A DNA stretch of 64,000 nt from Candidatus Methanosuratincola mesotaenarum (GTDB lineage Archaea; Thermoproteota; Methanomethylicia; Methanomethylicales; Methanomethylicaceae). A program made the translations under genes and the position numbers. How positions within the stretch are numbered: position 1 is the first letter of the stretch; every line of letters begins with the position of its first letter. The stretch spans positions 9,868-73,867 of the forward strand of contig JAULTC010000004.1 of assembly GCA_038801705.1 (NCBI GenBank), written 5' to 3'. The notes under the pieces were generated by a model. It ran no database searches. It saw only the letters and a list, made by a program, of their open reading frames with translations, and was not told the DNA's origin. Positions 1 to 64,000 of the stretch are shown here, piece after piece.

Positions 1-2
1 GG

Positions 3-257
3 GGTGCAGTGCAGGCATTCCTCTCAACATCAGAGCGCGGGGCTTCCTCGGTCCTGGCACTTGCGCTAAAAGACATTTCTGAAGGAGGCCAGGGAGACCT
101 CGGGACCTGGAGGCGCGTGCTGAAGGCGATGGGAAAGGACTTTGAGACAATCCAGCGGGCCTGGTCCGAGGGCGACGTCCTTCCATGGGAACGGATAAAA
201 GGGGGGCCAGAGAAGTCTCTATTATTGACCGAGTTCAAAAGGGCCGTCGGCGGGTGA
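3..257 (+). CDS. C-terminal part of a probable radical SAM protein (5' end outside window)
   Basis: Open from the window edge; ends in LPWERIKGGPEKSLLLTEFKRA, similar to the LPWxxI..G..K..L..E...A tail of an uncharacterised radical SAM family. Confidence 0.45.
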   Translation, partial: GAVQAFLSTSERGASSVLALALKDISEGGQGDLGTWRRVLKAMGKDFETIQRAWSEGDVLPWERIKGGPEKSLLLTEFKRAVGG

Positions 258-262
258 GCGCG

Positions 263-568
263 ATGGGGATCTCGGAGAATGAGCTTAAGCGGGACTATCC
301 GAACCTTTACAAGGAGATAACATCCTCGACCGGGGAGGAGCGATCGATCAAGGTGGATCGAGGCAGGGGTTACGTCCCATCGATCATAGACTTCCTGCAG
401 CGGTGCGATACAGATCAGGAGGGGTTTGAGGTCGTGGACTTTATGGAAAAGAGGGGCGAGATCTCAAAGCACTACGCGGAATCTCTGAGAAAAAGGATAG
501 CAGAGTCGGGGATAAGGTCTTTCGGGGAAAAGAGGGTACCAGGTCACTACTTCAAGAAGTTCCGTTAA
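263..568 (+). CDS. DUF2095-family protein
   Basis: YPNLYKEI and YVPSIIDFLQRCDT..EVVDFMEKRGEIS...GIRSFG motifs; ATG at 263. Confidence 0.75.
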   Translation: MGISENELKRDYPNLYKEITSSTGEERSIKVDRGRGYVPSIIDFLQRCDTDQEGFEVVDFMEKRGEISKHYAESLRKRIAESGIRSFGEKRVPGHYFKKFR

Positions 569-1776
569 CTCCGCATCCCTTTTGCAGAAACTATCTTTAT
601 TATATCCCTGTCCTTTAGCCTGTAGTTCTCTCCGATCTTCTGTCCTGTCCTCGCGTCGATCGCGTACATGAATCCTTCGCCCAGATCCGAGTGGATCTTG
701 TAGGCCAGCCCCCTCACAGTCGTCCCATCCTGGACCAGCACCACGTCTGGAAGGATGTTCCCCTTGTGGTCAGTCAGCTTGTTTGCGTCCTCAACAGGGA
801 ACACCGATATCATCTTCAGTTCCTTCTTATAGATGCTCTCGATCGCATCCTGCACCCCTGTGCTTCCCCACTTCCCCAATAGGTCCCTTATCTTCCTGAG
901 CCCTTCCTTCTGCTTCTCGTTCAGTTCCGCATCCCTAAGTACCCTGAACTCCGAGTCGCCCGGGCTGTAGCTGATTATCCCCTTCTTGGCTGCCAGCCTC
1001 AGTGCCAGCTCAGCCTCTGCCGAACAGGGGATCACCGTCCTCTCCCTGAACTCCAGCCTCAGCCTCTCAATGTTCTCCTCAGCCTGCCTCATGTCGATCT
1101 TGTTTGCGGCTATCACCATTGGTTTGGACGCCCTCCTCAACTCCTCCACGAAGATTTTCAGATCCTCCTCTGTCCAATCATCGATCCTCTTCTTCAGCTC
1201 GTCCTTGGCATTGATCGCATCCAAAACATGACGCCTGCTTATCATCAGCCCAGTAAGCCTTTCGGTGAGCAGTGCTACCCCGTCTTCCTTGAGCTGCCTA
1301 ATCCCCTTGACGATCCTGTCCCAGTCCTTCTTCAGAATCCCGATCATCCACATTGTGATCTCATACTCTAGAAACCTCACGTCCTCGACAGGATCCCTAG
1401 TGCCCGGCTGGCATGCGTTGCCGTTGGCGTCTGTACTGCCCGATGCATCGACTACTTGTATGAACCCGTCTGCCTGGCGCAGGTCGTCCAGAAACTTGTT
1501 TCCGAGCCCGCGGCCCTTGTGCGCGTCCGGTACCAGCCCTGCGACATCCACAAGCCTCACAGGCACCCATCTGATTCCGTCGATGCAGGCGGAATTCCTG
1601 GGGGTGTCTTCAACACCCATCTCCTTGCATACGCACTTTACCCTTATGTTGGCGATCCCCTGGTTCGGCTCTATAGTTGTGAAGGGCACCGCCCCTATCT
1701 TGGCGGGGGCCAGAGTACTGGCGCAGAAAAATGTGGTTTTACCTACATGTGTTTTGCCTACCAAACCCGCGATCAT
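565..1776 (-). CDS. ychF: Translation-associated GTPase/ATPase YchF (archaeal OBG family, TGS domain)
   Basis: GKTHVGKTT, PFTTIEPN, DVAGLV, GLGNKFLDDLRQAD, NKID; C-terminal TGS domain. Confidence 0.93.
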   Translation of the reverse strand: MIAGLVGKTHVGKTTFFCASTLAPAKIGAVPFTTIEPNQGIANIRVKCVCKEMGVEDTPRNSACIDGIRWVPVRLVDVAGLVPDAHKGRGLGNKFLDDLRQADGFIQVVDASGSTDANGNACQPGTRDPVEDVRFLEYEITMWMIGILKKDWDRIVKGIRQLKEDGVALLTERLTGLMISRRHVLDAINAKDELKKRIDDWTEEDLKIFVEELRRASKPMVIAANKIDMRQAEENIERLRLEFRERTVIPCSAEAELALRLAAKKGIISYSPGDSEFRVLRDAELNEKQKEGLRKIRDLLGKWGSTGVQDAIESIYKKELKMISVFPVEDANKLTDHKGNILPDVVLVQDGTTVRGLAYKIHSDLGEGFMYAIDARTGQKIGENYRLKDRDIIKIVSAKGMRS

Positions 1777-1969
1777 TTTGCGCCCCCTTCAATACTCTGA
1801 GCCGAGTCTATATTAATATACCAACACTGCCTCATATTTGCGGATTTCAGCAGCTGCCAGTGCCTCGATCGGTCACGGTCGCTGGATCTCTTAGGCTCCT
1901 GTAACCATGGCAGCATAAACTATTTTATACTCTTGAGTCTTTAGAGTAGAGGACGCTGGGGGTCATCAT

Positions 1970-2896
1970 ATGAGGGTGCTAATTGCTGACGAGGTCGACC
2001 CTGTTTGCGGGGTGCGACTGAGGGCCGCGGGCTTCGAGGTCGACGAGAAATTTGGCGTTTCATACGATGCACTGAAAGGTATAATCGGGTCCTATGACAT
2101 CCTCATAGTGAGGAGCAGGACCAAAGTAACGCGCGAAATAATTGAGCGGGGGAAGAACCTTAGGGCAATCGGAAGGGTAGGTGTAGGCCTGGATACAATC
2201 GACGTAAAAGCCGCCGAGGAAGCCGGCATAAAGATCCTCAACACGCCGCAGATGTCTACCGTCGCGGTGGCTGAGCTGGTGATGGGAATGATGCTTGGCC
2301 TGGCAAGGAAGATCTGCCTTGCCAGTGAGTCAATGAAAAAAGGGCTTTGGGAGAAGAAGAAACTCCATGGCATTGAATTGAAGGGAAAGACGCTTGGGAT
2401 CGTCGGGTTCGGAAGGATAGGGCGTGCAGTTGCCGAGAGATCCAGGGCGTTCGGTATGAATATACTCGTATATGATGTGGTAGTCGACGAGAATGCACTC
2501 ACAAGAGTCGGCGGAGAGCGGGTGAGCAAGATCGGAGATTTGCTTCAGAGGTCGGATGTTGTGACCGTGCATGTCCCGCTCATCCCTGAGACTTACCACA
2601 TGTTTGGGGAGGCTGCATTTTCGACAATGCGGCATGGGTCTTTCTTCATAAATGCCTCGAGGGGCGAGGTAGTCGATACGGGCGCACTCCTGAGAGCACT
2701 GAAGAGCGGCATGATTGCCGGGGCCGCGATCGACGTCTTCGAGCATGAGCCCCCAGAGACCCCTGAGGAGAGGGAGCTCGTCTCATTGCCGAATGTAATC
2801 GCCACCCCCCACATCGGTGCGCAGACAAGGGAGGCGCAGTTGCTTGGGGCAGAGCTCATAGCCGAAAACATTATAAACGCCTTTAAACCGCTTTAG
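1970..2896 (+). CDS. serA: D-3-phosphoglycerate dehydrogenase / D-2-hydroxyacid dehydrogenase (no ACT domain)
   Basis: IVRSRTKV, GVGLDTID, GFGRIG, INASRG, DVFEHEP, TPHIGAQT. Confidence 0.85.
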   Translation: MRVLIADEVDPVCGVRLRAAGFEVDEKFGVSYDALKGIIGSYDILIVRSRTKVTREIIERGKNLRAIGRVGVGLDTIDVKAAEEAGIKILNTPQMSTVAVAELVMGMMLGLARKICLASESMKKGLWEKKKLHGIELKGKTLGIVGFGRIGRAVAERSRAFGMNILVYDVVVDENALTRVGGERVSKIGDLLQRSDVVTVHVPLIPETYHMFGEAAFSTMRHGSFFINASRGEVVDTGALLRALKSGMIAGAAIDVFEHEPPETPEERELVSLPNVIATPHIGAQTREAQLLGAELIAENIINAFKPL

Positions 2897-2914
2897 TCTG
2901 CGGTTGGTGTTACC

Positions 2915-3433
2915 ATGTCTGCTTACAAGTACGTCAGGGATGCGTGGCGGAGCCCTGGAGAGGGGCTTGTTAAGAGCCTGCGCACGGAGCGCCTCATCAA
3001 GTGGAGGCGGGAGCCCGCAGTCTGCACAGTTGAGCATCCTACCCGTATTGACAAGGCAAGGTCGCTGGGATACAAGGCGAAGCCTGGCATAGTCGTGACC
3101 AGGGTGAGATTGATAAGGGGTCCGATGAATGTGCCGCGCCCGCGTTCCGGAAGGCGCCCAAAGAGGATGGGCATCTACGGCCTCACTGTTAACAAGAGCG
3201 TGAGATGGATAGCTGAGGAGAGGGCAGCCAAGAGATTCCCGAACATGAATGTAATTGGAAGCTACTGGGTTGCCTCTGACGGAAGGTATGCCTGGTATGA
3301 GGTCATTCTTGTCGACCCGTCGAACCCGTCGATCAAGGGCGACAAGAACCTAGGCTGGACAGCTCGGCCAGCCCAGCGGGGGCGGGCATTTAGGGGCCTC
3401 ACTGCTGCAGGAAAGCGTGCAAGGGGTCTGTAG
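2915..3433 (+). CDS. rpl15e: 50S ribosomal protein L15e
   Basis: MSAYKY, PTRIDKARSLGYKAKPG, SYWV..DG.Y.WYEVILVDP. Confidence 0.97.
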   Translation: MSAYKYVRDAWRSPGEGLVKSLRTERLIKWRREPAVCTVEHPTRIDKARSLGYKAKPGIVVTRVRLIRGPMNVPRPRSGRRPKRMGIYGLTVNKSVRWIAEERAAKRFPNMNVIGSYWVASDGRYAWYEVILVDPSNPSIKGDKNLGWTARPAQRGRAFRGLTAAGKRARGL

Positions 3434-3491
3434 GGTAACCGATTGTCCGAAAGGGCAGCCTTTTCGCTTTTCGTCGACTGGTGCTGTCTCG

Positions 3492-3926
3492 ATGATATCG
3501 AAAGTTTCAATGAGCCTGATATGCCATGCAACTGAAGACCCAAGGAAAGTCGAGCAGGCGCTACTGAACCTACTCCCTGAGGGGATGCGGGGATCAGCCC
3601 AGATCAAATACACGATTGCGAGGGGGCACCACGGAAACGAGATACGGGTTGCATCCCTCGAGGAGGAAGGGACACGCGCAAAAGATGCTGTGGATTACAT
3701 GACTAAGCTCCTGCCGCCCGGAGACCTTCTTCGCCTCAGGGACGAGATAGACCGTTTTTTCGACTCTAGATCGGCTCTCTTCATTCGGTTCGAGAAGCAA
3801 AAGGCATACGCTGGGTCCTTGAGGCTCTCCGAGAGCGACGACATAATCAGGGTGAAGATTTCGCTCCAGCTAAGGAAGGGGGAGGACACGAAATCAAGGC
3901 TCCTCGAAATCCTTAGCCTCGCATAA
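3492..3926 (+). CDS. DUF54-type RNA-binding protein of the exosome superoperon
   Basis: HATEDPRKV, GHHGNEI, FIRFEKQKAY; conserved position after rpl15e. Confidence 0.85.
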   Translation: MISKVSMSLICHATEDPRKVEQALLNLLPEGMRGSAQIKYTIARGHHGNEIRVASLEEEGTRAKDAVDYMTKLLPPGDLLRLRDEIDRFFDSRSALFIRFEKQKAYAGSLRLSESDDIIRVKISLQLRKGEDTKSRLLEILSLA

Positions 3927-3979
3927 CTTACTTACTACTTTTATTTCTGGATTTGGATAACAAATTGGGGGGATCGTTT

Positions 3980-4279
3980 TTGAAGTGCAGGGATCTCAGG
4001 ACCAGGTACATAGTATTCAAAAGCACTGGGGGACTCAACCCTTACCTCATTCCTACTGCCATAGCCAAGTTCTCGCCACCTGAGTCCAGGATAAAGCTCG
4101 TCGGGTCCTACGAGCAATACGCGATAGTCCGCGCCGACCAAAAGGCACTGAAGGCGATCCAGCGCTTCCTCGGCAGCAGGATTGAACTGCAGCTACCTGG
4201 CGGGACCGCAATCTCCATCGTCTCGACCGGGACAATAAAGAAGGCAAAGGAAAAAATAAAAGCAATACGCGTGGATTAG
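3980..4279 (+). CDS. rnp2: RNase P protein subunit Rpp14/Pop5
   Basis: RTRYIVF and STGTIKKAK motifs; superoperon position; TTG start after a G-rich RBS. Confidence 0.7.
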   Translation: MKCRDLRTRYIVFKSTGGLNPYLIPTAIAKFSPPESRIKLVGSYEQYAIVRADQKALKAIQRFLGSRIELQLPGGTAISIVSTGTIKKAKEKIKAIRVD

Positions 4280-4285
4280 GGTTGG

Positions 4286-4350
4286 GGATGAAGAAGCCGT
4301 CCCAGTCAAATCAGAACGCTGAAGATGTTGAACCTGCGACGGACTGAGGG
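4286..4350 (+). ncRNA. Box C/D 2'-O-methylation guide sRNA
   Basis: C ATGAAGA (4288-94), 12-nt guide, D' CAAA, TCAG-aacg-CTGA hairpin, C' ATGTTGA (4325-31), 12-nt guide, D CTGA (4344-47). Confidence 0.8.
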
Positions 4351-4378
4351 CAAAAGCCCCGCAGGGAGACTCCCTGCG
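4348..4378 (+). other. Two adjacent GC-rich hairpins 3' of the sRNA (processing/termination structure?)
   Basis: GGGC-aaaa-GCCC and CGCAGGGA-gac-TCCCTGCG. Confidence 0.45.
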
Positions 4379-4608
4379 CCCACTTTACATTTGTAAAATC
4401 GTTTTTCGAAAAAAAGAAAGTGTTTCTTTGCGTTTTCTAAACTTTTTTGAGCATGGATCATGGTTTTTCAAACATTGCCATAATGGAACGTGAGTAAATT
4501 AAAATATTTTTTAATACCAATGGTTCTTATTGATGTAAATTCATTTTTAGAGCGATATCTTTAAAAGCTATTGAATCTTAAGCTTAGTGGTTCCAGGGGG
4601 TTTAGTGA

Positions 4609-6033
4609 GTGTCTCTCCTGAATGAAAAGGCGCGCGACGATCTTCTGAGGGCGCTGAAAGGCGAGAGGATAGACTATTCTGAGTACGACATCGCCGAGAC
4701 CCAGTCACCGAAGATATACAAGGATCTCTTCCCGTTCGAGTCCCCCCCAAAGATGGTCTGGGACGGTATAGATGTACCGATGGAGGTGCCTGAAAACCTC
4801 TGGATAACGGATACGACCTTCAGGGACGGTCAGCAATCAAGGGATCCGTATACCGTTAACCAGATAGTGGATCTCTACAACTTCCTGCACCGCATAGGGG
4901 GGCCAAATGGTAAGGTACTAATGTCCGAATTCTTCCTCTACACCCAGAGGGACAAGGAGGCGGTGTCGAGGGTGAGGGATCTCGGGTACGAGTATCCCAG
5001 GATTACTGGTTGGATTAGGGCGAGCAAAGACGACCTAAAGATCGCTAAAGATGCTAAGGTAGACGAGGTCGGCATGCTCGCGTCGATTTCAGATTACCAC
5101 ATTTTCTTCAAGTTCAAGGGCATGAGCCGATCCCAGGTCATCCAGAAGTACCTCGACGTGGTCGAGGAAGGGCTCAAATCGGGGATAATAATGCGTGCCC
5201 ATGTTGAAGACTGCACTAGGGCAGACATCCTGGGAGTGGTAGTCCCGTTTGCGAAGCGGCTCATGCAGCTCTCTGATAAATACGGGATCCCTGTAAAACT
5301 GAGGGTTCCTGATACCTTGGGGCTCGGGCTGCCTTGGTCAAAGGCTGCTCTGCCGAGGAGCATACCAAAGATATTCTATCTAATGCGGCAATTGGCAGGG
5401 GTGCCATCCGAGTACCTCGAGTTCCATGGGCACAACGACTTCCATCTTGGCATCGCCAATGCGACTGCGGCTTGGATGTATGGGGCATCGCTCAACAACA
5501 CGACCCTCCTCGGCATCGGCGAGAGGGCAGGCAACGTCCCGCTCGAGGCGATGGTCTTCATATACTCTGGCCTCAAGGGAGACCTAGACGGGATGAACAC
5601 GCTTGCCATCACGGAGATGGCAAAGTACTACAGGCGCAACATAGGCTACTACATCCCACCCTACTACCCGATTGTGGGGAGGAACTTCAACGTGACGAGG
5701 GCGGGTATCCACGCGGACGGGGCGCTCAAAAACATAGAGATGTATCTGCCTTTCGACACAGAGAAGCTGCTCGGCGTCCCCCCCGGGGTATCGATCACGC
5801 CCTACTCGGGGAACGCAGGCGTAGCCTTCTGGATCAACTACTTCTTCGGCCTTAAGAATGGGGAAAAGGTGGACAAGGATTCCGAGGGCGTGATGAGGAT
5901 ATACCGTGAGGTGCTGAAGAAATTCGATTCTGGGGAGGCACTGTCAATAAGCGATGAGGAGATGCTCAGCCTGGTCGAGAAGCACATGCCAGAATTCTAC
6001 GAAGCCAACAAACACCGCATTTTCCAGCAGTAG
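4609..6033 (+). CDS. Re-citrate synthase (DRE-TIM metallolyase family)
   Basis: WITDTTFRDGQQSR.PYT..QIV.LY..LH.IGGPNG, SEFFLY, ITGWIRA, SDYHIF, EFHGHNDF, FNVTRAGIHADG, typical of clostridial Re-CS rather than LeuA/CimA. Confidence 0.8.
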   Translation: MSLLNEKARDDLLRALKGERIDYSEYDIAETQSPKIYKDLFPFESPPKMVWDGIDVPMEVPENLWITDTTFRDGQQSRDPYTVNQIVDLYNFLHRIGGPNGKVLMSEFFLYTQRDKEAVSRVRDLGYEYPRITGWIRASKDDLKIAKDAKVDEVGMLASISDYHIFFKFKGMSRSQVIQKYLDVVEEGLKSGIIMRAHVEDCTRADILGVVVPFAKRLMQLSDKYGIPVKLRVPDTLGLGLPWSKAALPRSIPKIFYLMRQLAGVPSEYLEFHGHNDFHLGIANATAAWMYGASLNNTTLLGIGERAGNVPLEAMVFIYSGLKGDLDGMNTLAITEMAKYYRRNIGYYIPPYYPIVGRNFNVTRAGIHADGALKNIEMYLPFDTEKLLGVPPGVSITPYSGNAGVAFWINYFFGLKNGEKVDKDSEGVMRIYREVLKKFDSGEALSISDEEMLSLVEKHMPEFYEANKHRIFQQ

Positions 6034-6087
6034 CCTCATCAAACACTTTTTTAGGCTGCTTGCAGAATGTGATAACGTGGAATTTGT

Positions 6088-6993
6088 ATGAGCCGGCGGG
6101 TAATCAGAGGTTTTTTGAGGAGCGATGGGACCCCAAACTTCTCGAATAGCGTCTATAGCAAGCCAAAAGAACTGGAGTTCATAGTCCAGAAGCCCGCAAT
6201 TTCCGCAACCACCCGCACTCCAATAATAAAGGCGATAGACCTCATGCTCTCCAAGGGGATAAGAAGGATCCCGATTACCACAACAAAGGGCGATCTCATA
6301 GGGATAATTACCGCAACCGACTTGGTCAACCTATTCGGCGGCGGCGAGTACTACAACCTCGTAAAGCTGAGGTACGGTGGCAGGTTCTTCTCTACCCTAT
6401 ATGCGCCGGTAGACTCAATCATGACCCGGGAGGTCGTTTCCGCCGGCATTGAGGAGAGCTTCTCGGAGGTCCTCGGGAAGATGATCCGTGAGAACGTCGG
6501 GTCCGTGCCCATTGTGGACGGCGGAGTCTTGGTGGGGATTATAACTGAGTACGATGTGGTGAGGTACCTCTCAGGAAGATCAATGACCGGAAAAGTTGAG
6601 GATTACATGTCCAAGAGCCCGGTTATGGCATCGCCCGAGATCACGATAAAGTCGGTGGCCCGCCTCATGGTTTCGAACGGGTTCCGCAGGATCCCGCTCG
6701 TGGAAGGGGGGACAGTAAGGGGGATCGTAACGACTATGGATATTGTCAGGTACTTCGGTGAGGGGAAGGCGTTCAGGAAGATCATGCTGGACGAGATGGA
6801 CCAGGTGATCTCGGTGCCTGCAAAGGAGATAATGAGCGAGGGGGCTGTGAAGGTGAGCCCGAAGGACTTGATAGGGGATGTGGCTCAGCTGATCAGGACC
6901 AGCGGCGTTGGCGCAGTGCTCGTCGAGGATGGAGGAGGCATTGTCGGCATACTCACAGAAAGAGACCTCCTGATGGCGCTGGCGATCGAGTAG
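6088..6993 (+). CDS. Multi-CBS-domain protein
   Basis: Four CBS repeats (RRIPI..GIIT.TD, GIITEYD, GIVTTMD, GILTERD). Confidence 0.88.
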   Translation: MSRRVIRGFLRSDGTPNFSNSVYSKPKELEFIVQKPAISATTRTPIIKAIDLMLSKGIRRIPITTTKGDLIGIITATDLVNLFGGGEYYNLVKLRYGGRFFSTLYAPVDSIMTREVVSAGIEESFSEVLGKMIRENVGSVPIVDGGVLVGIITEYDVVRYLSGRSMTGKVEDYMSKSPVMASPEITIKSVARLMVSNGFRRIPLVEGGTVRGIVTTMDIVRYFGEGKAFRKIMLDEMDQVISVPAKEIMSEGAVKVSPKDLIGDVAQLIRTSGVGAVLVEDGGGIVGILTERDLLMALAIE

Positions 6994-6999
6994 GCAGTG

Positions 7000-7015
7000 C
7001 GAAAAGAATATAAAA
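7000..7015 (+). promoter_or_regulatory. BRE + TATA box upstream of psmA
   Basis: CGAAAAGAATATAAAA in the intergenic region. Confidence 0.5.
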
Positions 7016-7088
7016 TGTGCATAGTCTTTTATGCTGAAGGTAAAATATCCTTAGCATAATATGTTGCTATTACATGTGGTGAAATGAA

Positions 7089-7811
7089 ATGTTTAGCCCT
7101 CCAGGAATGGGTTATGATCGTGCGATTACAATATTCTCGCCTGATGGGCGTCTATTCCAGGTCGAATATGCTCTTGAGGCGGTGAGGCGCGGGTGGACGG
7201 CCATCGGGATCAGGTGCAGGAACGGCGTCATTCTGGCAGTAGAGAAGAAGAGGATCAGCCCTCTGATCGATCCCGCATCCATGGAGAAGATCCTCAAGAT
7301 AGACGAGCACGTTGGCGCGACGTTCGCAGGTCTCTCTTCCGACGCAAGGATCTTGGTTGAGCGGGCGAGGCAGGAGGCACAAATCAACCGGATGCTTTAC
7401 GATGAGATAATCGACGTCGAGGTGCTGACCAAGAAAGTCAGCGAGGTGAAGCAGATCTACACCCAGCATGCTGGTGTTAGACCCTTCGGCGTCGCGCTGC
7501 TGATAGCAGGCATAGACCGATTCGGGCCAAGGCTGTTCATGACCGAGCCGAGCGGAGCCTACGCAGGATACTATGCTGTAGCGATAGGCGCAGGAAGCCA
7601 GACTGCCACGGAGTTCTTCGAGAAGAACTACCAGCCTGACCTTGAGATCGATGATGCAATAATGCTTGCGCTGAAGGCGCTCTCATCTATAGTCGAGGGC
7701 GGACTCGACTCTGCCAAGGTCGAGATGGCGATACTGCGATCCGAGACTGGAAAATTCGAAAACCTCCTACCACAGCGCCTTATGGAATACATAGAAAAGC
7801 TAAAGGCGTAA
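7089..7811 (+). CDS. psmA: Proteasome subunit alpha
   Basis: [20 protein letters not shown] signature; GVRPFGV. Confidence 0.98.
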
Positions 7812-7815
7812 GCCT

Positions 7816-8514
7816 ATGCCGAAAGAAGAGAAGTCAGTCATTGCCAGGCTAGTTATTCGCGGAGAGCACTTTGAGGTGATGGTAGACCCAGATCTCGCTT
7901 GGGCCCTCAAGAGCGGCAAGGAAGTAGACTTCAATGAGCTTCTTGTGAGCGAGATCATCTACAAGGATGCAAGCAAGGGCCTGAAGGCATCGGAGGAGTC
8001 CCTGAAGAAGAACTTCGGTACCGACGACCCGAAGACAATCGCCACCGCAATAATCAGGAAGGGCGAGCTCCAGCTTACTACCGAGCAGAGGCGCGAGATG
8101 ATCGAAAACAAGCGGAAACAGATAGTCAATTTCATATCCCGGAATTGCATTGACCCGAAGAGCGGATTCCCACATCCTCCACAGCGAATAGAGAACGCAA
8201 TGGAAAATGTGAGGGTGAGCATAGATCCGTTCAAGTCTGTGGAGGAACAGGCGCAGGAGGTTATCAAGGCCCTGAGGACAGAGCTCCCTCTCAAGGTATC
8301 GCAGGTCGTGGCTAGGATCAGCATCCCGTCTGCCCATGCTAGGCGAGTCTACAGTGTGATATCGAAGATGGGGAACATGACGCGGTCGGACTGGCTCTCA
8401 GATGGGTCTTGGCGGGGCGAGATGGTGCTCCCGGCGGGTATCCAGCAGAGCTTTGTGGACCGCGTCAACGAACTAACTAGGGGTAATTGTGATATTGATA
8501 TAAAAAAGCTATGA
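7816..8514 (+). CDS. Ribosome maturation factor SBDS/Sdo1
   Basis: [29 protein letters not shown]. Confidence 0.96.
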
Positions 8515-8526
8515 GGTGTTACTTGA

Positions 8527-9213
8527 ATGACTACTTTCTTCGAACCAAGACAGCTAGTGTCCCCGGGCACGCTATTGGCAGAAGGGAACTACCAGCCCGG
8601 ATTCAATGTGTATTGCGATGATGGGAGATATTACGCCTCGATGGTCGGTCTTGCCGATATCAGGAACAACGTGATCTCTGTCATCCCTCTTAGGGGGTGC
8701 TACATACCTCAGCCAGGGGATGTTGTGATCGGCAAGGTGGTTGAGTGCATCTCTACCGCGTGGATGCTCGACATCCGGTCCCCCTACCAAGGGGTTCTGT
8801 TTGCCTCAGAATTCCTGTCAAAGCCCCTGAACCCTCTCAAGGAAGAAGCTCGCAGGTATCTTGACGTCGGAGAGATGGTGATCGCCACGGTAATGGCCTT
8901 TGACAGGACAAGGAACCCATCGCTGACCGCAAGAGACCACGGGCTTGGTAAGATACACCGGGGCACAGTCATAGACATCGACTTCACAAGGGTTCCCAGG
9001 ATAATAGGAAAGAAGGGGTCAATGATAACGATGCTTAAGAAAGAGACTGGCGCCCAGATTCTCGTGGGTCAGAACGGCAGGGTGTGGATATCAGGAAAGT
9101 CCCGCGACGAGGAGGCCGTGATTGCCGATGCTATACGGAAGATCGAGGCTGAGGCACACACTACCGGCCTAACGGATAGAATCAGAGAGTTTTTGATTAG
9201 CAAAATAAGGTGA
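8527..9213 (+). CDS. rrp4: Exosome complex RNA-binding protein Rrp4
   Basis: YIPQPGDVVIG (S1), VPRIIGKKGSMI (KH), GQNGRVWI, AHTTGLTD. Confidence 0.96.
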   Translation: MTTFFEPRQLVSPGTLLAEGNYQPGFNVYCDDGRYYASMVGLADIRNNVISVIPLRGCYIPQPGDVVIGKVVECISTAWMLDIRSPYQGVLFASEFLSKPLNPLKEEARRYLDVGEMVIATVMAFDRTRNPSLTARDHGLGKIHRGTVIDIDFTRVPRIIGKKGSMITMLKKETGAQILVGQNGRVWISGKSRDEEAVIADAIRKIEAEAHTTGLTDRIREFLISKIR

Positions 9214-9217
9214 TATT

Positions 9218-9961
9218 ATGGGCGATTCGAAAAGTGAAAGATTGATATCTGATGACGGAATAAGATGTGACGGCAGAAGATTGGATGAGATAAGGCCAAT
9301 AGAGTTCCAGCTAGGCGTCCTGAAGAACACCGATGGTTCAGCCTATGTTGAGTGGGGGAAGACGAAGATCTTGGTGGGGGTGATGGGTCCGAGGGAATCC
9401 CACCCAAAGCACCTTGCCCTATCCGACAAAGCAAGGGTCGAGGCGTACTACCGGATGGCATCCTTCTCGGTGGAAGAGTGGAAATCTCCAGCCCCATCGA
9501 GGAGGGAAGTTGAGCTCTCCAAAGTCATCCGCGAGGCGCTCGGGCCTGCGATCTTCGTCGACTTCTTCCCAAGGACAAGCATAGATATATTCATCGAAGT
9601 CCTGCAGGCGGACGGGAGCACAAGGTGCGCCTCGATCTCAGCAGCCTCGTTGGCCCTCGTGGATGCGGGCATACCGATGCGCGACCTCGTCGCGAGCATT
9701 GCCGTCGGCAAGGTCGAGGGGAAGCTTGTGCTGGACGTCCAGGACAAGGAGGACAAGACTGGAGAGTCTGATATGCCCATGGCATACATGCCCTCCAAGA
9801 ACGCTGTGACGTTGCTCCAAATGGACGGTCAGATCACGCACGACGAGTTCCTGCAATCAATCGAGCTCCTGAAGAAGGGCTGCATGGAAGTCTACAAGAA
9901 GCAGAAGGAAGCGATTGAAAAACACTTCAAGGGAGCAGTATCAAAAGTGGAGGAGGTATGA
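9218..9961 (+). CDS. rrp41: Exosome complex exonuclease Rrp41
   Basis: RCDGR..DE.RP, DGSAYVEWG.TK, QADGSTR, DMP.A. Confidence 0.97.
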   Translation: MGDSKSERLISDDGIRCDGRRLDEIRPIEFQLGVLKNTDGSAYVEWGKTKILVGVMGPRESHPKHLALSDKARVEAYYRMASFSVEEWKSPAPSRREVELSKVIREALGPAIFVDFFPRTSIDIFIEVLQADGSTRCASISAASLALVDAGIPMRDLVASIAVGKVEGKLVLDVQDKEDKTGESDMPMAYMPSKNAVTLLQMDGQITHDEFLQSIELLKKGCMEVYKKQKEAIEKHFKGAVSKVEEV

Positions 9962-9964
9962 GCG

Positions 9965-10795
9965 ATGAGCCAGCGAATAGTTCCAGCGGTAAAGCGAAAA
10001 CAGATAATTGAGCTCTCAGAAAGCGGAAGGAGGATGGACGGCAGGACACTGACCGACTACAGGGATATATCTATACAGACCGGTTTTGTCGAGAAGGCAG
10101 ACGGTTCGTCGCTGGTCTCCATAGGTGGAACTAAGGTGGTTGCAGGTATAAAGTTCGAGATCGGCGATCCCTTTCCGGATATTCCCAATGAGGGTGTGAT
10201 GCAGGTCGGTGCCGAGTTTGTTCCGTTTGCTTCTCCTGACTTCGAGCCTGGAAGGCCTGACGAGGTGGCAGTCGAGCTCGCGAGGGTCGTTGACCGAGGG
10301 CTCAGGGAGTCAAAGGTCCTAGACACGACAAAGCTCTGCATTATCCCAGGGAAGAAGGTCTGGATCGTCCACGTGGACGTTTACATACTCGATCACTGCG
10401 GGAACCTCATCGATGCGGCTGCGCTTGCCGCTCTCACAGCGATGCTCACTGCAACGATGCCTGAGGCTTGCATCGAGGGTGACGCGGTCAATCTGACCGG
10501 GAAGCGCCTGCCGATGCCAATAACCGACATCCCCATCAACGTCACACTAGCAAAAATTGGGAGCAGGCTGTTTGTGGATCCGTCCTTCGAGGAAGAAGAG
10601 GTTCTTGACTGCAGGTTCAGCGTGGCCTTCAAGGAGAACGGGATGCTCTGTGCGATACAGAAGGGAGAATCAGGGTACATCACCCCAGAAGAGATCCTGC
10701 GTGCAGTCGAAATAGCTAGAGATAAAAGCCAGGAGATCCGCAAGAAGGTGGTTGAGGCGCTAAAACTGAAGAACGATAAGGTTGGTGAACCCTGA
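9965..10795 (+). CDS. rrp42: Exosome complex component Rrp42
   Basis: RMDGR...YR, FEPGRPDE..VELARVVDRGLRES. Confidence 0.97.
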   Translation: MSQRIVPAVKRKQIIELSESGRRMDGRTLTDYRDISIQTGFVEKADGSSLVSIGGTKVVAGIKFEIGDPFPDIPNEGVMQVGAEFVPFASPDFEPGRPDEVAVELARVVDRGLRESKVLDTTKLCIIPGKKVWIVHVDVYILDHCGNLIDAAALAALTAMLTATMPEACIEGDAVNLTGKRLPMPITDIPINVTLAKIGSRLFVDPSFEEEEVLDCRFSVAFKENGMLCAIQKGESGYITPEEILRAVEIARDKSQEIRKKVVEALKLKNDKVGEP

Positions 10796-11058
10796 TGGGA
10801 AAGACAAAGTCCGTCAAGTCTGCTGGAAGGTTTGGCCCGAAATACGGCGCCACCCTTAGGAAACGCCTGCTTGCTATCGAACAGAAATCAGAGAAGAGCC
10901 TAAGGTGCCCCAAGTGCAAGTCGGTCGACAAGCTCGTGCGGGTAGCCGCAGGCATATGGGACTGCAGGGCATGCGGCGTACGCTTCGCAGGCGGCGCCTT
11001 CGTGCCTCAGACCACTCTGGGAAAAACTCTGACGCCAGACGAGCTGAAGATAAAGTAA
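10795..11058 (+). CDS. rpl37ae: 50S ribosomal protein L37Ae
   Basis: GRFGPKYG..LRK, CPKC, GIWDCRAC, FAGGAF. Confidence 0.96.
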   Translation: MGKTKSVKSAGRFGPKYGATLRKRLLAIEQKSEKSLRCPKCKSVDKLVRVAAGIWDCRACGVRFAGGAFVPQTTLGKTLTPDELKIK

Positions 11059-11089
11059 GATTAAGAAAGATTGTAGCTGTCGGTCTTTT

Positions 11090-11620
11090 ATGGCCATACT
11101 GCTGACGACCTCCCTCAGGCCGAGCCAGAGGACAAGGAGCCTCTGCAACGACCTGGTCGCCTGCTGTGCGGCCTTTTCTATATTTATGAGAGGAAAATCC
11201 AGTCTTGCCTACCTCTTTGAGTATGCCAAGAGCCAGAAGTCATCGAAGCTGTGGATACTGCACAGCAGGTTCGGAAGCCCAAGCCTGATCGAGTGCTACG
11301 ATCTTGGGAAGACAGAGCCAAGTGTATCCTTCCTGGTAAAGCGGGTACAGCTCATTAGGGAGCTGGGCGTCCGATCGCCCAAGGGCACGAGACACAGGCC
11401 GCTGGCCCTTGCGCCTCCCGATACCGAGGACCTGCGCCCCCTCTACGAGTGCATGAAGCTGGCACTGGGCGATTGCGCATCACCGGTCACAGGGGATAAG
11501 GCGACAGAGGTGCACATCCAATTTTCCAGCGGAACGCCTGAGATCTTTTTCATAGACAGCATCTCAAAGCTCCCCTGCGGTCCAGCAATATATCTCAAAT
11601 CATTCAGGTGCAACGCATGA
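11090..11620 (+). CDS. Brix-domain (Imp4-like) ribosome biogenesis protein
   Basis: ILLTTSLRPSQRTRSLCNDL, RGKSSL; superoperon position. Confidence 0.8.
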   Translation: MAILLTTSLRPSQRTRSLCNDLVACCAAFSIFMRGKSSLAYLFEYAKSQKSSKLWILHSRFGSPSLIECYDLGKTEPSVSFLVKRVQLIRELGVRSPKGTRHRPLALAPPDTEDLRPLYECMKLALGDCASPVTGDKATEVHIQFSSGTPEIFFIDSISKLPCGPAIYLKSFRCNA

Positions 11621-11862
11621 GCGTTTCATCCATGCTGAATATCGACCTCCAGGACGAAGGCAGGGCCAGAACCCTCTTCGCTGCAATACTCCCAGAAGTT
11701 CAAAGCACTAAACCTGGGGTTGCAAAGGTCTTGATGACGATGGAGGGGGGATCGATAGCCCTCAAGATCAATGCCTCTTCACTTGCGGCGCTCCGTGCCC
11801 TACTCAATTCTTATATACGCTGGTTTTCTACTTCTCTTGAGATTATGGAGTTAGGTGATTGA
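11617..11862 (+). CDS. pcc1: KEOPS complex subunit Pcc1
   Basis: AILPE and ALRALLNSYIRW motifs. Confidence 0.85.
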   Translation: MSVSSMLNIDLQDEGRARTLFAAILPEVQSTKPGVAKVLMTMEGGSIALKINASSLAALRALLNSYIRWFSTSLEIMELGD

Positions 11863-11864
11863 CA

Positions 11865-12227
11865 ATGGCCGAAAAGATACCTCCTCAGGTACAGAACCAG
11901 TTGATCAGGTTCCAAGAGATGCAAGAACAGCTGAAGGCAATTGTGCTCAGGAAGCAGCAGTTCGAGTACGAGAGCAGGGAGCTCGAAAAGGCTCTTAATG
12001 AGAGCAAGGCACTCCCAGACGATGCTGTGGTCTACAAGTCTGTTGGTGTTCTTCTCTTCAGAGCCGAGAAGCAAAAGGTTGTGGCTGAGCTTACGGAGAA
12101 GAAAGAAGAGCTTGACCTCAGGATAAAGACTGTCGAAAAGCAGGAACTCAGGCTCAAGCAGCAGCTAGAAGAACTCCGCAAGTCGATAATGGAACAAGTC
12201 TCCGGAAAGACTCCTGTATCTGGGTAG
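11865..12227 (+). CDS. pfdB: Prefoldin subunit beta
   Basis: IPPQVQNQL, VYKSVG, coiled coils. Confidence 0.95.
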   Translation: MAEKIPPQVQNQLIRFQEMQEQLKAIVLRKQQFEYESRELEKALNESKALPDDAVVYKSVGVLLFRAEKQKVVAELTEKKEELDLRIKTVEKQELRLKQQLEELRKSIMEQVSGKTPVSG

Positions 12228-12237
12228 TGTTGCTGAG

Positions 12238-12519
12238 TTGCAGTCTCTTTTCACGAAAAAGGAGCTAGAGGAGATCTGCCTCGTGGGCGAGAACACTGCA
12301 CGCGAGTATGTCCTCTCAGTCTTGGATCGCCACCTCATATCTTCGCTCAACATAAGGGTGACCTCAGAAGAGTCCGCCTCAAGGCTGGACTTCAACGCCG
12401 ACATCGAAATTGAGGTCGATCCTGTCGTAGAGACTGATTTGGAGATGCTCGCCGATGCCGCTGCAGACCGTGCTCTGGAGGCGATCGATGAAAAAGTGCG
12501 GGCGAAGAGAGTTGCCTGA
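12238..12519 (+). CDS. DUF3194-family protein
   Basis: Small acidic protein in the conserved position after pfdB. Confidence 0.65.
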   Translation: MQSLFTKKELEEICLVGENTAREYVLSVLDRHLISSLNIRVTSEESASRLDFNADIEIEVDPVVETDLEMLADAAADRALEAIDEKVRAKRVA

Positions 12520-13513
12520 GCTTCTCGAGTTCCTCTCTTCATACAACCGGATTGCTCTGGTCTGCCACCCGAACGCTGACCCTGATTGCATCGGATCGTC
12601 GTATGCGATCCGTTCAGCGCTCCGCGCAAGATCCCCATCGGTGGCTGTGTCAATACTAGTTCCAGACGGAATCAACGCTGCATCATCAAAGCTTCTCGAG
12701 TACCTGGACTTCGAGTTTGCCTCCTCGATGGATGGTGACTGCGAACTTGCTGTGCTGGTCGACATGCCTTCGCTCGATCAGCTGCCTGAAGTCAAAGAGC
12801 TAATGATCCTGAAGAAGATCCCTTACGCCATTGTGGACCACCACACTGCAGAGCCAAGATCACTCGAGGGGGCAGTCTATTCGAAGCTGCTGGCGACCTC
12901 CTCGACATGCGAGATCGTCTACCGTTCCATTCCAAAGAAGTACCTGAATAGGCGCGCAACCCAGGCCCTCCTGACTGGACTCATCTACGACTCCAGGCGC
13001 TTCCTCATACAGCCGAACTCGTCCATCTCGGCAGCTATGAAGATGATACACCGGGGGGCCGACTTCGCTCTTGCTCTCGAGATGCTGCTCAACGAGCAGG
13101 ACATCTCTGAGAGGATAGCACGGCTGAAGGGCGTCGCAAGGGTCCGGCTTTACCGGGCGAGAGACTGGATCTTTGCCACGTCGAATATAGGGGCATTCGA
13201 GGCCTCTGTCGCACGATCCCTGACCGACCTTGGTGCTGACCTGGCACTCGTGGCAAGCGGTGAGGACAGCACGTCGAGGATAACTGGGCGCCTGAATGAA
13301 AGGTTCCAGAGGTCAACCTCTCTGAACCTCGCAAGCTGTGTTATGCACCCGTTGGTCGATCGCTTCTCAGGGTCTGGAGGAGGGCACCCATCAGCGGCGA
13401 GCGCAAAAGTCTCCGCCCTACCTGAGGAGGCGATCGCAGCCGCCTTGTCCCTGATCTCTGAGAGACTCGGCCTCAGTCCTGGGGAGCTTAAGGAGATCTC
13501 AACCCGTGGCTGA
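12512..13513 (+). CDS. DHH/DHHA1 family phosphoesterase (NrnA-like)
   Basis: HPNADPD, VDHH, GGGHPSAA; TTG start overlapping the upstream stop. Confidence 0.9.
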   Translation: MPELLEFLSSYNRIALVCHPNADPDCIGSSYAIRSALRARSPSVAVSILVPDGINAASSKLLEYLDFEFASSMDGDCELAVLVDMPSLDQLPEVKELMILKKIPYAIVDHHTAEPRSLEGAVYSKLLATSSTCEIVYRSIPKKYLNRRATQALLTGLIYDSRRFLIQPNSSISAAMKMIHRGADFALALEMLLNEQDISERIARLKGVARVRLYRARDWIFATSNIGAFEASVARSLTDLGADLALVASGEDSTSRITGRLNERFQRSTSLNLASCVMHPLVDRFSGSGGGHPSAASAKVSALPEEAIAAALSLISERLGLSPGELKEISTRG

Positions 13514-13562
13514 GTAGCTACATTTATTAGAGGTCAAAATTCTCTGATCAGTGCTCCCGGTG

Positions 13563-14408
13563 ATGGTTTTGGCAATCATTGAGGTTAAGGGGCTCTGTTA
13601 CACGTACCCAGAGTCTGAAACCCCAAGCCTTATCGATATTGACTTCAGAGCGGACCCAGGCGAGTTCGTCCTGGTCACGGGTCCGAGCGGGTGTGGCAAA
13701 ACGACCTTCTGCAGGGTGCTGAACGGGCTGATACCGAACTCGTATGGGGGCGACTTCAAGGGGACGGTCGTCGTAGACGGTATGTTGACCGCCACGACCC
13801 CTGTCTACGAGCTGGCTCAGCATGTCGGGCTTGTATTCCAGAACCCTGAAAACGAGCTCTTCTGCACTACTGTGGAACGGGAGGTTGCCTTCGGGCCGGA
13901 GAACCTTGCCCTTTCCAGGGAAGAGATTATGATGCGCGTTGAGGAGGCTCTCGAGACTGTTGGGATCTCCCACCTGAAGGAGAAGTCACCCGAGGAGCTT
14001 TCGGGGGGAGAGCAGCAGAAGGTAGCGATCGCGGCGCTTTTGGCCATGAAGCCGAAGGTCCTCGTCCTTGACGAGCCCACTGCAAACCTGGATCCAGTGA
14101 GTGCCAAATCGGTTCTTGAGCTGATGTACAGGTTAAACGAAAAAAACGGCGTCACGGTCATACTTGTCGAGCATAGACTTGAGATGGTCAGCAACTTGGT
14201 CGACAGGTGCATCGTATTCGATGCGGGTCGGATAATCGCTGATGGTGCACCGAGGGAGGTGCTCTACTCCGAGAAGGTCTCCGAGCTCGGGGTTGGGATC
14301 CCGAAAATCGTCCAGGTCTCCAAGCACTTGTCAGAGTTCGTGGGGGAGCAGCTCCGGTTCCTGTCGTCCGATGAGCTCGCTTCCTACATTAGGGGGAGGA
14401 GGAATTGA
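13563..14408 (+). CDS. ecfA: ECF transporter ATPase subunit
   Basis: GPSGCGKTT, VFQNPE, LSGGEQQK, DEPT. Confidence 0.92.
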   Translation: MVLAIIEVKGLCYTYPESETPSLIDIDFRADPGEFVLVTGPSGCGKTTFCRVLNGLIPNSYGGDFKGTVVVDGMLTATTPVYELAQHVGLVFQNPENELFCTTVEREVAFGPENLALSREEIMMRVEEALETVGISHLKEKSPEELSGGEQQKVAIAALLAMKPKVLVLDEPTANLDPVSAKSVLELMYRLNEKNGVTVILVEHRLEMVSNLVDRCIVFDAGRIIADGAPREVLYSEKVSELGVGIPKIVQVSKHLSEFVGEQLRFLSSDELASYIRGRRN

Positions 14409-15220
14409 TCAGGATAGAATGCGTTACATACTCCTACAGCGAAGGGATCAGTGCTCTCGATGGTGTGGACTTGGAGATCGGAGACTCCGAGCTTCTTGCG
14501 ATAGTGGGCGAGAACGGGGCAGGGAAGACGACGCTCGTCAAACACCTGAACGGTCTACTCAAACCCCAGCACGGGCGGGTCCTCGTAGAGGGGATAGACA
14601 CAAGAGAGACCACGGTTGCCACATTGGCCAGGAAGGTGGGTCTTGTCTTCCAGAACCCTGACCACATGCTCTTCGCAGAGACCGTGGAGAAGGAACTCGC
14701 ATTCGCCCTGACCAACTTCGGGGTACCCCCCGAGGAGATCGCGAAGAAAGTGGAGTGGGCCCTAATCGAATTCAGCCTCTCCAATTACCGCGACCGATCC
14801 CCTTTCACTCTGAGCGGCGGGGAGAAGAAGCGCGTTTCGTTGGCATCTGTGCTCTGCTATGGACCCAAGATAATCGTCCTCGACGAGCCAACGACGGGTC
14901 AGGACAACCTGCAGAAGACCAGGCTCGCATCAACACTCACTAGGCTGAACCGACAGGGGGAGACCGTGATCGTGGTAACGCACGACATCGAGTTCGTCGC
15001 GGACTTCATACCAAGGGTCGTCGTTATGTCCAAGGGGAGAATCATCGCTGACGGGCCGACCGAGGAAATCCTGGTTAGGAAAGATATAATGGACGCGTCT
15101 TCGATCCTGCCGCCGCAGCTTGCAGAGCTGTCTTGGGAAATAGGCCTGAACACCCCTTCAATAAACACTGCGATGATCGTCGAAGAGATCAGGCATATGT
15201 TGGGGAGGACCAATAAATGA
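14405..15220 (+). CDS. ecfA: ECF transporter ATPase subunit (second)
   Basis: GENGAGKTT, FQNPD, LSGGEKKR, DEPT. Confidence 0.92.
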   Translation: MIRIECVTYSYSEGISALDGVDLEIGDSELLAIVGENGAGKTTLVKHLNGLLKPQHGRVLVEGIDTRETTVATLARKVGLVFQNPDHMLFAETVEKELAFALTNFGVPPEEIAKKVEWALIEFSLSNYRDRSPFTLSGGEKKRVSLASVLCYGPKIIVLDEPTTGQDNLQKTRLASTLTRLNRQGETVIVVTHDIEFVADFIPRVVVMSKGRIIADGPTEEILVRKDIMDASSILPPQLAELSWEIGLNTPSINTAMIVEEIRHMLGRTNK

Positions 15221-15966
15221 AAGTTTTCAGGGCATTCGAGTACAGGAGGGGAACGACTATCCTCCACAGAGTCGACCCAAGATCCAAGCTGGTCTACCTG
15301 ATCCTATTCACGGTTCTCACAGTTTACTTCACAAGACTCCTTGCCCTCCTCCTCGTCTTCCTCTCATTCTTGCCGATGGTCTACATAGGCAAGATATCTG
15401 CAAGATGGAAGCAGTCCCTAAGGGGATCGCTGTTCTTCATTGTCTTCATATTCATATTCAACTTCATTCCCACCGCGTACCTGTCAGGAAACATCTACGG
15501 CGCCGCGATTTCGGCTATAGCAATGTCGCTAAGGTTCCTCAACCTGATCTCTGTGTTCTCAATATTCTTCTTGACAACCTCGCCCGAAGACCTCACACAA
15601 TCAATGGTTCAGCTGAAGATACCATACGACTACGCGCTCACTTTCAATATGGCAATGCGGTTCGTCCCAACCCTCAGCCGGGAGGCGCAGTACATAATGG
15701 ATGCGCAGCGATCGAGGGGGCTAGAGATGGAAAAGGGCAACTTCATTTCTAGGATCAGGAACTACATCCCGGTTCTAATACCGCTGATAATCAGCTCCTT
15801 CCGGAGAGCCGAGCTGGTCGCCGATGCGATGGAGTCGCGCGCATTCGGAGCCAGCAAGAAGAGGACTTCGCTCTATATCCTGAAGATGGGGCGCAGGGAC
15901 CTCCTGTTCATAACAGTTGCACTAGCCTCTTCCCTTGCCCTTTTTGCGGTCAACCTGTTCCTCTGA
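15217..15966 (+). CDS. ecfT: ECF transporter transmembrane subunit T
   Basis: DPRSK, AQRSRG and AMESRAF motifs; multiple TM helices. Confidence 0.93.
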   Translation: MKVFRAFEYRRGTTILHRVDPRSKLVYLILFTVLTVYFTRLLALLLVFLSFLPMVYIGKISARWKQSLRGSLFFIVFIFIFNFIPTAYLSGNIYGAAISAIAMSLRFLNLISVFSIFFLTTSPEDLTQSMVQLKIPYDYALTFNMAMRFVPTLSREAQYIMDAQRSRGLEMEKGNFISRIRNYIPVLIPLIISSFRRAELVADAMESRAFGASKKRTSLYILKMGRRDLLFITVALASSLALFAVNLFL

Positions 15967-16030
15967 TCCAATAGCTTATTTCTGCTTCAATAACTTTAAA
16001 TTACTAAACGATCTATCTCCTTTGAGAGAT

Positions 16031-16642
16031 ATGTCCTCAAAAGACTGTCTGGTAAAGTGCTTCATGCGAGAAATGGCAAACTATGTCCTATATGCTTCAA
16101 ATATAATCGATGACGGTGAGGTGGAGCAAGCCATCTCATTGCTAATCGATACCAAGACGAACGGGAAGAAGATCATGATCATCGGCGCAGGGAGGTCTGG
16201 TCTTGCCGGAAAGGCATTTGCTATGCGTCTGATGCACTTGGGCTTCAATGTCTACGTCTTCGGAGAGACCATAACGCCTGCCCTGGGGCAGGGCGACCTC
16301 GTAATATCGATCTCAGGGTCAGGGTCCACGAAGATGGTGGTGACCTCTGCTATCACTGGCAAGGAAATAGGATCAAAAATACTCGCAATAACCTCTCACC
16401 GCGACTCCCCGTTGGCAAAGCTATCCGATGGTTGCATAATAATCCCTGGCAGGACCAAGCTGGCGACAGAGGACGACTATGTGATCCGCCAGATACTCGG
16501 TTCGCATGAGCCCCTCGCACCATTGGGGACGCTCTTTGAGGTGACATTGAACATATTCCTTGACAGCCTCGTGGCTGAGCTAATGCAGAGGATGGGTGTC
16601 ACCGAGACTGACCTGAAGAAGCGCCATGCCACGATCGAGTGA
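16031..16642 (+). CDS. hxlB: 6-phospho-3-hexuloisomerase (SIS domain)
   Basis: GAGRSGL..KAFAMRLMHLG, SGSGST, APLGTLFE, RHATIE. Confidence 0.95.
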   Translation: MSSKDCLVKCFMREMANYVLYASNIIDDGEVEQAISLLIDTKTNGKKIMIIGAGRSGLAGKAFAMRLMHLGFNVYVFGETITPALGQGDLVISISGSGSTKMVVTSAITGKEIGSKILAITSHRDSPLAKLSDGCIIIPGRTKLATEDDYVIRQILGSHEPLAPLGTLFEVTLNIFLDSLVAELMQRMGVTETDLKKRHATIE

Positions 16643-16768
16643 CCTGACCTCCCTGTTTTCCTTGGGCCAAAGTAAGGCGATTCCGTATGGGAGTCTTCCC
16701 GATCAGACCTAATTAAGAAACTTTTAAAAACTAGCATGCCTTTCGCCTTTTGTAGCGAGGCGTGTAAA

Positions 16769-18976
16769 TTGCCGAAGTATAAACAGACTGAGGAAATCAT
16801 AAAACTCATGAGCAATAAGCTCAACGTCAGAAACATTGGTACACTTGCGCATGTGGACCACGGGAAGACGACTCTTTCGGACAGCCTGCTCGCAGGGGCA
16901 GGTCTCATCTCCCAGAAGATCGCTGCGCAGGCACTCGCACTCGACTACGTCGAGATCGAGCAGCTGAGGCAGATGACTGTAAAGGCCGCGAACGTCAGCT
17001 TACTTCATGAGAAGAACAACCAGAGTTATGTCATCAACCTGGTCGACACTCCTGGTCACGTCGACTTCACGGGTCATGTTACTAGGTCCCTCAGGGTCAT
17101 GGACGGCGGAATAGTCGTCGTGGACAGCGTTGAGGGCGTGATGACCCAGACCGAGACCGTCCTGAGGCAGGCAATGGACGAGAAGGTCAGGCCACTGCTC
17201 TATGTGAACAAGGTGGATCGTCTAATAAAGGAGCTCAGGCTTACCCCCCAGGAGATCTTGGAGAGGCTGCTAAAGATCATACGCGACTTCAATGCACTAC
17301 TGGAAACCTACGCCGATCCAGAGTTCAAGGACAAGTGGAAGGTCAATCCTGACAAGGGACAGGTGGCATTCGGTTCAGCGCTCCACAAATGGGGCTTCAC
17401 TCTCCCGCTCATAAAAGCAAAGGGCATGAAATTCTCAGACGTGATCAATGCCTATAACAAGGGAGACATCGAGTATCTTCAGAAAGAGTTCCCGTTGCAT
17501 GTCGCAATACTGGACATGGCGGTGGACCACATACCAAACCCTGTCGAGGCGCAGAAGTACAGGATCCCAAAGATCTGGAAGGGGGACATAAACTCGCCTA
17601 TAGGGCAGGCAATGCTCAACTGCGACGAGAAGGGTCCCCTCGTGATCTGCGTGAACAAGGTTATCGTGGACCCGCACGCAGGCCCGGTCGTGACTGGCAG
17701 GGTGTTCTCAGGAACGATCCATGAGGGCGAGCAGCTCTACGGCCTTATGTCGAAGAGCGAAGGAAGGGTGCAGCAGGTCAGCCTCTACATGGGGCCATAC
17801 CGTGAGATCTGCCCCGAGATGTCCTCTGGTAACATCGTGGCACTTCTCGGGCTTGAGAACGTGCGCGCAGGCGAGACGTTGGTGAGGTCGGTTGACAAGG
17901 AAGCAATGTTCCCGTTCGAGAAGATGAAATACATTAGTGACCCGGTAGTCACCGTTGCGATTGAGCCGAAGTACAGCAGGGACCTCCCGAAGCTGATCGA
18001 TTCCCTCCACAAGATGGCGATCGAGGATCCCACTCTTTCGGTCAAGATAAACCAGGAGACCGGAGAGTACCTGATCGCAGGAATGGGGAGCCTCCACCTC
18101 GAGATCGCGCTCTGGGATCTCAAGCAGAGGACCGGTGGCATAGAGATCACTACCACGCCACCAATCGTCGTGTACAGGGAGAGCCTCACTGGATCGGGCG
18201 GCCCATTCGAGGGAAAATCCCCGAACAAGCACAACCGCCTCTACCTGAAGGTGGAGCCGCTCAACCAGGAGACGATCGATCTGATACAGCATGGCATAAT
18301 ATACGAGGACATGGACACCAAGGAAAGGGTCAAGATCCTGAGGGAAAAGGCTGGCTGGGACAACGAGGAGGCTAAGGGCATATGGGCGATAGACAGCTAC
18401 GTGAATGTCTTGGTGGACGCGACCAAGGGTCTTCAGTATATACGCGAGATCAAGGACACCATAATCCAGGCATTCCGCCTCAACGTCTCCGAGGGTCCGC
18501 TTGCGAGGGAGCCGATTAGGGGGCTCAAGGTCCTGCTCATGGATGCGAACGTACACGAGGACCCCGCGCACAGGGGACCAGGTCAAATAATGCCAGCGAT
18601 GCGGGACGCAATGTTCTGTGGCTTCCTTTCTTGCAACCCGATCCTCCTCGAACCAATAATCAAGCTCGACATGAAGGTGCCGCAGGACTTCTTGGGCGGC
18701 GTCACGCGCATAATCGCCGGAAAGCGCGGAAAGATAATCAACATGGACCAAGTCGGGCAGGTGATGCGTCTCGTCTCGGAGATCCCTGTCTCAGAGACAT
18801 TCGATCTCTCTGACCAGCTCAGGAGCGCAACCGCGGGCAAGGCATTCTGGGGGACAGAGTTCGCCAGATGGTCTCCGGTGCCGTCGAGCCTGCTGTCTGA
18901 CACCATAAGGAAGATCCGGGAAAGGAAGGGGCTTCCGCCGAACCCGCCGACGCCGCAGGAATTCATGTCAATGTGA
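16769..18976 (+). CDS. fusA: Translation elongation factor EF-2
   Basis: AHVDHGKTT, DTPGHVDF, NKVD, diphthamide loop HEDPAHRG; TTG start. Confidence 0.98.
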   Translation: MPKYKQTEEIIKLMSNKLNVRNIGTLAHVDHGKTTLSDSLLAGAGLISQKIAAQALALDYVEIEQLRQMTVKAANVSLLHEKNNQSYVINLVDTPGHVDFTGHVTRSLRVMDGGIVVVDSVEGVMTQTETVLRQAMDEKVRPLLYVNKVDRLIKELRLTPQEILERLLKIIRDFNALLETYADPEFKDKWKVNPDKGQVAFGSALHKWGFTLPLIKAKGMKFSDVINAYNKGDIEYLQKEFPLHVAILDMAVDHIPNPVEAQKYRIPKIWKGDINSPIGQAMLNCDEKGPLVICVNKVIVDPHAGPVVTGRVFSGTIHEGEQLYGLMSKSEGRVQQVSLYMGPYREICPEMSSGNIVALLGLENVRAGETLVRSVDKEAMFPFEKMKYISDPVVTVAIEPKYSRDLPKLIDSLHKMAIEDPTLSVKINQETGEYLIAGMGSLHLEIALWDLKQRTGGIEITTTPPIVVYRESLTGSGGPFEGKSPNKHNRLYLKVEPLNQETIDLIQHGIIYEDMDTKERVKILREKAGWDNEEAKGIWAIDSYVNVLVDATKGLQYIREIKDTIIQAFRLNVSEGPLAREPIRGLKVLLMDANVHEDPAHRGPGQIMPAMRDAMFCGFLSCNPILLEPIIKLDMKVPQDFLGGVTRIIAGKRGKIINMDQVGQVMRLVSEIPVSETFDLSDQLRSATAGKAFWGTEFARWSPVPSSLLSDTIRKIRERKGLPPNPPTPQEFMSM

Positions 18977-19171
18977 ACGGTACCCGTGAGAGAATCAAGC
19001 CCTGTTTTTTGGGCATTTTACTATTTTTGAAAAAATGAATATTTCTGCAACAGGATTTTGCATACGATGGTCGCATTAAATGGCTGTATTGATTTCGCTT
19101 GCATGCCACGGTTGGGGCATCTGCATCCACAATAAATATAGGTATGGTCAGGAGGGTTTATCACTCACTAA

Positions 19172-19250
19172 GCGGCCGTGGTCTAGTCCGGTCTAGGATA
19201 GAAGCTTCCCAAGCTTCGGATCCCGGGTTCAAATCCCGGCGGCCGCACCA
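19172..19250 (+). tRNA. tRNA-Gly(CCC), CCA encoded
   Basis: GCGGCCG/CGGCCGC acceptor stem, GAAGC-TT-CCC-AA-GCTTC anticodon arm, GGTTCAAATCC T-arm. Confidence 0.96.
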
Positions 19251-19350
19251 ACCTTTTTGCTCCATAGAAGGAAAAAAGCTTGACCAAAAACCTTTGCTTT
19301 TTAATCAATCACGAAACATGTACAGTACAGCCCAGGCTCCGTGTACGGTA
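19251..19350 (+). pseudogene. Remnant of the start of an SSV-type integrase C-fragment / att arm
   Basis: EGKKLDQKPLLFNQSRNMYSTAQAPCTV aligns without gaps (15/28 identical) to the in-frame leader of the integrase at 59207-59290. Confidence 0.65.
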
Positions 19351-19575
19351 CCGCCCATTAATCCGGCGCCCAGGGAATTTTTTCGCCAGCCTTTTTTCAT
19401 CTGGCCCATTAAAAGATCGCGAAAAAGGTTGCATGGTGGGCCCGCCCGGACTAAGAGACTTTTGGCGCAAAAGTTTCATCAAAAATGGCATCCCCTCCAT
19501 AATGTCAAGCAGGCACCTGACCCGCTCCGGGCATCTTTCACCAAATATGTTCAGTTTAAAAAAAGTGGAATGGAT

Positions 19576-20901
19576 TTAGCTAAACGAGAAGTGGGCCAGA
19601 TATTTTGTTGTGTCTTGACCGTCGTGCCAATAATACAGTGGACTTCCCGAATTCACAGTCACGCTAAGGTATGGAGGGGCACCATTAGTCTCGCCGGCCG
19701 CACGGTAAAGAGCGATACTAACGCCAACTCCGAATGTCAGTGTTCGAGTGCTAAACCCGAATGAAAAGTCTACAGAACTAAATTTCCATTGGTAGTTGTC
19801 TGCAGTGTCTGTGGTGAACCCTATTATGAAGGGGTTACTCGACCCGTTTGTCCAGGTTCCTGCATAGCCTGGATGGATAGTGCCGCAATTACTGCATGAG
19901 ATGGATGATCCGGTGGCCACGTCATTGAACGTAGTGGGTTTCATGAAGTAATAATACTGCTCAGTGTACGGGTTACCGATATCAGGTCCAAAGTACCATT
20001 CTTCGCAGGAATAAGTCGTTTGGACGAGCACTTCATACCGGTTGTTGCCCGATGATTCTGCATAGTCGCCGATCACTGATCGGGCAGGCAGTTTCCCGCA
20101 ACTCATCCAATTAGTGTCATATTCACAGGGCGGTATGCAGTAAATATTGTAAGTGATTGTCCGCTCATAGCTTTGGAAGTATAAGACGGTTCTGTCCGAA
20201 CCAGTGCCTACGGAATACCAGCGTACCGTCAAACCAGAAACGCTGTGCACTTCACCCGCTTTTAGCCATTCGGTATCATAAGCGACATTGCCCTCATCGG
20301 TGTAGCTACAAATTTTAGCCTTTACGGTAAGGTGGCTAAGTTAAGTATCATAAGCGACATTGCCCTCATCGGTGTAGCTACCCATCGCTTCATGCGGGCC
20401 GGGGTATCCTAAAGAATCGGTTGAATCAACGCTCACTGCTCTTACCAAGTCGATTGGAACATCTATTGCGCCATCGAGATCCAAGGCATCGAATGTCATT
20501 GCAATCCCTCCCTATATCAATCCTTCAGAGTCGGTGACATGGATGTATACCGAGGATGATTGATAGGCGTTTGATGCGGTTTCGTTGCTGTCCAGAGTGC
20601 ACAAATCAGCTGCTACAAGGTTGATTTCAAACTCAACTATCCCGGGCATACTGAGGTTCTTAATCAGGACCCTCGTTGAAGGGGTCGTGGACAAATCATG
20701 CACAAAAACGAAAAGCGCGCCTTCATACTCCTCGCCGTCCAGCAGTGGAATTAGGTTGATGCTTATTGTCGCCTTCTCTGTTGTGTCGATTTCTGGTGCG
20801 GTAGTACCACCTATGCCGATTGCGCCCATTGAACAGACAGTCAAAAAAAGCATTGCAATAACCGCAATAGAAATAGACTTTTTCTTTTGCATATGGGTCA
20901 C
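19576..20901 (-). pseudogene. Secreted/surface protein, interrupted in frame by TAG (20512-14) and by a 72-bp insertion containing TAA
   Basis: Signal peptide KKKSISIAVIAMLFLTVC; ORFs 20512-20901 and 19576-20250 are in the same frame and read continuously through the gap. Confidence 0.7.
20273..20381. repeat. Perfect 37-bp direct repeat x2 separated by a 35-bp unique spacer (CRISPR-like geometry)
   Basis: GTATCATAAGCGACATTGCCCTCATCGGTGTAGCTAC at 20273-20309 and 20345-20381. Confidence 0.9.
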
Positions 20902-21088
20902 CTCAAATAATACCTCAAATAATAAGTGATGTCGTTTATTCCGTCAACTGATATTTTAGGTTACACTAGACTAATTTTATGGTCTACTAAATTAGACTGG
21001 TAATCTTTTCGCCTTTCAAAATGCTCTTTTCACGAAAAAAATGGTCTATAAGTAAGGAATTAAATACTGTGAGATTGAGTAATTAGCC

Positions 21089-21937
21089 ATGCAGAACAAT
21101 GACCGCGGGGAGGAGTTGTCCACGGAGGCACTCTTCGACAGCCTTGGGCACCCGATAAGGGTAAAGATACTAGAAGCGCTGAATGGCACTCCACTCAGCT
21201 TTTCCGAGATAAAGAGGAAAGTGGGGATCGACAGCAGCGGTCACCTGACGTTCCACTTGGACAAGCTCAAGGGGCTCATAAAGATAAATACGGATGGCAA
21301 TTACGAGCTTGCGGACGATGGGAAGGAGGCACTGAGGCTTATCTCAGTATTTAATACTGGAGTGAAGGAGTGCTCCGAGCCCAAAAAAGACTGGAAACAG
21401 AACAGTAACGTAGTCTGGGCGGCCGCCCTGATAGCGATAGTGCTCATATCAGCTGTCTCAATAAATGGCATGTATGGAACATATTTGGCTCTTAGGAATG
21501 ACGAAGGAAAGGAACAGACGTGGAGCATTTTCTGGCGGAATGTCGATGATGCCCGGATCCATATCCTAAATTCTATGGCGGCGGTCTACGCTAACGATCT
21601 CTGCGCGGCAAGATACGAACTGGCAGTTGCGGAGGTCTACCTCGATCTAGTGATTTTCAAGACAGAAGGGCTTAATCAGCTGGGGCAGGATTGTAGAATA
21701 CTATGCGATGAGGGGATCCACTACATCTATTTGCTTAAGCCGACTCTAAGCACGATTAGGGAATCGATGGCCAACGGCAGCGTTACCGATGGGCAACTGG
21801 TATTCCTTGATAATTTGGCATCGGCGCTCAATTCTTTATTGAATAGCATGCAGCACGAAGAAGGCGGACCTTTCACTATAAATGACGTATATGCTATCAT
21901 CAACCAGTTCAAGGCTCTTGCGGAAACGGCTTGTTGA
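21089..21937 (+). CDS. ArsR-type winged-HTH regulator with TM helix and C-terminal (probably extracellular) domain
   Basis: LFDSLGHPIRVKILEAL..LSFSEIK...SGHLTFHLDKL; TM VVWAAALIAIVLISAVSI. Confidence 0.8.
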   Translation: MQNNDRGEELSTEALFDSLGHPIRVKILEALNGTPLSFSEIKRKVGIDSSGHLTFHLDKLKGLIKINTDGNYELADDGKEALRLISVFNTGVKECSEPKKDWKQNSNVVWAAALIAIVLISAVSINGMYGTYLALRNDEGKEQTWSIFWRNVDDARIHILNSMAAVYANDLCAARYELAVAEVYLDLVIFKTEGLNQLGQDCRILCDEGIHYIYLLKPTLSTIRESMANGSVTDGQLVFLDNLASALNSLLNSMQHEEGGPFTINDVYAIINQFKALAETAC

Positions 21938-22192
21938 CCATAAATCGCGCAAATTGAAGAATCCCGGCGGCCGCAATCGTGATCGCAACTTTCATGTGCC
22001 ATTCGTTAGGCTTTCCAGTGATTTCATAAGCTACATTTAAATATTGTGGCGCGCATTCTAATATGTTCTGAACATGGTTCTGGAACACTGATTGATGAAA
22101 TCGATGATGTTATCTGCCAGGACCGCAAGCGCCGAGTAGGGGCGCAATGAAATAAATTTCTATATTATAGAGGCGGGTTCATTTATATGCAT

Positions 22193-22318
22193 ATGGCTGA
22201 AGGGGATCTGAAGCTGGCATTGAAGTGCTTCATAATGGCGCTGGCAATCTTTGGAGCCTCTTTGATATTCATTGTCGCCCTGCTGCTCTTCATAAACTGG
22301 CTCTTCCCTGGGCTATGA
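22193..22318 (+). CDS. Small membrane protein
   Basis: MAEGDLKLALKCFIMALAIFGASLIFIVALLLFINWLFPGL, below the ORF-track cutoff. Confidence 0.4.
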   Translation: MAEGDLKLALKCFIMALAIFGASLIFIVALLLFINWLFPGL

Positions 22319-22326
22319 TTGGGAGT

Positions 22327-23013
22327 TCATATGATCCCTAATGCTCTCTCCATCTCATGCGAGACTATTGACCCAACGATCCATGCATCAAGGGGTCTTT
22401 TATACACTGAGATCTGTTCGTCCGCAAGAGAGAGGTCTGTGAACTCCCCCCTCTGAAACCCTCCTAACACCAAGATCGGGTTTTCCAGCTTCACAAGTTC
22501 AGAGAAGTACCTGTCGATCTTGACTTTTCTGCCGTTCTCTGTCAGGAATACTACTTTGCTGTGCTCAACTCCCTTCACCACATCTTGGATCCTGCCCTTC
22601 TTCAGCAGCATGAGCGGCTTCCCCTTGGGCGGGACCCTGCCGACCGAAAAGAGCTGTTCCACAAGCCCGACGAACCTGGTGTAGTTCCTGGGCATGTTTA
22701 TCTCCGGCGAAACCCAGATCACAAGATCGTTTAAAGTGTGGACATAGACTTGGAGGCATCCCTCCTTGTTCAGGGGCCTCTCCAGCAGATCTAGGAGGGT
22801 CAGGAAGGTTATGTCCGGCCTGCCCCTCCTCTCCCAATCTCTGAGCTCCTTCATTGCAGCGTAGTGGAACGAGATATCCAGCAGCGTCTCCTCCGCCTTC
22901 TTGCCTTTCCTCTCAGCGAGCCTGGTGACCGACGGGTGGCTTGCTATCTCTCTCGGGACGGTCTCGAGCGCCGCCTCCCCAATGATCACTGTTATCACCG
23001 CAAGCCCCTCCAT
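22327..23013 (-). CDS. nep1: 16S rRNA pseudouridine N1-methyltransferase Nep1/Emg1
   Basis: EAALETVP, LLDISFH, RGRPDI, PRNYTRFVGL. Confidence 0.93.
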   Translation of the reverse strand: MEGLAVITVIIGEAALETVPREIASHPSVTRLAERKGKKAEETLLDISFHYAAMKELRDWERRGRPDITFLTLLDLLERPLNKEGCLQVYVHTLNDLVIWVSPEINMPRNYTRFVGLVEQLFSVGRVPPKGKPLMLLKKGRIQDVVKGVEHSKVVFLTENGRKVKIDRYFSELVKLENPILVLGGFQRGEFTDLSLADEQISVYKRPLDAWIVGSIVSHEMERALGII

Positions 23014-23094
23014 GGTCAGGCTAAACTGAGTCTTGTCACCATACTAATAAAGATGTGCTGGAATCTTTCTTTTATCCGCTTTGGGGTTCGAATT

Positions 23095-23490
23095 ATGCGG
23101 GCGAATCGAGCTTATGTGGGAGACCTGGCGAGGCAGAGGATAGGCCGCCTCTTCACATTTGCAGCCCAGGTCGTCAAATCCGATCCACATCTGGCCAACA
23201 GGTATGTCGAGATCGCCCTCAAGATCTCGATGAGGACACGGGTCCGGATACCCAAAGAACTGAAGCGCAGCATCTGCAGGAAATGCAACGCGTTCCTCTA
23301 TCCTGGCATAACCTCCAGGGTGAGGATCAGGGCGCGAAGGTCACCCCATGTGTCGGTAACCTGCCTGAACTGTGGGGCAGTGCGGCGCTACCTCCTGAAG
23401 CAGAAGCATGATCCCTACTGCTCGCCTTCATCGAAAAAGTTTATATCCTCCGCCTCCGACTCGATCAGGTCTGAAGTGCGAAGGCCTTGA
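23095..23490 (+). CDS. rnp4: RNase P protein subunit Rpp21
   Basis: ARQRIGRLF, LANRYV, ICRKC..L.PG, TCLNCG..RRY. Confidence 0.92.
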   Translation: MRANRAYVGDLARQRIGRLFTFAAQVVKSDPHLANRYVEIALKISMRTRVRIPKELKRSICRKCNAFLYPGITSRVRIRARRSPHVSVTCLNCGAVRRYLLKQKHDPYCSPSSKKFISSASDSIRSEVRRP

Positions 23491-23575
23491 AAAATAGCGT
23501 TAGCTTCATGCTAATTCTATCGTCTTCGTAGCTCCGGAACAAGAAATGAGTTGATGTGTTACGAAATTCGAAGAG

Positions 23576-24808
23576 ATGGGAATTCAAGATGAGATATTGA
23601 TGTCTATTGGCGAGATGGGCTTGACAGTGCCAACCCGGATCCAGTCCGAGGCGATCCCTATTATAAAGGGTGGGTATGATGTGATTGGGCAGTCCGAGAC
23701 CGGCTCCGGAAAGACGGCTGCCTTTGGAATACCGCTTGTGGAAAAAGTAGCGAAAGGAAAGCCAGGTCAGGCGCTTGTCCTGCTGCCCACTAGAGAGCTT
23801 GCCCTCCAGATCAGCGAGACGCTGGCAAAGTATTCGGCTGCGAAAGGTCTGCGTGTGGTTTGTGTATATGGTGGGGCTCCGATGGGCCCCCAGATCTCCG
23901 GCCTAAGGCGTTCTGAGATCATTGTTGGAACTCCGGGCAGGGTGCTTGACCTGATGGGTCAGGGGCACCTCAGGACGGAAAACGTCCGCATCCTTGTCCT
24001 AGACGAGGCAGACAGGATGGTAGACATGGGCTTCATAGACGATGTAGGGGAGATCGCTGGGCACCTGCCTAGAGAGAGGCAGACCCTCTTATTCGCTGCC
24101 ACCATGCCCGAAGGGCTCGAAGGAGTGATTGCGAAGTTCACAAGGGATCCGAAAAAAGTCAGGACAGAGATAAAGGTAAATGAGGAACTGCTCGAACAAT
24201 ACTATTGCAATGTTGAGAGGCGATTGCGCTTTTCCTTGCTGGTCCACCTGTTCAGGGAGGAGATGCCCAAGACGGCGATAGTGTTTTGCAACTCGAGGAG
24301 GGAGGTTGAGTCCCTGACCAAGAACCTGAACAAGGTCGGGATAGCAGCTGTCGCAATACACGGCGGGCTATCCCAGTCGAGGAGGGAGAGTGTGATCGAC
24401 TCCTTCCACAGGGGCAGGATAAATGTGCTGGTTGCTACCGACGTGGCTGCCAGGGGGCTCGACTTCAAGAGTGTGTCCCATGTATTCAACTACAGTATCC
24501 CCAAGAACTCGGAGGACTATGTGAACCGGATAGGCAGGACTGCGAGGGCGGGTAAGAGTGGCAAGGCGATATCTCTGCTGACAGTCGAGGATCATGGGTT
24601 CTTCAGGCGCATAGTGAACCTGTATGGATTCAGCGTCCAGGAGATCGAATATGGCGAACTCGAACACCTGCCATTCATGAGCTTGGCCGGGGGCAATAGA
24701 GAACGACACGAGAGACTTCACTCAAGGGATCCTGGAAGAGGGAGCAGGGAATTCAGCCCGAGATCTCATGGTTTCAGCAACGGGTACCAGGGTTTCATGC
24801 ACAGATAG
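23576..24808 (+). CDS. DEAD-box RNA helicase
   Basis: Q motif, TGSGKT, PTRELA, TPGR, DEAD, TDVAARGLD, RIGRTAR. Confidence 0.93.
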   Translation: MGIQDEILMSIGEMGLTVPTRIQSEAIPIIKGGYDVIGQSETGSGKTAAFGIPLVEKVAKGKPGQALVLLPTRELALQISETLAKYSAAKGLRVVCVYGGAPMGPQISGLRRSEIIVGTPGRVLDLMGQGHLRTENVRILVLDEADRMVDMGFIDDVGEIAGHLPRERQTLLFAATMPEGLEGVIAKFTRDPKKVRTEIKVNEELLEQYYCNVERRLRFSLLVHLFREEMPKTAIVFCNSRREVESLTKNLNKVGIAAVAIHGGLSQSRRESVIDSFHRGRINVLVATDVAARGLDFKSVSHVFNYSIPKNSEDYVNRIGRTARAGKSGKAISLLTVEDHGFFRRIVNLYGFSVQEIEYGELEHLPFMSLAGGNRERHERLHSRDPGRGSREFSPRSHGFSNGYQGFMHR

Positions 24809-24817
24809 ATTTCTACC

Positions 24818-24832
24818 ACTTTTTTCCTTTTT
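24818..24832 (+). terminator. T-rich terminator between convergent genes
   Basis: CTTTTTTCCTTTTT downstream of the helicase stop. Confidence 0.45.
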
Positions 24833-24842
24833 ATTCTAAAAA

Positions 24843-25622
24843 CTAGACTTCTCCGACCAGCCTCTCGAGGAACTCTAAAACCTCTTTGTGTCCTCTCAAG
24901 TAATACTCTGCTTCCGTCGACTCAGGCGGATCCCCGACTATCACCCCTATGCCCTTTCCCCTGATGGATCTGAATGCGTCTTCGTCTGTAATGTCGTCCC
25001 CTATGAAAATTATCAGGTGCGTCTTCTCCGAGATCCCATCATGGTCCATGATTTCAGATAGCGCGGTTCCCTTATTCGCCCCGATCCCCGCTAGCAGCTC
25101 GACGACCATCTTTCCTTCGGATCTCCTCAGGAGTGGGTGCTTCGAGGCGATCTTCTCAAACGCCTCGCGAAGATCGCCGACTCTTGTTTTATTGACCAAC
25201 CTGTAGTGCAACGCCACCCCGAAGCGTTTTCTCTCGACCTTCGCTCCCTCGTACCTCTTAGCTAGTGCGCGCATTTCCTCCTCCGCAGCCTCGACCTCAT
25301 GAAGGGGGTCACCCAGTCCGATCCCTGATGCCTTCCTCATCCCGTCTGTGAAGAGTATCTCGAGCCCGTGGCTGCCTGCATACGATATCCCATCGATCCC
25401 GACCCTGCATAACAGGTCGTCTAGGTCCCTGCCGCTTATTATCCCGACTGGAAACTTGCATTTCGCCCTCTCCAAGACCCCTTTCATCTCCTCCGAGATG
25501 AATGCATCAGCTGGGTCCTCCACTATTGGTGTCAGCGTGCCATCGTAATCCAAAAACACAGCCGGCGCCTTTGAATTAAGGCGTTCCTTCAGATCGCTGA
25601 AGCATTCGATTGCTGATCTCAT
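24843..25622 (-). CDS. otsB: Trehalose-6-phosphate phosphatase
   Basis: FLDYDGTL.PI, ISGR, AGSHG, HYR, NKG.A, GDDITDEDAF. Confidence 0.93.
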   Translation of the reverse strand: MRSAIECFSDLKERLNSKAPAVFLDYDGTLTPIVEDPADAFISEEMKGVLERAKCKFPVGIISGRDLDDLLCRVGIDGISYAGSHGLEILFTDGMRKASGIGLGDPLHEVEAAEEEMRALAKRYEGAKVERKRFGVALHYRLVNKTRVGDLREAFEKIASKHPLLRRSEGKMVVELLAGIGANKGTALSEIMDHDGISEKTHLIIFIGDDITDEDAFRSIRGKGIGVIVGDPPESTEAEYYLRGHKEVLEFLERLVGEV

Positions 25623-25711
25623 CGAAACCTACCATCCACTTGATACTGGTTGTCTTCGTAGGGTTGCAACTCCATATAACATAGCAAATTGTGTATAAAA
25701 AACGAGATCTT

Positions 25712-25965
25712 TCAGATTTTGAATTCCATATTGAGAATTCCGACCGCAGTCTTTTTGTCCGGGTCCTCCCGCCGAGCACTACTTTCTAATTTACTACCAC
25801 TGTCGGGATCGAGAGTATGTCGTATTTCTCTGCTTCTGGAGAAAGTGCAGATAGTGCGATATTTCCGCGTCCAGCTTCAGCTCTGCAGCTGCTTTTCTCA
25901 TCGCCTTCTCGGTTGCCCTACACCTTGCGCAAGGTGGCTCACCGCCGAATAGCAGTATCTTCCAT
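25712..25965 (-). pseudogene. Decayed small thioredoxin-like (CxxC) protein
   Basis: Reconstructs across frameshifts and a stop as KILLFGGEPPCARCRATEKAMRKAAAEL...EAEKYDILSIPTVVVN*KVVLGGR. Confidence 0.65.
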
Positions 25966-26029
25966 ATTGATCACAATTCAAAAAGGCAAATATGTAGATA
26001 TAAATTTAATCCTAATTTAACATGTCGGC

Positions 26030-26058
26030 GGGAAGCCCCCATCGTTCAGGGTGGGGAT
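26030..26058 (+). mobile_element. IS200/IS605-family right-end-like hairpin remnant
   Basis: GGGAAGCCCCCATCGTTCAGGGTGGGGA, similar to the GAAGCCCC..TTCAG..GGGG end motif. Confidence 0.45.
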
Positions 26059-26209
26059 AATGGAAAGCCTCGCACAGATCATGTAATAGACCCATCCAAG
26101 AATCCCAAGACGAAAGGGTAGGAATCCATTGTTTAACCAATAAACTAGAGTGGAGGCTGATGCAGTTTCACCTAAAGAAGAAGCAGCGTCTGGGTAGAGA
26201 TGGCATTCT

Positions 26210-26466
26210 CCAGATCTTCTTGGCCAATTTTTGGGGGTCGTCATGTACTTCTCTAGCATGACCGAGTCCCCATTCGTAAACGAGATGATGAAACTTGGAA
26301 TGGGGAAAGCACCGGCTTTGCCCCTCCTGCTTACAGGTCCGGGCATGAGTCTGCCCAGTATCCTCACAATCAGGGTCTTCAGTTTAGGAAGGCAATAGCT
26401 TATGTAATGACAACCGTCCTCGCCTCTATGGCATTCGCTTTCTTTTTCGGCAATCTGCTCCTCTGA
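26210..26466 (+). pseudogene. 3' fragment of an ArsP/DUF318-type permease
   Basis: MYFSSMTESPFVNEMMKLGMGKAPALPLLLTGPGMSLPSIL followed by frameshifts. Confidence 0.65.
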
Positions 26467-26973
26467 TTTTTCCTTCGAACTTCAATGAATGGTCTCGAAC
26501 GCCCAAAATTAAAGTAAGAAGGCTGAATAACGTTCACGGGATCACGGGTTGGGTTAATGGCAGCCCTGGACGCACTTAACAATGTTACAGGCACGAGACT
26601 GGCAGTGCTGAGGAGCCCCTCGTCTTCTTTGATTGTCGCATATCGAAGTAAAGCAAGCATAGCTCGTCCGGGCGTCGTGCCCGCGTGGTACTGAAGCGAC
26701 GCCAACCGCGCCAGCAACCTGTTCGAGGTGGACCTGATCTGTCTTTCTTTTCGGATGTGCATGCCTTACTACAGGATCATGCACATGCGCGTCTTCTTTG
26801 GCATTCTGAGATCTCGTCGACGCTGGATGGATACTACCATGCAAAGGGGGCTTGCGAATGGGATCACATTGCTCAAGAAGAACTGGACAAAGAAAGATCA
26901 AACGCATTTCCCCTTGACTGGGCATACGTGATCCGCCTGCCCCTTCAGTATGTCTATCTGTGGCAGGCTGGTG

Positions 26974-26989
26974 TAAAAGAATTTATATA
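26974..26989 (+). promoter_or_regulatory. BRE + TATA box for the rps19e operon
   Basis: TAAAAGAATTTATATA about 45 bp upstream of the start. Confidence 0.55.
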
Positions 26990-27035
26990 GCGATTCAAAT
27001 TAACTTCAGAGGAATCAAAAAGGAGAGGAATTCGA

Positions 27036-27509
27036 TTGCCATTGGCCCAAGAAGTTCCAGCTGATCGGCTCATAACTGCGGTGGCTGATTACCTCAAGAC
27101 TAATGTAAATGAGGTATCCCCGCCATCATGGGCGACTTTCGTCAAGACCGGTCCCCATGTTGAGCGCGTGCCTTCGCAGAATGATTTCTGGTACATACGG
27201 TGTGCTTCCCTCCTCAGGAGGCTTTATATCGAAGGCCCAGTTGGGGTGGAGCGGCTCAGGAGTGTTTACGGTGGCAGGGCGAAGAATGGGATGTCCAACG
27301 AACACTTTGTCAAGTCCGGCGGGTCCTCCCTGAGAAAAGCATTACAGCAGCTTGAAAAGGCCGGGCTCGTCAAGAAGCTTCCGGACGGGGGTCGCACCAT
27401 AACCGACAGCGGAAGATCAGTACTCGACCGCATTGCATATAAGATGTTAAAAGAGATCCAAAAAGACATGCCTGAAATGGGCAAATACCTGCCTTTAAAA
27501 CCTCAGTGA
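27036..27509 (+). CDS. rps19e: 30S ribosomal protein S19e
   Basis: PSWATFVKTG, FWYIRCASLLRRLY, RKALQQLE. Confidence 0.97.
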   Translation: MPLAQEVPADRLITAVADYLKTNVNEVSPPSWATFVKTGPHVERVPSQNDFWYIRCASLLRRLYIEGPVGVERLRSVYGGRAKNGMSNEHFVKSGGSSLRKALQQLEKAGLVKKLPDGGRTITDSGRSVLDRIAYKMLKEIQKDMPEMGKYLPLKPQ

Positions 27510-27519
27510 GGTGTTCGGT

Positions 27520-27855
27520 TTGTCTGGCTCTCCCGACGAAATAGACCTGATAAAGCAAAGGAAGCTTGCAGAGATGAGGCGACGCGCAGTCGAGGAGGAG
27601 CAGGCAGAGAGGATGCGACAGGAGGCCGAAACTCAGAAGGCAAACATCCTCAGGATAATCCTGACCCCCGAGGCAAGGAGCCGCCTGCAAAACCTGAAAA
27701 TGGTCAAGCCTGAATTCGCAGAGCAATTCGAGATCCAGCTCATACAGCTGGCTCAGGAGGGTCGGCTGCCTGTTCCGCTTTCAGATGACCATCTCAAGCA
27801 GATCCTCTCTCAGGTTCAGTCAAAAAAGAGAGATATTAGGATAACCAGAATTTGA
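27520..27855 (+). CDS. PDCD5-like DNA-binding protein
   Basis: ILRIILTPEARSRL, EIQLIQLAQ.G. Confidence 0.93.
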   Translation: MSGSPDEIDLIKQRKLAEMRRRAVEEEQAERMRQEAETQKANILRIILTPEARSRLQNLKMVKPEFAEQFEIQLIQLAQEGRLPVPLSDDHLKQILSQVQSKKRDIRITRI

Positions 27856-27868
27856 GGGATTGTTATTT

Positions 27869-28024
27869 ATGGGAAGCAGAAAACAGACCAGTACTAAGAA
27901 ACGCCTTAACAGGGCAGGCAAGCAGAACAGCCCAGTCCCACTCTGGGTGGTTGCCAAGACCAAAGGGAAATTCAGAAGGCACCCAAAGATGAGGGACTGG
28001 AGAAGCCAGAAGTTGGACATCTAG
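27869..28024 (+). CDS. rpl39e: 50S ribosomal protein L39e
   Basis: 51 aa, KQNSPVPLWVVAKT...RDWR; not in the ORF track. Confidence 0.95.
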   Translation: MGSRKQTSTKKRLNRAGKQNSPVPLWVVAKTKGKFRRHPKMRDWRSQKLDI

Positions 28025-28043
28025 ACTGATTGGGTGATCACTT

Positions 28044-28448
28044 ATGAGCGATGCTGAAAAAGGACAAAGGGAGCTCGAAGTACCTCCTCAAACATCCCCT
28101 GCAATCAACGAGAACGAAGCACTGAAGGTGCCAGAGGAGCCGAAAAGATCAAAGGCGAAGGCCCCTGAGGTCGAAGAGGAGGAGAATGTTGTCGAGGAGA
28201 AATTGATCTGCATCAATCTAAGACATGCATACCTCACCTACGGCAGGAAGGCTACGCCTAAGGCCATTCGGCTTGTCAAGAAAGCCGCTTCAAAGGCGTT
28301 CAAGGCTGAGGAGGGTGAAGTTAAGCTCTCATCCTCAGTGAATGAGGCACTTTGGCGCAGGGGAAAGGTCTGTACTGAAAGGAGAATCGCTTTGCGGGTG
28401 CAGAGGCTCGAGAGCGGGGTTGTCAGGGTGCTCAAAGCGGAGGCTTAG
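28044..28448 (+). CDS. rpl31e: 50S ribosomal protein L31e with acidic N-terminal extension
   Basis: INLR, KAIRLVK, VKL...VNEALWRRG; operon position. Confidence 0.9.
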   Translation: MSDAEKGQRELEVPPQTSPAINENEALKVPEEPKRSKAKAPEVEEEENVVEEKLICINLRHAYLTYGRKATPKAIRLVKKAASKAFKAEEGEVKLSSSVNEALWRRGKVCTERRIALRVQRLESGVVRVLKAEA

Positions 28449-28453
28449 CTCCT

Positions 28454-29125
28454 TTGTCAGTCGCGCGGCTTTCCCTCTACGGGAACCCTAACATAGGTGC
28501 TTTCACTTTTTCCACAGACTCCTTCTCCCTTGTCCCGCCGGACATGCCTGATGGGACGATCAAAGCGTTTTCAGAGGCGCTATGCGTCCCAGCCTACCGC
28601 ACGACCGTCTCCGGAAGCGTCCTCCTAGGGATATTCACGATAGGCAACTCTAGGGGATTAATACTCCCTGGGACGGCAACCGAGAACGAAGTGCAGCAGA
28701 TAGAAGAGATGACCTCACTCCCTGTCACGGTTTATGAGGGTAAGGCAAATGCTCTGGGTAACATGGTTCTCTTGGGTGAGAGGGCGGCATTGATCGGCCA
28801 AGGGGCGGACAAGAGGTTAATTGAGCTCATACAGTATCGCCTAGGGGTGGAGGTCTACGAGGGGAGGATCGCGGGGATAAATATGCCAGGGGCATGCGCC
28901 GTCATCAACAAAAAAGGGATCGTCTCTCATCCTTTCACGAGCGAGGCAGAAGCCGGCAAATTGAGCAAAATATTTAATATACCGGTGGACGTTTCTACCG
29001 TTAACTGCGGTTCCCCGTATCTGAGGGTTGGTATGACCGCCAATTCGTACGGTGCAGTTGTCGGTCATGAAACGACCGGGCCTGAAATGGCAAGGATCGA
29101 ATCCTCTTTAGGTCTCACAGGGTGA
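28454..29125 (+). CDS. eif6: Translation initiation factor 6 (aIF6)
   Basis: GNPNIG, TVNCGSPY, ANSYGAVVG..TTGPE. Confidence 0.95.
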   Translation: MSVARLSLYGNPNIGAFTFSTDSFSLVPPDMPDGTIKAFSEALCVPAYRTTVSGSVLLGIFTIGNSRGLILPGTATENEVQQIEEMTSLPVTVYEGKANALGNMVLLGERAALIGQGADKRLIELIQYRLGVEVYEGRIAGINMPGACAVINKKGIVSHPFTSEAEAGKLSKIFNIPVDVSTVNCGSPYLRVGMTANSYGAVVGHETTGPEMARIESSLGLTG

Positions 29126-29131
29126 TGGTGT

Positions 29132-29326
29132 ATGGAAAAGAACTACATGATTAAGGGCAAGATGAAGCAACTCTATGGGTGGGTTGACTTCGAAAAGTCG
29201 GTTGCAGCTCCCACCGAAGCGCTGGCAAGAGAGAGGGCGCTGTGCATACTGGGTGGGAATCACAAGTTAAAGCGCTTCCAGATAAGGATAGACTCGATAC
29301 GTGAGGAACCGGTGAAGGCAGAATGA
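29132..29326 (+). CDS. rpl18a: 50S ribosomal protein L18Ae/LX
   Basis: ARERALCILGGNHKLKR..I.I. Confidence 0.88.
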   Translation: MEKNYMIKGKMKQLYGWVDFEKSVAAPTEALARERALCILGGNHKLKRFQIRIDSIREEPVKAE

Positions 29327-29769
29327 CCTCGCCTCAGCCCTCCCAGAAGGAGCTCCTAGATGAGCTCCTCCAGGAGTTCTCAAACCTGAAGGCTTATGCT
29401 GATGCGATACGCCAGCAGATCGAGCTCACGACCAATGTCCTCGCCGAACTTGTGCTATCAAAGTCCTCGCTTGAGGAGATAAAGGCCAGGGATGGAAAAG
29501 GCGAGGTTCTTGTCCACGTCGGTGCCGGCAACTACATAAGCGTCCAGCTCAATTCCGTCCAGACTGTCATCGTCGGCGTTGGCGCGGGGATTTCTGTCGA
29601 GAAGAGCATATCTGATGCCATAGCCGAAATGGATTCCAGGATCAAGCAGGCTCAGGAGCAGTCAGTCAGGCTACAGGACCAATATAATAAGGTCTCGCAG
29701 AGGCTCGTCCAAGTCCAAGATCAGGTAGACCGTATCTACACGAAGCTTGAGGCCACTGGGCAGGCGTAG
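29323..29769 (+). CDS. pfdA: Prefoldin subunit alpha
   Basis: LVHVGAG and VIVGVGAGISVEK hairpins flanked by coiled coils. Confidence 0.94.
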   Translation: MTSPQPSQKELLDELLQEFSNLKAYADAIRQQIELTTNVLAELVLSKSSLEEIKARDGKGEVLVHVGAGNYISVQLNSVQTVIVGVGAGISVEKSISDAIAEMDSRIKQAQEQSVRLQDQYNKVSQRLVQVQDQVDRIYTKLEATGQA

Positions 29770-29772
29770 CAG

Positions 29773-30675
29773 TTGTTCGACAGGCTAAAGAAGGCAATAG
29801 GCAACCTAGTTGACCAGATCTCTTCAAAGAAGGTTTCCGAGTCAGACCTGGAGTCCCTGCTCTGGGAATTCCAGATGTCCTTGGTCGAGTGCGATGTGGC
29901 ACTGCCAGTCGCCGAGGAGATCTCAAGCAAGATAAAGGAGCGGCTCGTCGGCTCAAAGGTCGCCCTCTTCGAGGACCTCCGTCCCGTAGTCGAGTCAGAG
30001 CTAAGGTCCATATTGAAGGAGACACTTGCCTATTATGACCTCTTCGATCTCATCGAACAAAAGCGGCCGTTCGTAATCATGTTCGTCGGCGTAAACGGCA
30101 CCGGTAAGACGACCACGATAGCCAAGCTCGCAAAGCAGCTGAAGGGAAAAGGGCTGAGCGTGGTCTTCGCATGCAGCGACACCTACAGGGCAGGGTCTGA
30201 GGAACAGATCGAGACCCATGCCGAACGCTTGGGGCTGAAGGTGATAAAGCACAAATACGGTGCAGATCCCGCAGCCGTTGCATACGACGCGGTCGCCTAT
30301 GCCAGGAAAAACAACATAGACGTGGTTCTGATTGATACTGCTGGAAGGATGCAGACTGACAAGGACTTGATGGGTGAGCTCATGAAGATCCAGCGAGTTG
30401 CCTCTCCGGATCTCACAATATTCGTGGGGGATTCTCTGGCCGGAAACGACGCCCTGCAGCAGGCGTCCGAGTTCGGCATGTATGTAAAGATCGACGGCGT
30501 GATCCTCACAAAAGTGGATGCAGACGCAAAGGGCGGTTCTGCCATCTCGATCTCGAGCGCCCTCAGAAAGCCAATATTCTTCCTTGGTGTTGGCCAGGGT
30601 TACGACGACCTTGTGCCGTTCGATCCCAACTGGGTCATCGAAAACATCTTGTCAAAGCAGCCCAAGGCAGAATGA
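29773..30675 (+). CDS. ftsY: SRP receptor FtsY
   Basis: GVNGTGKTTT, DTYRAG, DTAGR, TKVD, GVGQ.Y.DL. Confidence 0.97.
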   Translation: MFDRLKKAIGNLVDQISSKKVSESDLESLLWEFQMSLVECDVALPVAEEISSKIKERLVGSKVALFEDLRPVVESELRSILKETLAYYDLFDLIEQKRPFVIMFVGVNGTGKTTTIAKLAKQLKGKGLSVVFACSDTYRAGSEEQIETHAERLGLKVIKHKYGADPAAVAYDAVAYARKNNIDVVLIDTAGRMQTDKDLMGELMKIQRVASPDLTIFVGDSLAGNDALQQASEFGMYVKIDGVILTKVDADAKGGSAISISSALRKPIFFLGVGQGYDDLVPFDPNWVIENILSKQPKAE

Positions 30676-30745
30676 TTTGCTTTATCAACAGAAAAGATTT
30701 TTAGGCTCGCATCGATAATTAAAGAGCCTTGCCTTGGTGCAGAAG

Positions 30746-31675
30746 ATGGATCTCAGAGGCCGCGATTTCCTAAGGACCAGGGACTTCTCTACTGAGGAGC
30801 TTCAGCTCATTCTCAAAAGGGCATCGCAGATGAAGCTTGAACTAAAGCGCAAGAAGAAACCATACCTATACCTTAGGGGGAAGAGCGTTGCGATGCTCTT
30901 CCAGAAGCCTTCGACGAGGACTAGGCTCTCCTTCGATGTGGGTATCCACCAGCTCGGAGGTCATCCCATCTACCTGAACTGGGTCGATCTCCAGCTCGGG
31001 CGGGGAGAGACTGTGGCCGACACAGGGAGGATATTCGGCTGCTACGTCGACGGGATTGTCGCGAGAGTTTTCAGGCATTCTGACTTGGAGGTCCTTGCAG
31101 AGTCATCTCCAGTGCCGGTGATAAATGCCCTCAGTGACGAGTTCCATCCTTGCCAAGCGCTGAGCGACTGCTTCACGATAATCGAGAAGAAGGGGCGTCT
31201 GGAGGGGCTAAATATTACCTTTGTTGGGGATGGCGGCAGCAATGTGTCCCAGTCACTGGCCGAGGCCGTGCTCCAGCTGGGGGGTAACGTGACAATCTCA
31301 TCGCCTAAAGAGTATTCCCCAAGGGAGGATCTGGTCGCCGAACTCCGGAGACTTGCAAGAAAAGGCGCAAAGCTCCGGATCACAGAGGATCCCATCGAGG
31401 CGGTAAGGGAGGCAGATGTTGTCTACACTGATGTGTGGGTATCGATGGGGTTCGAGTCCGAGGCGGGGGATCGGGTGCGCGCCCTCCGCCCTTACCAGGT
31501 AAACTCAGAGCTGCTCTCGCTTGCTGCGACGGACGCAATAGTGATGCACTGCCTGCCCGCCCACAGGGGTGAAGAGATCGCCTCTGAGACCATCGACGGC
31601 CCCAGATCGGTTGTGTGGGAACAAGCCGAAAACCGCCTCCATGTGCAGAAGAGCATACTCTCCCTCGTCCTGTGA
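30746..31675 (+). CDS. argF: Ornithine carbamoyltransferase
   Basis: KPSTRTR, HPCQ, DVWVSMG, HCLPAHRG. Confidence 0.96.
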   Translation: MDLRGRDFLRTRDFSTEELQLILKRASQMKLELKRKKKPYLYLRGKSVAMLFQKPSTRTRLSFDVGIHQLGGHPIYLNWVDLQLGRGETVADTGRIFGCYVDGIVARVFRHSDLEVLAESSPVPVINALSDEFHPCQALSDCFTIIEKKGRLEGLNITFVGDGGSNVSQSLAEAVLQLGGNVTISSPKEYSPREDLVAELRRLARKGAKLRITEDPIEAVREADVVYTDVWVSMGFESEAGDRVRALRPYQVNSELLSLAATDAIVMHCLPAHRGEEIASETIDGPRSVVWEQAENRLHVQKSILSLVL

Positions 31676-31694
31676 TGGTCTGCTGGTGTAGGAT

Positions 31695-32483
31695 TTGAAG
31701 CTTCTGGTCTACTCAAGCTCTGATCTAGCCGGGATAAACATGGCAGAACACTTGGAGGCTGCAATCCCATTCGTCCCTTCAGAAATGGGAGGGATCTATG
31801 GTAAGGCCCACGGTGACCTCTTCCTAGTGGAGACCTCCTCCAGCCTCATCGATCTGGACCTCAGCCCACAAGGCGTTGAATGGGCTCTCTGCCTCTCGAA
31901 GCACAAGAGCTCGTCGGGCAAGCCCTGCCTCACCGCACACACGCCTGGGAACCTTGGACCGACTGCGGAATACGGAGGGAGGCCCGGTGCCGTTGGCATA
32001 TCAAACCCGCCGCTCCAATCCAACCTGATCCGGGAACTACGCTCAGAGTGCGACCGCCGCAGTGTAGCCATCCAAGTCACCGTCGAGGCCACTCACCACG
32101 GTCCGACAGACCTTGGCTACCCAGTCACCTTCATCGAGATAGGGAGCGACGATGGATCATGGATCGACCCCCTCTTGGGCGAGATGGTCGCCTCAGCAGT
32201 CCGCCGTTCGCTGGATCCGAGACAGAGGAAGAGAAACGCAATGGGCGTCGGTGGAGGGCACTACTCCGAAAAATTCACCAGACTCATCCTTGACGGAGAG
32301 TTTGACGTCGGCCACATCGTTCCAAAGTACGCGCTGTCTGAAGGTTTTGATCTTGGGATCTTCAAAAAGTGCCATGAGCGGACCCTCGGTGGCTGCGATT
32401 ATGTTTTGGCTGACTGGAAAGGCACCCCATCAAAAGCAAAGTGTTACCTCAAGTCCTTAGATGTAGAGCTGGTCAGGGTCTGA
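31695..32483 (+). CDS. dtdA: D-aminoacyl-tRNA deacylase (DTD2/GEK1 type)
   Basis: SKHKS, TAHTPGN, EATHHGPT, FIEIGS, GGGHY. Confidence 0.92.
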   Translation: MKLLVYSSSDLAGINMAEHLEAAIPFVPSEMGGIYGKAHGDLFLVETSSSLIDLDLSPQGVEWALCLSKHKSSSGKPCLTAHTPGNLGPTAEYGGRPGAVGISNPPLQSNLIRELRSECDRRSVAIQVTVEATHHGPTDLGYPVTFIEIGSDDGSWIDPLLGEMVASAVRRSLDPRQRKRNAMGVGGGHYSEKFTRLILDGEFDVGHIVPKYALSEGFDLGIFKKCHERTLGGCDYVLADWKGTPSKAKCYLKSLDVELVRV

Positions 32484-32551
32484 GCTTTGGAAAGCTTTAA
32501 ATTGAGCCTTGGGTTGATACCCCTTTGCTCACATAAACAAATTGGTGAGTA

Positions 32552-32731
32552 ATGATGGGTCTATCCGAGTCTTTGCGGTCTATTGGCAAGGTCCTGAAGC
32601 TTTCGAGAAAGCCGGGCATGGATGAGCTTAAGCTATCGTTAAGGATTTGCTTCCTCGGCCTCATCGCCGTCGGGATCTTCGGCTTCATAATCCAGCTTAT
32701 CGCATCACTGCTGCTCGGAATCGGGGGGTAA
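32552..32731 (+). CDS. secE: Protein translocase subunit SecE/Sec61-gamma
   Basis: VLKLSRKPG.DE followed by one TM helix; upstream of spt5. Confidence 0.9.
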   Translation: MMGLSESLRSIGKVLKLSRKPGMDELKLSLRICFLGLIAVGIFGFIIQLIASLLLGIGG

Positions 32732-32737
32732 CGTGGC

Positions 32738-33292
32738 TTGTCTGAAACGCAGCCAGGGTCGACCAAGATCTTTGCCATAAGGGCAACTGCTGGGCAGGAG
32801 GAGAATGTAGCCCTACTCATCGAGCGGCGCGTAAAGTCCAAGAACGTCCCCATAAAGGCAATCGTCTCCCCGCAGGATGTGCGGGGCTACGTGTTCATTG
32901 AGGCAAGCGGGCCTAACGTTGTGAATCTTGCAATCGAAGACGTGAAACACATAAAAGGGTGCATTCCAGGAAAGGTCGATTTCGATGACCTGTTGCGCTT
33001 CATACTCCCAAAGCCGGCTGCAGAGCTGGTCGACGTAAACGACAAAGTCGAGATCGTTGGGGGACCGTTCAAGGGTATGCAGGCAAAGGTCACGCGTGTT
33101 GACAGGACGAAGGGCGAGGTGACCTTGGAGCTGTTAGAGGCTCCTTACACTCTGCCCATAACTGTGCATGCCGAGCAGGTGAAGCTCGTGGCGCGCGGCG
33201 AACCGCCAAAGACCCAAGAGAAAGCTGAGGGCGCAAAGACTGAAGGGAAGACTGACATCTTCAAAGCCTTCGAGGAACTTGAGGAGGAATAG
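32738..33292 (+). CDS. spt5: Transcription elongation factor Spt5/NusG
   Basis: GQEENVA, GYVFIEA, KOW GGPFKG. Confidence 0.96.
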   Translation: MSETQPGSTKIFAIRATAGQEENVALLIERRVKSKNVPIKAIVSPQDVRGYVFIEASGPNVVNLAIEDVKHIKGCIPGKVDFDDLLRFILPKPAAELVDVNDKVEIVGGPFKGMQAKVTRVDRTKGEVTLELLEAPYTLPITVHAEQVKLVARGEPPKTQEKAEGAKTEGKTDIFKAFEELEEE

Positions 33293-33294
33293 AT

Positions 33295-33804
33295 ACGACG
33301 ACTAAAAAAATCTTCAACTTCTTGGTTGACGGAGGAAAGGCGACTGGAGGGCCGCCTATTGGTCCCACGCTCGGACCGACCGGCCTGAACATCATGTCTG
33401 TCGTCAACAAGATAAACGATCTGACCAAGGAGTTTGAGGGCATGAAAGTTCCAGTGAAGGTTATCGCCGACCCGGAAACCAAGGAATTTGAGGTCGAGGT
33501 CGGTGTACCTACCACCACTGCCTTGATAGTCAAGGAGCTGCACCTGGAGAAGTGCTCCAGCAACTCAAAGACTGAAAAGGTGGGAGACCTCAGCATTGAA
33601 CAGGCTATAAAGATAGCCAAGACGAGGTACCCCCTCTCGGTGGCAAGGTCGCTGAAGTCTTGCCTCAAGGAAGTCCTTGGGACATGCGTTTCGATCGGCG
33701 TTACCGTAGCTGGCAAAGATCCAAGGGAGGTTCAGAAAGAGATCTCCGAAGGAGTCTATGACGACCTAATAAATGCCGCGGAGGGAGTACCCAGTGGAAC
33801 TTGA
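33295..33804 (+). CDS. rpl11: 50S ribosomal protein L11 (probable ACG start)
   Basis: GGKATGGPPIGPTLGP, KEVLGTC.SIG; the homologous N-terminus extends upstream of the TTG at 33322. Confidence 0.95.
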   Translation, partial: TTTKKIFNFLVDGGKATGGPPIGPTLGPTGLNIMSVVNKINDLTKEFEGMKVPVKVIADPETKEFEVEVGVPTTTALIVKELHLEKCSSNSKTEKVGDLSIEQAIKIAKTRYPLSVARSLKSCLKEVLGTCVSIGVTVAGKDPREVQKEISEGVYDDLINAAEGVPSGT

Positions 33805-34438
33805 TCAAAACCAGTTGGTAAGCCTAGTCGAGGCGGCCAAGAAGAACTCAAAAAAGCGTAATTTTGTTCAGGCAGTTGAGCTCTTCCTGACCTTCAAGGA
33901 CCTCGACATGAAGTCGCCTGAGAACAGGATAAATGAGCTAGTTACCCTGCCACACGGGCCGGGCAAGGAGAACAAGATCTGCGTAATCGCAGACGGAGAC
34001 TTGGTAACGAAGGCGAGGTCCGCCGGGGCTGACCTGGTGATCACCAAGCAGGAGATAGACCAGTACGCAGGAAACAAGAAGGCTATAAAGAAGTTGGCTG
34101 ATGCTTACGACTACTTCATGGCCAGGACCGATCTTATGGCACTTGTCGGAAAGACCTTCGGCACAGTCCTTGGCCCGAGAGGGAAGATGCCAGAACCTCT
34201 TCCGCCCGCTGCAAACGTTGAAGCTCTAATCAAGAAGTACCGTAATTCCGTGCGGATCAGGGTTAGGGATCAGCCCGCGGTCAGGTGCAGGGTAGGCTCA
34301 GAGGATATGCCGTCCACTGCCCTGGCTGATAACATTATGAGTGTACTGAACACTGTTGACCGGAAGATAAAGCTCGACCAACACCTTTCAAAGCTTGCAG
34401 TAAAGACTACGATGGGCGCTCCGGCTAAATTGAGGTGA
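33794..34438 (+). CDS. rpl1: 50S ribosomal protein L1
   Basis: KKRNFVQAVEL, LGPRGKMP, KTTMG. Confidence 0.97.
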   Translation: MELDQNQLVSLVEAAKKNSKKRNFVQAVELFLTFKDLDMKSPENRINELVTLPHGPGKENKICVIADGDLVTKARSAGADLVITKQEIDQYAGNKKAIKKLADAYDYFMARTDLMALVGKTFGTVLGPRGKMPEPLPPAANVEALIKKYRNSVRIRVRDQPAVRCRVGSEDMPSTALADNIMSVLNTVDRKIKLDQHLSKLAVKTTMGAPAKLR

Positions 34439-34443
34439 TTGCG

Positions 34444-35310
34444 ATGTCAGTGAAAGCTTCTATCGTTGAAAAACAGAAGATTGTCCAGCGCATGAAAGAG
34501 TTATTCGAGAAGTACCCCGTGTTCGCGATCGCCGACCTGAAAGGGATGAAAGCGAACCAGCTCCAGCTGCTCAAGAAGAAGTTCAAGGACGATCTCGAGA
34601 TCCATGTCTCCAAGAATGCTATGGTATCCAGGGCGCTGAAAGAGATGGGCTTCAAGGACTATGAGGCTGTCTCGAAGTACCTCTCAGGCCCGAACGCGTT
34701 CGTATTCTCAAATAAGAGCCCATTCCAGTTGTACTTCATGTTCGAGAATAACAAGGTCGAGTCAGCCGCGTCGCCAGGAGAGATTGCTCCGAATGATATA
34801 GTCGTTACTGCAGGGAATACAGGGCTGCAGCCTGGTCCAATATTGAGCAAGTTCGGCGTGGCAAAGATCCCGACGAAGATGCAGGACGGAACAGTCTGGG
34901 TAGCTAGGGACACTACCGTCGTGGAGAAGGGTAAGGTCATCTCTGCGGATGTCGCAGACCTGCTTAGCAAACTCGGCCTGAAGCCCATACTCGTCGGTCT
35001 CAAGCTCCGCATGGCGTACGATGGCATTGTGATACCTGGTGAGATGCTAGCGGTAAACCTGGGCGAGTACCGCTCCATGGTCACGGACGCGGCGAGGTCG
35101 GCGTTCAACCTCTCTGTGAACGCAGCATACCCAACGGCTGACACAATAAGCTTCATAGTGATGAAGGCATATAACGAGGCCAAGGGCGTTGCAATCGAAG
35201 CTGGCGTCCCAATCCCTGAGATAATGGGCGAAATCATTTCAGTAGCTGCGGCGCGTGGAAAGGCAGTAGCGGCCGAGGCCTCGAAGAAACGCCCTGAACT
35301 GAACCTCTGA
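34444..35310 (+). CDS. rpl10: 50S ribosomal protein L10 (P0)
   Basis: SKNAM, AGNTGLQPGP, AFNLSVNAAYPT. Confidence 0.96.
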   Translation: MSVKASIVEKQKIVQRMKELFEKYPVFAIADLKGMKANQLQLLKKKFKDDLEIHVSKNAMVSRALKEMGFKDYEAVSKYLSGPNAFVFSNKSPFQLYFMFENNKVESAASPGEIAPNDIVVTAGNTGLQPGPILSKFGVAKIPTKMQDGTVWVARDTTVVEKGKVISADVADLLSKLGLKPILVGLKLRMAYDGIVIPGEMLAVNLGEYRSMVTDAARSAFNLSVNAAYPTADTISFIVMKAYNEAKGVAIEAGVPIPEIMGEIISVAAARGKAVAAEASKKRPELNL

Positions 35311-35441
35311 GGTGGATGTTTTGCAAGGGACGGCTCCCGGCGCGCTACAAGCCTCTCGCCCCACTATTTTTTCAGTTTCAAGCGAAGGATTTAAGTATCA
35401 AAGTTTTCGTATAACTCTACGCTTGTTTGGGGGTGATTAAG

Positions 35442-35756
35442 ATCGAATATATTTATGCCGGGATGCTTCTTCACAACGCGAAGCAGCCAATAAGCGAAGA
35501 AAACGTGAAGAGAGTGCTTTCTGCTGCAGGAATCTCAGTGGATGAGGTCAGAGTCAAGGCGTTGGTGGCAGCCCTCAGCGAGATCAACATCGATGAGGCA
35601 ATCAAAGCAGCAGCAGTACCTGTTGCTGCCGCCCCAGTAGCCGCTCCAGTTCAGGCCCCGGCAGAGGCAAAGAAGGAAGAAGAGGCAAAGGAAGAAAAGA
35701 AGGAAGAAGCTTCCGAGGAAGAGACTGCAGAAGGATTGGGCTCACTCTTCGGATAA
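35442..35756 (+). CDS. rpl12: 50S ribosomal protein L12 (P1), probable ATC start
   Basis: (M)[10 protein letters not shown], Ala-rich hinge, acidic tail ending GLGSLFG. Confidence 0.96.
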
Positions 35757-35926
35757 ACTGGCTGGAGTACAGCCCTTGGGCCGGAAAAATGGCCCACCTT
35801 CATTTCCATTTTCTCGCTTCTAATTTTTCCCATCTCCATTATTTCCAGACACCGTTTCTTCTTCTGGAAGATCGCTTTCCAGAAGTGGACGCTGCCTGAA
35901 AACAGATTTATTTATCTTGTCCAACT

Positions 35927-38728
35927 ATGGATCAGTCCGTTGATATGAAGGTATTCAAAATGATTGCAGGATCTGAAGCTTACAGCCTAGAATTCTTCAG
36001 AGAGAACGGGTTCCACAGAAAGACCTGTAAGTCATGCGGGCGCAATTTCTGGACTTTGGATCCAGACAAAGAGCTCTGTGGAGATTCCCCCTGCACGCCT
36101 TACTCTTTCATAGGCGAACCGCCTATCAGAAGAAAGTACAGCGTTGGGGAGATGCGCGAGGCATTTCTCTCCTTTTTCGAGAGGCGCGGGCACGCCAGGG
36201 TTAGGAGGTATCCAGTAGTTGCGAGGTGGAGGGACGACATATTCCTCACCATAGCCTCGATTGCATGCTTCCAGCCCCACGTCACAAGCGGAGAAGTCCC
36301 GCCACCGTTTAACCCGCTCACGATCTCCCAGCCATGCATAAGGATGAATGATTTAGACAACGTGGGCAAGACTGGGGGCCGCCACATGAGCATATTTGAG
36401 ATGATGGCACACCATGCCTTCTCGAGCGCTGATGATGGGGCATACTGGAAGGAAGAGACCGTCAAGTACCACCATGAGTTCCTGACAAAAGAGCTAGGTG
36501 TTATGGGTGATGAGATCTCCTATATCGAGCACTGGTGGGAAGGCGGCGGGGACGCTGGTCCTGACCTTGAGGGGGTCGTCAGGGGCATCGAGCTCTCGAC
36601 CTTGGTCTTCATGCAGTACAGGAAGGTCGGTGGCGAATACCAGGAGCTGCCAATCAAGATTGTCGATACCGGTTACGGCCTCGAGCGCTTCACCTGGGTC
36701 TCCCAGGGCACGCCTACAGCATTCCAGGCAGTCTACGGGGAGCTCTTCGACGATTTTCTCTCGATCGCTGGGTTGGAGATGCCCGAAGGGGAAATACTCG
36801 CCGAGAGCATCCGGTACGCGGGCCTGATGGATGTTGTCGATTCGGGTTCATTGCGTGCAATGCGCGCGAAGGTGGCAGAGAGGATAGGCGCCAGCCCAGA
36901 CTCCTTGGAGAGGCTCCTCTCTCCGCTTGAGAGTGCCATGGCAGTTCTTGACCATACGAAGACTCTCGCTTTCATGCTTTGCGACGGCATCGTGCCATCC
37001 AACGTGAAGGCAGGTTACCTAGCAAGGCTGCTGATAAGGCGAACAAACAGGATTATCGAGTCCCTCGGGATCAGGTCTAGCCTTTCCGACCTCCTTATCA
37101 TGCAGGTGGAGTACTGGAAGTCCCAGTTCCCGGAGCTCTCCGAACGCGCAGATTACATCAGGAAGGTATGCGACCTCGAGGTGGGCCGATACATGAAAAC
37201 AATCGAGCAGGGGAAGGCGCTCGTCGGGAGGTTGGTCAACCTAAAGGCCATTCGGGAGACCAGAAGGTTGCCCGAAGAAAAGCTGATCGAGCTCTACGAC
37301 TCGAACGGTCTCCCTCCGGAGGTCGTGAAGGAAGTGTGCGAGGCCCAAGGGATATCCGTGGAGATCCCGGATACCTTCGACACCGTGGTCGCTGAGAGGC
37401 ACATGGCAGGACAAAAACAGCGGTCCCCAAAGGCGAACGAGCTGGGGGAGAGCAACCGTCCGTTCGAGGCCCTCCCGAGCCTGCCCGAGACGCGACTCGT
37501 CTACTACGAACAGCCGAAGCTACAAAGCCTTCGCTGCAAGGTGCTGTATGCGGATTCCGCCAGAGTTGTGCTCGACAGTACGATATTCTATCCAGAAGGT
37601 GGAGGGCAGCTAAGCGATACCGGAACAATCAGGAAGGGCAGCCTCACAGTCCGTGTTGTTGAGGCGCTGAAGTCGAGGGGAGTGGTAGTCCACATTGTCG
37701 AGGGTGGCAACGCCTTGGCTGCTGGGGATGAGGTCGAATGCGAAGTTGACTGGGAGCGGAGGAATGGCCTTGCTAGGCACCACTCATCGACCCATGTCCT
37801 CCTAGGTGCGGCGAGGAAGGTCCTCGGGGATCATGTCTGGCAGGAGGGCGCGCAGAAATACGTCGAGCGGAGCAGGTTGGACATATCCCACTTCGAGAAG
37901 ATAACCGCCGAACAGCTGAGGGATATGGAGTATCTCGCGAACCGCATCATAGAGGAGTGCCGCCCGATCAGGGCATACTTCGAGGATAGGAACAAGGCTG
38001 AGCAGAAGTTCGGAATGCGGCTCTACCAAGGTGGGGTCGTCTACGGCCCGACGATAAGGATCGTCGAGATAGATGGTTGGGATGCTGAAGCATGCGGCGG
38101 GCTGCACTGCTCGAATACCGGTGAGATAGGCTTCTTGAAGATAATCCATGCGGAGCGCATACAGGATGGGGTCGAGAGGATCGAGTTCGCCTCCGGGCTG
38201 GCAGCCCTCGCGTATGTGCAGGGCTTGGAGTCGAGGGTGGAGCAAGTCTCCGCAATCCTGAACACCCCGGCGGACAGGCTGGAGAAGTCCGCTGAGGGGA
38301 TCGTCTCGTCGCTGTCCGATTCCAAGAAGGCAGTTGAGCGCCTCAGGAGGGCCCTGGCATCCGAGATCTTTCCTTTCCTTGCACCTTCAGCCGAGGAAGT
38401 CGCCAGATTCAGGCTTTATCGCCGCCTATTCGAGAACCTCCGCAGCGAAGACCTCCTAGCGATCGGGTCTTACATCGTGAGCAGGGACCCTGACGCCGTT
38501 GTCTTCCTTGCGTCCTTGACCGACGGAGGCTTGCTTGTAATGGCGGGGAATTCTGCTGTAAGAGCTGGTGTTGATGCAGGGAGGATTGCCGCAGATCTCT
38601 CAAAGTCCCTCTCTGGAAAGGGGGGTGGGAAGCAGGACTTGGGCCAGGGGAAAGTGCCCACCTCTTCTCTGAGCGGCTTCGATGATGTCGCGGTAAGGCT
38701 TAAGGGTATCCTTAAGGCAATTAGTTGA
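35927..38728 (+). CDS. alaS: Alanine--tRNA ligase
   Basis: YPVVARWR, FEMMAHH, DTGYGLER, editing HSSTH..CGGLH, C-Ala GKGGG. Confidence 0.98.
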   Translation: MDQSVDMKVFKMIAGSEAYSLEFFRENGFHRKTCKSCGRNFWTLDPDKELCGDSPCTPYSFIGEPPIRRKYSVGEMREAFLSFFERRGHARVRRYPVVARWRDDIFLTIASIACFQPHVTSGEVPPPFNPLTISQPCIRMNDLDNVGKTGGRHMSIFEMMAHHAFSSADDGAYWKEETVKYHHEFLTKELGVMGDEISYIEHWWEGGGDAGPDLEGVVRGIELSTLVFMQYRKVGGEYQELPIKIVDTGYGLERFTWVSQGTPTAFQAVYGELFDDFLSIAGLEMPEGEILAESIRYAGLMDVVDSGSLRAMRAKVAERIGASPDSLERLLSPLESAMAVLDHTKTLAFMLCDGIVPSNVKAGYLARLLIRRTNRIIESLGIRSSLSDLLIMQVEYWKSQFPELSERADYIRKVCDLEVGRYMKTIEQGKALVGRLVNLKAIRETRRLPEEKLIELYDSNGLPPEVVKEVCEAQGISVEIPDTFDTVVAERHMAGQKQRSPKANELGESNRPFEALPSLPETRLVYYEQPKLQSLRCKVLYADSARVVLDSTIFYPEGGGQLSDTGTIRKGSLTVRVVEALKSRGVVVHIVEGGNALAAGDEVECEVDWERRNGLARHHSSTHVLLGAARKVLGDHVWQEGAQKYVERSRLDISHFEKITAEQLRDMEYLANRIIEECRPIRAYFEDRNKAEQKFGMRLYQGGVVYGPTIRIVEIDGWDAEACGGLHCSNTGEIGFLKIIHAERIQDGVERIEFASGLAALAYVQGLESRVEQVSAILNTPADRLEKSAEGIVSSLSDSKKAVERLRRALASEIFPFLAPSAEEVARFRLYRRLFENLRSEDLLAIGSYIVSRDPDAVVFLASLTDGGLLVMAGNSAVRAGVDAGRIAADLSKSLSGKGGGKQDLGQGKVPTSSLSGFDDVAVRLKGILKAIS

Positions 38729-38750
38729 TCTGTCCTGACTAATTGACCCG

Positions 38751-38775
38751 ACTTGACTTGACTTGACTTGAGTTG
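38751..38775. repeat. Pentanucleotide tandem repeat (ACTTG)x4 + AGTTG
   Basis: Read directly between alaS and the leuS RBS. Confidence 0.8.
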
Positions 38776-38786
38776 GTGATACTCAC

Positions 38787-41684
38787 ATGCCCCTTGATCT
38801 CAGAAGTCTTGAGGAGAAGTGGCAGAGGCGCTGGAGCGAGGCTAGGATATTCGAGGCAGACCCTGACCCGGCAAAGCCGAAATACTACCTGACCGTCGCC
38901 TACCCTTACCCGAACTCGCCCCAGCACATCGGGCACGCAAGGACTTACACCTTAGCGGACGCCCATGCCCGGTACATGCGGATGAAGGGTTACAACACCC
39001 TCTTACCCATGGCTTTCCACTACACGGGCACCCCCATACTCGCAATGAGCAAGAGGGTGGCCGCAAATGACGCAGAGCTGATAGATGTCTTTGTGAAACT
39101 CTATGAGGTCGATGAGCGCATAATAGACTCCTTCAAGGATCCGCTGAACATAGCAAAGTACTTCCACCACGACATAAAGCTCGGGATGCAGGCGATGGGT
39201 TTCTCAATCGACTGGAGGAGGGAATTCACAACCATAGACCCCGCATACACAAAGTTCATTGAATGGCAGTTCAGGCACCTCCTCTCCGCAGGCCTCATCA
39301 CAAAGGGGGCACACCCCGTTGGGTGGTGTCCCTCCTGCATGAGCCCAGTCGGTCAACACGATACGAAAGGGGACCTAGAGCCAGATATAGTCGAGTTCAC
39401 CGCGATAAAATTCGATATGGACGGCACAGCCCTCCCAGTCGCAACGCTGCGCCCCGAAACAGTGTTCGGTGTGACTAACATATGGGTCAATCCGGGCGCC
39501 AACTATGTTGAGGTCGAGGCGAACGGTGATCGGATGATAGTCAGCGAAAGGGCAGTCCAAAAACTCAAGGGGATGATGCCACGGATCTTGCGTCTAAGGG
39601 ACCTTGCTGGGTCTGAGCTGATCGGCAGGCATGCCAGGAATCCCATTACAGGCACCTTGGTCCCGGTGCTCCCCGCCGAGTTCGTTGACCCAAACAACGC
39701 CACTGGGGTAGTGATGTCGGTTCCTGCGCACGCACCCTACGACCTGCTCGCGCTCCGGGATCTCAAGGCAAACCCAGGGATCATTAGGGTCTATGGTCTT
39801 GATGAGAGCGAGATCGCTGCCTTGGTGCCTATCCCCGTTGTAGAACTCGAGGGATTCTCGAGGGTGCCCGCAGAGGATGCGGTCAAGAGGCTGGGCATCA
39901 GAGACCAGAAAGATCCGAAGGGCGAGATCGCCACGAAAGAACTCTACCAGAAGGAGTTTCATCTTGCTAGGATGCTTCCTGGGACTGGAGTCTACGCGGG
40001 CATGCCGGTCAGCAAAGCAAAAGAAAAGATAAAGCAGGATCTGGTCTCAAGCAAGAGGGCCTTCCCTTTCTACGAGATAATGAACGGGCCGATCCAATGC
40101 AGGTGCGGCGCCGAGGTCACGGTCAACCTTGTGGATGATCAATGGTTCATAAACTATGCTGACGAGTCTTGGAAGGAAACGGTGAGAAAGCATCTGAAGA
40201 ACATGTCCCTTGTGCCCGACGACCTCCGCCAGGAATTCGAGAATGTGGTGGAGTGGCTCAAGGAAAAGGCATGCGCGAGGAGGGCTGGGCTCGGCACAAG
40301 ACTCCCGTGGGACAGTGCATGGGTCATCGAAAGCCTCTCGGACTCCACCATCTACATGGCATTCTACACAATCTCGAAGATCATCAACCAGCACCGCCTC
40401 GATCCATCTGCGCTCACCGACGAGGTGTTCGATTACATCTTCCTAGGCAAGGGAGATCCCTCTTCCCTCCCGATCGAGAGGGAGATCCTTGAGGCAATGC
40501 GAAACGAGTTCAATTACTTCTACCCGTTGGACAGCCGGCACTCGGGAAGGGACCTTGTTCCGAACCACCTGACCTTCTTCATCTTTAACCATGTCGCAAT
40601 CTTCCCAGAGAAGCACTGGCCTAGGCAGATCGCTGTGAACGGGAGCGTCCTGATGGAGGGAAAGAAGATGTCAAAGTCGCTTGGCAACATCATCCCCCTC
40701 CACAAGGCAATAATGATCTACGGCGCCGACACGCTCAGGACCTCCATACTCTTCGCGTCTGAGCTCCTGCAGGATGCGGACTTTAGCGACTCGCAGGCAA
40801 AGAGCATCCGATCCAAACTTTTGGAGTTCTATGACTTGGCCTGCTCCTATGCCGATGCTGGGATGCCTGATTTCTCCTCCGCAGACCACCTCGACAAGTG
40901 GATAATCAGCAGAGTACAGCGGGTGGTCTCCCAAGTCGACTCTTCAATGCAATGCCTGAGAATGAGGGAGGCGATACACTGCGCCTTCTTCATACTGCAG
41001 CAGGATCTGCAGTGGTACATCCGGCGGCGTGCAGACCGGTGCAGCGATCCGAGGACCAGGTCCATCGTAAAGTACGTACTCAGAGCGATCGTGAAGATGA
41101 TGGCTCCCTTCGCCCCCCACCTCTGCGAGGAGATATGGGAGAAGTTTGGGGAAGATGGGTTTGTTTCTGTGGCATCTTACCCTGAGACCGATCAGGCGCT
41201 TATATGTGAGCGCGACGAGATCACGGAAGATTTGCTCAAGTCCATCATCTGTGACACCGCCGAGATCATAAAGGTCACCGGGATATCCCCTGCCCGCATC
41301 TGCTACTACACCTCGCCGAAGTGGAAGTGGGATCTCTATCTCAAAGCTCTAGCCGCTTTGGACTCTGGGGTCGACCCGAGGGGCCTCATCCGGGAGCTCA
41401 TGAAGGATCCAGAGATACGGAAGAGGGGCGGCGAGGCCGCAAAATTCATAAACTCGATCTGCTCCTGTACCATAACGCTCCCCAAGGAGGACAGGAAGAA
41501 GATCCTCAGGGCTTCTGGCATCGAAGAGGCAGCTTTCATCGGTGAATGCACCACATTCCTCTCGGAGTACTTCAAGTGCAAGGTCGAGGTCCAGAGCGCC
41601 GATCTGCCGGGCTACGACCCGAATGGGAAAGCAGGGCAGGCGGCACCGCTGCGGCCCGCGATATATATAGAGGGTCAGCGATGA
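38787..41684 (+). CDS. leuS: Leucine--tRNA ligase
   Basis: HIGH, ATLRPET, VMSVPAHAPYD, KMSKS. Confidence 0.98.
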   Translation: MPLDLRSLEEKWQRRWSEARIFEADPDPAKPKYYLTVAYPYPNSPQHIGHARTYTLADAHARYMRMKGYNTLLPMAFHYTGTPILAMSKRVAANDAELIDVFVKLYEVDERIIDSFKDPLNIAKYFHHDIKLGMQAMGFSIDWRREFTTIDPAYTKFIEWQFRHLLSAGLITKGAHPVGWCPSCMSPVGQHDTKGDLEPDIVEFTAIKFDMDGTALPVATLRPETVFGVTNIWVNPGANYVEVEANGDRMIVSERAVQKLKGMMPRILRLRDLAGSELIGRHARNPITGTLVPVLPAEFVDPNNATGVVMSVPAHAPYDLLALRDLKANPGIIRVYGLDESEIAALVPIPVVELEGFSRVPAEDAVKRLGIRDQKDPKGEIATKELYQKEFHLARMLPGTGVYAGMPVSKAKEKIKQDLVSSKRAFPFYEIMNGPIQCRCGAEVTVNLVDDQWFINYADESWKETVRKHLKNMSLVPDDLRQEFENVVEWLKEKACARRAGLGTRLPWDSAWVIESLSDSTIYMAFYTISKIINQHRLDPSALTDEVFDYIFLGKGDPSSLPIEREILEAMRNEFNYFYPLDSRHSGRDLVPNHLTFFIFNHVAIFPEKHWPRQIAVNGSVLMEGKKMSKSLGNIIPLHKAIMIYGADTLRTSILFASELLQDADFSDSQAKSIRSKLLEFYDLACSYADAGMPDFSSADHLDKWIISRVQRVVSQVDSSMQCLRMREAIHCAFFILQQDLQWYIRRRADRCSDPRTRSIVKYVLRAIVKMMAPFAPHLCEEIWEKFGEDGFVSVASYPETDQALICERDEITEDLLKSIICDTAEIIKVTGISPARICYYTSPKWKWDLYLKALAALDSGVDPRGLIRELMKDPEIRKRGGEAAKFINSICSCTITLPKEDRKKILRASGIEEAAFIGECTTFLSEYFKCKVEVQSADLPGYDPNGKAGQAAPLRPAIYIEGQR

Positions 41685-42325
41685 CTGACACCTTCCGGGA
41701 TGCTGCGGCTGACCTGAGGTACCTGCTCTCGAAGGGGTACAAGCGTTCTTCGGCGGTGAGGTTCGTGGCCGACAGATACGGCATTGGGAAAACGGAGAGG
41801 CTTGCCCTTTACCGGTGCGTCTACCCTAGGGAAGTCGCAGATAGCCATTTCCGGAAGATCGTGCCCGCCGAAAATTTGTCCGGGGCTGCTTTGAGCGTGG
41901 ACGGGTTCAACGTCCTGAGAACGGTCTTCGGGGCGATGCGCGGGCACCCCATTTACCTCTGCGACGACGGCTTCGTTAGGGACATCTCGATCGGTCGAAG
42001 GAATCCTGCTATTGAAGAGCTGTGCAAGTGCCTTGATCTAGTCATTTCATGCATATGCACCCTGAAGCCCAGGTTCACCGTTTTCGTCTACGATCGACCC
42101 ATCAGCCGAAGCGGCGACCTCTCCAAAAGGACGCTGGAGGCAATGGGGACGAAGGGCTTGGCTGGTGAGTCGAGGACTTCGGCCCGGCCAGATTCGGAGG
42201 TCCTATCCTGCGGCGATGTTGTGGCAACGAGCGACTCCGCTATGATCGAAAGGGCCTTGAGGGTATTCGATCTGGGGGGATACATTGTCACCAGCAGGCT
42301 GGGGGCGCTCCCGACAAAAATATAA
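41681..42325 (+). CDS. DUF434-family protein
   Basis: AADLRYLLSKGY, VDGFNVL, DGFVRD, SRSG, VATSDS. Confidence 0.85.
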   Translation: MTDTFRDAAADLRYLLSKGYKRSSAVRFVADRYGIGKTERLALYRCVYPREVADSHFRKIVPAENLSGAALSVDGFNVLRTVFGAMRGHPIYLCDDGFVRDISIGRRNPAIEELCKCLDLVISCICTLKPRFTVFVYDRPISRSGDLSKRTLEAMGTKGLAGESRTSARPDSEVLSCGDVVATSDSAMIERALRVFDLGGYIVTSRLGALPTKI

Positions 42326-42327
42326 AT
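42312..42327 (+). promoter_or_regulatory. BRE/TATA box of tRNA-Arg
   Basis: CGACAAAAATATAAAT about 26 bp upstream of the tRNA. Confidence 0.55.
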
Positions 42328-42352
42328 GAAGCCCCTTTTATTCCTCTACCCA

Positions 42353-42430
42353 GGGTTCGTGGCGCAGACTGGACAGCGCGGCGGCCTCCTAAGTCGTAGG
42401 TCGGGGGTTCGAATCCCCCCGAACCCGCCA
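42353..42430 (+). tRNA. tRNA-Arg(CCT), CCA encoded
   Basis: GGGTTCG/CGAACCC acceptor stem, GCGGC-CT-CCT-AA-GTCGT anticodon arm, GGTTCGAATCC. Confidence 0.95.
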
Positions 42431-42592
42431 CTCCGGAAGCGAATTAGTACTGTGCGCATCCGGCTAGCCTCGGCCAGCTTCCTGGCGTATGATGTCTTTC
42501 TTTGGGCGTTCGGCTTAGAACCTGAAGGCCGTGGTTCTCTCGATCCTCAGCGGTTATGATGACTGCGGCTCCTTGGGTTAGGGTTTCCCTTG

Positions 42593-43374
42593 TCAGAATC
42601 TGCTCGGGGTTGAGGCACCATGCTCGGATGATCTACCTGAGCGCTTCTTCCTTCTTCTTACAAGAATGATTATTAAAATAATCGCCAGAACCAGCGCAAG
42701 GGCGATAAGGCCGAAGGGTGTGGAGAACAAGATGAACGGGAGAAAGAATATCGCCATTGTCGCTAAGCTCGGTGTAAATAAAAATAGCAGCATCACCTGG
42801 CACACGACTATTGCGGGTATGTCGATGACTCGCCTTTTCTTGTTGAACACCAAGTAAAGAGCCGCGATCATGTATGGTATGGAAAAAACACAGAAGGGAG
42901 GAGTGAAAAACACGACGGCGAGGAAAATAAGCGATTATTCTTCGAATCCCCCAAAATGAATGGCAGCGCAAGTAGTATACTGGCGAAAGCTAGACCTACA
43001 ATTCTCTGGAAAAGTAGTCTGGAACGAGAGTATGGTTGATGCTCTTTTTTAGGACGTGGTGCAGGAGGTTGTTGTGGCTGAACGATTTTCTTCTCGTGGG
43101 GAGCCACCCAAAAAATGACGATGCCGGAGGACAGAAGCGCAGTAGCAACGGCGAAGCAAAGTGCCTTTCTAACGATGTAGAGGAGGCTTTCAGCAGGATT
43201 AATGACGGTGTTCGCGAGGAACAAACCGCTCAGTACAAAGAGAACCGGAGCACTCGTGGTCAAGAAAGATTGCCCCGTTGTGTCTCCTGACTGTCGCGTT
43301 CTTCCTGTTTTTGCTATGAGAAACGCCGCGGAAGCAATGATGACGATTGAAAGCAAAAGCCAGACTTCAATCAA
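42593..43374 (-). pseudogene. Multi-pass membrane protein, probably one gene split by a frameshift near 42930
   Basis: Two overlapping hydrophobic ORFs (42868-43374, 42593-42913) whose TM pattern continues across the frame change. Confidence 0.5.
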
Positions 43375-43582
43375 ATCTCTCTGCTTACCCTCTCATAGCG
43401 GCTCGTTACTTCCACACCTGAAGCAATACTGCGGGATATGCGTCTTGAATCAAACGGCTACTCTTTGACTGATGCAGCAGATGGATTCGGATAACAAAGG
43501 CGCTTTGAACCAGTATTCACAACAACAAATGTCTTCGGCATTATGGCGGATGCGGTCAACGCGATTTTTTGTCTTATGTTGG

Positions 43583-44011
43583 TTAAGGCTTATAACTGCT
43601 TTTCAGTTGCTCTATTGCTTTGGCTATTTGTTCGTAGGGCGTCTTCATTAATCCAAACACTGACCCTGCGCCCAACATGTTCATGGACGATATGAGCGTG
43701 AACGAGCAGACTTTTTCGCCTTCTGGTGTTTGGTAACGTAATCTGAAGTACGGTGTGCCCCACACTCTGTCTGCTTTCGCTTCGGTGACCATGTTCAATG
43801 GAACCGCGAAGCTTCCCTCGTTCTTCAATCCTTCGTCGATATTGCCCCTGTAGTCGTCGGTTTGTGTTGTCATAAATTTTCCGCCGAGGAACCTTATGCA
43901 GACGAACCTGCGGTCAGTGAGAATCATCTGACCCTTTAACGCTTGCCCCATCCCGATTTTTTCTTTCGGGCAGAATCTCACAACGGCACTTCCCACAACA
44001 TTTTCGGGCAT
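43583..44011 (-). CDS. Hypothetical protein with a PH-like (GRAM/bPH) fold
   Basis: G.MILTDRRF and F.VPL..V patterns; GAGGTGA RBS before ATG at 44011. Confidence 0.6.
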   Translation of the reverse strand: MPENVVGSAVVRFCPKEKIGMGQALKGQMILTDRRFVCIRFLGGKFMTTQTDDYRGNIDEGLKNEGSFAVPLNMVTEAKADRVWGTPYFRLRYQTPEGEKVCSFTLISSMNMLGAGSVFGLMKTPYEQIAKAIEQLKSSYKP

Positions 44012-44258
44012 TATCTTCACCTCTTTTTTGAATGGTTTTCCCTGCAATATTCTTTATTATGCGCTCATATTTAGTTTATGGGGGTTTCTATTGGCTTTTC
44101 CCTTGGTGTTTTGTGTTCTTGAGTTGGTTTTATTGATGGACGATTGAGGTTCTTCAAGCTTTTGAATAGCCTTTCAGTCTTAGGATGGTGCGTTTATGCA
44201 ATCTTGTTAGGAGAGCATCCGCTGGGCGATTGTTCTTTCTTTTCGTCTTTTCGGGTTG

Positions 44259-44904
44259 CTATTTGAGATATGCTGTGCTTGTTAACCCTTTGAGGACGCC
44301 GTTCTGGACTCTTGTGTAAGCGAACATGGCTTCTGAGCATTGATAGGGCCATGTGCAGCCTGGCTTTGGAGGCCTTTAGCCCTGAGGTTGTCTAGGTCAA
44401 GCAGTCCTTCTGGTGGCCGTTGGAACCCTCAATGACGTTCCGCATCTGGACGTAGAGTTTGATCCAGCCTCGCTTATCCCGACAAAACTCGCTTAGACTG
44501 AGGTTTCTGAAGTATGCGCCGACGTACTTGTGTTGCCCCGCTATCGTCAAGCCGGAGAGAATCTTTTCGATGCTGTTCTCGTCTGGGTTAATGCTAATCC
44601 CTAAGGGTTTGAGACGTTCAGCCTTGAGGACGCCTGCCTTAACCATCTTCTTGAAGCGGAGCCTAAGCGTCCTGGGCTTGCCTCTCCAGTTCGGCTTCGC
44701 GTTCTTCCGGAACCTAATGAAGCCTTTAATGTTTGTCAACCCCAGAAGGGCGTAGCTCCAAGGTGAGGGGTAGCCGTTGTCTAAGCCTGCCTCATTAGGA
44801 AACACTCCAAGAAGCATAGATTTCACGAGGAGAACCACCACCATCATGTATGTCTTGTCCACGTTTCCCTGGGTGACAGCCCAGCTCAGAGTCAGGTTCG
44901 TCAC
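44259..44904 (-). pseudogene. Truncated, frameshifted DDE transposase
   Basis: LDNGY, Y..MRNVIEGSNGHQK; continues across frameshifts as LDLDNLRAKGL..ARLHMALSML...TRVQNG. Confidence 0.65.
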
Positions 44905-44911
44905 GCTGCAG

Positions 44912-45451
44912 ATGGGAAGACCGAAAGGGTCCAGCTTCAGGATTCAGGAACTGGTGTTACGTACAATCGATTTAGAGGGCTCGATGCACTTTAACAAAGT
45001 TATGCCCTCCACCGGATGTAACAGAAACGCTGTCAGCAGTTCGTTGAAGCTTTTAGCCGAAATTGGAGCGGTTGAAAGGAGACAGGCAGGGATGAAAGTG
45101 ATTTATGAGACGGGTAGGGACGGTATTCTTCGTTGGTTGATTTACACTCTATGGGAGCGCGACCCCCGTATAATTAAGCTTTGCAAGCTCATCAAGAGAA
45201 CCATGCATCGATATCAAGGCTTAGGAGGATTAGCTGAAGGATTAGCGAAGTTGGCTCAAAGGTATGATAAGGTGCTTCGAGAATATGCCCTTCTCAGCCT
45301 AAAGCTTCTGGATGCGTTGATGGTGGCAGAGGATAAGCACCTCGCCGACTATGGGCAACGCATGCTTAAGAGGGGTGGCTGGCACAACTATCCGAATGAC
45401 GCGAGAAGGCTGAAGGAATCCTCTGAGGTCGTCTTGATCCGTTCAATATAA
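44912..45451 (+). CDS. Winged-HTH domain protein
   Basis: CNRNAVSSSLKLLAEIGAVERRQAGMKVIY. Confidence 0.55.
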   Translation: MGRPKGSSFRIQELVLRTIDLEGSMHFNKVMPSTGCNRNAVSSSLKLLAEIGAVERRQAGMKVIYETGRDGILRWLIYTLWERDPRIIKLCKLIKRTMHRYQGLGGLAEGLAKLAQRYDKVLREYALLSLKLLDALMVAEDKHLADYGQRMLKRGGWHNYPNDARRLKESSEVVLIRSI

Positions 45452-45572
45452 TCTTGGCTGATCCTAGAAGATAAACATGACAAGGAAGGAGCTGCCTGAG
45501 GCCCCGATTCAGGAGCGGCATAAAAAAGTGGGTTTTGCGGGAGGCGTGCTGGTACAAATGCGCCTCTGGAGA

Positions 45573-45595
45573 TTCAAATCCCGACGGCCCCACCA
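45573..45595 (+). mobile_element. Orphan tRNA 3'-end fragment (att-like, tRNA-Pro-like)
   Basis: TTCAAATCCCGACGGCCCCACCA without a matching 5' T-stem or tRNA body. Confidence 0.7.
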
Positions 45596-45919
45596 TTGAA
45601 CCTTCATTGCCCGCGTCAAAGAAGCTTCACCAAGGAAGGCGCCTTTCAACCAGCCGCGAAACAGGTACTATGCTGAAGGCCAATGGGTATCGTGCCGCTA
45701 GACGGCTTGAGCCGGTCTGCGCTTTTCGATCGAAGAGGGTAGTGCTTGCTTTAGGCATATTGAGTCTCGGGGGCATCTGTCAGCAACCCATACGGATACA
45801 CAGCAGTGTGAAATCCAAGACACTGCCTTCAGTCGCGGCAGTCGGCGCGTTCTGGCAACAGCCATGTGAACGATATATATCCCCCTCTTCAAATACCGTT
45901 CTGAAAAGGGTCGAATTTG

Positions 45920-46981
45920 ATGGAGAACGATCTCTGCATCAGATCTAGGAGGGAATCAGGAGAGCGCGTAAAGCATGCAATTGTATCTCTCGGTCTTTTG
46001 GACAGGGCAAAAAGAATAGTCTTACAGGGAGATTTCATATACTTCCCGATTACAAGACTGCCCGATCAGAATGAGATAGGTGCTCTCTCCAAGACGGGTG
46101 AAGTAACTGTTGAATTGAAGCGCCTCCCTGGCGCCTCTTTGCCCTCTCCAAAGAGCCTAAATGCACTCCTTTCTGGAAAAGTTCCCCAGAGCGCTCTGAA
46201 GTCCATACCTAGGTCTTACGACATCGTCGGGGACATAATCGTCATCGAGCGCCTCTCTTCAGAGGCGCATGAGTACCGCAGGGAGATCGCCGAAGCACTG
46301 CTAGTGCTGCACAGGCACGCAAAGACGGTCCTGCTCAAGACCGGGAAGGTCGACGGGCCTTATCGGATACCTCTTCTTGAGCACCTTGCGGGCGAGGACA
46401 GGCGCGAGACTGTCCATTCCGAGTATGGGATCAGGCTGATGGTTGACCTCTCCAAAGCTTACTTCTCCCCCAGGCTTGGCTACGAGCGGAGCCGGGTGGC
46501 CTCCCTTGTCAGCGACGGCGAGACTGTGGTAGACATGTTCGCGGGTGTGGGCCCCTTTGCCATAATGATCGCGAGGAGGCACCGATCCATGGTCTATGCA
46601 ATCGACATAAATCCGGAGGCAGTCAGGATGATGCGGTATAACCTAAGGATCAACCGGCTCAAGGGAGAAGTCTACCCAATCTGTAATGATGCCCTCGAAC
46701 TATCTTCCAAGATGCAAAACACAGCTGACCGGATAATCATGAACCTTCCTGCCCAATCTTTGACCTTCCTGCCGGCCGCGCGGAAATTCATGAAGCGAAG
46801 CGGCGGGTTCGCACACGTGTACCTTTTTTCCGGTCCGCCCCCGATCGACTCTGCCGTAAATAAATTCGTTGAGAGTGCATTGCCATTGGGGGGCTTTGAG
46901 ATAATCAGTAGCAGGGTGGTGAAGCCCACAGCGCCTAGGGAATGGATCGTCTCTCTTGATGTCCGTTTTGCTCCTTCCTGA
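45920..46981 (+). CDS. trm5: tRNA m1G37/wyosine-pathway methyltransferase (Trm5/Taw2 family)
   Basis: SYDIVGDI, YFSPRL..ER, DMFAGVGPF, RIIMNLP. Confidence 0.85.
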   Translation: MENDLCIRSRRESGERVKHAIVSLGLLDRAKRIVLQGDFIYFPITRLPDQNEIGALSKTGEVTVELKRLPGASLPSPKSLNALLSGKVPQSALKSIPRSYDIVGDIIVIERLSSEAHEYRREIAEALLVLHRHAKTVLLKTGKVDGPYRIPLLEHLAGEDRRETVHSEYGIRLMVDLSKAYFSPRLGYERSRVASLVSDGETVVDMFAGVGPFAIMIARRHRSMVYAIDINPEAVRMMRYNLRINRLKGEVYPICNDALELSSKMQNTADRIIMNLPAQSLTFLPAARKFMKRSGGFAHVYLFSGPPPIDSAVNKFVESALPLGGFEIISSRVVKPTAPREWIVSLDVRFAPS

Positions 46982-47069
46982 CCGAGAAAGCGTCTGCCTG
47001 TAATTCAGAAAGGACAAATAATCTTAAAGTGCCATCTAAATATCTACTAACAATTCACGGTCCCTTAAG

Positions 47070-47552
47070 GTGTTTGCTGAATGTCACAATCAAAAAAAAA
47101 AACGGATACTTGTTGTTGATGATGACGAGGACATTCTGGAGACCCTGAAGTCACTCCTGACCAAGAAGGGCTACATCGTGGATACAGCAAAGAACGGGGC
47201 GATGGCGATCCAGATGTCTGAGATGACCCCTTACAATCTCGCCCTGCTGGACGTGATGCTTCCGGACATGGAGGGGACGCAGCTCCTTGTAAAGCTGAAG
47301 CCTACCACGCCCCGCATGCGCAAGATAATGGTCACGGGGCACGCCTCGCTTGAGAACGCAGTCAGAGCGGTGAACATGGGTGCAGACGGGTACCTGATAA
47401 AGCCTGTCTCCCCGCCCGAGTTGTTGAGGATGATCCAAGACCAGCTCAAGTGGCAGGAAGATGATGAGAGGCTGACGCAGGAGAAGATGGCGTCTTTTAT
47501 CGAGACGAGGATAAAAATGCTCGAGGGGCCAGAGGAGAAAAAGAGCAGTTGA
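47070..47552 (+). CDS. Response regulator receiver protein (likely true ATG at 47081 is out of frame across an A11 tract)
   Basis: ILVVDDD, LLDVMLPD, MVTG, YLIKP. Confidence 0.88.
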   Translation: MFAECHNQKKKRILVVDDDEDILETLKSLLTKKGYIVDTAKNGAMAIQMSEMTPYNLALLDVMLPDMEGTQLLVKLKPTTPRMRKIMVTGHASLENAVRAVNMGADGYLIKPVSPPELLRMIQDQLKWQEDDERLTQEKMASFIETRIKMLEGPEEKKSS

Positions 47553-47570
47553 AAGGGACTATCCAGTGGG

Positions 47571-47847
47571 ATGGATGTGGTGATGGCAACAGAGTTCGCG
47601 TCAAGGGCAGCACTCTACATCAACAACAAGGACTTCGAGCATAGTCCGGAGTGCGCTTAAGGACATCTTCGGAGAGCCCCTCGCCTCCTCCGTGATATTC
47701 CACCTAGGCGGCACCGAGTCGATAACGGATCCGTCCCTCTTAGAGCGAAAAATCCGCCTAATCTTTTGCCCTGGGGCAGACCTGATCCTTGACTATGTCC
47801 TCAAGAAGCTCGAGAACCCTAGAAAGAAAATCGGCCGAAAGAAATGA
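47571..47847 (+). pseudogene. NitrOD5/DUF3227-like small output-domain protein, frameshifted near 47638
   Basis: MDVVMATEF...NKDFE joins IVRSALKDIFGE...VIFHLG...RLIF.PGADLIL in another frame. Confidence 0.5.
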
Positions 47848-47858
47848 CCAGACAGCGC

Positions 47859-48290
47859 CTATGTCCCCGAGATCTTAACCTCGATTGTCAGCTTGATCTC
47901 TGCGCCATCCTTTGCGATCAGCCTCACTAGATCCCTCCTGATCTCTGAGGCAGACTTGTCTGAATTGACCATCAGAGTTCGTCCGCAGACATACGCGCTC
48001 TTCCTAGCGACCATATCGGTTTCGCTCTCCAGCGTCAGCTTGGAGCTCCCTCTACCCTTGACGGCATCTGATATCCCCCCTGCCTCGATCCACAGCGTGA
48101 CTTTTGCGCCGTCCGTCCTCAATGCCCGCTTCATGTCCTCAGGCAGATCCGCGAGACCGATAGCCGACCTTGTTGCGATTATGCAGTCCCCCTTTTTGGT
48201 CCTTAATTCTTCTCTCGTTATCTCCAAGGTAGTTTGGTGCTTCGCAGTGATCTTGCAGTCCCCCTCTGCAAGGAATGTCAGTCTCGGCAT
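47859..48290 (-). CDS. DUF371-family protein
   Basis: AKHQTTLEITRE, KGDCII, RKSAYVCGRTL. Confidence 0.88.
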   Translation of the reverse strand: MPRLTFLAEGDCKITAKHQTTLEITREELRTKKGDCIIATRSAIGLADLPEDMKRALRTDGAKVTLWIEAGGISDAVKGRGSSKLTLESETDMVARKSAYVCGRTLMVNSDKSASEIRRDLVRLIAKDGAEIKLTIEVKISGT

Positions 48291-48351
48291 GGTAACCAAG
48301 GCTTTTTTAAGCCTAGCTTCTATAAATCTTTAGAAGTGTCTCAGGTTGGGG

Positions 48352-49020
48352 ATGTCTGAGAAAAGGGAGCAGCTGGTGAGGCGCCTCATCGAGGAAGGCG
48401 TACTGAGCCAGCCTGAGGTCATAAGGGCGATCTCGAAGGTGCCCAGGGAGGAATTTGTGATCCCCGACCTCTGCGAGCAGGCATACATGGACACACCACT
48501 ACCCTCACTCGAAGGACAGACGATCTCCGCCCCCCACATGGTTGCTATCATGTGCCAGCTTCTTTCGCTCAAGCCCGGGCAAATCGTTCTCGAAGTCGGT
48601 GCAGGTACAGGATACCATGCCGCCGTATGCGCAGAGATCGTAGCTCCTAGGCAACATGGGATTAAAGACGGGCATGTATTCGCCATCGAGCGGATCAGGT
48701 CACTGGTCGAGTTCGCGAGGTCGAACCTTGCTCGCTGCGGCTACTCTGACAGGGTGACTGTGATCGAAGGGGACGGGACACTTGGATATCTGGATGCCGC
48801 CCCTTATGACCGGATCCTAGTCACCGCTGCAGCGCCACGTATCCCCCCACCACTGAAGGCGCAGCTCAAGGACGGTGGACGGATGGTCATCCCTGTCGGT
48901 GAAGCATACTCAATCCAAGACCTGATAGTTGTAGAGCGGTCCGGAAATGACTTCAGGGAGTGGACATACGGGGGATGCGTCTTTGTCCCCCTCTGCGGCA
49001 GGTACGGCTGGAGCCCTTAA
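48352..49020 (+). CDS. pcm: Protein-L-isoaspartate O-methyltransferase
   Basis: GQTISAPHM, LEVGAGTGY, APYDRI.VTA, FVPL. Confidence 0.96.
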   Translation: MSEKREQLVRRLIEEGVLSQPEVIRAISKVPREEFVIPDLCEQAYMDTPLPSLEGQTISAPHMVAIMCQLLSLKPGQIVLEVGAGTGYHAAVCAEIVAPRQHGIKDGHVFAIERIRSLVEFARSNLARCGYSDRVTVIEGDGTLGYLDAAPYDRILVTAAAPRIPPPLKAQLKDGGRMVIPVGEAYSIQDLIVVERSGNDFREWTYGGCVFVPLCGRYGWSP

Positions 49021-49033
49021 AATAAAAAATAAA

Positions 49034-50068
49034 CTAGAACCAACGCATGAGATCCGGCTGACGCCTCTTCTCCTTGCCCTTCTCCTCGAACCTTTTCAGC
49101 GCAGCCCTTATCCTCTCGGGAGAGAATTCGAACTCATCGCAGAGGTACTTCAACAGCCCCTCTATGTTGACTTCTCTCCATGCAAGGCTGTAGTCGCCCC
49201 TTACGGTTGGATTAAGAAAGATCTCTTTAATTGACCTATAATCCACGCCCTGATCGCCCTCTATCAGCCCTTGGGCAATGGCTGCCTCTATGGATCCCGC
49301 CTCCTTCAGTATCTTCAGCGCCTTTTTGGGGCCAACGCCTTTGAAACCCTCGGGGTTGAAATCCGTGCCGATGAGTATCCCCAAGTCGACGAGCATCTCC
49401 CTGGTCAGGCCGTTCTCCCTCAGTACTTCCATGAGCTCCACCAGCTCGGGCTCAATGCTGACGTAGACTGGCTTGTTCGGCAGTTTTCTCCTCCCTGATA
49501 CCGTCAGGTTCCTGACGAGTCTGGGCGCCCCAAAAAGCAACGAGTCGTAGTCTTGGCTCGCCACCGCCCATGCGTCACCCTTCATTGCCATGTAAGCTGC
49601 CTGGGCCTCGCCCTCTGATGGTGCCTGTACCCAAGGCACTCCGAGGAGGCTGAGCAGCATCTTCGACTGTTCCACCATTTCCGATGAAAGCTTTGAGGTC
49701 GCCTGTGCGTGTTTCTTGGCTGCCTTCAGGTCTCCCCTCTCTATCGCCTTCCTGTACTCCTCCCTTGCCCTCTCCTTCGTCTCCACCCTCCGGGTGATCT
49801 CCTCCGCCTTCATCTCTGGCGGCTTACCATCGAAGGTGTAGACAGGCTTTATTCCCACCTCTAGGAGGTTGATCGTCCTGTAAAAGATACCGCTCAGGTG
49901 GCTTGTCACCCTCCCCTTCGAGTCCTTCAGTGGCGTCCCGTCGGGCTGCCTGATTATTGCCAGGAACTGATAAAGTGCATTGTAGCCGTCGATCGCGAGC
50001 GTGCGTCCCCCGAGCCCCTCAAGGGATACCGGGGTGTGCTTGACAATGTCCTTCAGGTTTACCCCCAG
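49034..50068 (-). CDS. fen: Flap endonuclease FEN-1 (CTG start)
   Basis: GVNLKDI...IDGYNALYQFL..IRQPDG upstream of the tracked ORF; EGEAQA, GTDFN, PIP box QPDLMRWF. Confidence 0.97.
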   Translation of the reverse strand: MGVNLKDIVKHTPVSLEGLGGRTLAIDGYNALYQFLAIIRQPDGTPLKDSKGRVTSHLSGIFYRTINLLEVGIKPVYTFDGKPPEMKAEEITRRVETKERAREEYRKAIERGDLKAAKKHAQATSKLSSEMVEQSKMLLSLLGVPWVQAPSEGEAQAAYMAMKGDAWAVASQDYDSLLFGAPRLVRNLTVSGRRKLPNKPVYVSIEPELVELMEVLRENGLTREMLVDLGILIGTDFNPEGFKGVGPKKALKILKEAGSIEAAIAQGLIEGDQGVDYRSIKEIFLNPTVRGDYSLAWREVNIEGLLKYLCDEFEFSPERIRAALKRFEEKGKEKRRQPDLMRWF

Positions 50069-50081
50069 GGACTATCCCCTC

Positions 50082-50333
50082 CTACTTAGGCTGAAGAAGC
50101 GTGATCACCATGCCCTTCTTGATATGAGAGACCGTTATCTTGCCCCGCAGCTCGAGGTTCATCAGTATCTTGTTTATCTCGAGCATCGAGATGTCCTTCA
50201 TCATCGCCTTGAGCATCCCTACGAGTTCCTCCTCCTTGAGCGTTCCTTGCCTCTTCGCAAGCAAGTCGAGCACTATCAGCTCCGGCGACTCAGTCCTCCA
50301 CCTGATCCTATCTTCCGTCAACTGCAGCACCAA
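50082..50333 (-). CDS. Small winged-helix-like hypothetical protein
   Basis: EINKILMNLELRGKITV; sits between cdc48 and fen. Confidence 0.65.
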   Translation of the reverse strand: MVLQLTEDRIRWRTESPELIVLDLLAKRQGTLKEEELVGMLKAMMKDISMLEINKILMNLELRGKITVSHIKKGMVITLLQPK

Positions 50334-50386
50334 CCACTCTCTCTCCCCCGTCTCCCATCATCTTTCTTTTTCTTATCCCGTCTGCA

Positions 50387-52570
50387 TCATATGAAATTGA
50401 TAAGCGGTGGCTTGCCCCTGAGCGACTGCTTGCTCTTCTCTTCCCAGGCCTTGTAGTACTTGAGCATCTCCTCAGTTATCGTCGGCCTTATCTTCTCCTT
50501 TGCCTTCAGGAAGTGCTTCATCTGGACCTCCTTGATTTCTGGATCCTCCCTCAGCGCCATCATCCCAGCCTCCCTGCACAGCGCTTCAATGTCCGATCCC
50601 GCATAATTTATGGTCATCGCCACGAGCCTGTCGAAGTCCACGTCTTTCGCCAGCGGCATGTCCTTCGTGTGTATCCTAAAGATCTGCATCCTCGTCTCAT
50701 TGTCCGGCTCTGGGATATACAGCAGTTTGTCGAACCTCCCAGGACGAAGCAATGCCGGATCGATGATGTCTGGCCTGTTGGTCGCGCCTATTATGATGAC
50801 GTTGAAGAGCCCTACCAGGCCATCCATCTCGGTCAATAGCTGGCTGATGACCCTCTCCGTGACCATCGAGTCGCTCGAACTGCCCCGAATTGGCGCGATT
50901 GAGTCGATCTCGTCGAAGAATATGACCACGGGTGCTGCCGTCCTCGCCTTGCGGAACACCTCCCTTATTGCCCGTTCCGACTCACCAACCCACTTACTGA
51001 AGATCTCTGGCCCCTTTACGGTGATGAAGTTCGCCTCCGACTCGTTCGCGACCGCCTTCGCGAGCAGCGTCTTTCCGCATCCCGGCGGTCCGTACAGCAG
51101 CACTCCCTTCGGTGGCTTTATTCCAATCCTCTTGAATCTCTCAGGGTACTTCAGCGGCCACTCGATCGCCTCTATCAGTTCCTGCTTTATTGAGTCGAGG
51201 TCTCCTATATCGCTCCACCTTACGTTGGGTATCTCGACATAGACCTCCCTGAGCTCGGTTGGGGTGACCTCCCTAAACGCGTTCATGAAGTCCTCCATTG
51301 TGATCTCAAGTTTCTCGAGGATCTCCTGCGGAACTCTCTCCTGCTGGATGTCTATCTCCGGCAGGTATCTCCTGAGTGCCTTCATTGCGGCCTCCCTTGC
51401 GAGCGCAGCCAGGTCAGCCCCTACGAACCCATGCGTCAGGCTTGCTAGCCTGTTCAGATCCACGTCTTTCGCCAGCGGCATGTTCCTGGTGTGTATCTGC
51501 AGGATCTCGTATCTACCCTTGACGTCTGGCACCCCGATCTCGATCTCGCGGTCGAACCTGCCGGGTCTCCTCAGGGCAGGGTCTATCGCATTCTGCCTGT
51601 TTGTTGCCCCGATCACAATTACATCGCCGCGGGTCTCGAGGCCGTCGAGCAGCGCAAGCAGCTGCGCCACTACCCTCTTCTCCACCTCTCCAGTGACTTC
51701 TTCTCTCTTCGGTGCTATCGCATCGAGCTCGTCTATGAATATTATCGCAGGCGCATGCTGCTTCGCCTCGTCGAAGAACTCCCTGAGCTTCTGCTCCGAC
51801 TCGCCGTAGAACTTGCTCATGATCTCTGGGCCGTTTATCGCGATGAAGTACGACTCGGTCTCGTTCGCGACCGCCTTCGCGAGCAGCGTCTTTCCGCATC
51901 CCGGCGGTCCGTACAGCAGCACTCCCTTCGGTGGGTCTATACCGAGCCTCTTGAAGAGCTCAGGGTGCTTCAGTGGCAGCTCTACCATCTCCCTTACCTT
52001 CTCGATGGCGTCCCTAAGCCCTCCCACATCCTCATAGGTCACACGTGGGACCTTCGCAGCCTCCGCGGGCTTCTCAAGGATCGTGAGCGTGGTCTCCTCT
52101 GTAACCATGACTATCCCGGATGGCTTGGTTGAGACTACCGCGAACGGTATTGCCTGCCCGAGAACAGGTATCAGGACATTGTCTCCCTCGACCACTGGGG
52201 TGTCAGCAAGCCTCCTCTTCACGAAACTGACGAACCCTGAATCGACGCTTATCGTGAATGAGAGGGGTGCGAGCTTGACGAGGGTGGCGGGCTTCGATTC
52301 GGCCTTCCTTACTGTGATCTTCTCTCCTATTCCGACCCCTGCATTCTTTCGGATCAGCCCGTCCATCCTTATTATGTCCATGCCTTGGTCCTCGGTGTAG
52401 GCGGGCCAGACTATCGCAGCAGTCTTCCTCTTCCCTTCTATCTCTATGACATCGCCTACGCTGACGCCTATCTTCTTCATGGCATCAGCATCAATCCTAA
52501 CCTTCCCCCTGCCAACGTCCCTCTGTTTTGATTCAGCTACTCTGAGTACAACCTCTTTAGATCCTTCCAT
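50387..52570 (-). CDS. cdc48: CDC48/VCP family AAA ATPase
   Basis: N domain plus two AAA modules, GPPGCGKT x2, RPGRFD x2. Confidence 0.98.
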
Positions 52571-52668
52571 GCTGTGCACCACTTCTTTTAAAACTTGAGT
52601 CTGATGACCGATTGCCTACCTATTTAGGCTTGAGGCAAATATGATTAAATCTTTTTTGCAAAAAAGCA

Positions 52669-52953
52669 TTAGCCGGGCAGCGTCTGGACTATCTCAACAT
52701 CTACCTGCCCAACTCCCTTGACCGTGGCGAAGGCGTCTTCGACGGGCTGCGTGCCTCCCGGGTAGTCTCCAGGCATGATCACAAATACCTTCAATGCCTT
52801 CAGCCCAAAGGCTATCTCCTCTTCCTGGTACTTGTGCACATATAGGTCTTTCTCCCCCTTTGGGAGGGCTGCCTTTAGGTCGTCCTTAAGCTTCTCTAAG
52901 CTCACAGAATCGTCCTCTGGAAGAATCTTGACGACTGCAAGTAATTTTGACAT
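52669..52953 (-). CDS. ef1b: Elongation factor 1-beta
   Basis: KILPED, EEIAFGLKAL. Confidence 0.95.
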   Translation of the reverse strand: MSKLLAVVKILPEDDSVSLEKLKDDLKAALPKGEKDLYVHKYQEEEIAFGLKALKVFVIMPGDYPGGTQPVEDAFATVKGVGQVDVEIVQTLPG

Positions 52954-52965
52954 CCCAAAACCTCC

Positions 52966-53142
52966 CTATGGTCCTTGGAAACCGCACTTTGGGCACCTGT
53001 AGTTGTTTACCAAGTCCCTGCATCTCCTGCACCTCCAGAAGACTACCTCACCACAGTTCGGGCAAGGCAGCTTCACTCCCTTCTGATCCGGAAGGATAGG
53101 ATCTTTGCAGGAGAGACAGGTCGGCAACTCGAGCTCGCTCAT
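52966..53142 (-). CDS. Small zinc-ribbon protein (DUF1610/HVO_2753-like)
   Basis: CLSC...CPNCG...RCRRCR...YRCPKCGFQGP; conserved position upstream of ef1b. Confidence 0.9.
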   Translation of the reverse strand: MSELELPTCLSCKDPILPDQKGVKLPCPNCGEVVFWRCRRCRDLVNNYRCPKCGFQGP

Positions 53143-53230
53143 TGATCTTCACCGGAGTAAGAGGTTAAGAAGTCCGCTCATATATAAAGTATTTCCAACA
53201 GGGCACACCCCAGTGTTGCACCACATAGGG

Positions 53231-54328
53231 TCAAAAAATCGCCCTCAGCACCGAGGGCACAAGGCTGAAGATTGCCCTCGACTCCAGCAGCCTCCAGAGC
53301 GCTTTCCCCTGCAGGTCCATGTCATACCTGATCGCGTCCGTCAGCGCCCCGCTCGTGTAAAGTGCTTCGAGCACTCGGTCGACCTCTTCGCATTCCATCC
53401 TGTCATAGACCTTTCTTGCGAGTTTCATCAATTTGAACTCCCGGCCATAGAGCCGCCTCCAGCCAGTCCCGAAGGCATCGATTCTCTCCCCCTCGGACAG
53501 GAATCTGTATGCCACCCTAGCCGCCAGCCTTGCAGTAAAGCAGCCGAGCACCACGCCGCCCCCCGTGGTCGGCTTCACAAACCCGCCGGCATCTCCGACG
53601 GCGATAACCCTCCCCCTCTGCGTTCTCTTCAGCGGCCCTCCAGTTACGACCTTTCCAAAAAAAGGTCTCGACCTTCTCGCGCCAGCGAACCTTCTCCACG
53701 GTTCGAACTTCTCCAGCATCGTCTCAACCTTCTTCAGCGGGATGCCTTCCTGGCACGCCAGTCCGACCCTCACACCCTCTCTCCTGGGCACTGTCCAGGC
53801 GAAGAAACCTGGCGCATAGCTGCCCAAGTAGATCTCGACGAGGTCTTCTTCGAAGTCTCTCGTTTCCAGATCTACCTGCGCTGCTGGGATTGCCTTTGGG
53901 ATCTCAAACCCAAACCTTCTGGAAATCCTGCTTGCTGTGCCCTCAGCATTGATCAGGGTCTTGAACCCCCCATCCCCATCAAATCGAGCACCGAGCGTCA
54001 CTAGCGCTCCGTTCGTCTCTGCCCTCCGAAGCAGCTCCCTCTCGAAAGCTGGTCTGTCTATCACCGCGGCCTTTGCCTCAGCCCCCCTGACGGTGTATGC
54101 CTTGCCCGATGGCGAGTATACCCTGAAGCCCTTTACCTCCCTGATGATCGGTGCCCCCGTGCCCAGGATCTCATGCATCCCCATGAGGCTGACCAGTCCG
54201 GTGCAGTGCTCCGGGATCCCCACCTCGGCATGCTCCTCCACAACCTCCACTTCCAAGCCAAGCCTGGCAGCCTCGATCGCAGCCGAGAGCCCGGCAGGTC
54301 CCCCGCCGACAACTAGGAGATCCTTCAA
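53231..54328 (-). CDS. Geranylgeranyl reductase-family FAD oxidoreductase
   Basis: GGGPAG, P.HCTG, APGFFAW, GDAGG.VKPTTGGG. Confidence 0.88.
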   Translation of the reverse strand: MKDLLVVGGGPAGLSAAIEAARLGLEVEVVEEHAEVGIPEHCTGLVSLMGMHEILGTGAPIIREVKGFRVYSPSGKAYTVRGAEAKAAVIDRPAFERELLRRAETNGALVTLGARFDGDGGFKTLINAEGTASRISRRFGFEIPKAIPAAQVDLETRDFEEDLVEIYLGSYAPGFFAWTVPRREGVRVGLACQEGIPLKKVETMLEKFEPWRRFAGARRSRPFFGKVVTGGPLKRTQRGRVIAVGDAGGFVKPTTGGGVVLGCFTARLAARVAYRFLSEGERIDAFGTGWRRLYGREFKLMKLARKVYDRMECEEVDRVLEALYTSGALTDAIRYDMDLQGKALWRLLESRAIFSLVPSVLRAIF

Positions 54329-54385
54329 CTTGCACCCTCGATATCCTTTTTACACTCGTTTATTTTAAAAAACTAGTGCGTCGAT

Positions 54386-54745
54386 ATGAGCTTTAACTTC
54401 AAGCAGGCTATCGTGGTTCGGCAGGACCTCAGGATGAGCAAGGGCAAGACTGCTGCCCAGGTTGCACACGCCTCAATATCATCCTACATCGCCACGGCGC
54501 GTGCCAAGCCACGATGGACCGAGGCATGGCTTGAGGAAGGCCAGAAGAAGGTCGTACTGAAGGCCCCCTCGCTCGCAGACATGATCGAGCTCAAGGGGAG
54601 GGCCGAGAGGGAAGGGATCCCAAATGCACTGATCCAGGACGCCGGCCTCACTGAACTCGATCCGGGTACTGTCACCTGCCTTGGGATAGGTCCGGCCCCT
54701 TCTGATGCCATAGACCGAATAACTGGAAGACTGAAGCTCCTCTGA
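54386..54745 (+). CDS. pth2: Peptidyl-tRNA hydrolase Pth2
   Basis: [32 protein letters not shown]. Confidence 0.97.
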
Positions 54746-54755
54746 GGATCGAAAG

Positions 54756-56069
54756 ATGCCGCTGACCAAGACAAGATCCCGCCTCGAGTCCAGTCTCGGC
54801 ATGCTATACTACGCAACAGAGGCGCCGCCGATAGGCGGCAGGCTGCGGCAGACCCCCGATGACTTCATAGTGGAGGAGATCTCGCCCGAGGGCCTTCTAG
54901 TCAACTCGACTCTGGAGCATCTCGATCGCGGCGTGGGCGCTTTCACCCTTGCAGTCCTGAAGAAGCGATCGAGGGACCTGATCCCGCTGATCTCCCTATT
55001 GGAACGGAGGCTGGGGGCAAGGGTTGGGTATGCAGGCATAAAGGACAAAAACGCCGTGACCTCGCAGCTCATATCCGTCGCCCTCCCCTATGGCACCTGG
55101 TCCCCGCCCTCGGAGATCAAAGGCGTAGAGATCAGGGCGGTCGGCCCTGCAAGATGGCCGGTGATGCCGGGGGATCTCTCTGGAAACCTTTTCACCATTA
55201 CGGTCAGGGCACTCGCCAGCCTTCCACACGGGGCAGTCCAGGTGCCGGAATGGGTGCCTAACTACTTCGGGCACCAGCGATTCGGGGTCAGCAGGCCGAA
55301 CACGCACAAGGTAGGAAAACTGCTGCTGAAAAGAGACTTTGAGGGGGCGATCAGAGAGTTCCTAGCCTCGCCTTACCACGGAGAGCCGGAAGAGGCGTAC
55401 TTTGCAAGAAAAGAGTTGAGGGAGACCTGGGATTTGCGGAGGGCGGAGTCATCATTCCCAAAGTCCCTCCATCTCGAAAGGGCAGTCATTAGGAGGCTGC
55501 TAGAACACCCCTGTGACTACGAAGGCGCAATGACAGCCCTCCCGATCGACCTGAGGCGGCTCTTTGTGAATGCCTACCAGTCATACCTCTTCAACCTCGC
55601 GTTGTCGCGCAGGCTCGAGATCGTAGGCCCATTTGCTATTTCCGAAGGGGACCTAGCCTCCCCGCTGGACAGGTCGAATTTGCCCTCAAGACCGATCAAG
55701 TGCGAAAGCTCGAATCTCGTGAGGCTGCAGCGTTGGGTTGCATCAAGGAAGGCGGTGCCTATGGTGCACATCCCCGGGCTCAGGACGCATTTGAGCGGCA
55801 TCGACGCAAAGATCTACAATGAAATACTCTCAGAGGAGGGTACATCACCATCAGACTTCACGTGGGTCCAGGGGGCAAAGTTCGAGGGAACAGTGCGCCC
55901 TGCCATCTTCTGGCCGAGGGGCTTCGGCTCATGCGAACCGCAGAGCGATGAATTGAACCCGGGGCTATTCAGGATCGTGCTGAGGATGGACCTCTCGAAG
56001 GGGTGCTTTGCCACGGTAGTGCTGAGGGAGCTCATGAAGCCTGAGGACCCTGCTACTGCGGGTTTCTGA
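54756..56069 (+). CDS. truD: tRNA pseudouridine(13) synthase TruD
   Basis: DFIVEE, AGIKDKNAVT, PNYFGHQRFG, NAYQSYLFN, FATVVLRE. Confidence 0.95.
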   Translation: MPLTKTRSRLESSLGMLYYATEAPPIGGRLRQTPDDFIVEEISPEGLLVNSTLEHLDRGVGAFTLAVLKKRSRDLIPLISLLERRLGARVGYAGIKDKNAVTSQLISVALPYGTWSPPSEIKGVEIRAVGPARWPVMPGDLSGNLFTITVRALASLPHGAVQVPEWVPNYFGHQRFGVSRPNTHKVGKLLLKRDFEGAIREFLASPYHGEPEEAYFARKELRETWDLRRAESSFPKSLHLERAVIRRLLEHPCDYEGAMTALPIDLRRLFVNAYQSYLFNLALSRRLEIVGPFAISEGDLASPLDRSNLPSRPIKCESSNLVRLQRWVASRKAVPMVHIPGLRTHLSGIDAKIYNEILSEEGTSPSDFTWVQGAKFEGTVRPAIFWPRGFGSCEPQSDELNPGLFRIVLRMDLSKGCFATVVLRELMKPEDPATAGF

Positions 56070-56075
56070 TCATGA

Positions 56076-57389
56076 TCAAGGCAGCAGCCTCTCGGGTGTC
56101 CTCGGAAAGAGCGCAGCCTCCTGCACATTCTGCAGGTCGAGCAGCTGCATCGTGAGCCGCTCTATCCCTATATTAAAGCCGCCGTGGGGCGGGGCCCCAT
56201 ACCTAAAGAACTCGGTGAACCACTTGAGCCCGACCGTACTCATGCCCTTCTCCCTTATCTGCCCGATTATCTTGTCGTACCTGTGCTCCCTCTGTCCCCC
56301 TGAGCTCAGCTCCAGGCCCTTGCAGACCAGGTCAACGCTCCTGGCCCACGTCTGGTCCCCGTCTACCTTCATCACATAGAACGGCTTAACCCTGAATGGG
56401 AAGCGGTTGACGAAGAAGAAGTCAGACTTGTACTTTTCCTTCACATGCTTAGCAAGAATGGTTTCCGACTCCCGGTCATAGTCCTCCTCATAGGGGATCT
56501 TCTTCCCATACTCCTCGAGTATTGAATAAACGTCTGGGAACTTGACCTCCGGGAATGGAACTTGGGGGACGACCACCTCGACTCCGATCAGCTCAAGCTC
56601 CTCCTTGCAGTTGCTTACGACCTTCGCAACACCGCTCCTCACCAGCTCTTCCTCAACCTTCATCACATCGTATTCGTCCCTGATGAACCCCAACTCAACC
56701 GCGCAACCTCTGTGCTCGCACAAGTGCCTAGGGGTGTGGCTCAACTCAGCCCTCCAGCTTGGCCCCAAGTCGTATATCCGGTCCATGCCGGAGATCACCA
56801 CGAGCTGCCTGTGGAGCTGCGGGTCCTGCCTCAGGAATGCGCTCTTGTTGAAGTAGACGACAGGGAAGGCCTCCGCCCCGCTCTCGGAGGCTGCGCCCAT
56901 CAGGCATGGGGTAAATACCTGCTGGAATCCTTCCTTCCAAAGGTATTCCTGCATCCCTTCCAGGAGCTTTGACTGCACCCTGAATACTGCCGCGACCTCC
57001 GGGCGGCGCAGATCTAGCACCCTGTGGTCAAATCTGGTGTCTAGGTTCGACTCTATGTTGCCAGACACGGAAACCGGGACAGGACCAAGGGTCTTTGAGA
57101 GAACCTCAATCTTAGAGGGCACCAGTTCCCTCCCTCCAGGGGCTATTTTGGTTGCCTTGACAGCCCCTGTGATGAGGACCACATCTTCCTCCCTCAGATC
57201 CTCAGCAAACGAGATCAGGCTCTCATTTACGCTCCCTTTTTTGAGTGTGACTTGGATTATGCCCATGCCGTCCCTCAGCACTATGAACTTGAGCTTCCCG
57301 AGATCCCTGATCTTATAGACCCATCCTGCAATGGTGACCTCTCTCCCTTCGTCCTCTGGCATGACCTGAGATGTGTAATGAGTCCTCAT
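56076..57389 (-). CDS. aspS: Aspartate--tRNA ligase (probably non-discriminating)
   Basis: OB fold, motif 2 WRAE.SHT.RH, PPHGG..GIER; Pro in the anticodon loop (APGG). Confidence 0.93.
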   Translation of the reverse strand: MRTHYTSQVMPEDEGREVTIAGWVYKIRDLGKLKFIVLRDGMGIIQVTLKKGSVNESLISFAEDLREEDVVLITGAVKATKIAPGGRELVPSKIEVLSKTLGPVPVSVSGNIESNLDTRFDHRVLDLRRPEVAAVFRVQSKLLEGMQEYLWKEGFQQVFTPCLMGAASESGAEAFPVVYFNKSAFLRQDPQLHRQLVVISGMDRIYDLGPSWRAELSHTPRHLCEHRGCAVELGFIRDEYDVMKVEEELVRSGVAKVVSNCKEELELIGVEVVVPQVPFPEVKFPDVYSILEEYGKKIPYEEDYDRESETILAKHVKEKYKSDFFFVNRFPFRVKPFYVMKVDGDQTWARSVDLVCKGLELSSGGQREHRYDKIIGQIREKGMSTVGLKWFTEFFRYGAPPHGGFNIGIERLTMQLLDLQNVQEAALFPRTPERLLP

Positions 57390-57451
57390 TGACAAGGAAC
57401 CGCGCCTCAAAACGAATTAAATCAGGGGTGTAAAAAGCTTAATGCTGCCAA

Positions 57452-57949
57452 TCACTCGAAGACGATGTGAACTACCTCTCCGGTCAGGATCCTGATGGCT
57501 TCTTCGGCCGACCTTGGGTCGATCGGCATCTTCCTCATGTCCGATCTGGGCATCTTTATAGTGCTCTCCCAGCTCCCGTCCGGGAGCCACACTGTGTTCG
57601 CACCCATGACCCTTGCAGGCGTCACAATTTGTTCCAAAAGCCTCTTTATGCTCGAGGTCTTTTCAACGATCCTGACGCTGGTCTTCTTCTCGTCGCTCAG
57701 CTGCTTGCTCACTTTCGAGAGCAGTGCCTTGTTGCCCCCTCCGCTGACCATCACTATTACCATGTTTGGGAGCTTGACCGTCCTCAGGATCGCGTAATCC
57801 TTGAGCTGGGGGTTCTTCGCCTCATAGTCGATAAACCACTTCGAAACCTCAACGTCGGCCTGTGTGATCTCCCCTTTGTCCAGCTTTTCCTGGCACCTGG
57901 GGCACAGAACTCCGCTCTTCGCGCAGAAATAACAGATGGGGGTCTTCAA
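57452..57949 (-). CDS. NusA-like KH protein with N-terminal Zn finger
   Basis: KTPICYFC.KSG.LCPRC, PARV.G.NTVW.PDG. Confidence 0.8.
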   Translation of the reverse strand: MKTPICYFCAKSGVLCPRCQEKLDKGEITQADVEVSKWFIDYEAKNPQLKDYAILRTVKLPNMVIVMVSGGGNKALLSKVSKQLSDEKKTSVRIVEKTSSIKRLLEQIVTPARVMGANTVWLPDGSWESTIKMPRSDMRKMPIDPRSAEEAIRILTGEVVHIVFE

Positions 57950-57959
57950 AAGAAACGCC

Positions 57960-58238
57960 TCACTTTCTCCTCCTCATCCTGATCATGATGGAGCTGGTTC
58001 TCTTGACCCCTCCCTCCTTAAGCTGGATCTCTTCCGTCCCGATGGTGACTTCGCTGATCACAGCTGATGGCATGAATTTTCTCCTGACCATCTCCGCGAC
58101 ATCGACAGCGGTGCTGATCGGTCTCCCGCGTGCCTTGATCACAACCTCGTCTGCCCCCTCGTGGAAGGCTGTGAGGCAAGCCAAGACGTAGTTCATCGGT
58201 GGCTTCTTACCGATCAGTATCGCGTTCTCCTGTGACAA
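57960..58238 (-). CDS. albA: DNA/RNA-binding protein Alba
   Basis: IGKKPPMNYVLA, IKARGR.IS.AVDVAE. Confidence 0.96.
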   Translation of the reverse strand: MSQENAILIGKKPPMNYVLACLTAFHEGADEVVIKARGRPISTAVDVAEMVRRKFMPSAVISEVTIGTEEIQLKEGGVKRTSSIMIRMRRRK

Positions 58239-58367
58239 CTGGTTTCCCCCAGCGTTGATCAAAATGACTAATGGGTTTATTTGTTTCTTAAATAAATATA
58301 TTTTGGTCAGTTAACACCTAAGGTTTATTAAATGCTTGCTTTCAAATGTAAAGCCAAGGGGTTCACT

Positions 58368-58859
58368 TTGACAAAAAATGAAGAGCCTTTCCTGACAGAC
58401 AGACAACTGCAAATACTCAAGGTGCTCTTCGAGATGAGCGAGCAGACAATCGTCTTTACCATAAAGAAAAAGCAGATCGACCTTGCAGAGGGGCTGGACC
58501 TGACTAGGCAGGCGCTTAACATCCACCTACGGAAGCTCAGGGACGCTGGGCTGATCAGGACCGGCAGAGGATTTATCGATCTGACGGAAGCTGCGCTTAA
58601 AGTCCTGGGCGTGGGCACTGCAGAGGCATTCGTCTTCCTGAAGATCCACCCTCCGAAGAGGGAAGAAGTCTACGAAAAGATCCGAAACCTCCCGGCGCTC
58701 GACATCTACAGGGTCACAGGTGAGATCGACTTGGTGGCGATCGTTCCCCAGGCACAGCTGGATCGCTTCCTCGAAGAAGTATCGGGGGTCGATGGGGTGA
58801 TCTCAACCTCTTCCCACATAGCGATCTCATCGCTCAAGCGCCCGTGGAAAAATTTATAA
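58368..58859 (+). CDS. Lrp/AsnC-family transcriptional regulator
   Basis: HTH TRQALNIHLRKL..G.IRTGRGFID, RAM domain YRVTGEID. Confidence 0.85.
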   Translation: MTKNEEPFLTDRQLQILKVLFEMSEQTIVFTIKKKQIDLAEGLDLTRQALNIHLRKLRDAGLIRTGRGFIDLTEAALKVLGVGTAEAFVFLKIHPPKREEVYEKIRNLPALDIYRVTGEIDLVAIVPQAQLDRFLEEVSGVDGVISTSSHIAISSLKRPWKNL

Positions 58860-58898
58860 TTGAGATGCCTGTGTATGGATTAAAAACGGTGGTCATCA

Positions 58899-59060
58899 AT
58901 GCCTGTCCAAGATCCCGATAAGCAGCAACTGGCGCAGAAGCACCTGCTCTATCTCAAGATATGCAGGAAGTGTGGTGCGAGGAACCCGATATCTGCAGAT
59001 AAATGCCGAAGGTGCCGGAGCAAGGAACTGAGACCAAAGCGGCGCGAGCTGAAGCGCTAA
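58899..59060 (+). CDS. rpl40e: 50S ribosomal protein L40e
   Basis: KICRKCGARNP..A.KCRRC...LRPK; not in the ORF track. Confidence 0.95.
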   Translation: MPVQDPDKQQLAQKHLLYLKICRKCGARNPISADKCRRCRSKELRPKRRELKR

Positions 59061-59094
59061 GCATGCGTATGTTTTTTCAAATGCTGCGTTCTGT

Positions 59095-59187
59095 GGGCCC
59101 GTAGTCTAGTCTGGTTAGGACACCTGAAAAAGGCCTAAAGTCGCCTTCACACGGCGAAGGTCCCCGGTTCGAGTCCGGGCGGGCCCA
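59095..59187 (+). tRNA. tRNA-Val(CAC) with an 18-nt intron at position 25/26 (59122-59139)
   Basis: GGGCCCG/CGGGCCC acceptor stem, TCGCC-TT-CAC-AC-GGCGA arm; BHB-like TAGG/CCTA helix with ACA and AAG bulges. Confidence 0.92.
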
Positions 59188-59239
59188 TCATCAAAACTTT
59201 TTAGCTGAAGGCAAAAAGTTTTATCAAAAAGGTTCTGGA

Positions 59240-60088
59240 TTGCATCAAACACGAAACGGTTACAGTAATGCTAAGGCGAACTTTACGGTAAATCTGGACG
59301 AATTTTTAGAGTTTTGCAGGGTGGATCTCAGGCTTTCCAAAAAAACAATAGTCAGGAACCGATCCGTTGTAAGGCGTGTGCTCCAGGAGTGCGGGCCGGA
59401 CCCCTCGACCCCTCAGCTTAGGCAATTTCTTGGCAAGATTGAGAATGACAGCACTAGGGACAATTACATCAAGGGCCTAAGGACCTATTTCAGGGATTAC
59501 AAGAACGACTTTGAGAGGGTCAGGACCTTCCGATTGGCCAACCGAATAGTGATCCCTTCCTGGTGCCCTTCAAAAAAGGACCTCCAGGTCTTCTATTCAG
59601 AGCTGGGCGATTCCAAAGAGAGGGCCATATTCCTGATGTATGCGTCATCCGGTAAGAGGCGGAATGAGGTCCTTGAATTGACGCTCAAGGATGTGGACAT
59701 CGCCGACCGTGTGATCTATCCGAACAAGGAAAGCTGCTCAAAGAGAACCTGGTACTCATTCTTTAACCAGGAGTGCCAGGACGTACTATACGAATACCTG
59801 AAGGTTAGGCGAGATCCTTCAAGGTGCGGGAAGCTCTTCCCTTTAGGCAGCCAATACGACCATTGCCTGTTCAAGATTGCGCAAAACAAGACAAATTTGC
59901 CAATAACCCCTAAAGTCCTCCGGCTATGGTTTTGTTGCGAGATGTCCCGGCTGGGCGTTTCTGATAGGTTCATAGATGCCTTTTGCGGCCGTGTCCCTAG
60001 ATCTGTTTTTGCAAGGCACTACACGGACTACTCCCTCGAGACGCTCAAGGAAATATACGACAAAGCTGGGCTGAAGGTGCTCTCGTGA
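59240..60088 (+). CDS. Tyrosine recombinase/integrase (SSV-type C-terminal fragment)
   Basis: SSGKRRNE, KVLRLWF, IDAFCGR, RHYTDY; the frame stays open upstream through the tRNA to 59105. Confidence 0.9.
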   Translation: MHQTRNGYSNAKANFTVNLDEFLEFCRVDLRLSKKTIVRNRSVVRRVLQECGPDPSTPQLRQFLGKIENDSTRDNYIKGLRTYFRDYKNDFERVRTFRLANRIVIPSWCPSKKDLQVFYSELGDSKERAIFLMYASSGKRRNEVLELTLKDVDIADRVIYPNKESCSKRTWYSFFNQECQDVLYEYLKVRRDPSRCGKLFPLGSQYDHCLFKIAQNKTNLPITPKVLRLWFCCEMSRLGVSDRFIDAFCGRVPRSVFARHYTDYSLETLKEIYDKAGLKVLS

Positions 60089-60111
60089 TTTGCCGTCTAA
60101 ACGGGAGGCTC

Positions 60112-60307
60112 GGTCAACCCTGGTCAACCCCCCTCCACGCTTTCCGGCTCCAGTCCCCCTCCCATTACCCCCCTCTTCCATTCTTTCCCCTTCCCTTCTT
60201 CACTTATCCGCATCCGCCTACTGCCCCACCCGGGCCGGGCCAAGCGGCGCGGATAGGCAAACAAACAAGCCGAACAAGGCGAACAAGCAAGGGCAGGGGG
60301 TTGACCA
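60112..60307. repeat. Non-coding region with a 12-bp inverted repeat and 9-bp tandem repeats
   Basis: TGGTCAACCCCC (60121-32) / GGGGGTTGACCA (60296-307); AAACAAGCC-GAACAAGGC-GAACAAGCA (60263-89). Confidence 0.7.
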
Positions 60308-60314
60308 TAAAAAT

Positions 60315-61574
60315 TCAAGTTTTGGCTAGGGGGGCAGCCGCCAAGACGTCCTTCTTCCTGCTGTACGTCAGCCGCTCAGGGGGATTCTGGGCATCCAGCT
60401 CCCTCACAATTTCCACACCCCAAGCCATGTTGAAGAAGTACACCAGCAGCTTAGACCCCTGCGCCCTTGCATATAGCAGCTCAGGCTTAATCTCTTTAAT
60501 CGGCATGGTCACGGTGGCTTTGGCATCCTCGTAAACCTTGCAGGCGATAACGTAGTTGACCCCGTCCTTCCCAGCCAGGATGTCGGGCTCGCTCTCGCCC
60601 CCCAGGGGCGTGACCTCGTACCCCTGGCTCTTCAGCTTGAGGGCTACCATCTGCTCGTACACGCCCCCAAGCCTCCGCTTGGCTTCAGCCTGTGCTGCGT
60701 TCTTAATCAGGCTGATAGTGCTCACAGCTTTCCCCGTCCTGACCGCCAAGTCGCGCAGGGTCACACCAGCGCGGTAAAGCCTGTAAAACTCCGCCCCCTC
60801 CGCCCACTTCGGATCCTGCTTCATCCTTTCGATTATCTCGTCCAGGGCTGCGTTCAAGTCGGTTGAAGTCGTCACCTGGATCGGTGCGGGGGCTGCTTCA
60901 GATTCCCCTTCCGCCCCTGCCCCTGTTTCTTCCCCAGCCTGACGGTAAAGCTCCAAGTCGGGGGCGCATTCCGCAGGCGTGAACCTGTACCAGCCTATTT
61001 CGCCCTCGGGGAGCACAACCAGCGCCCTGCTCAATGCCCAGGGCTCCCTCCTCCTCACGGCTTTAATCCAATCCGCCAACTCCTCCTCGTCCACGCCCAA
61101 CAGCTCAAGGTAGGGCTTATCCAGCAACAGGTTAACCCACTTTATCATTATGATTTCGCATTGCACCCTCAGCTGGAAGTCCACGCCCGTGAGCGTCTGC
61201 GAACCGATAAAAACTAAAATTAGCCCTTCCCGCATCCCCTTTTTTTCCGCGATATGCGCCAACTCAGCCGCGTCCACCGCATCCTGCTTGTTCTTTTTGC
61301 TCTGCGCGTTCCTCGAAAACTGCAGCCTGATCGCATCGTCAACGAAAAAGACATTCACGGGTTTGTCTGGTCTTATCTGCGTAATCACGTCGCGGTAATC
61401 GTTCGTCACGCAAAAAAAGGCTTTACCGCCCCAGACCTGCCTTATCTTAGCTGCGATCGTCTTTACCATCGTAGTTTTTCCCGAGCGCGGCTTGCCCACT
61501 ACATAAATTGTCCTGACCATCACCTCGCCCTTGTTCCACCGCATCAAGTCCTGCAAAAAAGGGGATAAAGCCAT
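60315..61574 (-). CDS. Zot/A32-like (FtsK-HerA superfamily) ATPase fused to HTH and Hjc-like PD-(D/E)xK nuclease domains
   Basis: GKPRSGKTT, FFVDDA, IGSQ...VDFQLR; TLRDLAVRTGKAVSTIS; YEQMV...EPDILA...VIACK. Confidence 0.7.
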   Translation of the reverse strand: MALSPFLQDLMRWNKGEVMVRTIYVVGKPRSGKTTMVKTIAAKIRQVWGGKAFFCVTNDYRDVITQIRPDKPVNVFFVDDAIRLQFSRNAQSKKNKQDAVDAAELAHIAEKKGMREGLILVFIGSQTLTGVDFQLRVQCEIIMIKWVNLLLDKPYLELLGVDEEELADWIKAVRRREPWALSRALVVLPEGEIGWYRFTPAECAPDLELYRQAGEETGAGAEGESEAAPAPIQVTTSTDLNAALDEIIERMKQDPKWAEGAEFYRLYRAGVTLRDLAVRTGKAVSTISLIKNAAQAEAKRRLGGVYEQMVALKLKSQGYEVTPLGGESEPDILAGKDGVNYVIACKVYEDAKATVTMPIKEIKPELLYARAQGSKLLVYFFNMAWGVEIVRELDAQNPPERLTYSRKKDVLAAAPLAKT

Positions 61575-61587
61575 TCGGTATCCCCCC

Positions 61588-61953
61588 TCAATCTTCGCCT
61601 AGCTCCGCGCTGCGCTTCCATTTTTGTTCAAGCATACTCGGTGACCGTATCCCGCAGCTCATCATTAGGTCTATCGTAATTGCGTCTGCCAAGTCCTTCG
61701 ACGCGCTCGTTTTCACGTTGAATAGGTCACGATCCAGGGCTGCATCCAGCAGAAGCCCCGATAATAGCTTGGTCTTGGCTTTTATATCTCGGTCGTTGTC
61801 GCGGCGGATTAAATGCCTGCTTATGATTATGGCGTATTGGTTCCTCTCTGCAATATACTTCAGGTCCTCGTCCTGGCTGCCCTGCTTTATGTCTATCCCG
61901 TCCATCAAAATATCCAAAAGCCTATTTTCCAACTCCTTGGGCATCTCACGCAC
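61588..61953 (-). CDS. Hypothetical protein (element-encoded)
   Basis: 121-aa ORF with GGAGG RBS, coupled to its neighbours. Confidence 0.7.
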   Translation of the reverse strand: MREMPKELENRLLDILMDGIDIKQGSQDEDLKYIAERNQYAIIISRHLIRRDNDRDIKAKTKLLSGLLLDAALDRDLFNVKTSASKDLADAITIDLMMSCGIRSPSMLEQKWKRSAELGED

Positions 61954-62269
61954 CTCCTTCGACTCCTAATCGCTTACACAATTGGTTGACCACCACCATC
62001 CCGACTATCAGCGAAATGGTCATTAGTAGTTTTAGCTGCATCGCTGTTATCTCGTATAGCCTCCAGCTCCCCCAGACCTTCAGCCAAAAGCTCCAAATTA
62101 CAAAATCCCCTCCAGGGGCTATCAAGACCGCAAGCGCAAGCACCAAAGAGCTTATGCTCAGGGCTAACAGGGCGTTGTTCCGCTTGAAGTACACGGCTAA
62201 AAAGGTCGCGGCCGTCAGAAAGAGGGCTGCTAGAGGGTAGTACTCAGGCGCCCCTATCAAGCTCCTCAA
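61946..62269 (-). CDS. Small multi-pass membrane protein
   Basis: About 3 hydrophobic helices; GGAGG RBS. Confidence 0.7.
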   Translation of the reverse strand: MRSLIGAPEYYPLAALFLTAATFLAVYFKRNNALLALSISSLVLALAVLIAPGGDFVIWSFWLKVWGSWRLYEITAMQLKLLMTISLIVGMVVVNQLCKRLGVEGGA

Positions 62270-62423
62270 TCCTCCGTTGGTTTATGTAGTCTGCGGGAAT
62301 TAGCTTCCCTGAGGCACTCGTGAAGTACGCCTGATCCGCCTCCTTCAGCAGCCTGCGGTATCTTCTAGCCAAGTCCTCAGCCTTGCCCTTCAAGACGATT
62401 GTTAGGGTCACGCGCTTGCTCAC
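62244..62423 (-). CDS. Small basic hypothetical protein (59 aa)
   Basis: MSKRVTLTIVLKGKAEDLARRYRRLLKEAD...; GTG overlaps the upstream TGA; not in the ORF track. Confidence 0.55.
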   Translation of the reverse strand: MSKRVTLTIVLKGKAEDLARRYRRLLKEADQAYFTSASGKLIPADYINQRRIEELDRGA

Positions 62424-63283
62424 GGCTTCACGCTCCCGTTAACCAAAGTCGAATTGGCAATCGCATCAGGGGGCGCCATGCTCACGCCTCCCGACAGAAT
62501 CCAGCCCAGCACCAGCCCCACGACAAACAAGCCAATCAGCAGGGCTGGGGCGGGCAATTTCTCAAGACTCGGCATGAAGGTGTTTCTCAGCCGCAGACCA
62601 AGCTTGAAGGCAGTATCGACTTTATCCGCTACCTGCTGTAGCTCGTCCATCAGCCTTTCATTTGCAGCTTCCAGGGGGCGTATCTTAGCCACAATTGCGC
62701 TCACCACCGCATCCTTCAGTTGCTTATCCTCGGAAGGCTGCAGGGCTAGGTACTCGCGCATCGCTGGGATGAATAGCTTCAGCCCCCCCACGTCCGCCTT
62801 ATGGAGGGCGGCGAAGCTGTTGATCACGCCCATGTACGCGTACCGAGCGTTGAACACGCTCATCAAGACGAAGCTTGTGCCCAGGATGGTCATGAGATAA
62901 GGGTCAACGGGAGGGAGGGCGTCAAAAGCCCAAAAGAGCAGCACATTGTATATAATAAACCATGGAAGCACTGCGCTTATTCCCGCTTCGCGGTAAAGCT
63001 CCGCTGGTCGCTTCGGCGCAAACAAGGCTTCGGCATCGCCCTGGATGGCGTAGGTCTCGCCCGTCCTCCTGTCTGTGACCACGCTGATTTTGCTAAAGGT
63101 TTTTTTGGGTTCGGCTTCCGCTTTTTCCTCTGTTTTGGCTTCATTGTTGCCCTTCTCGTTTACTGTCACGGTAAAGTCTTCCAGCGTGAGCGTTTTGTTG
63201 TTTGCGTCCATGAGCTGTATCACGCGCTTCGGGTAGCCGAAGCCGAAAAGCCGAGCTAGTGACAGCAAAACACGGGGCACCAA
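62420..63283 (-). CDS. Membrane protein with coiled coil (element-encoded)
   Basis: Two central TM helices, coiled coil LEAANERLMDELQQV, C-terminal TM helix. Confidence 0.75.
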   Translation of the reverse strand: MVPRVLLSLARLFGFGYPKRVIQLMDANNKTLTLEDFTVTVNEKGNNEAKTEEKAEAEPKKTFSKISVVTDRRTGETYAIQGDAEALFAPKRPAELYREAGISAVLPWFIIYNVLLFWAFDALPPVDPYLMTILGTSFVLMSVFNARYAYMGVINSFAALHKADVGGLKLFIPAMREYLALQPSEDKQLKDAVVSAIVAKIRPLEAANERLMDELQQVADKVDTAFKLGLRLRNTFMPSLEKLPAPALLIGLFVVGLVLGWILSGGVSMAPPDAIANSTLVNGSVKP

Positions 63284-63324
63284 TCAATCCGCCCCCGTAA
63301 TGTAGGTTAAATATGCATTCAGGC

Positions 63325-63423
63325 TCATTCAAAACGCCTCTTGCACCAATAATATGGGATAAAGCCTATCACGGCTGCCCAACCTAAAGCTAACAAAAAC
63401 AAAAAAATAGGGGATTCTTGCAC
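63325..63423 (-). CDS. Tiny single-TM protein
   Basis: MQESPIFLFLLALGWAAVIGFIPYYWCKRRFE after a GGAGGT RBS. Confidence 0.5.
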   Translation of the reverse strand: MQESPIFLFLLALGWAAVIGFIPYYWCKRRFE

Positions 63424-63431
63424 GAGGTCGC

Positions 63432-64000
63432 TTACCTCCACGCCCTCACCCACTGTTTCCCCATCTCGTTCAGAATCGGCGCAAATACTATCAGGAGCAC
63501 GAAGACCGCGCCGCCGAGGAGGTACCACTTTATGCTCTTGAGCTTCTCAGGCAGAGTCCATGCCGACACCGGCTGCTGCCCCCCTGTTGGTTGACCCGAG
63601 TCGCTCATGTGTATGTAAAACTCCACAGTCATCGGTCGTATTGTTGCGTTGATGGCTTCGCTATAGCCTGTTTCCGACCTCGGATCGTACACCAGGATTT
63701 GGCTCACGTTGAGCACATCGCCGGGCTGGTACGTGAATACTCTGCGCTCGTCCAGGTTGTACACCAGCCCGCTGGCGTTCAGCACGTGGCTCTGGTTTAC
63801 GGTCAGCGTAAGGTTTTGGTACACCTGCAGGTACAGGGTTCCGTTGGTGTACACCGTGCCGTTCCGGCTCATGCTGCCTATTACTTTCACAGCCATGTTG
63901 GCTAAGGTCACATTCGCCGGCTCAACTCTCAGCAGCTGCTGGTAAGACGTGCTGTTGAACAGGTTTCCGAGAGCCTTAAGGTACGCTATGTATATGGCGT
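63432..64000 (-). CDS. C-terminal part of a membrane-anchored, sequon-rich surface (spike-like) protein
   Basis: Frame open to the window end; 9 N-x-S/T sequons in about 190 aa; C-terminal TM WYLLGGAVFVLLIVFAPIL. Confidence 0.75.
   Translation of the reverse strand, partial: AIYIAYLKALGNLFNSTSYQQLLRVEPANVTLANMAVKVIGSMSRNGTVYTNGTLYLQVYQNLTLTVNQSHVLNASGLVYNLDERRVFTYQPGDVLNVSQILVYDPRSETGYSEAINATIRPMTVEFYIHMSDSGQPTGGQQPVSAWTLPEKLKSIKWYLLGGAVFVLLIVFAPILNEMGKQWVRAWR

Follow-up and report, generated by a model that had tools for sequence, protein, structure and literature searches.

A 72-bp unit interrupting an archaeal gene as a probable scar of off-target CRISPR spacer integration

The locus described here raises the question of how an exact duplication of coding sequence came to bracket a short segment of different sequence, carrying a stop codon, inside a gene of Candidatus Methanosuratincola mesotaenarum. 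The window, which is the whole stretch of 64,000 nucleotides that was analysed, corresponds to C7:9868-73867 in an assembly of 14 contigs (1.457 Mb, 93.27% complete). Our answer, to which we assign a probability of about 0.9, is that the resulting 72-bp unit is what an off-target integration of a CRISPR spacer, of the Cas1-Cas2 type, has left behind. The preliminary description of this DNA had already suggested integration at a repeat-like site, and that suggestion is now backed by the geometry of the host's own array, by 11 further units of the same build, by an empty site in related populations and by the foreign origin of the inserted 35-mer.

The unit in the window, its alleles and the interrupted gene

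The duplicated segment, GTATCATAAGCGACATTGCCCTCATCGGTGTAGCTAC, lies at 20273-20309 and again at 20345-20381, with 100% identity and a start-to-start distance of 72, and a 35-mer at 20310-20344 is flanked by the two copies. The duplication, the insert and its TAA are thus confirmed with the positions and the identity first given for them. In the whole 1.457-Mb genome the 37-mer has two sites only and the 35-mer a single one, and an exact match of 37 nt at such a spacing excludes a chance origin of the repeat. The length of the duplication (37 nt) equals that of the host CRISPR repeat (37 nt), the length of the insert (35 nt) falls inside the range of 35-38 nt taken by the 18 canonical spacers of the host, and the GC content of the insert, 20310-20344, is 0.34 against ~0.53 for the genome. 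The features of the locus are listed below, with a slash marking the boundary of the duplicated segment.

19576-20901, minus strand: interrupted gene, predicted protein of unknown function with a hydrophobic N-terminal segment, collinear with a 441-aa ORF of the relative G017
20268-20282, plus strand: target motif resembling a leader-repeat junction, attcg/GTATCATAAG, 8/15 match to the right-end junction of the array
20273-20309, plus strand: copy 1 of the 37-bp target duplication, on the leader-like side; its length is that of the host repeat, 37 nt
20310-20344, plus strand: 35-bp insert (ectopic spacer), foreign to the host genome; single genomic occurrence, length in the spacer range
20341-20343, minus strand: insert-derived TAA stop, in frame with the interrupted gene
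20345-20381, plus strand: copy 2 of the 37-bp target duplication; the X2 and X4 contigs join 20272 straight to 20345

Logan contigs of four public runs (X1 to X4), which are assembled contigs rather than reads, were compared with 19600-21000, with partial cover in X3 and X4 (17 of 30 bins each). X2, from another study, contains a 1311-nt contig (depth 43.9), from a near-identical strain, that carries three base differences and joins 20272 to 20345, and this represents the empty site; the same empty joint occurs in X4, in a 304-nt contig at depth 2.7 with just 26 nt on one side of the joint. Both contigs lack exactly 20273-20344 (72 nt), so that the uninterrupted single-copy allele, for which the preliminary description had advised a search, is present in related populations. 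X1, possibly the source sample and represented by an independent k=31 assembly, yields a 95-nt unitig that connects copy 1 with copy 2 across the insert at a depth of 23.5. Its flanks have depths of 29 and 28.8, and the repeat forms a 37-nt unitig of its own at 50.7. Read from unitig depths rather than from reads, these values fit a mixture in which ~80% of the alleles carry the insertion and ~20% are empty (2 x 23.5 + 5.5 = 52.5). The window unit is a recent, population-variable insertion.

These alleles also bear on an assembly or scaffolding artefact, a concern raised when the locus was first described. This is a short-read assembly with 77-nt contig-end overlaps and 100-N gaps, and two of the 12 units of this kind in the genome (see below) lie exactly 77 nt before contig breaks. 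Against such an origin, the independently assembled X1 unitig spans the insert and crosses both junctions at depth 23.5, and an artefact would not yield the host CRISPR geometry 12 times; we therefore consider an artefact barely credible. Conversely, contig breaks were rejected as proof of polymorphism, since a paralogous empty copy at C2:190885 accounts for the break at C2:460531. Empty-site paralogues exist within the assembly for two units other than that in the window (C2:190885 and C3:116-156).

Regarding the gene itself, one minus-strand frame runs from 20499 to 19576 and encodes SYTDEGNVAYDT twice, the TAA at 20343-20341, inside the insert, being the sole stop between the two copies. 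The 72 bp amount to 24 codons, and their excision in silico gives an open frame of 287 aa, as had been anticipated, in place of 254 and 56 aa in the sequence as it stands; the in-frame insert with its TAA truncates the gene. Homologues were found in 7 of 30 relatives, the nearest being that of G017, a single 441-aa ORF that is 66% identical over the C-terminal part and has just one linker where the insertion lies. The 24 added codons, TAA included, fall in this poorly conserved linker, directly ahead of a conserved WLKAGEVHS block. Comparison of the gene product with Pfam, PHROG and NCBIfam gave no family match. At 20512-20514 the interrupted gene in addition has TAG in frame, opposite a serine in the alignment with the G017 protein. 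As the host genome encodes tRNA-Pyl and pylD, and as the X2 allele has no listed difference at this TAG, the gene may have been read through at the TAG, or it may have been dead before the insertion took place.

The host array and the recurrence of its geometry

In the genuine array of the host (C2:358792-360149), 19 copies of a 37-nt repeat alternate with 18 spacers of 35-38 nt, which gives a period of 72-75. The array adjoins csm6, two RAMP genes, a small ORF that has no Pfam match, and HD-cas10, which together form a compact type III locus. Its repeat reads GTTTCAGTC...CATTGAAAC, and the leftmost copy has a degenerate left portion, which fits an array leader on the right, csm6-proximal side. 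The preliminary description had called for a comparison with the real arrays of the host and would have taken a repeat length far from 37 bp as an argument against integration; repeat and spacer lengths both match the unit.

The same geometry recurs elsewhere in the genome. A scan of the whole genome for exact direct repeats of at least 20 nt with a period of 45-130 found 60, and five repeat-rich regions were excluded (the array, three blocks of tandem coding repeats and one simple repeat). Outside these regions there were 15 exact repeats, 12 of which have a period of 72-74: the window unit and 11 further solitary units, in each of which a unique insert of ~35-37 bp is enclosed by two copies of ~37 bp of ordinary sequence. 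The duplication measures 37 nt in seven of the 12 and 38, 39, 39, 42 and 31 nt in the others, the 31-nt case becoming 35/37 once mismatches are allowed; in four units duplication and insert add up as 42+32, 39+33, 39+34 and 31+42, and the one with a 42-nt exact duplication and a 32-nt insert departs from the norm. A looser scan added one more degenerate candidate at C1:6029 (31/37, period 75), the end of which reads gcg/GTTGCA. As a control we used G004, a complete genome of the same genus (1.538 Mb) in which cas1 is present twice and both arrays have a repeat length of 37 nt; G004 contains five solitary pairs, none with a period of 72-75. The repeat-plus-spacer geometry of the host array therefore recurs 12 times off the array in the host and is absent from this close relative.

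Judged from stop-to-stop frames and from Pfam searches on ten flanking ORFs, the 12 units are for the most part intergenic, situated at the end of a gene or inside unnamed ORFs, and the window unit is the only one among them that clearly splits a long ORF in mid-frame. Their inserts, 32-42 nt long, are all different and have no sequence or ends in common, and insertion of a casposon or a transposon was rejected on these grounds. A related alternative, namely an undescribed non-CRISPR insertion process or a tiny mobile element that always adds ~72 nt, can appeal to two observations: (i) the sum of duplication and insert (72-74) is steadier than either part in four units, and (ii) an integrase gene is absent from the assembly. 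A 37-nt stagger combined with chance identity between insert ends and flanks, however, also yields a constant sum; the period of the units is the host array's own period; and the inserts show neither a common sequence nor an enrichment in hairpins, as would be expected of an element. We regard such a process as highly improbable.

The boundaries of the units point to recognition of a particular sequence at one end. The 12 empty sites were oriented by their match to the right-hand junction of the array, ttacg/GTTTCAATGA. CG/GT stands at one boundary in 6 of the 12 units, compared with 0.6% of random sites read both ways (binomial P 4.5e-11, for a motif that was noticed in the data before its test), and the mean 15-nt junction match is 7.25 in the 12 units against a null of 5.36 (sd 1.35). 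The window unit reads tcg/GTATCA on the plus strand, a modest 8/15 match that 6.1% of random sites reach, and two other units read cg/GTTTCAAT and cg/GTTGCAAT; three of the 12 (C2:45853, C14:296301 and C14:389274) have no junction-like motif. At their far ends the duplicated segments are not conserved, as would be expected of a ruler that reads sequence at one end and measures off a set distance to the other. The repeat-like orientation had at first been assigned to the minus strand; this has to be reversed, since the shared CG/GT motif puts the leader-like side on the plus strand.

Origin of the inserts and the absent integrase

For two of the 12 inserts a donor is known. A 1554-nt contig of X2 (depth 40) contains 20307-20346, that is, the 35-mer with TAC on one side and GT on the other, among unrelated flanks. 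The presence of the 35-mer in this unlike context means that the window insert is a copy of other DNA and not of neighbouring sequence, and derivation from adjacent sequence by template switching, one of the grounds on which the integration proposal was to be abandoned, is thereby ruled out. Exact matches to the 35-mer were absent from viral_contigs and metagenome_contigs, and a search of 61 further genomes of the class that allowed up to 3 mismatches likewise found none; viral_contigs was also without an exact match to any of four other spacers, of which one is canonical and three are ectopic. When all 30 spacers (18 canonical and 12 ectopic) were compared with the host genome, one had a second full-length match: the insert of C14:180347 equals C14:198584-198617, with the identity running over 38 nt. 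It is a self-derived spacer, with its source 18 kb away on the chromosome. In base composition the two classes are alike, mean GC being ~0.44 for ectopic and ~0.42 for canonical spacers, both low relative to the genome (~0.53). A hairpin was rejected as a general feature of the inserts (mean z -0.18 for the 12 ectopic and -0.75 for the 18 canonical spacers; Mann-Whitney P 0.90); the window insert alone folds somewhat better than shuffles (z -1.98).

The sequences next to the donors are informative as well. In the window unit the donor flanks, TAC and GT, are the last three and the first two bases of the duplicated segment; at C14:180347 the donor continues with CAGT, as does the target, and the junction of copy 1 with the insert has no microhomology. 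GT follows three of four prespacer strand ends in the donors, a count from two events, which is no more than a hint, perhaps of a PAM-like or trimming rule. The matches between donor flank and target end, found at both units with a known donor, are more microhomology than chance suggests. They are also what would be expected under microhomology-mediated template switching of the FoSTeS/MMBIR type in replication or repair, in which a polymerase would copy the 37 nt, jump at a short homology, copy ~35 nt and return to the start of the 37 nt. Such events combine a duplication with a templated patch and short identities at the junctions, and the donor flanks equal the target ends at both units (TAC/GT here, CAGT at C14:180347); one insert, moreover, was copied from the same chromosome, 18 kb off. 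Unlike the host units, however, they are of no set length, lack a target motif and bear no relation to CRISPR geometry. Without a ruler, template switching leaves unexplained (i) the period of 72-74 in 12 of 15 repeats and the 37-nt duplication in seven, (ii) the spacer-range length of the inserts, (iii) the CG/GT targets in 6 of the 12 units and (iv) the lack of any such unit in G004, and one of the four junctions, between copy 1 and the insert at C14:180347, has no microhomology at all. On balance, we think this explanation very unlikely.

Off-target integration is thus preferred, and it would require an integrase, here a putative one, of which the gene is absent from the assembly. Neither Cas1 (PF01867) nor Cas2 (PF09827) had a match in the 93.27%-complete assembly, tblastn with ORFs from the cas1 loci of six relatives found no Cas1 in it, and Cas6 (PF01881) was likewise without a match there. 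Among the genomes searched, cas1 occurs in 4 of 8 of the same genus and 12 of 18 of the same family, in the order cas2-csa1-cas1-abiEi-abiEii in the relative G018. A segment of 203 nt in the host, C1:97-299, is 83% identical to the middle of the G018 csa1, contains an in-frame stop and a frame change, and adjoins abiEi and abiEii. This fragment reads as a relic of an adaptation module; the match comes from tblastn and blastn against G018 only, and the Pfam model for Csa1 (PF06023) does not detect it. A weak tblastn match of a relative's Cas1 C-terminus beside the csa1 remnant was discarded (E 0.006 in a 5.9-kb database, on the strand contrary to the G018 order). Alternatively, cas1-cas2 may reside in the 7% of the genome that the assembly lacks, or on an element that was not binned with it. 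A search with a degenerate form of the canonical repeat gave no match in metagenome_contigs, and in genome_contigs it matched only two small contigs corresponding to the relative G014, which belongs to the same family as the host and has a near-identical repeat; an intact cas1-linked copy of the host array was found in neither collection. The preliminary description had held that a host devoid of Cas1 would speak against integration. Formally, the assembly is such a host, an objection outweighed in our view by the array, by the csa1 remnant and by the cas1 genes of relatives.

The course of events that we propose for the window unit has the following steps: (i) a Cas1-Cas2 type integrase, which in relatives is encoded as cas2-csa1-cas1, would have mistaken coding sequence for a repeat, as the site resembles the leader-end junction of the array (tcg/GTATCA compared with acg/GTTTCA); (ii) one 3' end of a 35-bp prespacer would have been joined at this junction; (iii) the other end would have been joined 37 nt away on the opposite strand, at a distance set by a fixed ruler equal to the repeat length; and (iv) gap repair would have duplicated the 37-bp target. 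The prespacer probably came from DNA outside the host genome, of a kind found in another sample. We infer the order of the two joining steps, and likewise that the adaptation genes either were lost later or are carried apart from the assembled chromosome.

The most likely product is an inert scar, not a mini-array that works. Each of the 12 units holds a single spacer, and their 'repeats' are ordinary host sequence that has at most ~8 nt, at one end, in common with the canonical repeat. With one spacer each, unrelated repeats and Cas6 not found, the units are best called scars and not seeded arrays. The further suggestion that the event had seeded a one-spacer array consequently finds no support in any of the 12. 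For annotation, this carries a warning: short intragenic 'repeat-spacer-repeat' units such as these are scars, not arrays.

A broader interpretation, which we offer tentatively and consider possible rather than probable, joins several elements into one: a genome-wide burst of integrase misfiring, a coupled decay of the adaptation module, and a specificity of cutting common to prespacers and targets. It would comprise at least 12 fresh scars, among them that of the window, variable between populations, and one that is self-derived, with the csa1 fragment as what remains of the module; and since GT begins each repeat strand, the integrase may cut prespacers and targets with the same specificity. 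If true, it would amount to natural evidence of a mutational cost that selects for the loss of cas1-cas2 and leaves a type III effector with a frozen array.

Relation to known systems

Non-canonical spacer integration in E. coli was reportedly described by Nivala, Shipman and Church in 2018 (Nat Microbiol). According to the passages cited here, overproduced Cas1-Cas2 of the E. coli type I-E system integrates spacers off target and gives rise to 'neo-CRISPR' loci (10.1101/148544; PMC6698737; PMC7054753), and the evidence for other species is, in the passage concerned, circumstantial only (10.1101/148544). As far as these passages go, the E. coli loci resemble the host units in (i) the off-array duplication of repeat length, (ii) the insert of spacer length, (iii) the junction-like target and (iv) the possibility of a self-derived insert. 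They differ in that Cas1-Cas2 was overproduced, whereas the host is a natural archaeon with a 37-nt ruler, which has 12 or 13 units in 1.46 Mb together with empty-site alleles and donors, and no assembled cas1 or cas2.

A further parallel comes from in vitro off-target integration by the Cas1-Cas2 of Pyrococcus furiosus, for which, in the passage cited, both joining sites are fixed by repeat sequence and relative spacing (PMC6698737). Both cases combine recognition at one end with a set distance to the second site; in the same passage the P. furiosus targets were plasmids in vitro, and the repeat is ~30 nt as inferred from the name of a mutant, G1A-C30T (PMC6698737). The host events, by comparison, are chromosomal, heritable and gene-disrupting.

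Units of this kind show, on the reading preferred here, that off-target integration breaks genes in nature, and they let one ask whether such a cost drives the frequent loss of adaptation genes. They would also make the sequence rule and the 37-nt ruler of the integrase of an uncultured archaeon readable from its mistakes.

Orphan arrays, finally, were reportedly proposed by Shmakov et al. in 2020 (CRISPR J) to stem from off-target acquisition. The repeats of orphan arrays are mostly like those of a cas-linked array. A passage in PMC13142298 likewise ascribes isolated or orphan arrays to off-target spacer acquisition, and the arrays it refers to share with the host units a repeat-spacer-repeat build at a distance from cas genes. 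The host 'repeats', in contrast to those of orphan arrays, are ordinary sequence with their ~8 nt or fewer of likeness to the real repeat, and no unit has grown past one spacer.

To conclude, the kind of event is already known, though rare at such a density, and the host unit is an unusually well-documented natural case of it. A search of the literature found, in the texts that it covered, no report of a natural genome with a dozen such scars. Compared with the systems above, one small archaeal genome here brings together about a dozen events, the real array, an empty site, donors and a target motif.

Surroundings and in-frame TAG of the interrupted gene

Two features lie beside or at the end of the gene split by the 37-bp duplication and its 35-bp insert (minus strand):

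Window 19172-19250: tRNA-Gly (CCC), a short way downstream of the interrupted gene
Window 20900-20923: exact tandem 12-mer in two copies, ACCTCAAATAAT, at the 5' end of the interrupted gene

Since the GC content of the 3 kb around the gene (window 19000-22000) is 0.46-0.48, below the value of approximately 0.53 found genome-wide, this region may represent a small island. Besides the insert, the gene carries an in-frame TAG at window 20512-20514 (minus strand), which in the alignment stands opposite a serine of the 441-aa homologue encoded as a single open reading frame in the relative G017. The genome encodes two components bearing on the reading of this codon, and 228 of its 905 long open frames terminate in TAG:

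C14:267761-267830: tRNA-Pyl (CUA)
C14:265589-266377: PylD

The TAG could be accounted for by two alternative rationales: (i) it is read through as pyrrolysine, or (ii) it is a nonsense mutation of older date.

Units with a known donor

Among the ectopic units of this genome, i.e., solitary duplications of about 37 bp around an insert of about 35 nt that we read as scars of off-target Cas1-Cas2 spacer integration, a second one has a donor that can be located:

C14:180347-180458: ectopic unit at the 3' end of a DUF996 gene
C14:198584-198621: host chromosomal sequence, 18 kb off, from which the insert of this unit is copied exactly

In both donor-known units, the donor sequence flanking the insert agrees with that at the ends of the target duplication (window 20307-20309 together with 20345-20346, and C14:198618-198621, respectively). 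GT comes after three of the four prespacer strand ends, a count taken over two events only, and for these two events it is possible that GT acts as a PAM-like or trimming signal.

Empty sites in duplicated and repeated sequence

An ectopic unit is present at the end of contig C2 (C2:460403-460679), and this stretch closely duplicates an internal region of the same contig (C2:190845-191049), with 97.6% identity over 165 nt and 100% over the 77 nt thereafter; the internal region has the empty site of this unit, that is, the single-copy sequence preceding integration. Two readings fit the near-duplicate at the contig end: a paralogue or an alternative haplotype. A further empty site, that of the unit at C2:80175, is present in a repeated element of approximately 150-350 nt, whose copies are 92-96% identical and are found at several contig ends:

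C2:80024-80372: repeated-element copy
Starts of C2, C3 (the copy with the empty site) and C7 (the window's contig): further copies

The units at C2:79898 and C2:80175 lie within or adjoin one copy of this element. Long runs of tandem coding repeats were left out of the repeat counts:

C2:252774-253443 and C7:79168-79874 (both beyond the window): units of 57-66 nt, rich in AAC, ACC and TCC codons

Sequences related to cas loci of relatives

A weak match (40% over 70 aa, E 2.4e-7) links C14:9317-9523 to a 312-aa open reading frame adjoining cas1 in the relative G014. A decayed cas-associated fragment is located on C1:

C1:97-326 (locus L022): csa1 fragment adjoining abiEi and abiEii

The region of this locus is carried on from C1 into C12 by a 77-nt overlap. 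Compared with the relative G018, in which cas2-csa1-cas1 is accompanied by abiEi and abiEii, the fragment shows 83% nucleotide identity across 203 nt, with a stop and a frame change, and it is probably a relic of a lost cas2-csa1-cas1 module.

Follow-up and report, generated by a model that had tools for sequence, protein, structure and literature searches.

The end of the window, a stretch of 64,000 nt from Candidatus Methanosuratincola mesotaenarum, raises the question of what kind of element sits beside a tRNA gene in a methyl-reducing methanogen of the Thermoproteota. A sequence-only reading had proposed an enveloped, pleolipovirus-like provirus integrated at tRNA-Val. In the tRNA-Val(CAC) gene of this Methanosuratincola sits a temperate mobile element, whose left end makes up the region. 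It represents a new provirus lineage that probably works like a pleolipovirus, with a predicted membrane-type virion; it is not demonstrably a member of the Pleolipoviridae, an assignment unsupported by sequence.

Integration at tRNA-Val(CAC)

Three features on the plus strand define the insertion site:

59095..59187, + strand: tRNA-Val(CAC), the integration target (Rfam RF00005, 44.8 bits)
59146..59191, + strand: attL, 46-nt core in the tRNA 3′ half, identical to attR at C8:1-46
59105..60088, + strand: Int(C), the C-terminal part of a tyrosine integrase of SSV type (Pfam, PHROGs, BLASTP)

The tRNA gene has a non-canonical intron before its anticodon arm, where the Rfam alignment places a 24-nt insertion; the intron itself, read from the sequence, is 18 nt. 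The aligned anticodon loop, UUCACAC, is that of Val(CAC), no second Val(CAC) gene is found in the genome by ARAGORN, and both ends of the gene are ~89% identical to a Val(GAC) gene on contig C2. tRNA-Val is therefore the better call, and the Pro(AGG) given by ARAGORN for this gene is a miscall, the loop and the likeness to Val(GAC) both favoring Val.

The attL core recurs without a mismatch (46/46, E 7e-20, blastn-short) as the first bases of C8, a separate contig of the same assembly, while the next non-self matches extend over at most 29 nt. Host genes for an EF-Tu-like GTPase, MTHFR and MetV follow att on C8, and contigs of run X2 join att to this flank. Two complete genomes from the genus show the empty site, with only 222 nt (G030, strain LWZ-6) and 187 nt (G037) between the tRNA flank and the C8 gene. 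Together, the att copies and this adjacency point to an insertion with an assembly gap; they bear out the proposed integration at tRNA-Val and supply the attR copy that the sequence-only reading had looked for. The assembled element measures at least 11.4 kb, and by analogy with a complete 14.65-kb relative in LWZ-6 the full element is probably ~15 kb. Its right part is unassembled: the last 2 kb of contig C7 share 85-95% identity with a gene of the chromosome, perhaps through a chimeric join. The higher coverage that the sequence-only reading had suggested looking for is not seen, depth in the X1 contigs being 24.8-28 over the element and 23-35 over the flank; these contigs also contain no circular form or attP junction.

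The integrase frame is open from 59105 through attL, with its first start codon at 59240 (ORF 59240-60088). The product matches Pfam PF16795 (29.3 bits, cut-off 27) and positions 121-345 of the 355 in phrog_5127 (1.6e-21), with ~120 N-terminal positions missing, and it aligns with SSV1 D335 over the catalytic C-terminus, including the HY motif (BLASTP, E 4e-4). Membership in the archaeal SSV-type family is borne out by the catalytic domain, by att lying inside the int gene, and by a tRNA 3′ target with an exact repeat, so the tRNA-targeting split integrase of the sequence-only reading holds. The enzyme recombined an att located within int with the tRNA-Val(CAC) 3′ half, and the gene was thereby split, Int(C) coming to lie at attL and Int(N) at attR. 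The predicted N-fragment exists in LWZ-6 as a 74-aa ORF running into the 51-nt attR; it is absent from the assembly of the window's own genome. One X1 contig joins sequence of unassigned origin in frame to att, matching the expected Int(N)-att junction.

Early genes

The early genes look fusellovirus-like. Besides the SSV-type integrase, they include a nuclease, p170, that matches PF12187 (1.1e-6) and SSV1 D244 (1.8e-5, tblastn), and an F-93-type winged helix-turn-helix (wHTH) protein that matches PF22194 at 9.3e-5, below the cut-off of that family. Ribbon-helix-helix (RHH) and Zn-ribbon genes are present, as in SSV1. The lysogeny switch would depend on the RHH and wHTH genes, which form a divergent pair. 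The element ORFs include no recognized Rep gene, one of the items that the sequence-only reading had listed to look for, and no polymerase gene, so replication would use host enzymes. No lysis gene was recognized with Pfam or PHROGs.

A packed module of membrane proteins

After the integrase, the minus strand carries a tightly packed array in which a surface protein and a sequon-rich spike are encoded along with membrane proteins and an ATPase. The translationally coupled type of array described from the sequence is present with all its features, listed here in the direction of transcription:

63432..64000, − strand: spike gene (product 596 aa, sequon-rich, C-anchored), 3′ part, continuing past the window to C7:75089
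63325..63528, − strand: p67, 67-aa single-TM protein (ORF list; TM at aa 35-54), directly after the spike gene
62420..63283, − strand: p287, 287-aa TM/coiled-coil protein (4-nt overlap with the 59-aa ORF)
62244..62423, − strand: 59-aa basic protein (26-nt overlap with the p107 ORF)
61946..62269, − strand: p107, 107-aa multi-pass membrane protein by its hydrophobic segments (8-nt overlap with the p121 ORF)
61588..61953, − strand: p121, 121-aa soluble helical protein (ORF list)
60315..61574, − strand: 419-aa ATPase with an FtsK/HerA-type NTPase domain (aa 1-204), an HTH (aa 235-307) and an Hjc-like domain (aa 297-419)

A further protein, p157, is positioned before the spike; with its signal peptide and anchor it appears to be a small C-anchored β-sandwich surface protein. 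The start of p67 is uncertain, its longest ORF overlapping the spike gene by 97 nt, and its homologue in LWZ-6 is weak. Without a signal peptide, p287 combines an internal TM region, a coiled coil and a C-terminal TM, the topology annotated for His2 ORF31; its homologue on the metagenome contig L020 still shares 31% identity, and its four-sequence alignment reaches just P 0.13 against ORF7 in hhalign. Conservation extends to the 59-aa protein (71% in LWZ-6, 80% in L019), to p107 (65%, 82% and 47% in LWZ-6, L019 and L020) and to p121, whose homologues occupy the same position (77%, 86% and 39%) and which has no Pfam or PHROG match. About four hydrophobic segments are apparent in p107, merged into two stretches by a strict hydropathy window, making it a candidate internal membrane or structural protein. 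Its comparison with VP3 families gave hhalign P ≥ 0.12, in a test whose positive control, Thalassapleoviridae against Pleolipoviridae VP3, also failed (0.4%). Terminase large subunit, portal, tail, capsid and conjugation families have no match among the 19 element ORFs (Pfam and PHROGs, E ≤ 0.05), in agreement with the earlier remark that no terminase, portal or tail motifs are visible; a conjugative module is likewise lacking in these searches.

The three-domain ATPase

The N-terminal domain has a B204/A32-type P-loop fold with Walker A and Walker B motifs, as in packaging NTPases of the FtsK/HerA superfamily, and is of the minimal 200-aa viral type. The HTH domain resembles sigma region 4, and the C-terminal domain appears to have an Hjc-like nuclease fold. 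STIV2 B204 and VirB4 tie as best structural matches in the PDB. In BFVD, viral ATPases of ~300 aa from uncultured archaeal viruses lead the ranking, with a protein of a Nitrosopumilus spindle-shaped virus in third place (1.8e-7) and packaging ATPases of the A32-like kind next; the best 50 include no pleolipovirus NTPase. Profile comparison with the Pleolipoviridae NTPase gives 64% in hhalign (P 6.4e-5, 130 columns), against 40% for a control between known families; the value for the Thalassapleoviridae NTPase is 0.4%. The sole packaging-labelled row among the profile matches is a weak P-loop match of residues 18-62 to phrog_800, “terminase small subunit” (E 0.0016). The fused protein would bind viral DNA, resolve replication intermediates, and load DNA into a budding or pre-formed particle.

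The spike and the VP4/VP5 fusogens

The spike holds 16 N-X-S/T sequons, compared with 7.2 ± 2.3 in shuffled sequences (16 was reached in 1 of 1000 shuffles). Its identity to the LWZ-6 homologue is 37.5%, against 65-96% for its neighbors, a much faster divergence. The late operon would supply the p157 surface protein, a fast-evolving glycosylated spike and several integral membrane proteins.

The best Foldseek match of the spike model is a membrane protein of the ellipsoid virus SEV1 (8.9e-9, probability 1.0). HRPV-11 VP4 is matched with probability 1.0 as well, and a betafusellovirus end-filament protein at 1.3e-5 (probability 0.85). The model aligns with HRPV-6 VP5 over the whole ectodomain, and the multi-domain PDB matches, among the matches listed, are VP5. 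A 30-sequence spike profile reaches 67.7% against VP4 in hhalign (P 4.9e-5), colinear and within the ectodomain, with controls at <1% (ORF6 and NTPase) and 8.4% (ORF7). A 14-sequence profile gives 11.8% against Pleolipoviridae VP4 and just a 48-column N-terminal TM match against Thalassapleoviridae VP4, where the control between the VP4 proteins of these two families yields 99.8% (E 1.5e-29). Among 160 spike-superfamily members none exceeds 9.6 bits with a VP4 HMM, and no reference-virus ORF matches the superfamily at 1e-2 or better in BLASTP. A very remote kinship between the spike and the pleolipovirus VP4/VP5 fusogen is probable, and the element bears on how far VP4-class fusogens extend among archaea. 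Should the spike be a deeply diverged fusogen of this class, membrane fusion of the pleolipovirus type would be older than the separation of the major archaeal phyla.

Relatives and spread

The isolate Methanosuratincola petrocarbonis LWZ-6 harbors the complete syntenic relative at tRNA-Arg(TCT), bounded by a 51-nt direct repeat, with att sites and both integrase halves intact. Homologues of 14 of the 19 element ORFs are syntenic there; cargo varies by copy, LWZ-6 carrying an R-M methylase plus a V4R protein and the window element a β-helix protein. A CRISPR spacer match, among the checks suggested by the sequence-only reading, does exist: one of 36 spacers in LWZ-6 matches the window element 36/36, over a stretch missing from LWZ-6’s own copy. 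LWZ-6 is a thermophilic oil-field methanogen, and its apparently intact relative, complete and in culture, makes induction, particle imaging and proteomics directly feasible.

Farther afield, L020 keeps the order p157-spike-p287-p107-p121-ATPase at 31-47% identity, and a Thermofilaceae MAG has spike and ATPase homologues together on one 4.9-kb contig. The spike superfamily comprises 162 representative clusters. The spike gene occurs in 2 of 62 genomes of the host class, which together with the spacer match marks the element as mobile and foreign. Spike and ATPase have no relatives in IMG/VR or INPHARED, and the structural genes of the module have no PHROG match. The module is invisible to these three resources, and similar elements of Bathyarchaeia and Thermofilaceae are probably being missed. 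No description of a virus or provirus of Methanosuratincola or Methanomethylicia was found in literature listings. The LWZ-6 species description mentions no virus, provirus, prophage, CRISPR, integrase or vesicle, and two archaeal-provirus surveys name neither taxon in their main text, although their supplements may list it. That this is the first Methanosuratincola virus lineage and also part of a large unrecognized group of membrane-type proviruses across Thermoproteota (Methanomethylicia, Thermofilaceae, Bathyarchaeia) is a tentative proposal.

What kind of element?

The reading we favor, and consider reasonably likely, is a virus of a new family-level lineage whose particle is built around membrane proteins, with no protein capsid. 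If so, genome loading by a single fused packaging-ATPase/HTH/Hjc protein would be undescribed for enveloped viruses. A crenarchaeal-type virus with spindle-shaped or some other non-pleomorphic particles (resembling fuselloviruses, thaspiviruses, guttaviruses or ovaliviruses) is unlikely, though the early genes speak for it: an integrase with att inside its gene, a D244-like nuclease, the sub-threshold F-93-type match, and RHH and Zn-ribbon genes as in SSV1. So do the Thermoproteota host, the third-ranked spindle-virus match of the ATPase, and the spike’s matches to SEV1 (best) and to the end-filament protein. Such a virus would build its shell from p107 and p67, use the 596-aa protein as a terminal fiber or adhesin, and package its DNA with the ATPase. 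However, no VP1-, VP3- or VP21-like capsid protein was found with Pfam, PHROGs or tblastn against SSV1 and His1, proteins of this kind being hard to detect; p107 apparently has about four hydrophobic segments, not two; the ATPase is not of the DnaA-like B251 type; and VP5 provides the spike’s multi-domain PDB matches among those listed.

Common ancestry of the whole VP4-ORF6-ORF7-NTPase block, which would make the element a bona fide but extremely divergent member of the pleolipovirus assemblage (Haloruvirales), is judged improbable. The layout of spike, small TM ORF, signal-less membrane protein, small TM proteins and NTPase with HTH equals that of His2 ORF29-33 and HRPV-1 genes 4-8, and the VP5 structural matches, the VP4 profile score of the spike and an ATPase score above its control point the same way. 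Against this, the gene order differs, as does the NTPase domain order, with an Hjc-like domain added; ORF6 gives no signal where the control does, nor does ORF7; and the ATPase reaches 0.4% against the Thalassapleoviridae NTPase in hhalign and has no pleolipovirus NTPase among its best 50 BFVD matches. Equally doubtful is a virion-less element, either an integrative plasmid or a defective remnant; it may travel in host vesicles, and its membrane proteins would serve surface modification or exclusion. The lack of a recognized capsid, Rep or lysis gene, the tie with VirB4, the variable cargo, and X1 contigs showing neither excess depth nor an attP junction are consistent with it, and CRISPR spacers target plasmids as well as viruses. 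Such an element sits poorly with an eight-gene membrane and ATPase module that keeps its order down to ~31-47% identity in distant lineages, with spike divergence typical of receptor-binding proteins, with the intact att sites and integrase halves of LWZ-6, and with an ATPase of viral type whose best BFVD matches are viral. A length of ~15 kb is also far below the size of known archaeal conjugation systems.

Comparison with known virus families

Pleolipoviridae (HRPV-1, His2, HHPV3, HGPV-1, Halfgib1) and Thalassapleoviridae (AvPV1 and relatives) are likewise ~15-kb temperate elements at tRNA genes that lack a capsid gene. Their hallmark is a VP4-like spike or fusogen with a V-shaped, two-domain fold. 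As the sequence-only reading had observed, the arrangement of membrane-protein and ATPase genes is close to that of their block, in which a C-anchored, glycosylated spike (~500-600 aa) is accompanied by a small TM ORF, by membrane proteins of signal-less and multi-pass types, and at the end by a P-loop NTPase with HTH. AvPV1-like genomes also have RHH, wHTH, Zn-finger and Holliday-junction-resolvase genes, according to a figure legend in PMC10919331. Family membership nevertheless does not follow, since similarity at family level is lacking: the spike reaches at most 68% in hhalign against 99.8% for the control, and no module protein resembles ORF6 or ORF7 (P ≥ 0.13), with an ORF6 control of 65.7% between the known families. 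The order is permuted, the signal-peptide-plus-anchor protein preceding the spike and the 4-TM protein following p287; the ATPase domain comes first, with a fused Hjc-like domain, unlike in the pleolipovirus NTPase; and the integrase is SSV-type. The Pleolipoviridae are delimited, in PMC10599561, by homologues of HRPV-1 ORFs 4, 6, 7 and 8 in order within 4.5 kb. That ordered cluster was not found here, the signal-peptide-plus-anchor and signal-less membrane proteins being present in another order. Baquero et al. 2024 (PMC10919331) name Halobacteria, Archaeoglobi, Methanonatronarchaeia and Methanomassiliicoccales as known hosts of pleolipovirus-type families, whereas the host here is a Thermoproteota methanogen.

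Fuselloviridae (SSV1, NC_001338) share att inside int, a tRNA target and splitting upon integration, and SSV1 shares the D244-type nuclease, F-93-like wHTH, CopG-type RHH and Zn-ribbon genes and a ~15-kb genome. The ATPase, however, is FtsK/HerA-type rather than DnaA-like B251. The SSV1 VP1/VP3-type capsid and His1 VP21 have no match (Pfam, PHROGs, tblastn E ≤ 1), short hydrophobic proteins being hard to detect, and the end-filament protein has 792 aa against the 596 aa of the C-anchored spike, with a weak Foldseek match. Aeropyrum pernix ovoid virus 1 (Guttaviridae) and plasmid-vesicle elements such as pR1SE likewise combine membrane proteins with an ATPase in a small archaeal element that integrates or is carried in vesicles. 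Compared with viral packaging NTPases such as STIV2 B204 (PDB 4KFR) and the A32-like proteins, the ATPase here is fused to an HTH and an Hjc-like fold, a combination not noticed among the matches, and it sits in an element without a jelly-roll capsid gene.

Gene array of the element

In the genome of a Methanosuratincola species, the element runs from attL (window 59146-59191) beyond the window to the end of contig C7, which extends 6.6 kb past the window. Its genes are read in the extended locus L001 (C7:68500-80457), whose coordinates are window positions less 58632.

Genes of the element.
Window 59240-60088, plus strand: integrase
Minus strand, in the window: 419-aa P-loop protein (the ATPase), then proteins of 121 (p121), 107 (p107), 59 (p59), 287 (p287) and 67 aa, then a C-anchored protein (the spike) cut at the window end
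Array upstream, outside the window: 157-aa protein (p157) with a signal peptide and C-anchor
Array upstream, outside the window: 99-, 78- and 58-aa proteins
Array upstream, outside the window: 170-aa nuclease (PF12187, 1.1e-6)
Array upstream, outside the window: zinc-ribbon protein
Array upstream, outside the window: 230-aa protein
Array upstream, outside the window: RHH protein
Past the array, divergently transcribed: wHTH protein (PadR, HxlR and F-93-like matches)
Beyond the wHTH gene, incomplete at the contig end: beta-helix surface protein

The minus-strand ORFs in the window are separated by gaps of 13 and 41 nt and otherwise overlap by 4-97 nt. On C7 the spike is full-length at 596 aa, with an N-terminal hydrophobic region and a C-terminal transmembrane (TM) segment, and carries 16 sequons, compared with 7.2 +/- 2.3 in shuffles (16 was attained in 1 of 1000). 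The array that the sequence-only reading had described after the integrase, from a sequon-rich C-anchored protein through TM proteins to a P-loop ATPase, is present in all its parts. Its claim that terminase, portal and tail motifs are missing also holds: in Pfam and PHROGs, none of the 19 ORFs matches a family for a terminase large subunit, portal, tail, capsid, Rep or conjugation. The element shows neither a conjugative or head-tail module nor the Rep gene that the same reading had proposed to look for. Just one row for these ORFs bears a packaging label: the P-loop of the ATPase weakly resembles phrog_800, ‘terminase small subunit’ (E 0.0016). One contig of run X1, at depth 8.5, skips 417 nt at L001 9348-9766, which take in the beginning of the wHTH gene and the sequence between it and the RHH gene; it may represent a deletion variant of a presumed lysogeny switch.

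Insertion at tRNA-Val

The tRNA gene at window 59095-59187, the proposed integration site, is accepted as tRNA-Val. Rfam reads its anticodon loop as UUCACAC (Val-CAC), with a 24-nt insertion ahead of the anticodon arm, and a Val(GAC) gene on contig C2 of the same genome is ~89% identical to both ends of the target. By eye, the intron spans ~18 nt and follows position 26, where it separates the D-arm from the anticodon arm. ARAGORN, which imposes a canonical intron, misreads the gene as Pro(AGG). In the whole genome, ARAGORN lists Pro(TGG) and Pro(GGG) and no second Val(CAC).

When the tRNA and its flanks are searched against the whole genome, window 59146-59191 (attL) recurs as an exact 46-nt copy at C8:1-46, and all remaining non-self matches are of at most 29 nt. 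The anticipated attR copy of the tRNA-Val 3′ end thus lies at the start of contig C8; a repeat search of C7 itself found no tRNA repeat. The C8 genes past this site belong to the host and encode an EF-Tu-like GTPase, MTHFR and the MetV partner of MTHFR. In two complete genomes the left flank with tRNA-Val reaches the first C8 gene within 222 nt (G030, the Methanosuratincola petrocarbonis isolate LWZ-6) and 187 nt (G037), and in a further Methanosuratincola genome, G034, within 1.6 kb. Contigs of run X2 run from att into the C8 flank. Because of the exact att copies, the host genes on C8, the near-adjacent flanks in G030 and G037 and the X2 junction contigs, all sequence from attL to C8:1 is inserted; C7 accounts for 11.4 kb of it, and a further piece is unassembled.

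The final 2 kb of C7 (L001 9902-11958, C7 78401-80457) hold the beta-helix gene, which is NosD-like, C-anchored and 85-95% identical to a chromosomal paralogue at C2:252218-255427 (region C2:252170-255427). An exact inverted 46-nt copy lies immediately upstream of it, and contig depth in X1 rises there. This gene is either host-gene cargo captured by the element or the product of a chimeric assembly join.

A split integrase

The integrase matches PF16795 above its cut-off and aligns with phrog_5127 at profile positions 121-345 of 355; since the match starts only at position 121, the N-terminal part is absent. The reading frame of this C-terminal part, Int(C), continues upstream through att with no stop. 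A tblastn search with the LWZ-6 N-terminal fragment, Int(N), places the missing part on no contig of the genome, and the true Int(N) lies within the assembly gap. One X1 contig links unknown sequence to the left att edge, its last 30 letters (by eye) extending the Int(C) frame stop-free, as expected of an Int(N)-att junction. The integrase is of the SSV type, splitting on integration, and has placed an integrative element at tRNA-Val.

Other traces of such enzymes occur in the genome. Two Int(N) candidates, at C8 11213-11624 and C2 459923-460039, are only fragments of other elements. About 7 kb past attR, C8 carries a defence island with an N6/N4 DNA methylase, a ThaI-type endonuclease and a GmrSD-like pair, and also several fragments resembling Int(N) (MP+xGY+S...). 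The island and the fragments lie at 6777-10673, 8213-8614 and 11213-11624 of locus L002 (C8) and at C2 459923-460039. One fragment continues into sequence that resembles a tRNA T-arm, and all are remnants left by further integrations of the SSV type. As the same fragment occurs near the C2 end, C8 and C2 may be neighbours. Related integrase genes adjoin tRNA-Val-like sequence at G034:C1:128569-129505 and G037:C1:766993-767817 (67-69% nucleotide identity). Some part of the element, the integrase region in the cases checked, is matched in 8 of 8 congeneric genomes, and SSV-type integrative elements accordingly appear common in Methanosuratincola.

A related element in LWZ-6 and CRISPR targeting

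The element has a complete relative in a cultured congener and is a CRISPR target. An ATPase family search of species genomes leads to LWZ-6, where an exact 51-nt repeat in tRNA-Arg(TCT) has a second copy 14.6 kb away and a 74-aa Int(N) ORF reads into the distal att copy. Homologues of 14 of the 19 ORFs are kept in order, with identities of 96% for the nuclease, 89% for p157, 77% for p121, 76% for the ATPase, 71% for p59, 70% for p287, 65% for p107, 55% for the integrase and 37.5% for the spike. From the wHTH gene to Int(N) the two elements carry different cargo, which in LWZ-6 includes a DNA methylase and a V4R protein, among others. The species description of LWZ-6 makes no mention of a virus, provirus, prophage, CRISPR, integrase or vesicle.

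Far from its own provirus, LWZ-6 carries a perfect 37-nt match to the element inside a CRISPR array whose repeat is 37 nt long. The spacer search suggested by the sequence-only reading is thereby answered: one of the 36 parsed spacers matches L001 7733-7768 at 36/36 positions, and no spacer has a match in the LWZ-6 provirus itself or in any other related locus. The array (L034, G030:C1:703000-706500) contains at least 38 copies of the repeat, and no array with this repeat is found in the element’s host genome with 4 mismatches allowed. A short match on G032:C40 (30 nt, 93%) has no surrounding repeats and is not a CRISPR array.

The four runs were available as assembled contigs only, which cannot reveal excess copy number or a circular form; within this limit, X1 contig depth over the element (24.8-28) equals that of the flank (23-35). 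The run holding 98% of sampled words is an oil-field metagenome. X2 and X4, from the same study, contain identical pieces of the element at low depth. In X3, a hydrocarbon metagenome from another study, the ATPase, p157-p99 and nuclease genes are represented by diverged pieces, and the spike by none. In X1, X2 and X4 the tRNA variants at L001 514 and 525 are dominant, which points to a more abundant related strain.

A conserved membrane-protein and ATPase module

The spike could instead be a cellular S-layer protein or adhesin. This reading is rejected because just 2 of 62 genomes from the class encode the spike, and its gene always lies next to the ATPase-integrase module. Counting the element's own, word-based searches retrieve 9 proteins for the ATPase and 13 for the spike, and a full HMM scan of representative clusters with the spike alignment gives 162 matches at E <= 1e-3, of which 43 reach <= 1e-10 and 9 reach <= 1e-30. 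Organism names were obtained for 2 of 10 spike clusters looked up, a Thermofilaceae MAG, in which one 4.9-kb contig encodes both spike and ATPase homologues, and a Bathyarchaeota MAG, with the spike homologue on a 382-kb contig. A DHVE2 MAG has an ATPase homologue with a tyrosine integrase and tRNA-Lys 4 kb off. A metagenome scan with the spike yields 3 loci only.

On L020, a distant metagenome contig, the order p157, spike, an extra C-anchored ORF, p287, p107, p121 and ATPase is kept at 31-47% identity. The extra ORF (L020 2322-3386, 354 aa), between spike and p287, leads from a near-N-terminal TM segment through a beta-rich domain and a Pro-rich stalk to a C-terminal anchor, and may for these features be a second surface protein.

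Neither of the two virus collections searched contains a relative of this deeply conserved module. In IMG/VR, 121 ATPase and 40 spike pattern matches gave 0 confirmed; in INPHARED, tblastn returned no match with the ATPase and a single chance match with the spike (E = 1). The ESM Atlas gave no usable match.

The ATPase carries an Hjc-like domain (aa 297-419, window 60315-60680) that keeps E307, P330-D331 and K346. In the family alignment, all 9 sequences have A or S two positions ahead of the lysine, where Hjc carries the acidic residue of its ExK motif. Nuclease activity is for this reason uncertain, and the domain may, judged by sequence, be a non-canonical or inactive nuclease.

Comparison with known viruses

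The ATPase model (pLDDT 83) finds as its leading BFVD matches an unnamed protein, an ‘uncultured archaeal virus’ protein and a Nitrosopumilus spindle-shaped virus protein (5e-10 to 2e-7), followed by an SSRV1 Hjc and many A32-like packaging ATPases; no pleolipovirus NTPase is among the best 50.

For the pleolipovirus block, small family alignments from five pleolipoviruses and four AvPV1-like genomes were compared by hhalign. A 14-sequence spike alignment reaches 11.8% (P 0.0025) with Pleolipoviridae VP4, the spike protein, in a C-terminal, colinear match, and with Thalassapleoviridae VP4 aligns over the N-terminal TM region only (48 columns). As a control, the two known VP4 families match each other at 99.8% (E 1.5e-29, 460 columns). 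With 30 sequences, the spike rises to 67.7% against all VP4 (P 4.9e-5, ectodomain 448-535 versus 379-456) and 46.9% against Thalassapleoviridae VP4 (154 columns), compared with <1% for the ORF6 and NTPase controls and 8.4% for the ORF7 control. Among 160 spike superfamily members, the highest score with a VP4 HMM is 9.6 bits. For the ATPase, hhalign gives 64% with the Pleolipoviridae NTPase, compared with 40% in the control, and 0.4% with the Thalassapleoviridae NTPase. Module proteins show no likeness to ORF6 or ORF7 families (P >= 0.13; ORF6 control between known families 65.7%), and nothing can be read from the VP3 comparison, as its control between known families fails too.

In the AlphaFold model of the spike (pLDDT 69), residues 60-380 and 440-525 are well predicted. 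Its BFVD matches include HRPV-11 VP4 (3.4e-6, probability 1.0, TM ~0.2); nearly all other listed structure matches cover a single beta-sandwich or the helical stalk alone. The best 50 Foldseek matches in PDB include no VP5, a pleolipovirus spike/fusogen, and consist solely of individual beta-sandwich domains (CBM, GOLD, tail-fibre tips) and of long alignments with low TM; a PDB profile search gives nothing below E 0.8. On balance, we lean towards a relationship between the spike and VP4, albeit a very remote one. Membership of the pleolipovirus family, as first assigned from gene layout, is not borne out, given a spike-VP4 match of at most 67.7% (control 99.8%) and no match to ORF6 or ORF7. 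We infer a putative temperate virus with a predicted membrane-based particle, pleolipovirus-like in its working.

The best viral structure match of the spike (model from L001 4800-6590) is not VP4 but the SEV1 ‘3 transmembrane domain protein’ (8.9e-9, probability 1.0, TM ~0.2), which hints, at the level of predicted models, that ovaliviruses possibly have a related surface or fusion protein.

The element resembles the Fuselloviridae in its SSV-type integrase, in its F-93-like wHTH, RHH and zinc-ribbon genes, and in its D244-type nuclease, whose tblastn match to SSV1 (1.8e-5) is the sole one below 0.004 among 11 reference virus genomes.
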